The translations under genes were made by a program, and so were the position numbers. Shown here piece by piece: positions 1 through 31,970 of a DNA stretch of 31,970 bases; positions within the stretch are counted from its first letter, which is position 1, and each line of letters starts with the position of its first letter. Under the pieces are notes generated by a model, which saw only the letters and a list, made by a program, of their open reading frames with translations, did not search any database and had not been told where the DNA came from. This stretch comes from Woeseiaceae bacterium (lineage in GTDB: Bacteria; Pseudomonadota; Gammaproteobacteria; Steroidobacterales; Woeseiaceae): assembly GCA_036526055.1 (NCBI GenBank), contig DATCZF010000219.1:1-31970 (forward strand). The letters are read 5' to 3'.

Positions 1-67
1 AAACGCCGAGCGGTAGTCTGGTTATGGCCTTCTTGAAATGAGCGTTCGACTTGCTAAGGTTTCGCAT
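1..67 (-). CDS. 5' end (partial, runs off window) of a probable class-III aminotransferase / glutamate-1-semialdehyde aminomutase-like protein
   Basis: Manual translation from ATG at 67: MRNLSKSNAHFKKAITRLPLGV. This resembles the S-x3-F-x2-A-x3-(L/I)P-x-GV N-terminus of GSA-aminomutase-like PLP enzymes. Only 22 codons are visible. Confidence 0.45.
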   Translation of the reverse strand, partial: MRNLSKSNAHFKKAITRLPLGV

Positions 68-91
68 AAATATCTCATGCAGTTTTACACA

Positions 92-121
92 TTGACAGGG
101 TCGCACGAAGCCTGTTAAAAG
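92..121 (+). promoter_or_regulatory. Candidate sigma70 promoter for the TetR gene
   Basis: Perfect TTGACA at 92-97. TG at 113-114 then TAAAAG at 116-121 (imperfect extended -10). Confidence 0.4.
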
Positions 122-131
122 TCCAGAAAAA

Positions 132-149
132 TGAATGATTATTCATTCA
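132..149. promoter_or_regulatory. Palindromic operator candidate TGAATGA-N4-TCATTCA
   Basis: Perfect 7-bp inverted repeat just downstream of the candidate promoter, between divergent genes, one of which is a TetR regulator. Confidence 0.6.
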
Positions 150-211
150 GTTTATGGCACACTGAAAGCTGTTTGAAACGATTGCCAAGGCTACCCGCCG
201 CGGAGAGACCA

Positions 212-868
212 ATGCCACAATCATCGGTAAAGCTTGCCAGGAGCCGGCGAACGGCGTCGCGCGAGGAGCGACGGCGGCAATTAATCAAGGCCACGATGAA
301 ATGCATCGCCAAGCGCGGCATAGGCAGCACCACGCTCGCACATGTCGCTGCAGAGGCGGGGTTGTCGCAGGGAATTGTCAACCTGCATTTCAACAGCAAG
401 GAAAACCTGCTGAATGAAACTCTGCGATCGCTGGCTGAAGAATACCGGCAGCAGTTTTACTCCACGCTCGAGGCATCCGGCCCCGGCGCCGCAGACAAGT
501 TACTGGCGCTGATGGAGATGGATCTGAAACCGTCGGTCTGCGATCGCCAGAAGCTGGCGGTGTGGTTCGCGTTCTGGGGCGAGGTAAAGGCGATTCCAAC
601 GTATCGCAAGATTTGCAACTACAACGACCAGGCCTACGACCGGGAGGTCAGCCAGCTCTGCGAAACGATCATCGCCGAGGGGCCTTATGCTGATGTCGAT
701 CCGGATACCGTTACCGAAGCGCTGGCCTCGTTGACCAATGGCCTGTGGTTATCCTGCCTGATCGCACCGCGACGCTGGGATCGGTCGGTGGGCATGGCGG
801 CAGTGCAATCCTATTTGCAGGCGGTATTTCCCAAACACTACAAGAACAAGCTGCGGCGCACTGCCTGA
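212..868 (+). CDS. TetR-family transcriptional regulator, BetI-like
   Basis: HTH TTLAHVAAEAGLSQGIVNLHFNSKENLL and BetI-like C-terminus (WFAFWGE ... GLWL). Start moved from 131 to ATG 212, which has GGAGA at 202-206. Confidence 0.88.
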   Translation: MPQSSVKLARSRRTASREERRRQLIKATMKCIAKRGIGSTTLAHVAAEAGLSQGIVNLHFNSKENLLNETLRSLAEEYRQQFYSTLEASGPGAADKLLALMEMDLKPSVCDRQKLAVWFAFWGEVKAIPTYRKICNYNDQAYDREVSQLCETIIAEGPYADVDPDTVTEALASLTNGLWLSCLIAPRRWDRSVGMAAVQSYLQAVFPKHYKNKLRRTA

Positions 869-898
869 CAGTGCGTGGGTCTGCTATGGAGACGAAAA

Positions 899-2059
899 GT
901 GAAACTTGATCTGAGCCAGGAAGCACGAGAGTGGCAACTGAAGGCACGCACCTTTGCCGATGAATCGCTGAAACCCTATGAGGTGGAGGCGGAACTCAAC
1001 GCGGGCGAATTGCCGCCCGGAGTGGCGAAAAGCCAGAAAAAAGAAGCGGTGAAACTGGGATTCAGCTCAATGGACGTTCCCAAACGCTATGGCGGGCTGG
1101 AAGTTTCGATCGAAGCCCAGGTTGCCGCCTGGGAACAGCTGGGTCGAATAACCAACGGCATGTCCTGGTGTTTTGCCGAACCGCAGAGCTGGATGTTCGA
1201 GGCCTGCAGCGAGGCGCAAATCGAAAAATACCTGCTGCCGCTGATGCGTGGCGAAAAACATGATTGTTACGCAATTACGGAAGCCGGTCCCGGTTCCGAT
1301 GTCTCTGCTCTTGAGGCGACTGCCCATCACTGCGACGACGGCTATCGCCTCAACGGGGAAAAATGGTTTGTCACCAGCGCCAACCTCGCGCAATTCTTCT
1401 GGTTCCAGGCCGGATTGCCGGAAGAAGATGACGAGGCGCTGTTCTTCGTCGACCAGGGAACACCGGGCATCGACATGATCGCATCGCCTGCTTTCAGCCA
1501 TACCTATGCGGCGCACCACCCGACATACCGCTTTGCCGACGTCGTCATACCGGCGGAAAACCGGGTGGGCAGGCCGGGTGACGGCATGGCCTATACCCGT
1601 AGCTGGTTTCGGCGCGAACGCCTGATGATTGCGGCGCGCTGTTGTGGCGCCGCGGCGCGGCTGATCGAGGAAGCTTCGGAGTTCGCCAGCAACCGGCGGG
1701 TTGGTGACGGAGTCCTGAGCGACAAGCAGGCCATTCAGTTCATGCTGGCCGACAGCGTGACCGAACTTTGGGCAGCGAGGCTGATGACCTTTAACGCAGC
1801 GCGTGCCCATGACGAGGGCGAAGACGTCAAAAAACTGCATCATCGCTGCTCGATGGTGAAGTTGTATGCCTCGGAAATGGCGAACCGGGTTGACGACCGG
1901 GCCGTGCAGATATTCGGCGGCCGCGGCTACATGCGCGAAAACGTGGCGGAGCGCTTTTACCGTGAGGTGCGCGTCGACCGCATCTGGGAGGGCACCAGCG
2001 AAATTCAGCGGCTGGTCATCGCGCGCGGCTTGCTGAAGCACGGCCTCGACAAGATCTGA
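899..2059 (+). CDS. Acyl-CoA dehydrogenase family protein
   Basis: YAITEAGPGSD, LNGEKWFVT, AVQIFGGRGY, and IWEGTSEIQR (catalytic Glu). GTG start at 899 with GGAG at 888-891. Confidence 0.93.
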   Translation: MKLDLSQEAREWQLKARTFADESLKPYEVEAELNAGELPPGVAKSQKKEAVKLGFSSMDVPKRYGGLEVSIEAQVAAWEQLGRITNGMSWCFAEPQSWMFEACSEAQIEKYLLPLMRGEKHDCYAITEAGPGSDVSALEATAHHCDDGYRLNGEKWFVTSANLAQFFWFQAGLPEEDDEALFFVDQGTPGIDMIASPAFSHTYAAHHPTYRFADVVIPAENRVGRPGDGMAYTRSWFRRERLMIAARCCGAAARLIEEASEFASNRRVGDGVLSDKQAIQFMLADSVTELWAARLMTFNAARAHDEGEDVKKLHHRCSMVKLYASEMANRVDDRAVQIFGGRGYMRENVAERFYREVRVDRIWEGTSEIQRLVIARGLLKHGLDKI

Positions 2060-2091
2060 GGGGGAGCCATCGACCGCGTGGCGGCACGCCG

Positions 2092-2733
2092 TCAGGTTGC
2101 CGGTGCGTCGTTCTGCTGGTCAGGATGCGCCGCGCGAAAGGCTTGCAGCGACGTGCAGTGCGCATCGATCGCCGTGATCGTCGGGTAGGCCTGCAGATCG
2201 AGCCCGAAGCGCCGCGCATTGTAGGCCTGCGGTATCAACCAGGCATCGGCAAGCGTCAGTCCCCCGTCGCAGCAGAAACGTCCGTCGGAACGGCTTGCCA
2301 GGAGTGACTCCAGCGCCGCAAAGCCCTGGGCAATCCAGTGGCGGCACCAATGCGCCACACCTTCGTCATCCTGGGCAAACTCGCTCTGCAGGTATCGCAG
2401 GATTCGCAGGTTCTGTATCGGGTGTATGTCGCTGCCGATAATGCCGAGGATTTCTCGAACGCGGGCGCGGGCGGCAGCGTCACCGCCCAGCAGCGCAGGA
2501 GCGGGATGCGTCTCTTCAAGGTACTCGGCAATCGCCGCAGACTGTGCGATCACCGTATCACCATCCTCAAGGACAGGCACAAACCCCTGTGGATTGATTT
2601 TGCGAAAGTCCGCTTCGCGATGCTCGCCGGTATTAAGAAGGACCGGGACCGACTCGAACGGAATCTGCTTGGCATGCAGGACGATCCTGATGCGGTATGA
2701 AGCACTGCTGCGATAGTAGCCGTAAAGTCTCAT
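2092..2733 (-). CDS. maiA: Maleylacetoacetate isomerase (zeta-class glutathione S-transferase)
   Basis: RLYGYYRSSASYRIRI, NPQGFVPVL, QSAAIAEYLEE, DIHPIQNLRIL, AAHPDQQNDA. Confidence 0.9.
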   Translation of the reverse strand: MRLYGYYRSSASYRIRIVLHAKQIPFESVPVLLNTGEHREADFRKINPQGFVPVLEDGDTVIAQSAAIAEYLEETHPAPALLGGDAAARARVREILGIIGSDIHPIQNLRILRYLQSEFAQDDEGVAHWCRHWIAQGFAALESLLASRSDGRFCCDGGLTLADAWLIPQAYNARRFGLDLQAYPTITAIDAHCTSLQAFRAAHPDQQNDAPAT

Positions 2734-2777
2734 TGGCGGTCTCCATGGCTCGGCCGCAGCACGGGCCGGCGAGCAGG

Positions 2778-3356
2778 TCAGACGATGTCAGCCTGGCGCT
2801 TTGCCGGGTCAATGTGTTTGGGCGGTACGTAATCAAAAATAAACGTGACCCGGTCTTCCTTGCCGCGGTTCATCACGCTGTGTGTCTTCTGATTATTGAT
2901 TTCGTAACCCTTGCCGATTTCGAACTGGTACGGTCTGCCGTCGATCATGAAGCGGACCCCGGCGTTCGTCGTGATCGGTATATGAATTCGGTGGCCGAAG
3001 CGAAACGACTGGTGCGCGTCGAAATGGGGCGTGATTCGTCCCCCGGCAACGAGCTTGGCGGCCATCGCGCGAATGATCGTGCCGCCGGGCGGATAATGTT
3101 CCTCGATGATTTTGCGCATCAGTGGGAGTGCCGGCCCGGCCAGCTTGTCCCAGCCCGCTTCCTTGCTGATGCTCATCTGTGGCCAGTCTCCATCGCAAAA
3201 AATCATCACGATGGACTGCGTGTCGTTGTGCACGTCGTAGGCCTGCTGTCGGTACTGGTTTTCATGCCACGCCGAATCATCCTGCTGCAGGATAACGTCC
3301 CGCAGCTCTGCCATATCCACGTCACCCAGTTCCCTCAGCGGAATACCAATGTCCAT
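2778..3356 (-). CDS. Aspartyl/asparaginyl beta-hydroxylase-family Fe(II)/2-oxoglutarate oxygenase (small stand-alone form)
   Basis: KLVAGGRITPHFD (HxD), HRIHIPITTN, EINNQKTHSVMN (distal His), DRVTFIFD. ATG 3356 preferred; GTG 3368 is the alternative. Confidence 0.8.
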   Translation of the reverse strand: MDIGIPLRELGDVDMAELRDVILQQDDSAWHENQYRQQAYDVHNDTQSIVMIFCDGDWPQMSISKEAGWDKLAGPALPLMRKIIEEHYPPGGTIIRAMAAKLVAGGRITPHFDAHQSFRFGHRIHIPITTNAGVRFMIDGRPYQFEIGKGYEINNQKTHSVMNRGKEDRVTFIFDYVPPKHIDPAKRQADIV

Positions 3357-3519
3357 CAGCGATCTCACCCCGCGGCCCGTAAAGCCTGAAAAATACCCTA
3401 TTCAATGCCAGGGTTGAATAGCAACCATCATTGTACCTGCGCCGGGTAGAGACTCCCGACGAAGCGGTATGCTAGCATAGCGCCGCAAAATCAGGAGGTG
3501 TAGGCCCCTTTGGCCGCAT

Positions 3520-4278
3520 ATGAGTACAAAACCCGTAATTGGCCTGCCCGCAGACCGCAGAGTGCTCGAACCGCATCCGTTTCACCTAGTCGGGGAAAAA
3601 TACATCACCGCGTTGCAGGATGGCGCGGATGGCATGCCGTTTGTCATTCCGGCACTGGGAAACCGGCTGGATCTCGACAGGATCCTGGCCAACATTGATG
3701 GCGTGCTGCTGACCGGCAGCCCGTCCAATGTGGAGCCCCATCATTATGGTGGCGAAGCCAGTCGCCCCGGTACCATGCATGACGCGGAGCGGGACGCCAC
3801 GACCCTGCCTTTGATTGAAAAAGCGCTGGCGCAGGCAGTTCCCGTGCTGGCGATTTGCCGCGGCTTCCAGGAAATGAACATTGTCCTGGGCGGCAGTCTG
3901 CACCAGGAGGTGCATAATGTTCCGGGCTTCCACAATCACAAGGAAGATTCGACGGACCCGCTGGAAGTGCAGTACGGTCCGTCCCATGCGGTCAACCTTG
4001 TCGAAGGCGGTCTGCTGAGAACACTGGCCGGGGCCGAATCGGTCCTGGTCAATTCGCTGCATGCGCAGGGGGTCAAGCGGCTGGCAAGCGGAGTTACCGT
4101 GGAAGCGGTGGCCGATGACGGGTTAATAGAAGGATTTCGTGTTGATGATGCACCGGGGTTCGCCCTGGCAGTGCAGTGGCATCCGGAGTGGCGGGTGACC
4201 GAAAATCAATTTTCATTAGCAATTTTCAAGGCGTTCGGCGATGCGTGCAGAGAGCGTGCTGACCGGCGGCAGGTGTAA
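3520..4278 (+). CDS. puuD: Gamma-glutamyl-gamma-aminobutyrate hydrolase (peptidase C26 / class I glutamine amidotransferase)
   Basis: DGVLLTGSPSNVEPHHYG, LAICRGFQEMN (Cys nucleophile), VNSLHAQG, AVQWHPEW (His-Glu). Confidence 0.93.
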   Translation: MSTKPVIGLPADRRVLEPHPFHLVGEKYITALQDGADGMPFVIPALGNRLDLDRILANIDGVLLTGSPSNVEPHHYGGEASRPGTMHDAERDATTLPLIEKALAQAVPVLAICRGFQEMNIVLGGSLHQEVHNVPGFHNHKEDSTDPLEVQYGPSHAVNLVEGGLLRTLAGAESVLVNSLHAQGVKRLASGVTVEAVADDGLIEGFRVDDAPGFALAVQWHPEWRVTENQFSLAIFKAFGDACRERADRRQV

Positions 4279-4279
4279 C

Positions 4280-5614
4280 GTGAGTGATAAGGAAAAATTC
4301 CAACGATGGTTTAAAGAGCATCGCATAGAAGACGTCGAGGCATTCGTGCCTGACATGGCGGGAGCGGCGCGTGGCAAGGTCATACCGGCTGACAAATTTG
4401 GTTCGGGTGACATGAAGCTGCCGGAAACCGTATTCGCACAGACCGTCTCGGGCGAGTACATCCCGATGGAAGGGAATGTCGAGGACCGTGATATGTGGCT
4501 CGTGCCCGATCCCGACTCCATTCGCCCCGTACCGTGGGCAACCGATCCGTCGGCATCCGTATTCCTGGACTGTTTTCGCAAGGACGGGTCTCCTGTAGAC
4601 CTGTCACCACGCAACGTATTGCGTTGCGTGCTGGCACTGTATGAAGCAAAAGGCTGGCGCCCTGTCGTTGCGCCGGAAGTCGAGTTCTACCTGATCAATC
4701 CGCATTCGGATCCCAACCTGGATGTGGAGCCGCCGGAAGGACGGCTGGGCCGCACCGACATGTCGCGGCAGCCTTACAGCATCGACACGATGAACGATTT
4801 CGATCCGTTCATTAATGACGTTTACCGCTTTTGCGATGCGCAGGGCATTCCCATCGACACGCTGTCGCAGGAAATGGGTCCGGCACAATTCGAAATCAAT
4901 TTCCTGCACGGTGATGCGGTGACGCTGGCAGACCAGGTTTTCCTGTTCAAGCGCACCGTCAGGGAAGCGGCGATTCGCCACGAAATGCACGCCACGTTTC
5001 TTGCCAAGCCCATGGCGGGCGAGGCGGGCAGTGCGCTGCATATTCATCAGAGCATCGTCAGCACCAAGGATGGCAGCAATATCTTCTCGACCCCGGATGG
5101 CAAGCCGAGCAAGCTGTTCCTGAACTACATTGGCGGATTGCAGAAATACATTCCGGAAACGATGCTGATTTTCGCGCCTTACGTGAACTCGTACCGTCGC
5201 TTTTTCGATTCTTGGGCATCTCCGGTCAACCTGGCATGGGCGCTGGATAACCGGACCGTTGGCCTGCGCGTGCCAGAGTCCTCATCAGAGGCGCGCCGCG
5301 TGGAAAATCGCCTGCCCGGGGCGGACGTAAACCCCTACCTGGCGATTGCGGCAACCCTGGCGTGCGGCTACCTCGGCATGATGGAGGGGCTCGATGCCAG
5401 CGAACCCATCTCCGGCAGCGCCTATGACATTCCGTACTCGCTGCCGCGCCACATCTATTCGGCGATCGAGCAGATGGAACAGAGCACGGCGCTGCGGCAA
5501 ACGCTGGGTAAGCTGTTCGTCAATAATTATTGCGCATTGAAAAAAGCCGAATACCGCGAGTTCCAGGCGATCATTACGCCCTGGGAACGCGATATCCTGA
5601 TGTTCAACGTGTAA
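4280..5614 (+). CDS. puuA: Glutamine-synthetase-like gamma-glutamyl-polyamine ligase (PuuA/PauA/SpuB type)
   Basis: PDMAGAARGK, VVAPEVEFYL, EMGPAQFEINF, HATFLAKP, GSALHIHQS, RRVENRLPGADVNPYL. Immediately follows puuD. GTG start 4280. Confidence 0.85.
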   Translation: MSDKEKFQRWFKEHRIEDVEAFVPDMAGAARGKVIPADKFGSGDMKLPETVFAQTVSGEYIPMEGNVEDRDMWLVPDPDSIRPVPWATDPSASVFLDCFRKDGSPVDLSPRNVLRCVLALYEAKGWRPVVAPEVEFYLINPHSDPNLDVEPPEGRLGRTDMSRQPYSIDTMNDFDPFINDVYRFCDAQGIPIDTLSQEMGPAQFEINFLHGDAVTLADQVFLFKRTVREAAIRHEMHATFLAKPMAGEAGSALHIHQSIVSTKDGSNIFSTPDGKPSKLFLNYIGGLQKYIPETMLIFAPYVNSYRRFFDSWASPVNLAWALDNRTVGLRVPESSSEARRVENRLPGADVNPYLAIAATLACGYLGMMEGLDASEPISGSAYDIPYSLPRHIYSAIEQMEQSTALRQTLGKLFVNNYCALKKAEYREFQAIITPWERDILMFNV

Positions 5615-5789
5615 CCTGATGTAACCTGAACACGTACCTTGTAAAAAATCCGGGTGAATAACGCCCGGTTGATGATTTCAGCATGTGGTGCCCGCGGGAC
5701 TGGGGCACCCGGCTTGGCTATGATTATGGGAATGGTCTTTTGCGGGGGCTCCGCACGCATTCCCGGCATTTCACAGAAGGAATTTCTTG

Positions 5790-7160
5790 ATGGCAGCGAT
5801 TGAAAAGCGCTCAGGCGCCGAATGGCAGGAACTGGACAGCAAGCATTACATGCATCCTTTTACCGATCACAAGGACCTTGCCAGGCAAAAAAGTCGCATC
5901 ATTACGCGGGCTGAAGGCGTTTATATTTACGATGCGGACGGCAACAAGATTCTCGACGGCATGGCGGGACTCTGGTGCGTCAACGTGGGTTACGGCCGCG
6001 ATGAAATCGTCGATGCAGCGGAAAAACAAATGCGCGAACTGCCGTACTACAACAGTTTTTTCCAATGCGCGCATCCGCCATCCATCGAATTGTCGAAAGT
6101 GCTGACGGACGTGGCGCCACCGAGCTTTAACCACGTTTTCTACACGGGCTCGGGGTCGGAATCGAACGATACTATCGTGCGCATGGTGCGGCGTTACTGG
6201 GACCTCCTCGGTCAGCCGGAAAAGCAGGTCATCATCAGCCGCCACAACGCCTATCATGGATCGACGATGGCGGGTGCGAGCCTGGGCGGCATGAAGCCCA
6301 TGCATTCCCAGGGTGGTCTGCCTATTCCCGGCATTGTCCACATCGAGCAGCCGTATTATTTCGGCAGTGATCGCAGCCTGTCGCCCGAAGAGTTCGGCAT
6401 CGAGACCGCACGCAAGCTCGAGAAAAAAATCCAGGAAATCGGCGTTGACAAGGTCGCAGCGTTCATCGGCGAGCCCATCCAGGGCGCCGGCGGCGTCATC
6501 ATCCCGCCAAAGACCTACTGGCCCGAGATTCAGCGCATCTGTGACGAGTACGGCATCCTGTTGATCACGGATGAGGTGATTACCGGTTTCGGCCGCGTCG
6601 GGAAGTGGTTCGGCGCCGACTACTATGGTGTGAAGCCGGACCTGATGCCGTTTGCCAAGGGCGTAACCTCCGGGTATCTGCCACTCGGTGGAGTCATGGT
6701 CGGCGACCGCGTTGCCAGTGTCATCATCGACAAGGGCGGGGAATTTTTCCACGGCTACACCTATTCGGGACATCCCGCGGCCTGCGCTGTCGCGATTGCC
6801 AACCTGCAAATCACCAGGCGTGAAGGTCTGGTTGAGCGAGTTCGGGACGATATCGGTCCTTACCTGCAGGCCAGGTGGGCGGAGCTCGGCGAGCATCCGC
6901 TGATCGGCGAGGCGCGCATGGTCGGCCTGATGGGAGCAATGGAAATCGTGGCGAACAAGGCAACCTGTGAACGCTTCGCGGAGAATCAGGGTGTTGGCAC
7001 TATCTGCCGCAACCTTTCAGTGGCCAACGGCCTGGTGATGCGTGCAGTCGGTGACACGATGGTCGTTGCGCCGCCGTTGGTCATCAGCCATGCCGAGGTC
7101 GATGAGCTGGTCGAAAAAGCCAGGAAGACCCTCGACATGACACTGGATGCCGTCAAGTAA
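5790..7160 (+). CDS. spuC: Putrescine-pyruvate aminotransferase (class III PLP enzyme)
   Basis: HYMHPFTD, LDGMAGLWCVNVGYGR, SGSESNDT, AYHGST, AFIGEPIQGAGGVIIPP, DEVITGFGR, FAKGVTSGYLP, HGYTYSGHP. AAGGA SD at 5777-5781. Confidence 0.88.
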   Translation: MAAIEKRSGAEWQELDSKHYMHPFTDHKDLARQKSRIITRAEGVYIYDADGNKILDGMAGLWCVNVGYGRDEIVDAAEKQMRELPYYNSFFQCAHPPSIELSKVLTDVAPPSFNHVFYTGSGSESNDTIVRMVRRYWDLLGQPEKQVIISRHNAYHGSTMAGASLGGMKPMHSQGGLPIPGIVHIEQPYYFGSDRSLSPEEFGIETARKLEKKIQEIGVDKVAAFIGEPIQGAGGVIIPPKTYWPEIQRICDEYGILLITDEVITGFGRVGKWFGADYYGVKPDLMPFAKGVTSGYLPLGGVMVGDRVASVIIDKGGEFFHGYTYSGHPAACAVAIANLQITRREGLVERVRDDIGPYLQARWAELGEHPLIGEARMVGLMGAMEIVANKATCERFAENQGVGTICRNLSVANGLVMRAVGDTMVVAPPLVISHAEVDELVEKARKTLDMTLDAVK

Positions 7161-7184
7161 GCAGGCCGCAGACAGGGGGTTGGA

Positions 7185-8135
7185 ATGACGCAGAAAACTG
7201 TCGGGGATCTCGCATTTACGCGAGATAGCGTATACGGAACGCAACCGGAGCCGACCTATGCCGGCGCCTTGTCGTTCATGCGGCGCAAATACACGCGCGA
7301 CCTGAGCGGCATCGACCTCGCCGTGATGGGCGTTCCCTTCGACACTGCCACCACCAACCGGCCCGGCAGCCGCTTCGGACCGCGGGCAATTCGCGCCGCA
7401 TCGATCATCATGGCCTGGGCGCCTCCTTATGGCGTGGGTTTCGATCCCTTCGACAAGCTGGCCGTCGTCGATTATGGCGATTGCCTGTTCGATCACGGAC
7501 GACCGGACCAGGTACCCGCGGCAATCGAGAACTACGCGTTTGCGGCCATCGACCAGGGCCCGGCATTGCTGACACTTGGCGGCGACCATTTCATTTCCTA
7601 TCCGTTGCTGAAGGCCCATGCCCGCAAACATGGCGCGCCGCTGTCGCTGGTGCATTTCGATGCGCACAGCGATACCTGGAAGGACGAAGAGGGGCGCATC
7701 GACCATGGCACCATGTTCTACCACGCGGCGCAGGAGGGCATCATCGATCCGGCGTCGTCAATCCAGGTAGGTTTGCGAACGCATAACGACGACACGCACG
7801 GGTTCAATATTTGCGATGCGCCCTGGGTGCACAAGCATGGCATCGAGGCCACCGTGCAAGCGATTCGCGACTGCGTGGCCGACCGACCGGTGTACCTGAC
7901 CTTCGATATCGATTGTCTCGATCCCAGCTACGCGCCGGGGACCGGCACCCCCGTCTGTGGCGGCCTGACCTCTCACCAGGCCATGGCAATTCTTCGCGGG
8001 CTGGCCGGTATCAACGTCGTCGGCATGGACGTCGTTGAAGTGGCGCCGGCTTACGACGTTGGTGAAATCACGGCACTGGCCGGGGCACACCTCGCCATGG
8101 AAATGATTTGCCTGTATGCCCGCCGGCCGGGCTAG
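7185..8135 (+). CDS. speB: Agmatinase (ureohydrolase family)
   Basis: RPGSRFGPRAIR, LGGDHFIS, HFDAHSDT, TFDIDCLDP, PGTGTP. All metal ligands are present. Confidence 0.88.
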   Translation: MTQKTVGDLAFTRDSVYGTQPEPTYAGALSFMRRKYTRDLSGIDLAVMGVPFDTATTNRPGSRFGPRAIRAASIIMAWAPPYGVGFDPFDKLAVVDYGDCLFDHGRPDQVPAAIENYAFAAIDQGPALLTLGGDHFISYPLLKAHARKHGAPLSLVHFDAHSDTWKDEEGRIDHGTMFYHAAQEGIIDPASSIQVGLRTHNDDTHGFNICDAPWVHKHGIEATVQAIRDCVADRPVYLTFDIDCLDPSYAPGTGTPVCGGLTSHQAMAILRGLAGINVVGMDVVEVAPAYDVGEITALAGAHLAMEMICLYARRPG

Positions 8136-8139
8136 GGCG

Positions 8140-8685
8140 CTAAAAGCTCGGCGGTGTGCAGGCCGAAACGACCACGCAGTCCTCGCTGCCGACGTTCCTG
8201 AACCGGTGTGGCAAGCGGCTGTTAAAGCGATACGCATCGCCCGGGCCGAGTACTTCCACCCGATTGTTCACGGTGACCTCCAGCCGCCCCTGAATGATGA
8301 CCCCGCCTTCCTCGGACTCGTGGCTTAACATCGATTGCCCGGTATCCGCGCCTGGGCGATAGACTTCATGCAGGATCTGCAACTGGCTGCCCGCGAGGTC
8401 GCCGCCGACCTGCCGGTAGGAAATCTGCCCGCTGCCAATCTCAACCAGCGTCGAGCGTGGGAAAAAACACTGTTCCTCGACGCCAATCGTCATCGAGAAA
8501 AACTCCGCCAGCGAAACTCCAAGGCTGTCGAGCAACCTTCGCAGCAATCCCATCGACGGATCCGTGCGGCCATTTTCAATCAGCGACACGGTCGCGTTCG
8601 ATACCCCGGAGTGCCGCGCCAGCTGCCGTTGCGACAGGCCGTGACGCTGGCGCAGGCGGCGTAAACGCGGGCCAATCTGCTCCAT
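8140..8685 (-). CDS. puuR: XRE-HTH plus cupin regulator of polyamine catabolism
   Basis: GLSQRQLARHSGVSNATVSLIE HTH. Cupin motifs HESEEGG and FNSRLPHRFRN, and C-terminal VSACTPPSF, as in PuuR/PauR. Divergent from puuB. Confidence 0.87.
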   Translation of the reverse strand: MEQIGPRLRRLRQRHGLSQRQLARHSGVSNATVSLIENGRTDPSMGLLRRLLDSLGVSLAEFFSMTIGVEEQCFFPRSTLVEIGSGQISYRQVGGDLAGSQLQILHEVYRPGADTGQSMLSHESEEGGVIIQGRLEVTVNNRVEVLGPGDAYRFNSRLPHRFRNVGSEDCVVVSACTPPSF

Positions 8686-8706
8686 GACTTAATTACCTTG
8701 TTAAGT

Positions 8707-8779
8707 TGTTAAATATTTCAAACAAAATAATATTAAAAGCTAATTAAAACAAGCATTTAATATTGTCTATTTAAATATT
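8707..8779. promoter_or_regulatory. AT-rich puuR/puuB divergent control region with candidate PuuR boxes
   Basis: TGTT-N10-AACA at 8707-8724. Four AATATT cores at 8712, 8729, 8759 and 8774. Confidence 0.5.
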
Positions 8780-8814
8780 GTTAACTCCAGGTCCGTAGAG
8801 TAGGCTGTGCTGCC

Positions 8815-10095
8815 ATGGCTGAATCAACCGAACATACGCGTTCCTACTATGCCGCGACCGCGCGCGAGCAGACGGCGTATCCGGCGCTGGTCGGCGAACA
8901 CGACTGTGACGTCGCTATCGTCGGCGGCGGGTTTACCGGCGTGGCGGCCGCGTTGCGCCTGTCGGAACTCGGGTATTCGGTCGGGCTCGTCGAGTCCGCC
9001 CGCATCGGTTGGGGCGCCAGCGGCCGCAATGGCGGACAGCTGATCGACAATTTTATCGATGTGAAGCACATTCACCGCAAGCTGGGGTCGCGTGCTGCGG
9101 AGCTCGCTGCCGTTATGAACGTCGAGTGCCGCAACATCCTGGTGGATAACATCGAGCGCTATGGCATCGAGTGCGATCTGCGTTTCGGGTTCCTGGACCT
9201 GGCGACCAAGCCGAAAGACGTCGTCTATTTGCGGAATCAGCTGCAGGCAAAACAGCAGGACGGCTATCCGCACCGGCTCGAATACGTCGAGGGGGCGGAG
9301 CTCGCAAAGCACATCGGTTCGCGCAAATACGTGGGTGCGCTCGTCAACCACGGCAACGGCCATTTACACCCACTGGATCTGTGTGTCGGCGAAGCACGGG
9401 CAGCGGCCGGCCTCGGCGCACGCCTGTTCGAGCAATCACGAGCGACACGGATCGTGCACGGGGCAAAGCCCGCCGTCGAAACCGAGCACGGTGTGCTGCG
9501 CGCGGACAAGGTCATACTTGCCGGCAACGCATACCTTGGGAGCACCGAACCGCGCCTCGCGGGCCTGGTCGTGCCCGCTGGCACGTACATGATAGCGACT
9601 GAACCGCTGTCGGCCGATCTGGCCGATGAGCTTTTGCCGCAAAACGCCGCCTGCTGCGACCAGCGCATCGGCCTGGATTATTTTCGACTGTCGCCGGATC
9701 GGCGCATGTTGTTCGGCGCGCTGTGCAACTATTCGGGCAGGCGCCCGAAGGACATCACAGCAACCATCAGGCAACGCATGGAGAATGTGTTTCCGCAGCT
9801 GCGCGGCGTGGCGGTCGACTACGAGTGGGGCGGCGACATCGCGATCAGTGTCATTCGAGTACCGCAGCTCGGCCGAGTGAGCGAAAATGTACTCTATGCC
9901 CAGGGGTATTCGGGGCATGGTGTAGCGCCGACCCATCTGGCCGGACATATTCTCGCGGAGACGATCGAGGGCAACGAAGAACGATTCAACGTGTTTTCCA
10001 GGATGAAACACTGGCGCCTGCCCGGGGGGAAATGGTTTGCCAATCCCGCCCTGGCGATCGGTATGGGCTACTATCGTCTGAAGGATTTATTTTAG
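8815..10095 (+). CDS. puuB: FAD-dependent gamma-glutamylputrescine oxidase family protein
   Basis: SYYAATA N-terminus, DVAIVGGGFTG FAD motif, GASGRNGGQ, GHLHPLDL, LDYFRLS, YAQGYSGHGV. Confidence 0.88.
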   Translation: MAESTEHTRSYYAATAREQTAYPALVGEHDCDVAIVGGGFTGVAAALRLSELGYSVGLVESARIGWGASGRNGGQLIDNFIDVKHIHRKLGSRAAELAAVMNVECRNILVDNIERYGIECDLRFGFLDLATKPKDVVYLRNQLQAKQQDGYPHRLEYVEGAELAKHIGSRKYVGALVNHGNGHLHPLDLCVGEARAAAGLGARLFEQSRATRIVHGAKPAVETEHGVLRADKVILAGNAYLGSTEPRLAGLVVPAGTYMIATEPLSADLADELLPQNAACCDQRIGLDYFRLSPDRRMLFGALCNYSGRRPKDITATIRQRMENVFPQLRGVAVDYEWGGDIAISVIRVPQLGRVSENVLYAQGYSGHGVAPTHLAGHILAETIEGNEERFNVFSRMKHWRLPGGKWFANPALAIGMGYYRLKDLF

Positions 10096-10101
10096 GGGGA
10101 C

Positions 10102-10121
10102 GCGCGGCCGGTCGGCCGCGC
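10102..10121. repeat. Perfect 9-bp GC-rich inverted repeat between puuB and bauA
   Basis: GCGCGGCCG-GT-CGGCCGCGC with no U-tract. More likely an mRNA-stabilising hairpin than an intrinsic terminator. Confidence 0.5.
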
Positions 10122-10154
10122 CATCGAATCAACATTTGAGTATCGGGAGCAATC

Positions 10155-11495
10155 ATGACGGACAACGCTGCTCAGCAACTGCACGGTGACTTGCCGGATC
10201 TCGAGGCATACTGGATGCCTTTTACCGGGAATCGCTATTTCAAGAAGCATCCGCGAGTTATTTCTCGCGCCCAGGGCATGCATTGCTACACGCATGACGG
10301 GGCAGAACTAATCGACATGGTTGCAGGGCTCTGGTGCTGCAATGCCGGTCATTGCCACCCGAAAATCGTGGAGGCGATACAGAAGCAGGCGGCAACCCTG
10401 GACTATTCCATGGCATTCCAGCTCGGCCATCCGAAGGTTTTCGAACTGGCCAACAAGCTCACTGACATCGCGCCGGATGGCATCGACTATGCCTTCTTTG
10501 TGAACTCGGGCTCCGAGGCCGTCGATACCGCGCTGAAAATTGCCCTCGCTTACCATCGAATTCGCGGCGATGCGTCGCGCACTCGCCTGATCGGCCGCGA
10601 GCGTGGTTACCATGGCGTAGGGTTCGGCGGCATTTCGGTTGGCGGTATTTCACCGAATCGCAAGATGTTTGGCGCCATGCTGCCGGGTGTGGACCACCTG
10701 CCGCATACGCACTACATCGCGAAGAACGGTTACACCCGGGGGCTGCCGGAATGGGGCGCGCACCTGGCAGACGACCTGGAAAACATCGTTGCCCTGCATG
10801 ATCCGTCGACGATTGCTGCGGTGATCGTGGAGCCGATTGCCGGCTCAACCGGTGTGATCATGCCGCCCAAGGGTTACCTGCAGCGCCTGCGCGAGATTTG
10901 TGACAAGCACGGCATCCTGCTGATTTTTGACGAGGTGATTTGCGCCTTCGGCCGGACCGGCGACAGCTTCGCAGCTACCCGGTTCGGCGTCACGCCAGAC
11001 CTCATCACGACGGCCAAGGGCCTGACCAGCGGTACTGTGCCGATGGGCGCGGTACTGGCTCGCAAGGCCATCTATGACACGTTCATGACCGGTCCGGACA
11101 ACGCCATCGAGTTTTTCCATGGCTACACCTACTCCGGGCATCCGCTGGCGGCCGCAGCCGGCTGCGCCACGCTGGACGTCTATGCGGAAGAGGGCCTGTT
11201 CGAGCGTGCGCGGTCGATGGAGAAGTTTGCCGAGGACGCGCTGCACAGCCTGAAGGGTGAGCCGCACGTCATCGATATTCGTAACTTCGGCCTGATCGGT
11301 GCGGTCGAACTCTCGCCCATTGAGGGCCAGCCCACTGCGCGCGCCATGGAGCTGTTCCGGTATTGCTATGACCGCGGCGTGATCATTCGCACTACCGGCG
11401 ATACGGTTGCGTTTTCGCCGCCGCTGATCGTCGAAGAGAGCCACATCACGCGCATGGTCGAACTGGTGCGGGAAGGCCTGCACGCGGTCCGCTAG
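10155..11495 (+). CDS. bauA: Omega-amino acid / beta-alanine-pyruvate aminotransferase
   Basis: YWMPFTGNR, AGLWCCNAGH, NSGSEAVDTALK, RGYHGVGFGGISVGG, VEPIAGSTGV, DEVICAFGR, AKGLTSG, HGYTYSGHP. Confidence 0.88.
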   Translation: MTDNAAQQLHGDLPDLEAYWMPFTGNRYFKKHPRVISRAQGMHCYTHDGAELIDMVAGLWCCNAGHCHPKIVEAIQKQAATLDYSMAFQLGHPKVFELANKLTDIAPDGIDYAFFVNSGSEAVDTALKIALAYHRIRGDASRTRLIGRERGYHGVGFGGISVGGISPNRKMFGAMLPGVDHLPHTHYIAKNGYTRGLPEWGAHLADDLENIVALHDPSTIAAVIVEPIAGSTGVIMPPKGYLQRLREICDKHGILLIFDEVICAFGRTGDSFAATRFGVTPDLITTAKGLTSGTVPMGAVLARKAIYDTFMTGPDNAIEFFHGYTYSGHPLAAAAGCATLDVYAEEGLFERARSMEKFAEDALHSLKGEPHVIDIRNFGLIGAVELSPIEGQPTARAMELFRYCYDRGVIIRTTGDTVAFSPPLIVEESHITRMVELVREGLHAVR

Positions 11496-11555
11496 GCACC
11501 CCTGCGAATGCATCACGATTTCAAATTCAAAAAGTTGGCGGAGTACAAATGAGCC

Positions 11556-13052
11556 ATGAGTAAAATTGCCAGAGTCGGGCACTGGATTAACGGCGCCCCC
11601 TATGAATCCGAATCCAGCCGCTACGATGACGTCCATGATTCGGCGACCGGCGAAAAATGTGCCGAAGTCGTGATGGGCACTCGCCAGGACGTCGATGCGG
11701 CCCTCGCGGCCGCGACGGCCGCGTTTCCTGCCTGGTCACGTACACCGATCCTTCGGCGAGCACGGCTCATGTTCCGGCTGAAGGAACTGATCGAGCGGGA
11801 CAAGGATGAGATCGCCGCGATCATTACCCGCGAGCACGGCAAGGTTCTGCATGACGCGGCAGGTTCCGTACAACGCGGTCTCGAAGTCGTGGAGTTTGCC
11901 TGTGGCATACCGCACCTGATCAAGGGCGAATACAACGACCAGGTCGGTACCGGGGTCGACAGTTATTCAATGCGCCAGGCACTTGGCGTCTGTGTCGGCA
12001 TCACGCCATTCAATTTTCCGGCGATGGTGCCCCTGTGGATGTTCCCGCTGGCGGTCGTTTGCGGCAATACCTTTGTCCTCAAGGTTTCGGAAAAGGACCC
12101 GAGCTGTTCGATCAAGTGGGCAGAATTGATGACGGAAGCCGGCGTACCGGATGGTGTTTTCAACGTGGTGCAGGGCGATAAGGAAGTCGTCAACGCACTG
12201 TTGAATGACGAGCGCGTCGCGGCGGTGAGTTTCGTGGGCTCGACGCCGGTTGCGCAGCACGTGTATTCGACTGCCGCAAAAAACGGCAAGCGCGTCCAGG
12301 CCCTGGGCGGGGCGAAGAATCACCTCGTCATCATGCCGGATGCCGACATGGAACAGGCATCTGACGCCCTTCTGGGCGCCGCCTATGGTTCAGCCGGAGA
12401 ACGCTGCATGGCGATATCCGCGGCAGTCGCGGTGGGTAATGCGGCTGAGCCGTTGCTGGAAAAATTACTGCCGAAGATCGCCGCGCTGAAAGTCGGCCCG
12501 GGAACCGATAACAACAACGACATGGGGCCGCTGATTACGGCGGAGCATCGGGGCAAGGTGCGTTCATACATCGACCTGGGCGTGGAAGAAGGGGCGAAGC
12601 TCCTGGTCGACGGCAGGACGCATGACATTGTTTCGTCGCCCGGTTTCTTCCTCGGCCCGACCCTGTTCGACAATGTCACGACCGACATGCGCATTTACCA
12701 GGAAGAGATTTTCGGTCCGGTACTGACATTGTCGCGCGTTGACTCCTTCGGTGATGCGGTGCAAATGATCAACGATCACCAGTACGGCAATGGCGTCGCA
12801 ATATTCACGCGTGACGGTGATGCGGCACGAGAATTTGCCGCCACTATCGAAGTGGGCATGGTAGGCATCAACGTCCCGATCCCGGTGCCGCTGGCATTTC
12901 ACAGCTTCGGCGGCTGGAAGCGTTCGCTGTTTGGCGACATGTCCATTTACGGCATGGAAGGCGTACGGTTTTATACGCGCCTCAAGACGGTGACATCCCG
13001 CTGGCCAACAGGCATACGGGCGGGCGCCGATTTCTCGATGCCAGTGATGTAA
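11556..13052 (+). CDS. mmsA: CoA-acylating (methyl)malonate-semialdehyde dehydrogenase
   Basis: GITPFNFPAMVPLWMFP, SFVGSTPVA, QALGGAKNH, GSAGERCMA (catalytic Cys), EEIFGPV, VGINVPIPVP, KTVTSRW. Confidence 0.93.
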   Translation: MSKIARVGHWINGAPYESESSRYDDVHDSATGEKCAEVVMGTRQDVDAALAAATAAFPAWSRTPILRRARLMFRLKELIERDKDEIAAIITREHGKVLHDAAGSVQRGLEVVEFACGIPHLIKGEYNDQVGTGVDSYSMRQALGVCVGITPFNFPAMVPLWMFPLAVVCGNTFVLKVSEKDPSCSIKWAELMTEAGVPDGVFNVVQGDKEVVNALLNDERVAAVSFVGSTPVAQHVYSTAAKNGKRVQALGGAKNHLVIMPDADMEQASDALLGAAYGSAGERCMAISAAVAVGNAAEPLLEKLLPKIAALKVGPGTDNNNDMGPLITAEHRGKVRSYIDLGVEEGAKLLVDGRTHDIVSSPGFFLGPTLFDNVTTDMRIYQEEIFGPVLTLSRVDSFGDAVQMINDHQYGNGVAIFTRDGDAAREFAATIEVGMVGINVPIPVPLAFHSFGGWKRSLFGDMSIYGMEGVRFYTRLKTVTSRWPTGIRAGADFSMPVM

Positions 13053-13090
13053 GGACGATTGCCGGCAAACACCCCTGCTGCCAGCTGAGC

Positions 13091-13099
13091 TGCTAGAAT
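13091..13099 (+). promoter_or_regulatory. Candidate extended -10 promoter for the hydrolase-metF pair
   Basis: TG-C-TAGAAT about 30 nt upstream of ATG 13130. Confidence 0.35.
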
Positions 13100-13129
13100 C
13101 GGCTTATTGCTGCGAGCCGGGGTGTCACG

Positions 13130-13891
13130 ATGCAAATCGAGGTTGCAGGCCACCAGACCCACCTGGAATCGAGCGGAAATCCAGACGGACCGCTCGTGGT
13201 CTTCATTCACGGATCGGGAAGCCACGGGGTTGCCTGGACTCACCAGTTACAGGGACTGGCAGATGCGGGTTGCTGGCTGCTGGCGCCGGATTCGCCGGGC
13301 CACGGTCAGTCTGCTGGAGAACTCCTCACGAACATCGCAGATCAAGCTGACTGGTTGGCGGCCTTGCTGGCGAAGCTTGGTCGAGAGCGGGCAACCGTCG
13401 TCGGCCATTCGATGGGCGCGCTGGCGGCACTGGAATTTGCGGCGCGCTACCCGGCGCTCACGAATCGCATTGTCCTCGTCGGCGCTGTGCCGCGAATGGC
13501 AGTGAACCCCGATCTTCTTGCGTTGGCCAAGGCGAATGATCCACAGGCTGGCCGGCTGTTGGCCTCCTGGAGTTGTTGCAAGGGAGACGAATCCGCCGAG
13601 ATACGGCAAATCGCCGAAGCAAGGTATTTAAAGAACCCGCCCGGCGTGCTGTGGAATGACCTGAACGCCTGTGACCGCTATCTTGACCTGGACGAGACTG
13701 CTGCAAAGGTAACCTGCCCGGTTGCGGTCATCTCGGGCAGCGAGGATCGCATGACCCCGGCGAGCGGGGGACAGGAACTGGCTGCACGTTTTCAAGGCGG
13801 TCAACACTACGCGATCGATGCGGCGGGACACCAGGTGATGCAGGAGCAGCCTGCTGGCGTAAACCGGCTTCTGCGGGACATGCTGTCATGA
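13130..13891 (+). CDS. Alpha/beta-fold hydrolase
   Basis: VFIHGSG oxyanion region, GHSMG nucleophile elbow, GSEDRMTP (Asp) and AGHQVM (His) give a complete triad. Confidence 0.88.
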   Translation: MQIEVAGHQTHLESSGNPDGPLVVFIHGSGSHGVAWTHQLQGLADAGCWLLAPDSPGHGQSAGELLTNIADQADWLAALLAKLGRERATVVGHSMGALAALEFAARYPALTNRIVLVGAVPRMAVNPDLLALAKANDPQAGRLLASWSCCKGDESAEIRQIAEARYLKNPPGVLWNDLNACDRYLDLDETAAKVTCPVAVISGSEDRMTPASGGQELAARFQGGQHYAIDAAGHQVMQEQPAGVNRLLRDMLS

Positions 13892-14787
13892 AAACGCAAA
13901 ACGACCGGCTGCGCCGCACGCTCGAGTCCGGGCATTTCGCTATCACGGCCGAGCTGACCCCGCCGCGAGGCGCTGACTTTCGATCTTTGCAGGAAGCCAT
14001 TGCGATTCTCGGTAACACGGTTACCGCCGTGAACGTGACGGACGGCGCCGGTGCACGTGTCAGGATGTCGAGCCTGGCGGCGGCGATCTACGTTCGCGAG
14101 CATGGCCTCGAGCCGATCATGCAGATGACGTGCCGGGACCGGAATCGGCTGGCGTTGCAAGCCGAGGCGCTGGGCGCGGCGGCGCATGGCATTCACAATG
14201 TGCTGGCGTTGACGGGAGACCGGCCGGCGGACAGTACCTCGCTCAAAAGTGTTTTCGATCTCGATTCGAAATCGCTGGTCAGCATGCTGGCTCACCTCAG
14301 CAAAACCGGAACGACGCTCTCCGGAAGCGAGCTTTCGAGTTCTCCGGCGTTCTTCATTGGGGTCGCGGACAGCCCGGTGGAGCCCGGCCCCGACTGGCGG
14401 CCGGTCGCGCTTGCCGCCAAGCAGGCTGCCGGCGCCCGGTTCGTCCAGACACAGTACTGCTATGACCCGGGTTTGCTCAGCCGCTACCTCGAGCGACTTG
14501 CGGAATTCGGTTTACTGGACAAGCTGTATTTTCTTGTCGGGCTGGGGCCGCTGCCATCGGCCCAGGCTGCCCGGCGCATGCGGGAGAAGTTACCCGGAAC
14601 GGTGATTCCGGAGGGACTGATTCGCCGTCTTGAAGCGGCACGCGACCAGCGGCTGGAAGGTACCGTCATCTGTGCTGAACTCATTCAGCAGGTCCGCGAG
14701 ATAAATGGTGTCGCCGGCGTGCACCTGATGGCGCCCGGCATGTATCGCGAAATGACCGATGCGATCAGGTCTGCGGGGCTGACCTGA
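13888..14787 (+). CDS. metF: Methylenetetrahydrofolate reductase family protein
   Basis: ITAELTPP (catalytic Glu), VNVTDG, MQMTCRDRNR, LALTGD (catalytic Asp), FVQTQY, GVHLMA. ATGA overlap with the upstream hydrolase. Confidence 0.85.
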   Translation: MKTQNDRLRRTLESGHFAITAELTPPRGADFRSLQEAIAILGNTVTAVNVTDGAGARVRMSSLAAAIYVREHGLEPIMQMTCRDRNRLALQAEALGAAAHGIHNVLALTGDRPADSTSLKSVFDLDSKSLVSMLAHLSKTGTTLSGSELSSSPAFFIGVADSPVEPGPDWRPVALAAKQAAGARFVQTQYCYDPGLLSRYLERLAEFGLLDKLYFLVGLGPLPSAQAARRMREKLPGTVIPEGLIRRLEAARDQRLEGTVICAELIQQVREINGVAGVHLMAPGMYREMTDAIRSAGLT

Positions 14788-14806
14788 ACCTTGCACGCGC
14801 CAGGAC

Positions 14807-15160
14807 TCAGGCGCTCTTTGCGGGTGCCAGGGCTTTTTCGAGGCTGGCCTGGTAGTCGCGCGCGGGACGCGCCCCGACCAAAGACTCCACCACCTGGCCG
14901 TTCCGGAACAGCATGACCGTGGGTATCGACCGAATACCGAGTCGCGCCGCAGTCTGCTGATTACTGTCGATATCGACCTTGGCGACTTTTGCCCGCCCCG
15001 CATACTGGGTGGCAAGCGCTTCGATGACCGGGCCGACCATCCTGCATGGCCCGCACCACTCGGCCCAGAAGTCGACCAGTACCGGTTCCTGCGATTGCAG
15101 AATCTCGGCCTCGAAGTTGCTGTCGGTAAGATGAATGACGTTGCTGCGCGGCTGGCTCAT
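14807..15160 (-). CDS. trxA: Thioredoxin
   Basis: VLVDFWAEWCGPC, GIRSIPT. Start moved to ATG 15160 (GGAG 5 nt upstream); 117 aa. Confidence 0.95.
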   Translation of the reverse strand: MSQPRSNVIHLTDSNFEAEILQSQEPVLVDFWAEWCGPCRMVGPVIEALATQYAGRAKVAKVDIDSNQQTAARLGIRSIPTVMLFRNGQVVESLVGARPARDYQASLEKALAPAKSA

Positions 15161-15311
15161 GGGGGCTCCATCCGATCGGGTTCGTTGTGAGCATTCATTG
15201 ATTGGGACTGGCGGCCGGATTTCAAGGTGCGCTGTCGGTCGCAAGGCTGTCTCGGCGCCGCGCCGCGATGCTATATTGGGGCGCAAAAGAGGCCACTGCC
15301 AGGGAAGTCGT

Positions 15312-15869
15312 ATGCAAACCAAAGGAGAGTACCTGATTGCCGCCCCGCGGGACGCGGTCTGGGCGGCGCTCAATGACCCCGCGGTGCTGCAGCAGTGCAT
15401 TCCCGGATGTGAGAGTTTCAGTGCCGCCGAGGGTGGTCGGTTTGAGGCCCTGGTTGCCGCCTCCGTAGGTCCGGTGCGGGCGAGCTTCAAGACCAGCATT
15501 GCGCTCGAGGAATTAGAGCCGCCGCAGCGTTATTCCCTGGTCGGCGAAGGGCGCTCAGGCGCCGCCGGGTTCGCCAAGGGGCGCGCGGACGTGCACCTGG
15601 TCGCGGAAGGGGAGCAGACCCGCCTGCATTATTCGACGACGTTCCAGGTGGGCGGCAGATTGGCGCAGGTAGGTTCGCGTCTGGTTGTCGCCGCAACGCG
15701 CAAGACGACGGACGAGTTTTTTGCGGCGTTCACACGTCACCTGGAGTACGGGACTGCCCCAGCGGACGCGCGCATGACGGCAGCAGCGCCAACGTTCAAT
15801 TGGCGCATGTTGGCGGCCGTCGCTGCGGCACTGTTAGTGGCCGGTATTCTGCTCTGGACGGTTTTGTAG
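15312..15869 (+). CDS. coxG: CoxG / SRPBCC family protein with C-terminal membrane anchor
   Basis: VWAALNDPAVLQQCIPGCE, VGGRLAQVGSRLV, hydrophobic C-terminus LAAVAAALLVAGILLWTVL. Start moved to ATG 15312. Confidence 0.87.
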   Translation: MQTKGEYLIAAPRDAVWAALNDPAVLQQCIPGCESFSAAEGGRFEALVAASVGPVRASFKTSIALEELEPPQRYSLVGEGRSGAAGFAKGRADVHLVAEGEQTRLHYSTTFQVGGRLAQVGSRLVVAATRKTTDEFFAAFTRHLEYGTAPADARMTAAAPTFNWRMLAAVAAALLVAGILLWTVL

Positions 15870-15917
15870 CGGGCCTGGGGCCGCTATCATCACGGGTTCA
15901 GCGACATCGGAAACGCT

Positions 15918-16418
15918 ATGGCACACAACATTGAATTTCGGCTAAACGGTTCAACAGTCAGCGAATCAGTCACGGCCAACTTGCTGCTTGTTGACCTGTT
16001 GCGGGACCGATTGCGGCTGACCGGTACCCACGTTGCCTGCGATACGAGTCAGTGCGGCGCCTGCGTCATTCATGTCAACGGCCGCTCGGTAAAAAGCTGC
16101 TCCCTGCTGGCCGTGCAGGTGGATGGCTGTGACCTCACCACAATCGAGGGCCTCGCCCGTGGCGCAGAACTGCATCCTTTGCAGGCGGCGTTCAGGGACT
16201 GTCATGGGCTTCAATGCGGCTTTTGTACGCCTGGCATGATCATGAGCGCGCTGGATCTCCTGCAACGGGATTCATATCCGGACGAGCAGCAGATCAGGCA
16301 GTGGCTGGAAGGCAATATCTGCCGCTGCACCGGGTATCACAACATCGTCCGTGCTATCCAGGCTGCGGCCGCGAGCATGCGCGGTGACGCGGTCGTGCAG
16401 GCAATGGACGGCGACTGA
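15918..16418 (+). CDS. coxS: [2Fe-2S] small subunit of a xanthine-dehydrogenase/CO-dehydrogenase (form II-like) family enzyme
   Basis: [14 protein letters not shown] ... [26 protein letters not shown] (two [2Fe-2S] sites). Confidence 0.92.
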
Positions 16419-17215
16419 TGTACGACTTCGATTATTACCGCGCGGAAAGTATCGAACAGGCCAGGGAATTGCTGGCCGCAAACAGCGAAGCGAGGTTGCT
16501 CGCGGGTGGAATGACGCTGTTGCCGGCAATGAAAATGCGCCTGGCCGCGCCCCCTGCGATCGTCGACATCGGCCACTTGCAGGATCTCAAGGGTGTCTGT
16601 GTAGACGGGGACGCCGTTGTCATAGGCGCTTTGACGACACATGCTGAAGTCGCCGACAGCGAAGTCCTGAGAACCGTTTTTCCCGCGCTCGCCGACGTTG
16701 CCGCGCATATCGGCGACGCACAGGTACGCAATTGCGGGACACTCGGCGGATCGCTGGCGAATAACGATCCATCGGCGGACTATCCTGCCGCAGTCCTGGC
16801 GCTCAATGCGGTCATACGGACAAGCCACAGAGATATTGCCGCCGACGAGTTTTTCACGGGAATGTTCGAGACAGTGCTGGCGGCAGACGAAATTATTCTT
16901 TCGGTAAGATTTCCGCTGCCCCTTTTCGCCGCTTACGTGAAATTTCCGAACCCGGCATCCCGCTATGCCATCGTTGGCGTCATGGTTGCCAAGCACAGCA
17001 GCGGCGTAAGGGTTGCGGTCACGGGCGCCGGCGCCTGCGTGTTTCGCGCCCGCGACATCGAGGCGTTACTCGATCAGCGATTTGACGAAAACGCGTTGCA
17101 GGACTTTGCCTTCGCGGCGGATGACCTGAACGATGACATGCATGCCAGCGCGGAATACAGGGCGCATCTCGTGGTTGTGATGGCACGGCGGGCCACCGCC
17201 GCCGCCCGCTGTTGA
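16418..17215 (+). CDS. coxM: FAD-binding medium subunit of a xanthine-dehydrogenase/CO-dehydrogenase family enzyme
   Basis: [73 protein letters not shown] overlap with coxS. Confidence 0.92.
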   Translation: MYDFDYYRAESIEQARELLAANSEARLLAGGMTLLPAMKMRLAAPPAIVDIGHLQDLKGVCVDGDAVVIGALTTHAEVADSEVLRTVFPALADVAAHIGDAQVRNCGTLGGSLANNDPSADYPAAVLALNAVIRTSHRDIAADEFFTGMFETVLAADEIILSVRFPLPLFAAYVKFPNPASRYAIVGVMVAKHSSGVRVAVTGAGACVFRARDIEALLDQRFDENALQDFAFAADDLNDDMHASAEYRAHLVVVMARRATAAARC

Positions 17216-17225
17216 GCCAGGCACG

Positions 17226-18275
17226 GTGAACGCAAGACGATTGATCGAAGCCTTCACCACCTGGACGCAGGATGGGGAGACGCTGGTGCTGGCGAGGGTA
17301 TTCAGGACGCAGGGTTCGACCTACAGCAAAGCAGGCGAGTGCATGTTATTGACCGCAGACGGGCGGTTTCAGGGCATGCTTTCGGGTGGCTGCCTGGAAG
17401 GTGACCTTGCCGAGAGGGCGAAGCAGGTCACAGAGTCGGGCCAATCGCAGACCGCGACCTATGATCTCGGCAAGGACGACGAACTCTGGGGCCTTGGCGT
17501 CGGTTGCGATGGCATCATGCACATTCTTCTGCAGCCCCTCCGCGTTGCGGACGGTTACCAGCCGTTTGCCGGCATCATCGCGGCGTTGCGAGGGACATCG
17601 CAGGTCGTGTGCGCCACCGTGGTCGAATCCGGCATGCCTGAGCTGGCGCTAGGCACGACGGTCGTTATCGACCAGCAGGCATCGGCGCTGAAAACATTGC
17701 CGGGAGAACTGGCTCGCCAGGTCGAGGGCAGCATCACTGAAATACGCAGGTCAGGTCAGTCTGCGCTCGTCAGCTACGAGCAGGACGGAACAACGGCGAA
17801 ATTATTGCTCGCGACATTGCGACCCTCGCCGCGATTGTTGTTGCTTGGAGCAGGGCTCGATGCCGTGCCACTGGTCAACATGGCGAGGGAGCTTGGCTGG
17901 ACAGTGGAAGTGGCCGATCATCGACCGGCCAATTTTTCGGGCGGTCGTTTCGCCAACGCGGACGTCTGCCACTGTGACTCAGTGCAGGCGTTGATCGAAA
18001 CAATCGCATTCAGCCAGTTCGATGCCATTGTAATAATGTCGCATCACCTCGAGACCGACAGAAAATTTCTCGCGGCAATCGCATCCGCAACAACGCCGTA
18101 TGTTGGCTTGCTCGGGCCAAGAGCCAGGCGCGATCGCCTGCTAGCGGCACTGGGGGCAAAGGGGGCGAATCTGTCCGAACGACTGCACGGGCCAGCCGGA
18201 CTTGATATCGGCGCGCGCGGGCCGGAAGGCATTGCCCTGTCGATCCTCGCTGAAATACAACGGGAACTGGCCTAG
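17226..18275 (+). CDS. xdhC: XdhC/CoxF-family molybdenum-cofactor sulfuration/insertion chaperone
   Basis: GSTYSKAGE, GMLSGGCLEGDL, GLGVGCDG, LLLGAGLDA, YVGLLGPRARR, GPAGLDIGARGPEGIALSILAEI. Confidence 0.9.
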   Translation: MNARRLIEAFTTWTQDGETLVLARVFRTQGSTYSKAGECMLLTADGRFQGMLSGGCLEGDLAERAKQVTESGQSQTATYDLGKDDELWGLGVGCDGIMHILLQPLRVADGYQPFAGIIAALRGTSQVVCATVVESGMPELALGTTVVIDQQASALKTLPGELARQVEGSITEIRRSGQSALVSYEQDGTTAKLLLATLRPSPRLLLLGAGLDAVPLVNMARELGWTVEVADHRPANFSGGRFANADVCHCDSVQALIETIAFSQFDAIVIMSHHLETDRKFLAAIASATTPYVGLLGPRARRDRLLAALGAKGANLSERLHGPAGLDIGARGPEGIALSILAEIQRELA

Positions 18276-18934
18276 TCGTTCGACGGATTCCGGCGGAACA
18301 TGAATGCGGCACTCAGCATGTTGACCAGCTCGTCAATAGTCGCCGTTTGGCAGACATCCAGGCCGGTCGTCTGCCTGATTTCGTGGGATGCACCGAACAG
18401 CGCACTGCCCCCCATGCGCAACAGGTTGTAGATCAGCGCCGGGTCACCCGGTACGACGACGCCTTCTGCCTGCCCTCTGCGGATTGCTTGTTCGCCAAAA
18501 CGATAGAGTGGTTTGAGATACCTTTCGCCAAGCCAGTCAAGGCGCTCGTTGGGGAGTGCCGATTCATGCATGATCATGCGATGCAGTTGCGGATGATCGG
18601 CCGCAAACTGGACGTATACCCTGATCAGTGCCTGCAGCTGCTGCTGGGTCGGTTTTGCGGCGAGCTCAGTAATGGCAGCTTCAAATTGCTCGACAATGCC
18701 CTGGAACGCAGCGTCGACTGCAGCTTTCCACAAGGTCAGCTTGTTGTCGAAGTGATAGGTAATCAGCGGGTGGTGGACGTCAGCCCTGTCGGCGATTGCC
18801 CGAGTCGAGGTACCTTCGAAGCCATGCTCTGAAAACGCCGCCAGGGCGGCGCTCAGCAGTTTGTTACGTGTAACGACGCTTCGATCCTGCACTCGGCGCG
18901 ATTTTGCCGTGGGCGCCGGTGTTTCCTTTACCAT
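18272..18934 (-). CDS. TetR/AcrR-family transcriptional regulator
   Basis: AFSEHGFEGTSTRAIADRADVHHPLITYHFDNKLTLW HTH. Stop codon overlaps the xdhC stop (convergent). Confidence 0.9.
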   Translation of the reverse strand: MVKETPAPTAKSRRVQDRSVVTRNKLLSAALAAFSEHGFEGTSTRAIADRADVHHPLITYHFDNKLTLWKAAVDAAFQGIVEQFEAAITELAAKPTQQQLQALIRVYVQFAADHPQLHRMIMHESALPNERLDWLGERYLKPLYRFGEQAIRRGQAEGVVVPGDPALIYNLLRMGGSALFGASHEIRQTTGLDVCQTATIDELVNMLSAAFMFRRNPSND

Positions 18935-18994
18935 TCCTGCCAGACCTTGGTTGCCAGATTTCTGGCAGAAAAAGCGTCTGCCAAACGTTCTAAA

Positions 18995-19023
18995 AGTTTA
19001 CTGAAATGGAAACTTTCAGTCCA
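18995..19023 (-). promoter_or_regulatory. Candidate sigma70 promoter of the TetR gene with an operator palindrome in its spacer
   Basis: Minus strand -35 TGGACT (19023-19018), 17-nt spacer, -10 TAAACT (19000-18995). ACTGAAA-N7-TTTCAGT at 19000-19020. Confidence 0.55.
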
Positions 19024-19076
19024 GCTATGGCCCTGTATGGTTGCATAATATGGCACGCCGTGATTTGAAGCGGCAT

Positions 19077-21749
19077 TTACTGCAATGCAAAAGTGAGCCT
19101 CAGGACCGAGCTGATTCGCGTGGCTTCGCCGTTGCTCATCACCGGTTCAAAAGTCCACTGGCTCAGCGCCTCTATCGAGGCCTTATTGAACATTGATCCG
19201 GGTTTTGAATTCACTACCTCGACTTCTTCGACCAGGCCGGCCTCATTCACGGTAAATCGCAGTTCCACCCATCCGGTCACCTGGCGCCGTTTGGCGGCCC
19301 GGGGAAATTGCGGTTCGATGACTTTGATGGGGGTCAGTTCACCGAAGCTGACTTCCTGGAGTTTTGCATCGGCAGCCGCAATTTCATTCTCCGCGCTGGC
19401 TGGCGGGGTCAAATCGTCAGCCGGCGGCGCTAAAAGCTGATCGATGGCAAATACTGCCGGGTCCGCTGCGGAATTCTCTGCCACGCTGTCGCCGGCTTCC
19501 GGTGATTGCTCCGTCAGGATCTCGGCGCTGTCCGCGGTGATGCTTTCCGCTTCGGGTTCCTGCGGCTCAGGCACGCGGGTTTCCTGCTCGCCCGGTCCGG
19601 CTGAGGCAGTGCGTTGCGGCTTGCTGACGGCCGATTCGTTATGCAAGTCGAGAAGTTGCTCCCATGCCAGCGCCAGGCGTGATTCGGCATCAGCGAGGCC
19701 GGCGCCCTGGGGAGCAAGCTCGCGGGCCTCTGCCAGCAGGCCGTGTGCTTCACGCAGGCGCTTGGCGTCGATCTCGCCGTAGGCAGCTGTAACCAGCTTC
19801 GTGGCGACCGTCGAAAGCCCGGCTTGGGCGGACTGGTTGCCCGGGTCTGCGGCAAGCACCTGCTCAAAATAATAGCGGGCGTTGTTGCCGTCCGGTTTCA
19901 CCAGCTGGCCCTGCTGCAATTTCACGTCGGCGAGGCGCAGCCAGTGTTCAATGCGGCTGGTGCCCAATGCGGCATCGAGTTCGCTACGCACCGCGTCCAC
20001 ACCGGCAGTCTCCGCCGGCAGTAATGCGAGCGCGTTGCCAATATGCCTGGATGCGTCGTCAAACCGACCGTCGCCGATAGCGCTGCGTGCCAGGGCCAGT
20101 TCTGCTGACTGTTCAACCCTGTCCAGGGCCAGTCCCAGCTCGGTCAAACGTGCATTGTCGCTGTCAGCCTGCTCGACAATTTCGAGGGCGCTTGCAGCTG
20201 CCTCGATTTGTCCGTTCTGAATTGCCACTTCCGCGCCATCGAGTATTTCTTCGACCAGGCCACGGTATTCACTGACGATGGCGGCGTCATTGGCGCCATT
20301 GGCGAGTGCAAGGCTGTAGAGTTCGATCGCATTTGCGCCTGGCGGGGAGATCAGTTGCCCTGCCTCTCGCGCATTGCGCGCCGCGGACAGGTATTCGCTG
20401 CCGGGCCCGATGGGGGCTGTAGTTCTATCGGCTGCGGTCGTCAACACCGCCGGCTCGGTAGCCGCTGGCATCCAGGCAGCCAGGTTTGGCGCCACCCGGT
20501 CCCACTGCAATCCGACCAGTGCAGCCGCGCCTGCGAAAAGGACGAACATCACGAACTTCGGCCTGCGCAGGGCCTGCTGCGCACCGCGCGCGAAGAGCCG
20601 CAGCAACCCGGCAAGCATTATCAACAGGAAGCGCGACACGCTTATCAGCGTTTGGCCGGCGCTTCGTGCCAGCCATAACAGGAATTTGCCAAATGCTTTG
20701 AGACCGCTGGCCACCGCCGATGCAGACGCACTTTGCTCATTGCGGCGCCGGCCCCCGGCAACCGCCTCATCAGCCATTGCCGGCAGCGGGAATTCGATGT
20801 CACTTTGATCGAAAGCTTCGTCCGGTGCATCAAAGTGATGCTTTACCGAGGCCTCGATCGCGAGCCGTGCCCTGCCTGGCGAAACCGGCTTGAGCAGAAA
20901 ACGGTATACGCGGCCACGATTGATCAGCTCCATCATCAGGTCGCCGTCGTCGCGGCGGCCGGCAACAATGTTAACCAGTCGTGGCGCCGCCTGCCGCAGC
21001 TGTGCGGTCAGTTCGTTGATCTCCGTGCTGACGATGGCTGCATCGGTCAATACGACGCCTATACCGTTGTCCTGGTTCAGGCGAATGGCCTGTTCGATGT
21101 CGCTCGCATGGCGTACGTGGTGAATACCCCGTGCGGCTTCCTTGACCGTGGCAAGAAATTCGTCGTCCCGGGTAATGACCAGAATATCGGTGTTACGCGG
21201 CATGTCTTCCGGCGGAAGTTCGAAATCGAGGCTTTGCGGCAGGCGAAACCGCCCGGTGCCGTCGCTGATGACACTGATGCCGCTATCGTCCGTTTCCATG
21301 ACGATGTGCTCTTCGGCGGCTTCGTCAACATCGGCTGATCTGTCGTTTGCGGAATCGGATAGTGCCGACAGGCGCACCTTGTGTGTGGCGTCGTCGACCA
21401 GTTCTCTTAACAGCCGGGGGTTGGGCTCGCCCCGCACAATACGGAACAGTTCTTCAGCGCCGACAACGGCGCTGTCAGCGTGCTCAGCCTCGGCCAGTAG
21501 CAAAATACAGACGGTTTCCGGCGAGCGCTTGCTGGCTTCCCGCAGCGCGTCGGCGCCACTCATGCCGGGCAGGTCATATACGGAAATGATGACATCGATC
21601 GGCGTCGAGCCGAGCGTTTCCAGGGCTTCGATACCCGACGTGGCCGTATGTACGGCATAGCGGCTGTTGAAGCCGCTGCTCAACTGGTCGAGTGTGCGTT
21701 GCTCGCTATGCAGCAACAGCACCTGTGTCTTGAAATACTCTAGTCCCAA
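19077..21749 (-). CDS. Multidomain inner-membrane protein: two receiver-like domains, TM helix, helical (TPR-like) repeats, acidic/Pro linker, C-terminal TonB_C domain
   Basis: REC1 ~aa 8-122 (DVIISVYDLPGMSG). REC2 ~aa 187-305 (VVLTD ... RGRVYRFLLKP). TM ~aa 399-415. TonB_C ~aa 805-890 (EPQFPRAAKRRQVTGWVELRFTVNEAGLV ... ALSQWTFEP). TTG start with GGAGAAGG upstream. Confidence 0.82.
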   Translation of the reverse strand: MGLEYFKTQVLLLHSEQRTLDQLSSGFNSRYAVHTATSGIEALETLGSTPIDVIISVYDLPGMSGADALREASKRSPETVCILLLAEAEHADSAVVGAEELFRIVRGEPNPRLLRELVDDATHKVRLSALSDSANDRSADVDEAAEEHIVMETDDSGISVISDGTGRFRLPQSLDFELPPEDMPRNTDILVITRDDEFLATVKEAARGIHHVRHASDIEQAIRLNQDNGIGVVLTDAAIVSTEINELTAQLRQAAPRLVNIVAGRRDDGDLMMELINRGRVYRFLLKPVSPGRARLAIEASVKHHFDAPDEAFDQSDIEFPLPAMADEAVAGGRRRNEQSASASAVASGLKAFGKFLLWLARSAGQTLISVSRFLLIMLAGLLRLFARGAQQALRRPKFVMFVLFAGAAALVGLQWDRVAPNLAAWMPAATEPAVLTTAADRTTAPIGPGSEYLSAARNAREAGQLISPPGANAIELYSLALANGANDAAIVSEYRGLVEEILDGAEVAIQNGQIEAAASALEIVEQADSDNARLTELGLALDRVEQSAELALARSAIGDGRFDDASRHIGNALALLPAETAGVDAVRSELDAALGTSRIEHWLRLADVKLQQGQLVKPDGNNARYYFEQVLAADPGNQSAQAGLSTVATKLVTAAYGEIDAKRLREAHGLLAEARELAPQGAGLADAESRLALAWEQLLDLHNESAVSKPQRTASAGPGEQETRVPEPQEPEAESITADSAEILTEQSPEAGDSVAENSAADPAVFAIDQLLAPPADDLTPPASAENEIAAADAKLQEVSFGELTPIKVIEPQFPRAAKRRQVTGWVELRFTVNEAGLVEEVEVVNSKPGSMFNKASIEALSQWTFEPVMSNGEATRISSVLRLTFALQ

Positions 21750-21799
21750 CGACCTTCTCCTGAATTACTGATTTCCGCAGACTGTATTTCCGGGATTTG

Positions 21800-21894
21800 A
21801 GTATATCGACGAGAAACAACACAAACGCCTGGGACCGGCGTTTTGCGTCCAGAATTGTGACGGGGCTCACACACGGTGTGCGGCCGGGGTCACA
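21800..21894 (-). promoter_or_regulatory. Candidate CRP/Clp/Vfr-family-activated promoter of the receiver-TonB gene
   Basis: -10 TATACT (minus strand, 21805-21800) with a poor -35. Perfect TGTGA-N6-TCACA at 21856-21871. Weaker TGCGG-N6-TCACA at 21879-21894. Confidence 0.6.
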
Positions 21895-21993
21895 TTTTTT
21901 CTTCTGGAGAAGATTTGGGCGTTGCGCAACCCATGGAAACCGGGGCGCGCGCGATTTGACTTTGGTGTGCGCGCCAGCGCTAAACGTGTTGTT

Positions 21994-23907
21994 CTAACGA
22001 CGCTCCGCGATTTCCTGCTGCAGCGCTGCAAGCGCCTCGGCGAAGGGCAAAACGGCCTGCTCCCTGGAACCGAGCCGGCGCATTGCCACCGTGCGGTTTT
22101 CCACTTCGCGCTGGCCGACGGCAAGGATCACCGGCACCTTGGCAACGCTGTGCTCGCGCACTTTGTAAGAGATCTTCTCGTTGCGCAGATCGGCCTCGGC
22201 GGTAATACCGGCGGCCAGCAGCTCGCGAACCAGGTCTTCGGCGTAATCGTTCGCCTCGGACGTGATCGTGGCGATCACAGCCTGGGTCGGCGCAAGCCAC
22301 AGCGGGAGATTGCCGGCGTGATGCTCCAGCAATATGGCGGTGAAGCGCTCCAGTGAACCGAACATTGCCCGATGCAGCATCACCGGCGTATGTTTCTGGC
22401 CGTCCTCGCCAATATAGGTTGCTCCGAGCCGATCGGGCAGATTCAGGTCGACCTGCAACGTGCCGCACTGCCAGTCGCGACCGATCGCGTCACGCAATAC
22501 GAATTCGAGCTTGGGTCCGTAAAATGCGCCTTCGCCCGGGTTGTAGCTGAATTCCAGCCCGGTTGATTCGATCGCAGCCCGCAACGCTGCTTCCGCCTCG
22601 TCCCACACGGCATCGTCGCCAACGCGGATTTCGGGTCGATCGGCGAACTTGATCAGGACCTTGTCGAAACCGAAATCCCGGTATATGCCGAGGATCAAAT
22701 CACAAACCGCGATCGATTCTTCGCTGATCTGGTCGCGCGAACAGAAAATATGCGCATCGTCCTGCGTGAAGGCGCGCACGCGCAGCATGCCGTGCAAAGC
22801 GCCGGAGGGTTCGTAGCGATGCACCTTGCCGAATTCGGCGATACGTCGCGGCAGGTCCCGGTAGCTCGTAATGCCCTGCTTGAAGACCTGCACGTGGCCC
22901 GGGCAGTTCATCGGTTTGAGCGCGAAGACCCGGCCGTCCTCGGTGTCGGTCGTGTACATGTGCTGGCCGAACGATTCCCAGTGGCCCGAAGCCTCCCAAA
23001 GTGATCGATCCATGACCTCGGGCGTGTTCACTTCCTCGTAGCCCGCATTCCGCTGCCGCTCACGCATGTAGTCGATCAGTCTCTGGAACAGGCGCCAGCC
23101 ACGCGGATGCCAGAAGACTCCGCCGGGAGCCTCTTCCTGGAAATGAAACAGGTCCATCTGTTTGGCCAGCCTGCGGTGATCGCGTTTTTCCGCTTCCTCG
23201 AGCTGTTGCAAATACTGGCGCAATTGCTTGTCGTTCGCCCACGCCGTGCCGTAAATGCGCTGCAACATTGCGTTCTTCGAGTCGCCGCGCCAATAGGCGC
23301 CCGACACGCGAGTCAGCTTGAAGGCTTTGCCGAGCTTTCCCGTCGATGGCAGGTGTGGTCCGCGGCAGAGGTCCGCAAAGTCTCCCTGGCGATATACGGT
23401 GAGTGTTTCACCTGCAGGAATATCCTCGATGATTTGCGCCTTGTATTCCTCGCCGAGCTCGCGGAAAAAGGCGACGGCCTCATCCCGTTGCCAGACTTCG
23501 CGATGAATGGCTTCGTCGCGATCGACGATCTCTTTCATTCGCGCCTCGATTGTTTCGAGGTCCTCCGGCGTAAACGGTTGCTCGCGGGCAAAGTCGTAAT
23601 AAAAGCCATTGTCGATCGCCGGGCCGATGGTTACCTGGGTATCCGGGTACAGCTCCTTCACGGCCTCCGCCATGACATGCGCGGAATCGTGGCGCAGCAG
23701 TTCCAGGCCATCTGCCGAATCGCGGGTAATGATTTCGACCTGCGCCCCGTCCTCGATTTCCCGGCTGATGTCGCGCAACTCGCCGTTTACGCGAACAGCC
23801 ACGGCATCGCGTGCGAGCCCGCTGCCGATACTGGCCGCCAGCTCCATTCCGGTTACCGGTTGCTCGAAAGTCTTTGCAGACCCGTCAGGTAGAGTAATCT
23901 TTGCCAT
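21994..23907 (-). CDS. thrS: Threonyl-tRNA synthetase
   Basis: TGS domain ITLPDGS, editing domain [45 protein letters not shown] (Zn ligands Cys/His/His), anticodon domain [12 protein letters not shown]. Confidence 0.98.
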
Positions 23908-23928
23908 TGTTCGTCTGATGTTCGTCTG
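23908..23928. repeat. Tandem 10-bp direct repeat abutting the thrS start codon
   Basis: TGTTCGTCTG at 23908-23917 and 23919-23928 (CAGACGAACA twice on the thrS strand). Confidence 0.7.
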
Positions 23929-24048
23929 CTAACAGTTGGCCCGAGGGCAAGGCGCGCTATTGTAAGCGATTTACTGCCCGCGCTTCGACAGGGTCAGGCC
24001 ATTTAGTGGTGTACAATTTGCATTTTCCGGCAACAAATCAAGGTAAAA

Positions 24049-24555
24049 ATGAAGGATACGGGTGCAAAACGGCGCTTTCCGCCGGCAAAACACGATCATG
24101 AGCACTGCATGGCTACCGCTCTCAGCACAGCCGAGGCGCTGTGCCGAAGTCGCGGGCTGCGGTTCACGCGGCTGCGCCGCAGGGTGCTTGAACTGGTCTG
24201 GAACAGCCACCAGCCTGCCGGTGCCTATGACATTCTCGCGGCGCTCAATGACGAGGGTAAGCGCGCAGCCCCGCCAACGGTCTATCGGGCACTCGATTTT
24301 CTGATTGAGGCGCAGCTGGTGCATCGGCTGGATAGCCTGAATGCCTACATCGGGTGTTCCGATCCGAGCAATGCCCATGACGGCCAGTTCCTGATCTGCA
24401 GGAGCTGTCGCTCCGTGGCCGAGCTGGATGACAGCGATCTGCAGGCGACCGTTGCGAACCGTGCCGCCAGTCTTGGCTTTACCGCCGTCCACCAGGTGCT
24501 CGAAGTGCAGGGTATCTGTGCAACCTGCGCGGCGACAGGGCAGGCTGCACAATGA
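24049..24555 (+). CDS. zur: Fur-family regulator, Zur-like
   Basis: N-terminal HDHEHC, RRRVLELV, GAYDIL, PPTVYRALDFL, VHRLDSLNAYIGC, FLICRSC and GICATC (two CxxC). Confidence 0.85.
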   Translation: MKDTGAKRRFPPAKHDHEHCMATALSTAEALCRSRGLRFTRLRRRVLELVWNSHQPAGAYDILAALNDEGKRAAPPTVYRALDFLIEAQLVHRLDSLNAYIGCSDPSNAHDGQFLICRSCRSVAELDDSDLQATVANRAASLGFTAVHQVLEVQGICATCAATGQAAQ

Positions 24556-24639
24556 GCTTGCGGTAAAACACTCGTTAGCGCCGTTGCGTTGACATACAAT
24601 AGCGCCCCTCGAAAACTCGCAAATACTCGAAGAATATTC

Positions 24640-26322
<1,683 letters not shown>

Positions 26323-26330
26323 TTTCTCGG

Positions 26331-27134
26331 TCAGGTTTGCAGTCCTTCGGCAACCGTGATCGGGGCGCCGCGCTCTGAGCCCAGGCCTTCCGCTGCACTG
26401 CCTTCGGCTCTGGCGATTTCGAGGACGCCAAAAGAATTGATCAATGCAAGGTACTGGCCGGGCTCGACCCGGCCATAGGTTGTATGCAATTCGAATACAT
26501 GCCCGGCAAGGTGGGCGACCGGGTGCCTGAAGGCTTGCAGCAACGCACCGTCGATATTGCTGATCAGGTTGCCGAAGGCGTCCACCGTGACGATAACGCC
26601 GGCGACATGACCGTCCCGCACGTCCGGCGCATCCAGCCAGCCGGGTGTCCATTGTGAGGTTGGAACGCCGACGTCAGCCGGCGTGATTCTCCCTGACGCC
26701 AGTTCCGCGGCCAGTGGCGCAAAAATATCCCTGCCGTGAAACGTCGCACTGGGGTTGTGAATACCGAGCGTCGCGAGCCTGGCCATATCAACGGTGAAAA
26801 CCTTCGCACCCTCGACGCTCTCGATCAGCGGCGCCAGCAGCCCGTTGTCCGGCGCCAGGAACAGGTAGTCCGTCGTTGCCACGATGATGATGTCCCGATC
26901 CGTACCCACGCCGGGATCGACGACCGCAATATGTACCGTGCCGCGCGGAAAGTATTTATGTGCGCGTTGCAGCCAGAAGCCTGCCTCCGCCGGCCAGTGG
27001 GCCGGAATATCGTGAGCCAGGTCGACCACCCTCGCGTCCGGCAGCCGGCTGAGGATCACGCCCTTCATGACCGCGGAGAACGGGCCTTTGTGACCAAAAT
27101 CGGTGGTCAGCGTGATTACGCGCGAAGCGGCCAT
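26331..27134 (-). CDS. DUF62-family SAM hydrolase (SAM hydroxide adenosyltransferase / halogenase family)
   Basis: ITLTTDFG, VVDPGVGTDR, APDNGLL, ATFHGRDIFAP, VDAFGNLISN. The Asp-Arg-His triad of the hydrolase subgroup is intact. Confidence 0.88.
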   Translation of the reverse strand: MAASRVITLTTDFGHKGPFSAVMKGVILSRLPDARVVDLAHDIPAHWPAEAGFWLQRAHKYFPRGTVHIAVVDPGVGTDRDIIIVATTDYLFLAPDNGLLAPLIESVEGAKVFTVDMARLATLGIHNPSATFHGRDIFAPLAAELASGRITPADVGVPTSQWTPGWLDAPDVRDGHVAGVIVTVDAFGNLISNIDGALLQAFRHPVAHLAGHVFELHTTYGRVEPGQYLALINSFGVLEIARAEGSAAEGLGSERGAPITVAEGLQT

Positions 27135-27193
27135 GCAATTCTCCTCAGTGTCGTGTCAGTTCCCAGTTTAGCGGTGTCGAGGATTCTCGTCTT

Positions 27194-27946
27194 CTAATGC
27201 AGCGCCGGGCTTCCCGGCTGTGCCCGCTGGTAAAAATACTTGGCCCAGTATATGAACAGCGTGTCGATCATGGCGATGACGATCTTGAACACGTATTTCG
27301 CCGCTCCGAGCTTGAGCGCCGTAACCAGGTCGACCACGCCCCACCAGGCGACCAGCGAATAAATTGTCGTGTCAATCAATTGCGATGACATCGTTGAGAG
27401 GTTGTTGCGCAGCCACAGGAACCGCTCTCCGGTGCGTTGCCTGATCTTGTGAAACGCCCAGACGTCGAACGACTGGCTGACGTAATACGCCAGCAATGAG
27501 CCAAACACGAAGCGCGGCGTGAAATTGAGAATCGTCGCAAATGCGTTGTGAATGTTGTTCGAAAATTCGGTCGTGTCCGGGCTGGTGCTCGGCAGATAAA
27601 GCATCGCGATGCTCATCATCAACAGGATGATGACGCTGACTGCAAAGCCCATGCGCACGGCCTGGTTGGCCGCCTGTTTGCCATAGTTTTCACTGAGGAC
27701 GTCAGTTGCGAAAAAGATGCTGGAATAAAAAATTACGCCGAGGCTGGTCTGCACGCCGAAGATTTCGGTGAGCTTCGGCCCCTGCAGGTTGGCGAGAATG
27801 ATGGCAGTCGCAATGGCGACCTGCAGCCCGGCCTTGCCGAAAAACCGGTACATCAGCACCGTGCAGGCAAGATCCAGCATCAGTGTGCAGACCCAGAGTG
27901 CTTCCTGGTTGCTGCCAAAAAAACTTACGACGGATTCGGGAAACAT
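27194..27946 (-). CDS. yhhQ: Queuosine-precursor transporter (YhhQ/Vut_1, DUF165)
   Basis: Polytopic hydrophobic protein with ANLQGPK, FFATDVLSENYGK, SLLAYYVSQSFDV, WLRNNLSTMSSQLIDT, DTLFIY. Confidence 0.87.
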   Translation of the reverse strand: MFPESVVSFFGSNQEALWVCTLMLDLACTVLMYRFFGKAGLQVAIATAIILANLQGPKLTEIFGVQTSLGVIFYSSIFFATDVLSENYGKQAANQAVRMGFAVSVIILLMMSIAMLYLPSTSPDTTEFSNNIHNAFATILNFTPRFVFGSLLAYYVSQSFDVWAFHKIRQRTGERFLWLRNNLSTMSSQLIDTTIYSLVAWWGVVDLVTALKLGAAKYVFKIVIAMIDTLFIYWAKYFYQRAQPGSPALH

Positions 27947-27968
27947 CGGTAATCAACTGTCCTGCGCT

Positions 27969-27996
27969 AAAAAAATCGCCCGCAATGCGGGCGATT
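27969..27996 (-). terminator. Intrinsic terminator after the acyl-CoA dehydrogenase pair
   Basis: Minus strand AATCGCCCGC-ATT-GCGGGCGATT followed by a run of T (7 A at 27969-27975 on the plus strand). Confidence 0.8.
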
Positions 27997-28027
27997 ATTG
28001 TACTGGCTCAGCGCCGGTTTTGTCCGC

Positions 28028-29158
28028 TTAACTGGACTCGATGTAGCGGGTCAGGTGGAAGTCCGCGTTACCAAAAAGGATTTCTATTGCCGTCAGGCGC
28101 TTGAAATAGTGCGCGACGTCGACTTCCCAGGAGACTCCCATGCCGCCATGGATCTGCACGGCTTCCTGGCCGACTTTGCGACCGGACGTGCCAATGAGGT
28201 ACTTGAGCGCACTGATGGACCGGGCAGCATCCGCACCTCCCTCGCTGTTGACCATGGCAGCCCACAGCAGCAGCGAGCGCGTCTGTTCACAGGCCATCAA
28301 CATGTCGACCATGCGGTGCTGCAGGGCCTGGAAGCTACCGATGGGCACCCCGAACTGCACGCGGTTTTTCGCATATTCGAGCGTTCGGGAGAGCATCGCC
28401 TGCATGATTCCGGAGGCCTCCGCGCAAACGGCCAGGGTTGCCTCGTCAATCACCGACTGGATCGTCGCAAAGGCGTTGCCGGCTTCGCCAAGGCACGCAG
28501 TCGCTGGAACCAGGACGTCCTGCAGCGTAATTTCCGCGGCCTGGTGCCCGTCTACCATGGGGTAGGAGTGCCGTGAGACGCCTTGCGCTGCGGCATCCAC
28601 GACGAACAATGACAGGCCACTCTCGTCCTTTTGGTCGCCGCTGCTGCGCGCAACCACAATGATGAAATCCGCACGACCACCGTTAATGACCAGGGCTTTT
28701 TTGCCATTGAGCCGATAACCGTCATCGCTTTTCAGCGCAGTGGTTTTTACATCTGCGAGGACATGGCGGGATTGCGGCTCCGCAAAGGCGAAGGCCGCCT
28801 GGCGGCTGCCGTCGATGATCGGGCTCAGCCATTGTGTTTTTTGCTCCGCGTCAGCCACTCGACGCAAGACACCGCCGGCGAGAACAACGTTGGCCAGAAA
28901 CGGTTCGACAACCAGGCCGCGGCCAAATTGCTCCATCATCAGCATCAGTTCGATCGGACCGCCGCCAAAACCACCGTCTTCCTCCGCAAAGGGCACCGAG
29001 GTCCAGCCGAGTTCCGCAAACGTGCCCCACAGTTCGGCGCTATAGCCTGCTTCGCTCTCCGCGATTTTCTGTCGTTTCTCGAAGTCGTAATCGTTGTCGA
29101 TAAACCTGGAAACACTGTCCTGCAGCATTCCCTGTTCTTCTGTGAGCGCAAAATCCAT
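28028..29158 (-). CDS. Acyl-CoA dehydrogenase, PimD-like small partner subunit
   Basis: MDFALTEEQ, VVEPFLA, EYAKNRVQFGVPIGSFQALQHR, VQIHGGMG. The C-terminus LFGNADFH lacks the usual catalytic Glu. Confidence 0.88.
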   Translation of the reverse strand: MDFALTEEQGMLQDSVSRFIDNDYDFEKRQKIAESEAGYSAELWGTFAELGWTSVPFAEEDGGFGGGPIELMLMMEQFGRGLVVEPFLANVVLAGGVLRRVADAEQKTQWLSPIIDGSRQAAFAFAEPQSRHVLADVKTTALKSDDGYRLNGKKALVINGGRADFIIVVARSSGDQKDESGLSLFVVDAAAQGVSRHSYPMVDGHQAAEITLQDVLVPATACLGEAGNAFATIQSVIDEATLAVCAEASGIMQAMLSRTLEYAKNRVQFGVPIGSFQALQHRMVDMLMACEQTRSLLLWAAMVNSEGGADAARSISALKYLIGTSGRKVGQEAVQIHGGMGVSWEVDVAHYFKRLTAIEILFGNADFHLTRYIESS

Positions 29159-29183
29159 GATTCTCTTCCGCTTGAGTTAAGCC

Positions 29184-30386
29184 CTACAGGCCCAATACGT
29201 GTTTGGAAATAATGTTCTTCTGGATCTCGTTCGATCCCCCGTAAATTGACGCCTTGCGATTGTTGAAGTAACGCAGTGACGTACGGGTCTCGGTGCCAAA
29301 GCCGACCCTGTCGGCATCCGGGAAATCCAGCCGGTACTGACCGGGCACGTAGGGCAGGGCGTAATAGCCGGCGGCCTCCATGAACAACTCATCGATGGCC
29401 TGCTGCAGCTCGGTTCCCTTGATCTTCAGAATGGACGATTCCGGCCCCGGTGCCTTGCCGACGGCGACCGCTGCGAGCGTCCGCAACTCGGTGTACTCGA
29501 GCGCCTTCAGCTCGATCTCGACGGCGGCAAGTTTGCGGCTGAAGATCGGGTCGTCACGCAGCGGGTCTGCGCCGTGTATCGACTCTGACGTCTTTGCTTT
29601 CAGCCTGCCGAGGCGATATTTGGAGCCGGCCACGCCTGCGATATTGGTGCGTTCGTGCTGCAACAGCACCTTGCCGTAGGTCCAGCCCTTGCCTTCTTCG
29701 CCAACCAGGTTATCGGCAGGGACGCGCACGTCTTCGAAGTGCACTTCGTTGACTTCGCGCTCGCCCTCGATCGTGATGATCGGCCGCACGGTTACGCCGG
29801 GCGTCGCCATGTCCACCAGCAGAAAGCTGATGCCTTCCTGGCGCCGTTGCACGTCGCTGCTGGTGCGCACCAGGCAGAATATCCAGTCCGCCAGGTGGCC
29901 AAGCGTCGTCCAGGTCTTGGTGCCGTTTACTACGAAATGATCGCCGTCACGGTCGGCCCGCATTTTCAGTGAGGCAAGGTCCGATCCCGCGCCGGGTTCC
30001 GAGTAGCCCTGGCACCACCACACGTTGGACGCGAGAATGTCCGGCAGGAACCGTTGCTTTTGCTCCTCGCTGCCGAAGGTGTAGATAATCGGCCCCACCA
30101 TTTTCAAACCGAAGGGGATGATGGTGGGCGCGTTGGCGGCGGCGAATTCGGATTCAAAAATGTATTTCTGGACTGGCGTCCAGCCGGTGCCACCATATTC
30201 CACCGGCCAATTGACGGCGGCCCAGCCCTGTTCATAGACAATTTTCTGCCAGCGAATGATGTCCTCCCGGGACAAGGAGACGCCCTTGTCCTGTTTTTCA
30301 CGTATATCGGCGGGGTATTTCTCCTGGAAGAATTTTCTGACTTCGCTTTGGAATTCGAGCTCTGCAGCTGAGAAATTTACGTCCAT
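29184..30386 (-). CDS. Acyl-CoA dehydrogenase, PimC-like large subunit
   Basis: GWAAVNWPVEYGGTGW, WCQGYSEPGAGSDLASL, GTKTWTT, EVNEVHFEDVRVP, KASIYGGSNEIQKNII. Start ATG 30386. Confidence 0.92.
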   Translation of the reverse strand: MDVNFSAAELEFQSEVRKFFQEKYPADIREKQDKGVSLSREDIIRWQKIVYEQGWAAVNWPVEYGGTGWTPVQKYIFESEFAAANAPTIIPFGLKMVGPIIYTFGSEEQKQRFLPDILASNVWWCQGYSEPGAGSDLASLKMRADRDGDHFVVNGTKTWTTLGHLADWIFCLVRTSSDVQRRQEGISFLLVDMATPGVTVRPIITIEGEREVNEVHFEDVRVPADNLVGEEGKGWTYGKVLLQHERTNIAGVAGSKYRLGRLKAKTSESIHGADPLRDDPIFSRKLAAVEIELKALEYTELRTLAAVAVGKAPGPESSILKIKGTELQQAIDELFMEAAGYYALPYVPGQYRLDFPDADRVGFGTETRTSLRYFNNRKASIYGGSNEIQKNIISKHVLGL

Positions 30387-30644
30387 ACAATTTCGCCTTG
30401 TGTCTTCCTGAGCCAGCATCAATCGGCTTGGCTCGATAAAAATCCGTGGCTATGATTTCATGTGACCATGACGGGGGATGTGGATATTTTTCGCCGCCGT
30501 CCTTTGGGCTGGGTGATCACCTGAATCCTGCAATTGGCATCCAGTATAGCCATCCGTGCTGCAATGCACAATAGTTTGGGCAGTACCGTTTAACTATATG
30601 AAAAATAATAAAAAGTGTATTTTTTCCGGCGGCCGGAGAAGTCC

Positions 30645-31391
30645 GTGCTGATGCTGCCGGCCGTCTTTCTGGTCATCGCATTCATCTATGCCTCGGTCGG
30701 TTTCGGCGGCGGATCGAGCTACACGGCATTATTGATCGCCTCCGGCATGGATTACGTCCTGGTGCCCGTCATCGCCCTCGCGTGCAACCTGATCGTCGTG
30801 ACCGGTGGCGTCTACCATTACTGGCGCAGCGGTGTCATCGACTGGAAGTTTTCCCTGCCGCTCATCGCGGGCTCGGTACCGGCGGCCTTTCTCGGTGGCA
30901 TGCTGCCCGTGGCGCGCGAGCAATTCATCGTGCTGTTATCGTTGTCACTGCTCGTCGCCGGCGTCCTGTTGGTCATGGACCGGCAGTGGCCAGGCGGGCG
31001 CGATCCGCAGACGGCCGGCCGCGCTGGCGTGAAGCTGGCGCTCGGTATCCTGCTTGGCGGACTGGCCGGCGTCACCGGCATCGGTGGCGGCATATACCTG
31101 GCCCCGATACTGCACCTTGGCAAAATGGCGAGCGCCCGAACGGTTGCGGCAACCGCGTCGCTGTTCATCCTGGTCAATTCGCTGGCAGGACTGGGCGGCC
31201 AGCTGACCAAGCTCGGCGGAGTGGAATGGCCCGCAGCGAGCCACGCTCTATGGGCATTGCCGGCCGCCGTCCTCGTTGGCGGGCAACTGGGCAGCCGCCT
31301 GGGCGCTCACCGGCTGCCGGCGTCTCCCATTCGGCGCCTGACCGGAGTGGTAATACTCGTTGCGGTCGCTCGCTTGTGGTTATTGCCCTAG
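30645..31391 (+). CDS. Sulfite exporter TauE/SafE (TSUP) family permease
   Basis: YASVGFGGGSSY, GSVPAAFLGG, LAGVTGIGGGIYLAP, FILVNSLAGL, about 8 TM segments. GTG 30645 (GGAG 30635-30638) or ATG 30651. Confidence 0.88.
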   Translation: MLMLPAVFLVIAFIYASVGFGGGSSYTALLIASGMDYVLVPVIALACNLIVVTGGVYHYWRSGVIDWKFSLPLIAGSVPAAFLGGMLPVAREQFIVLLSLSLLVAGVLLVMDRQWPGGRDPQTAGRAGVKLALGILLGGLAGVTGIGGGIYLAPILHLGKMASARTVAATASLFILVNSLAGLGGQLTKLGGVEWPAASHALWALPAAVLVGGQLGSRLGAHRLPASPIRRLTGVVILVAVARLWLLP

Positions 31392-31445
31392 CACCGTAAT
31401 CTCCTAACCGCCCTGTTAACTGCCTGGATCAAGCGACAAGCCCTG

Positions 31446-31970
31446 ATGAGTAACACGACAGACCGGCCGGATGAGCCGCCGAATTTGAACACGGAAACGC
31501 CAGACGCCCTCGGCCGGCCGTTGCACGACCTGCGCATTTCGTTGCTTGATCGCTGCAATTTCCGCTGCCCGTACTGCATGCCGGAAACCGAGTTTCACGC
31601 GGATTACCAGTTTCTGACCAGGAAGCAGCGCCTGACCCACGCAGAAATTCTGCGCATCGCGCGCGTGGCCACGCGGCTTGGTGTGCGCAAATTAAGGCTC
31701 ACGGGCGGCGAACCGCTTCTTGATAAGAAAATTGTCGAGCTGGTCCGCGGGCTGAGCAAGTTGCCACGGGTTGAGGACCTGGCCCTGACCACTAACGGCA
31801 TGCTGCTCGAGCCCGTTGCTGCCGATCTGAAGGCCGCGGGATTGCACCGCATCACGGTCAGCCTGGAGAGCCTCGACGAGGATGTATTTCGTCGCTTGAG
31901 CGGTAATCGCGGCTCGCTGCAAAAAGTGCTAGCCGGAATCGACGCCGCCGCCGCTGCAGGGCTCGCACCG
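31446..31970 (+). CDS. moaA: GTP 3',8-cyclase (radical SAM, Moco biosynthesis), partial, runs off window
   Basis: Manual translation from ATG 31446: ...DALGRPLHDLRISLLDRCNFRCPYCMP (CxxxCxxC) ... KLRLTGGEPLL ... DLALTTNG ... RITVSLESLD. Not in the ORF track because it has no stop in the window. Confidence 0.95.
   Translation, partial: MSNTTDRPDEPPNLNTETPDALGRPLHDLRISLLDRCNFRCPYCMPETEFHADYQFLTRKQRLTHAEILRIARVATRLGVRKLRLTGGEPLLDKKIVELVRGLSKLPRVEDLALTTNGMLLEPVAADLKAAGLHRITVSLESLDEDVFRRLSGNRGSLQKVLAGIDAAAAAGLAP

Follow-up and report, generated by a model that had tools for sequence, protein, structure and literature searches.

TonB-type domains are the standard route from the inner membrane to the proteins of the outer membrane, and for bacterial signalling the standard currency is the receiver domain. 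In TonB itself (E. coli TonB, Pseudomonas aeruginosa TonB1), a C-terminal domain with a (Y/F)P motif, of the fold seen bound to BtuB or FoxA, is carried at the end of a flexible periplasmic spacer rich in proline and acidic residues by an N-in single-pass anchor that leaves few residues in the cytoplasm. Periplasmic TPR modules work with domains of this type, as in CpoB, an accessory of the Tol-Pal system that works with a TonB/TolA-type C-terminal domain, or in TtpD, which works beside TonB in the Vibrio TonB2 clusters. On the signalling side, PleD displays two consecutive CheY-like domains, one of them a degenerate adaptor, the first receiver being active and the output a GGDEF enzyme. TonB3 of P. 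aeruginosa is not known to have receiver domains. With PocAB it forms a system in which a non-transport TonB paralogue is encoded away from its ExbBD-like motor (PMC5285504). Finally, in the Myxococcus Agl-Glt gliding machine, a cytoplasmic molecular switch in GltJ controls the assembly of the envelope-spanning complex from the inside out (PMC11135422); GltJ and GltG both join a cytoplasmic regulatory module, through a single membrane anchor, to a TonB-type domain in the periplasm.

The window, by which we mean the whole stretch of 31,970 nucleotides that was analysed, encodes a protein that unites receivers with a TonB-type domain in a single chain. Its features, followed from the start of the gene, are these:

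19077..21749, minus strand: whole gene, 890-aa receiver-receiver-TM-TPR-TonB_C protein (P0001), TTG start, TAA/TGA stop included
21756..21761, minus strand: Shine-Dalgarno sequence AGGAGA, 6 nt ahead of the TTG start
21348..21728, minus strand: REC1 (aa 8-134), conserved pseudo-receiver (Pfam 33.7 bits alone, AF2 fold, site statistics)
21189..21347, minus strand: linker between the receivers (aa 135-187), in which a SAND motif is conserved and which has an 'hIVME..G' beta-hairpin in common with the split regulators described below
20829..21188, minus strand: REC2 (aa 188-307), divergent receiver with D195, D236 and K287 kept (Pfam, AF2, site statistics)
20559..20828, minus strand: cytoplasmic linker (aa 308-397), of length and composition that vary among orthologues, here containing helices (344-389) that are basic amphipathic or hydrophobic and end in RRPK
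20502..20558, minus strand: single TM helix (aa 398-416), predicted N-in, lacking a His/SHLS motif, with a Trp conserved at the periplasmic end
19626..20402, minus strand: periplasmic TPR-like helical solenoid (aa 450-708) of 11 helices (AF2 pLDDT above 95, Foldseek)
19350..19625, minus strand: acidic, Pro/Ala-rich linker (aa 709-800), about 720-794 predicted disordered
19080..19349, minus strand: TonB_C (aa 801-890) with its (Y/F)P motif (Pfam, TIGR01352, Foldseek, invariant columns)

The protein shares with TonB the C-terminal domain, the anchor and the spacer, but exposes about 395 residues with two receivers to the cytoplasm, adds a TPR-like solenoid of about 260 aa, and lacks both the TM His/SHLS motif and linkage to exbBD, a short TonB filling the role in relatives. 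Its plan is also that of GltJ and GltG, with REC-REC where these have ZnR-linker-GYF or FHA; the phylum differs, however, and sequence kinship is limited to TonB_C. Pfam found no ZnR-GYF or FHA match in the window protein, and no Agl/Glt, MglA or pilus genes are present among the neighbours. Compared with PleD, the tandem of receivers is retained, one of them degenerate, but in the fused form the dead receiver is the first one, and a membrane-anchored TonB-like part takes the place of the 'output'. TPR and TonB_C, which belong to separate proteins in the case of CpoB and TtpD, are placed here in one polypeptide and coupled to receivers. As for PocAB-TonB3, the likeness is that the genome from which the window comes also possesses an orphan ExbB/ExbD pair; the analysis produced no evidence for a TonB3-like link to pilus or flagellum, and we take any link to pili or gliding machines (GltG/J, TonB3) as an analogy only. 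The earlier note on this DNA knew of no characterized protein of such architecture, and literature searches likewise retrieved neither a paper on a receiver/TonB_C architecture nor a characterized example; receivers go unmentioned in a 2025 survey of periplasmic force transducers (PMC12204202).

The receiver-TonB_C gene is real and conserved across the marine-sediment family Woeseiaceae. It forms one 890-aa frame, without internal stops and with motifs conserved along its length, which begins with a TTG codon at 21749, 6 nt downstream of AGGAGA, and whose N-terminus can be aligned from residue 1-3 across more than 50 homologues. The N-terminal receiver module was confirmed in at least 224 species genomes, nearly all of them labelled Woeseiaceae or unclassified Gammaproteobacteria, and the best 120 of the 514 homologues scored all have REC and TonB_C. 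The architecture is complete from REC to TonB_C in full-length homologues, closed chromosomes being found among their assemblies, and a contig from an independent estuary metagenome spans 19920-22000, from REC1 into the periplasmic repeat, most of which it includes. The neighbours in the window are thrS, a Fur-family gene, glnS, tetR and coxG/S/M-xdhC, and the orthologous order is always thrS, receiver-TonB_C gene, tetR. As the earlier note had remarked, the gene stands alone: the window contains no TonB-dependent receptor (TBDT), exbBD, kinase or pilus gene, and neither a kinase nor exbBD adjoins the fused gene in 14 orthologous loci. Contigs from RNA libraries of two studies overlap parts of the gene; they are not counted as proof of transcription, because such contigs may include DNA, and no meaning attaches to the parts left uncovered.

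Pfam, AlphaFold2 and Foldseek concur on the order of domains that had been proposed in that note, REC-REC-TM-helical repeat-TonB_C, and its boundaries for REC1, REC2, TM and TonB_C agree with ours to within a few residues. Over the whole protein, Response_reg scores 52.2 bits in two stretches (cut-off 30.2); taken singly, REC1 reaches 33.7 bits and REC2 26.2, the latter below the cut-off of 30.2 when alone. AlphaFold2, fed with family alignments, builds two (beta-alpha)5 receiver folds at 8-134 and 188-307 with pLDDT mostly above 90, and Foldseek matches the N-terminal half to the tandem receivers of PleD, its best structural match, as well as to HupR and REC-HD receivers. The phosphorylation site of REC1 has been replaced throughout: the window protein has H14 and S15 at the acidic pair, V57 at the phospho-Asp, L85 at the Thr and G107 at the Lys, and among 50 fused orthologues there is not a single Asp at 14, 15 or 57 (0/50), nor a Lys at 107 (0/50), and Thr is present at 85 in two only (2/50). 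The phospho-Asp is also missing in four further fused proteins outside that alignment (P0200, P0232, P0233 and P0265). REC2 has followed another course, keeping D195 (49/50), D236 (50/50) and K287 (49/50), with A263-G264 at the Thr/Ser position in 50/50, an acidic residue displaced from the strand end, and a segment from A263-G264-RRDDG to FLLKP, on the alpha4-beta5-alpha5 side, that is invariant or nearly so. Phosphorylation of REC2 by an unlinked kinase could occur. The receiver module is the most conserved part of the protein, at 55-60% identity as against about 33% for the rest.

Hydropathy displays a single clear TM (398-416), and the protein is predicted to be a bitopic inner-membrane protein with its receivers in the cytoplasm ahead of that helix; a hydrophobic or amphipathic stretch containing Arg (364-389) is found, among the aligned orthologues, only in the closest relatives. 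The search for a His/SHLS motor-docking motif in the TM was negative, and in 52 orthologues neither His nor any other conserved polar residue occurs there, the conserved columns of the TM region being P, A, A, W and G only. The periplasmic repeat, a TPR-like solenoid placed close to the inner membrane, is also found in other proteins behind Ser/Thr-kinase domains. Some homologues bear the JGI label 'serine/threonine-protein kinase', which we rejected because these proteins have no kinase domain; it can probably be traced to kinases with the same periplasmic repeat. A linker of about 90 residues, about 75 of them predicted disordered, then leads to TonB_C, which is recognized by Pfam at aa 812-889 (PF03544, 66 bits, cut-off 24.6) and by TIGR01352 (49.2 bits, cut-off 27.1); its fold matches with a target TM-score of 0.90 both 6i97_D and 2gsk_B, the TonB C-terminal domains bound to FoxA and BtuB, and Y/F-P-R..A.RR is nearly invariant in 52 orthologues. 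The TolA family is absent from the Pfam matches, the best NCBIfam matches are TonB families, and the ybgC-tolQ locus lies on a contig other than that of the receiver-TonB_C gene.

Upstream of the gene, comparison of orthologous loci revealed the following elements:

21800..21807, minus strand: family-conserved -10 box GATATACT, kept in at least 80% of 26 aligned upstream regions
21823..21843, minus strand: inverted repeat situated after the CRP-like sites and ahead of the -10 box, its sequence varying among orthologues, its dyad kept
21856..21871, minus strand: proximal CRP-type palindrome TGTGA-N6-TCACA (comparison of 78 orthologous loci)
21879..21894, minus strand: distal, weaker CRP-like site (GTGA-N..-GCAC), half-sites conserved in the upstream alignment

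A scan for the sigma-70 consensus found no promoter, the -10 box being visible only by comparative alignment. A CRP-type site with at most one mismatch is present at a matching distance (-126 to -136, -122 in the window) in 77 of the 78 orthologous loci, for a background of 0.0016 per 330 nt, and the genome encodes at least six regulators of the Crp/Fnr type. Judging from the sequence, the conserved input that is visible in the DNA for the fused gene is a CRP-type promoter. The inverted repeat at 21823-21843 could be an operator or the terminator of thrS; we did not call the hairpin (21843-21823) a terminator, because the dyad of other orthologues has no T-run. The predicted folding of the 5' UTR is no better than that of shuffled sequences (z 0.59), and Rfam matched no known RNA family in the window.

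What gives this protein a plausible meaning is found in the same order, where the parts exist as separate genes. At least 14 relatives' genomes (15 loci) contain a split operon, with gene gaps of -16 to +30 nt, in which a sensor kinase that has a periplasmic sensor (about 230 aa) of its own is followed by a soluble REC1-REC2 regulator, devoid of any DNA-binding or enzymatic domain, and then by a TM-TPR-TonB_C protein. Fused and split forms are homologous in REC1, in the inter-REC 'IVME' motif, in REC2 and in the opening 'AR.A...G.L..P' repeat of the periplasmic part, so that, at the level of homology, the window protein is the fused form of the parts of a split paralogous operon. Beyond the order, the homologous kinase and REC-REC pair occurs without a TonB_C gene, which points to the TonB-like gene as an added output. 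No conserved fourth gene accompanies the split operon, the neighbours of which vary (CN-hydrolase, polyphosphate kinase, SBF transporter, TPR protein, beta-propeller), and among the TonB_C matches of the complete genome G010, which has the fused gene, no open frame is as long as the split TonB-like protein (about 430-510 aa). In an unrooted tree of REC2, fused and split forms are sister groups, with no nesting of the one within the other and with single-REC forms standing on long branches; the tree therefore does not place the origin of the fused form in the sampled operons. The union of receivers with a TonB-type protein hence exists both as one protein and as an operon, conserved and, as far as literature searches show, without experimental study.

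The two forms differ in REC1: its D-D-D-T-K quintet is intact in all of the split regulators (15/15) and in none of the fused proteins (0/50). We may see in this difference a natural experiment, in which covalent tethering would have replaced recruitment that depended on phosphorylation. In the split system, the kinase would phosphorylate REC1 and in this way control the engagement by the regulator of the TonB-like protein, which is the likely output of the operon because it is the only non-signalling gene there. TonB_C would then engage, in a protein of the outer membrane, a strand resembling a TonB box, and periplasmic partners would be held by the TPR part. In Woeseiaceae, the regulator would have become covalently attached, after which neither the kinase nor control of REC1 by phosphorylation would have been needed, and control would have shifted to transcription, by way of a CRP-family factor probably sensing cAMP or a similar molecule, perhaps also to REC2. 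Tethering combined with transcriptional control would result in an outer-membrane contact governed by signals, from the inside out, and not in a general energizer of TonB-dependent transport. That the fused protein derives from a two-component module, has become independent of the kinase and controlled through transcription, and has TonB-like outer-membrane contact as its output, is the explanation that we retain, with a confidence that falls somewhat short of even. The wider proposal, a two-component system with a TonB-like protein as its output in place of transcription or an enzyme, phosphorylated REC-REC gating the engagement of a TonB box or outer-membrane partner and the Woeseiaceae form being permanently tethered, phospho-independent and switched by a CRP-family factor, is put forward more tentatively still. 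Several observations sit uneasily with the explanation retained. Binding between regulator and TonB-like protein is putative, and the cytoplasmic tail of the split protein is short (about 10-85 aa) and not conserved; the repeat shared with Ser/Thr kinases would, in these, be a sensor; the inside-out direction of the flow of information is one that we infer; REC2 retains its Asp and Lys; and a TM without His is still compatible with coupling to a motor. The idea, already present in the earlier note, that outer-membrane contact could be under two-component control receives real support from the relatives, with their operon leading from kinase to REC-REC to TM-TPR-TonB_C, and has to be amended for the window protein itself, where the REC1 site is lost in 50/50, no kinase is linked and the input conserved in the DNA is the CRP-type promoter.

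The same components may be read in the opposite direction, the TonB_C and TPR parts detecting the state of the envelope or that of a receptor in the outer membrane (such as a ligand-loaded transporter with its TonB box exposed), and the REC module relaying this information inward as it binds or releases a cytoplasmic partner. The relay would be of the kind proposed for transducers of the FecR type or of the BlaR1-TonB_C type. The periplasmic helical module, common to membrane Ser/Thr kinases where it occupies the position of the sensor, would fit such a role, as would the higher conservation of the REC module (55-60% against about 33%), expected of an output that binds a partner, and the nature of REC1, a pseudo-receiver of a type that often serves as a docking module. 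Against this stand the split operon, whose kinase with its own periplasmic sensor and whose phospho-acceptor-type REC1 indicate a flow from kinase to regulator to TonB-like protein, the fact that receivers are usually inputs, and the finding that no candidate cytoplasmic target is linked to the fused gene at the loci examined. We consider this outside-in sensor unlikely, while still granting it appreciable weight.

Less probable is an energy-transducing paralogue of TonB, driven by an ExbB/ExbD-type motor encoded elsewhere and tuned by its receivers, that would serve a subset of TonB-dependent transporters or a polarity function of the PocAB-TonB3 kind, for which there is a precedent (PMC5285504). 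The canonical TonB_C with its (Y/F)P motif and its target TM-score of 0.90 to transporter-bound TonB domains would suit this role, as would the Pro/acid-rich spacer, and the genomes are rich in TonB-dependent transporters, with 56-88 Plug domains in each of the relatives' genomes searched. A candidate motor is available in the orphan ExbB/ExbD pair of this genome (comEC-exbB-exbD-msbA, with no adjoining tonB), a locus that we take to resemble that of Pseudomonas PocAB. This orphan ExbB type is present in 38/41 relatives and was not found in a genus (G006, G020) without the fused gene; we give this co-absence little weight because it is a single event in reduced genomes of 1.8-2.0 Mb, and the orphan ExbBD type also occurs in the order's other families, in which no two-receiver fusion was found. 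The TM, moreover, has no His or conserved polar residue in 52 orthologues, exbBD never adjoins the gene in the 14 loci, and a standard short TonB (a 202-aa frame) is encoded within the canonical exbB-exbB-exbD-tonB cluster of relatives, away from the fused gene. The 'force-transducing' role suggested in the earlier note finds no support, the TM being without His/SHLS and the canonical cluster elsewhere, and the receiver-TonB_C protein is probably not a classical energy transducer.

A static tether or scaffold of the envelope, comparable to TolA with CpoB or to SjdR, with TonB_C resting on peptidoglycan or on an outer-membrane protein, the TPR part organizing partners and the receivers purely structural, appears more improbable still. 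TPR and TonB/TolA-type domains do come together in Tol-Pal (CpoB) systems (PMC12204202), SjdR is a documented TonB-like protein with a structural role (PMC8262864), and the degenerate REC1 and the TM without motor motif would be at home in a scaffold; yet both receivers are under strong purifying selection, down to the Asp and Lys of REC2 and its invariant alpha4-beta5-alpha5 segment, the protein descends from, or is kin to, a kinase-linked operon, and its promoter is of the regulated CRP type and not a housekeeping one. Finally, that the gene might be an assembly chimera, a concern of the earlier note that the source (an 80%-complete MAG of 290 contigs) would make natural, or a decaying pseudogene, is refuted almost beyond doubt by the identical architecture in hundreds of independent assemblies, closed chromosomes included (514 homologues scored, 224 species genomes), by independent metagenome contigs that span the domain junctions, among them the estuary contig at 19920-22000, and by a frame without internal stops whose motifs are conserved end to end.

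We can therefore look at the receiver-TonB protein as what seems to be a signalling output, so far unstudied, directed at the outer membrane. If the regulator does control the TonB-like protein, a new class of response-regulator output would have to be recognized; TonB-dependent processes of the outer membrane would be regulated post-translationally in a new way, and environmental signals would directly gate uptake or contact at the outer membrane. The Woeseiaceae are described in the literature as members of benthic, marine-sediment communities, and with the 56-88 Plug domains per genome of the relatives searched, such control could bear on their uptake of substrates.

An uninterrupted frame of 890 codons, on the reverse strand at window 19077-21749, encodes the protein. 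Its start codon is likely the TTG at 21749, since it lies 6 nt downstream of AGGAGA, has only five further open codons ahead of it and is the common start of the homologues, more than 50 of which begin at that place with M/V-x-L-E-x-F-K-T-Q. Judged by its sequence, the product belongs among the TonB_C domain proteins: Pfam places TonB_C at residues 812-889 (66 bits, cut-off 24.6), and Response_reg matches twice (52 bits for the whole protein, cut-off 30.2), with 33.7 bits for the first receiver, REC1, and 26.2 bits for the second, REC2, when these are scanned singly. NCBIfam matches a TonB C-terminal subfamily domain, and also TonB equivalogs that align across the Pro-rich spacer. AlphaFold2 models were built on two family alignments (A1 and A2).

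Domain layout of the window protein (residues; AlphaFold2)
8-134: REC1, a (beta-alpha)5 fold, pLDDT mostly >90
150-162: small hairpin, low confidence
188-307: REC2, a (beta-alpha)5 fold, pLDDT mostly >90
398-416: transmembrane (TM) helix, from AlphaFold2 and hydropathy, RRPK immediately before
450-708: helical repeat of 11 helices, pLDDT >95
720-794: disordered stretch
801-890: TonB_C fold

The relative packing of REC1 and REC2 is unfixed in the model (pTM 0.48). Foldseek related the C-terminus (target TM-score 0.90) to the TonB domains of the solved FoxA and BtuB complexes, the helical part, weakly, to TPR proteins and BamD, and the N-terminal half to the tandem receivers of PleD and to receivers of the REC-HD and HupR type. 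By hydropathy, 398-416 is the single clear TM; a hydrophobic or amphipathic stretch with Arg at 364-389 is confined, among the aligned orthologues, to the closest relatives; in the others its place is taken by a long A/K/P/E linker of low complexity, together with a small 'SFTETMTGIA' motif. As one TM is conserved family-wide, the receivers would be cytoplasmic, and the TPR-like repeat and TonB_C periplasmic. Profiles, AlphaFold2 and hydropathy thus agree with the domain coordinates proposed in the earlier note, which were correct.

This architecture is widespread. A word-indexed search scored 514 homologues, the best 120 of which all carry REC and TonB_C, many at full length, and exhaustive searching of the representatives of 50%-identity clusters gave 218 matches at E <= 1e-30. 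Scanning DNA, with one genome per species, we found the N-terminal receiver module in at least 224 species genomes, a count that refers to this module, the complete REC-to-TonB_C architecture being seen in full-length protein homologues. Among the 80 genomes listed, the labels are Woeseiaceae or Woeseia, a few Chromatiales, and unclassified Gammaproteobacteria or Proteobacteria, and closed chromosomes are present. Within the family, the gene is a single frame of 850-1220 aa in 22 of 24 genomes; the two where it was not found belong to one genus with reduced genomes of 1.8-2.0 Mb. Near-identical DNA occurs in metagenomes of at least eight studies (estuary, sediment), and an independent metagenome contig spans 19920-22000, which takes in REC1 and reaches far into the periplasmic repeat, covering most of it. 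With full-length homologues, closed chromosomes and this contig, the assembly chimera that the earlier note had envisaged can be set aside. One RNA-library contig of low depth (2.4) skips 79 nt of the TM-coding region (window 20519-20599), probably an assembly or strain artefact, as this length would break the frame and a single run is involved. Conservation between orthologues is highest in the 320 cytoplasmic residues, with 55-60% identity, and falls to about 33% in the rest of the protein.

The same modules also exist as separate proteins. A tight operon of three genes, with intergenic gaps of -16 to +30 nt, is present at 15 loci in at least 14 genomes from this family and order.

The split operon (relatives' loci L030, L031, L039-L045, L047, L048, L050, L051, L054, L055)
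Gene 1: histidine kinase of ~620-670 aa, HisKA + HATPase_c, periplasmic part of ~230 aa
Gene 2: soluble regulator of 380-570 aa, REC1 + REC2
Gene 3: TonB-like protein of 430-510 aa, short acidic tail, one TM, same helical repeat, TonB_C

Nearly all the kinases have two TMs. Split and fused forms share REC1, an inter-receiver 'hIVME' motif, REC2, a Trp at the TM end and the opening 'AR.A...G.L..P' repeat; from this homology of modules, the window protein corresponds to the split regulator and the TonB-like protein in one chain. At the C-terminus of the split regulator is a conserved amphipathic helix of basic character (..L.RLRNVRRLW), which may bind the membrane. Other families of the order have single-receiver fusions, REC2-TM-repeat-TonB_C, of ~580-690 aa. 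Beyond the order, scattered families of the class encode a homologous kinase with a ~300-aa REC1-REC2 regulator lacking an output domain (loci L150-L161), and at none of these loci does a TonB_C gene lie beside the pair, so that the TonB-like partner seems to have been added in this group alone. The REC2 tree separates three groups: fused, comprising two-receiver and single-receiver forms, split-operon (94/95 support) and class-level (96/90). As the fused forms come out as the sister group of the split ones, the tree does not show a direct fusion of the sampled operons.

The five canonical positions of the REC1 phospho-site read D-D-D-T-K in 15/15 split regulators.

REC1 phospho-site positions in 50 fused orthologues
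Position 14: H in 50/50
Position 15: mostly S, D in 0/50
Position 57: A/T/S/V/G, D in 0/50
Position 85: mostly A, T in 2/50
Position 107: mostly G, K in 0/50

The window protein has H14, S15, V57, L85 and G107, and the site is likewise lost in four more fused proteins from outside this alignment. No neighbouring kinase was seen at any of the 14 fused loci inspected, and in a complete genome having the fused gene (G010) the TonB_C matches include no open frame of split-TonB size (~430-510 aa). REC2 retains D195 in 49/50, D236 in 50/50 and K287 in 49/50 fused orthologues; its Thr/Ser position is A263-G264 in 50/50, followed by a (near-)invariant RRDDG...YRFLLKP segment on the alpha4-beta5-alpha5 side. 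Both the REC1 site and the kinase are lost where the modules are fused, as expected if REC1 phosphorylation normally governs whether the regulator is recruited to the TonB-like protein: covalent tethering would make this phospho-dependent step unnecessary.

The fused gene has a fixed place, the order thrS, receiver-TonB gene, tetR being conserved on one strand among orthologous loci; family-wide, it lies downstream of thrS in place of infC-rpmI-rplT. The 244-nt spacer after thrS contains a family-conserved promoter architecture.

Upstream region (window coordinates)
21800-21807, reverse: -10 box GATATACT, kept in at least 80% of 26 aligned upstream regions
21823-21843, reverse: inverted repeat, symmetry kept and sequence variable among orthologues
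21856-21871, reverse: proximal CRP-type palindrome, TGTG(C/A)-N6-GTCACA
21879-21894, reverse: weaker distal CRP-type site
21994-23907, reverse: thrS
24049-26322, forward: Fur-family gene and glnS, divergent, upstream of thrS

Of 78 orthologous loci, 77 have the proximal palindrome, which lies 122 nt upstream of the start in the window and 126-136 nt in orthologues; the background rate is 0.0016 per 330 nt. The genome itself encodes at least six Crp/Fnr-type regulators. This architecture backs a separate earlier remark on CRP-type sites and indicates that the gene is its own, regulated transcription unit. Most orthologues have a 5'-UTR motif, ATT..ACATAA, poorly matched in the window. Elsewhere in the window, coxG, coxS ([2Fe-2S]), coxM (FAD) and xdhC occupy 15135-18275 (forward), with no molybdopterin large subunit among the window ORFs scanned; an ORF overlapping this region (16337-16996, reverse) is probably spurious.

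How the protein works may be approached from its periplasmic half. Elsewhere in Pseudomonadota, the same helical module is found in proteins where it comes after a Ser/Thr-kinase domain; among the homologues from the protein search, three (P0198, P0202, P0230), of 1400-1800 aa, have an N-terminal Ser/Thr kinase and then 10-13 copies of the TPR-like repeat. This shows a reusable extracytoplasmic unit, and accounts for the misleading name 'serine/threonine-protein kinase' on some REC-TonB_C proteins. Its use on kinases supports outside-in sensing, a reading that we consider unlikely while giving it real weight.

That the protein is a genuine energised TonB paralogue driven by an unlinked motor is improbable. 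TonB_C is strongly constrained at the classical Y/F-P-R..A.RR motif, and further along the residues G, V, G, F, W and R do not vary, so that binding of a TonB-box-type strand is expected. The genome itself has ybgC-tolQ on one contig and, on another (C45, L038:1016-2148, outside the window), a comEC-like gene, exbB, exbD and msbA without adjacent tonB, a locus which presumably resembles Pseudomonas pocAB. Of 41 relatives, 38 have one copy of this orphan ExbB type; it was not found in the reduced-genome genus without the fused gene and in a single incomplete genome, and co-absence as one co-loss event is only a lead. Another contig (C95, L035:86-511) encodes at its end a 141-aa TonB_C protein with a signal-peptide-like N-terminus and without long spacer. 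Yet the protein departs from the TonB energy-transducer family in two defining features, TM motif and exbBD linkage: no His or conserved polar residue is present in the TM among aligned orthologues, hence the motor-docking feature that defines TonB and TolA is missing. Relatives, with 56-88 Plug domains per genome, have elsewhere a standard exbB-exbB-exbD-tonB cluster (frame of 202 aa), so that a TonB dedicated to the general energisation of TonB-dependent transporters is already there. More doubtful still is the reading as a static tether or scaffold.

TonB paralogues can have non-transport roles, as in PocAB-TonB3 (PMC5285504) and SjdR (PMC8262864). The design is like that of Myxococcus GltJ, where a ZnR-linker-GYF switch in the cytoplasm governs how an envelope machine is assembled (PMC11135422), but GltJ's cytoplasmic domains are absent here; PleD has similar tandem receivers, but its enzymatic output is absent. 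Neither REC-TonB_C proteins nor the kinase-regulator-TonB-like operon were the subject of any paper that our literature search turned up, and public annotation of homologues reads 'TonB family protein'.

The most economical reading, which we hold tentatively and at somewhat less than an even chance, is inside-out control. Where the genes are split, the kinase would sense and REC1 would be phosphorylated; the regulator, having no other output domain, would act on the only non-signalling product of the operon, the TonB-like protein, whose TPR and TonB_C parts would engage partners in the periplasm and outer membrane. The regulator would, in Woeseiaceae, have been tethered for good, making REC1 and the kinase dispensable, and control would have shifted to the CRP-type promoter and possibly also to REC2.
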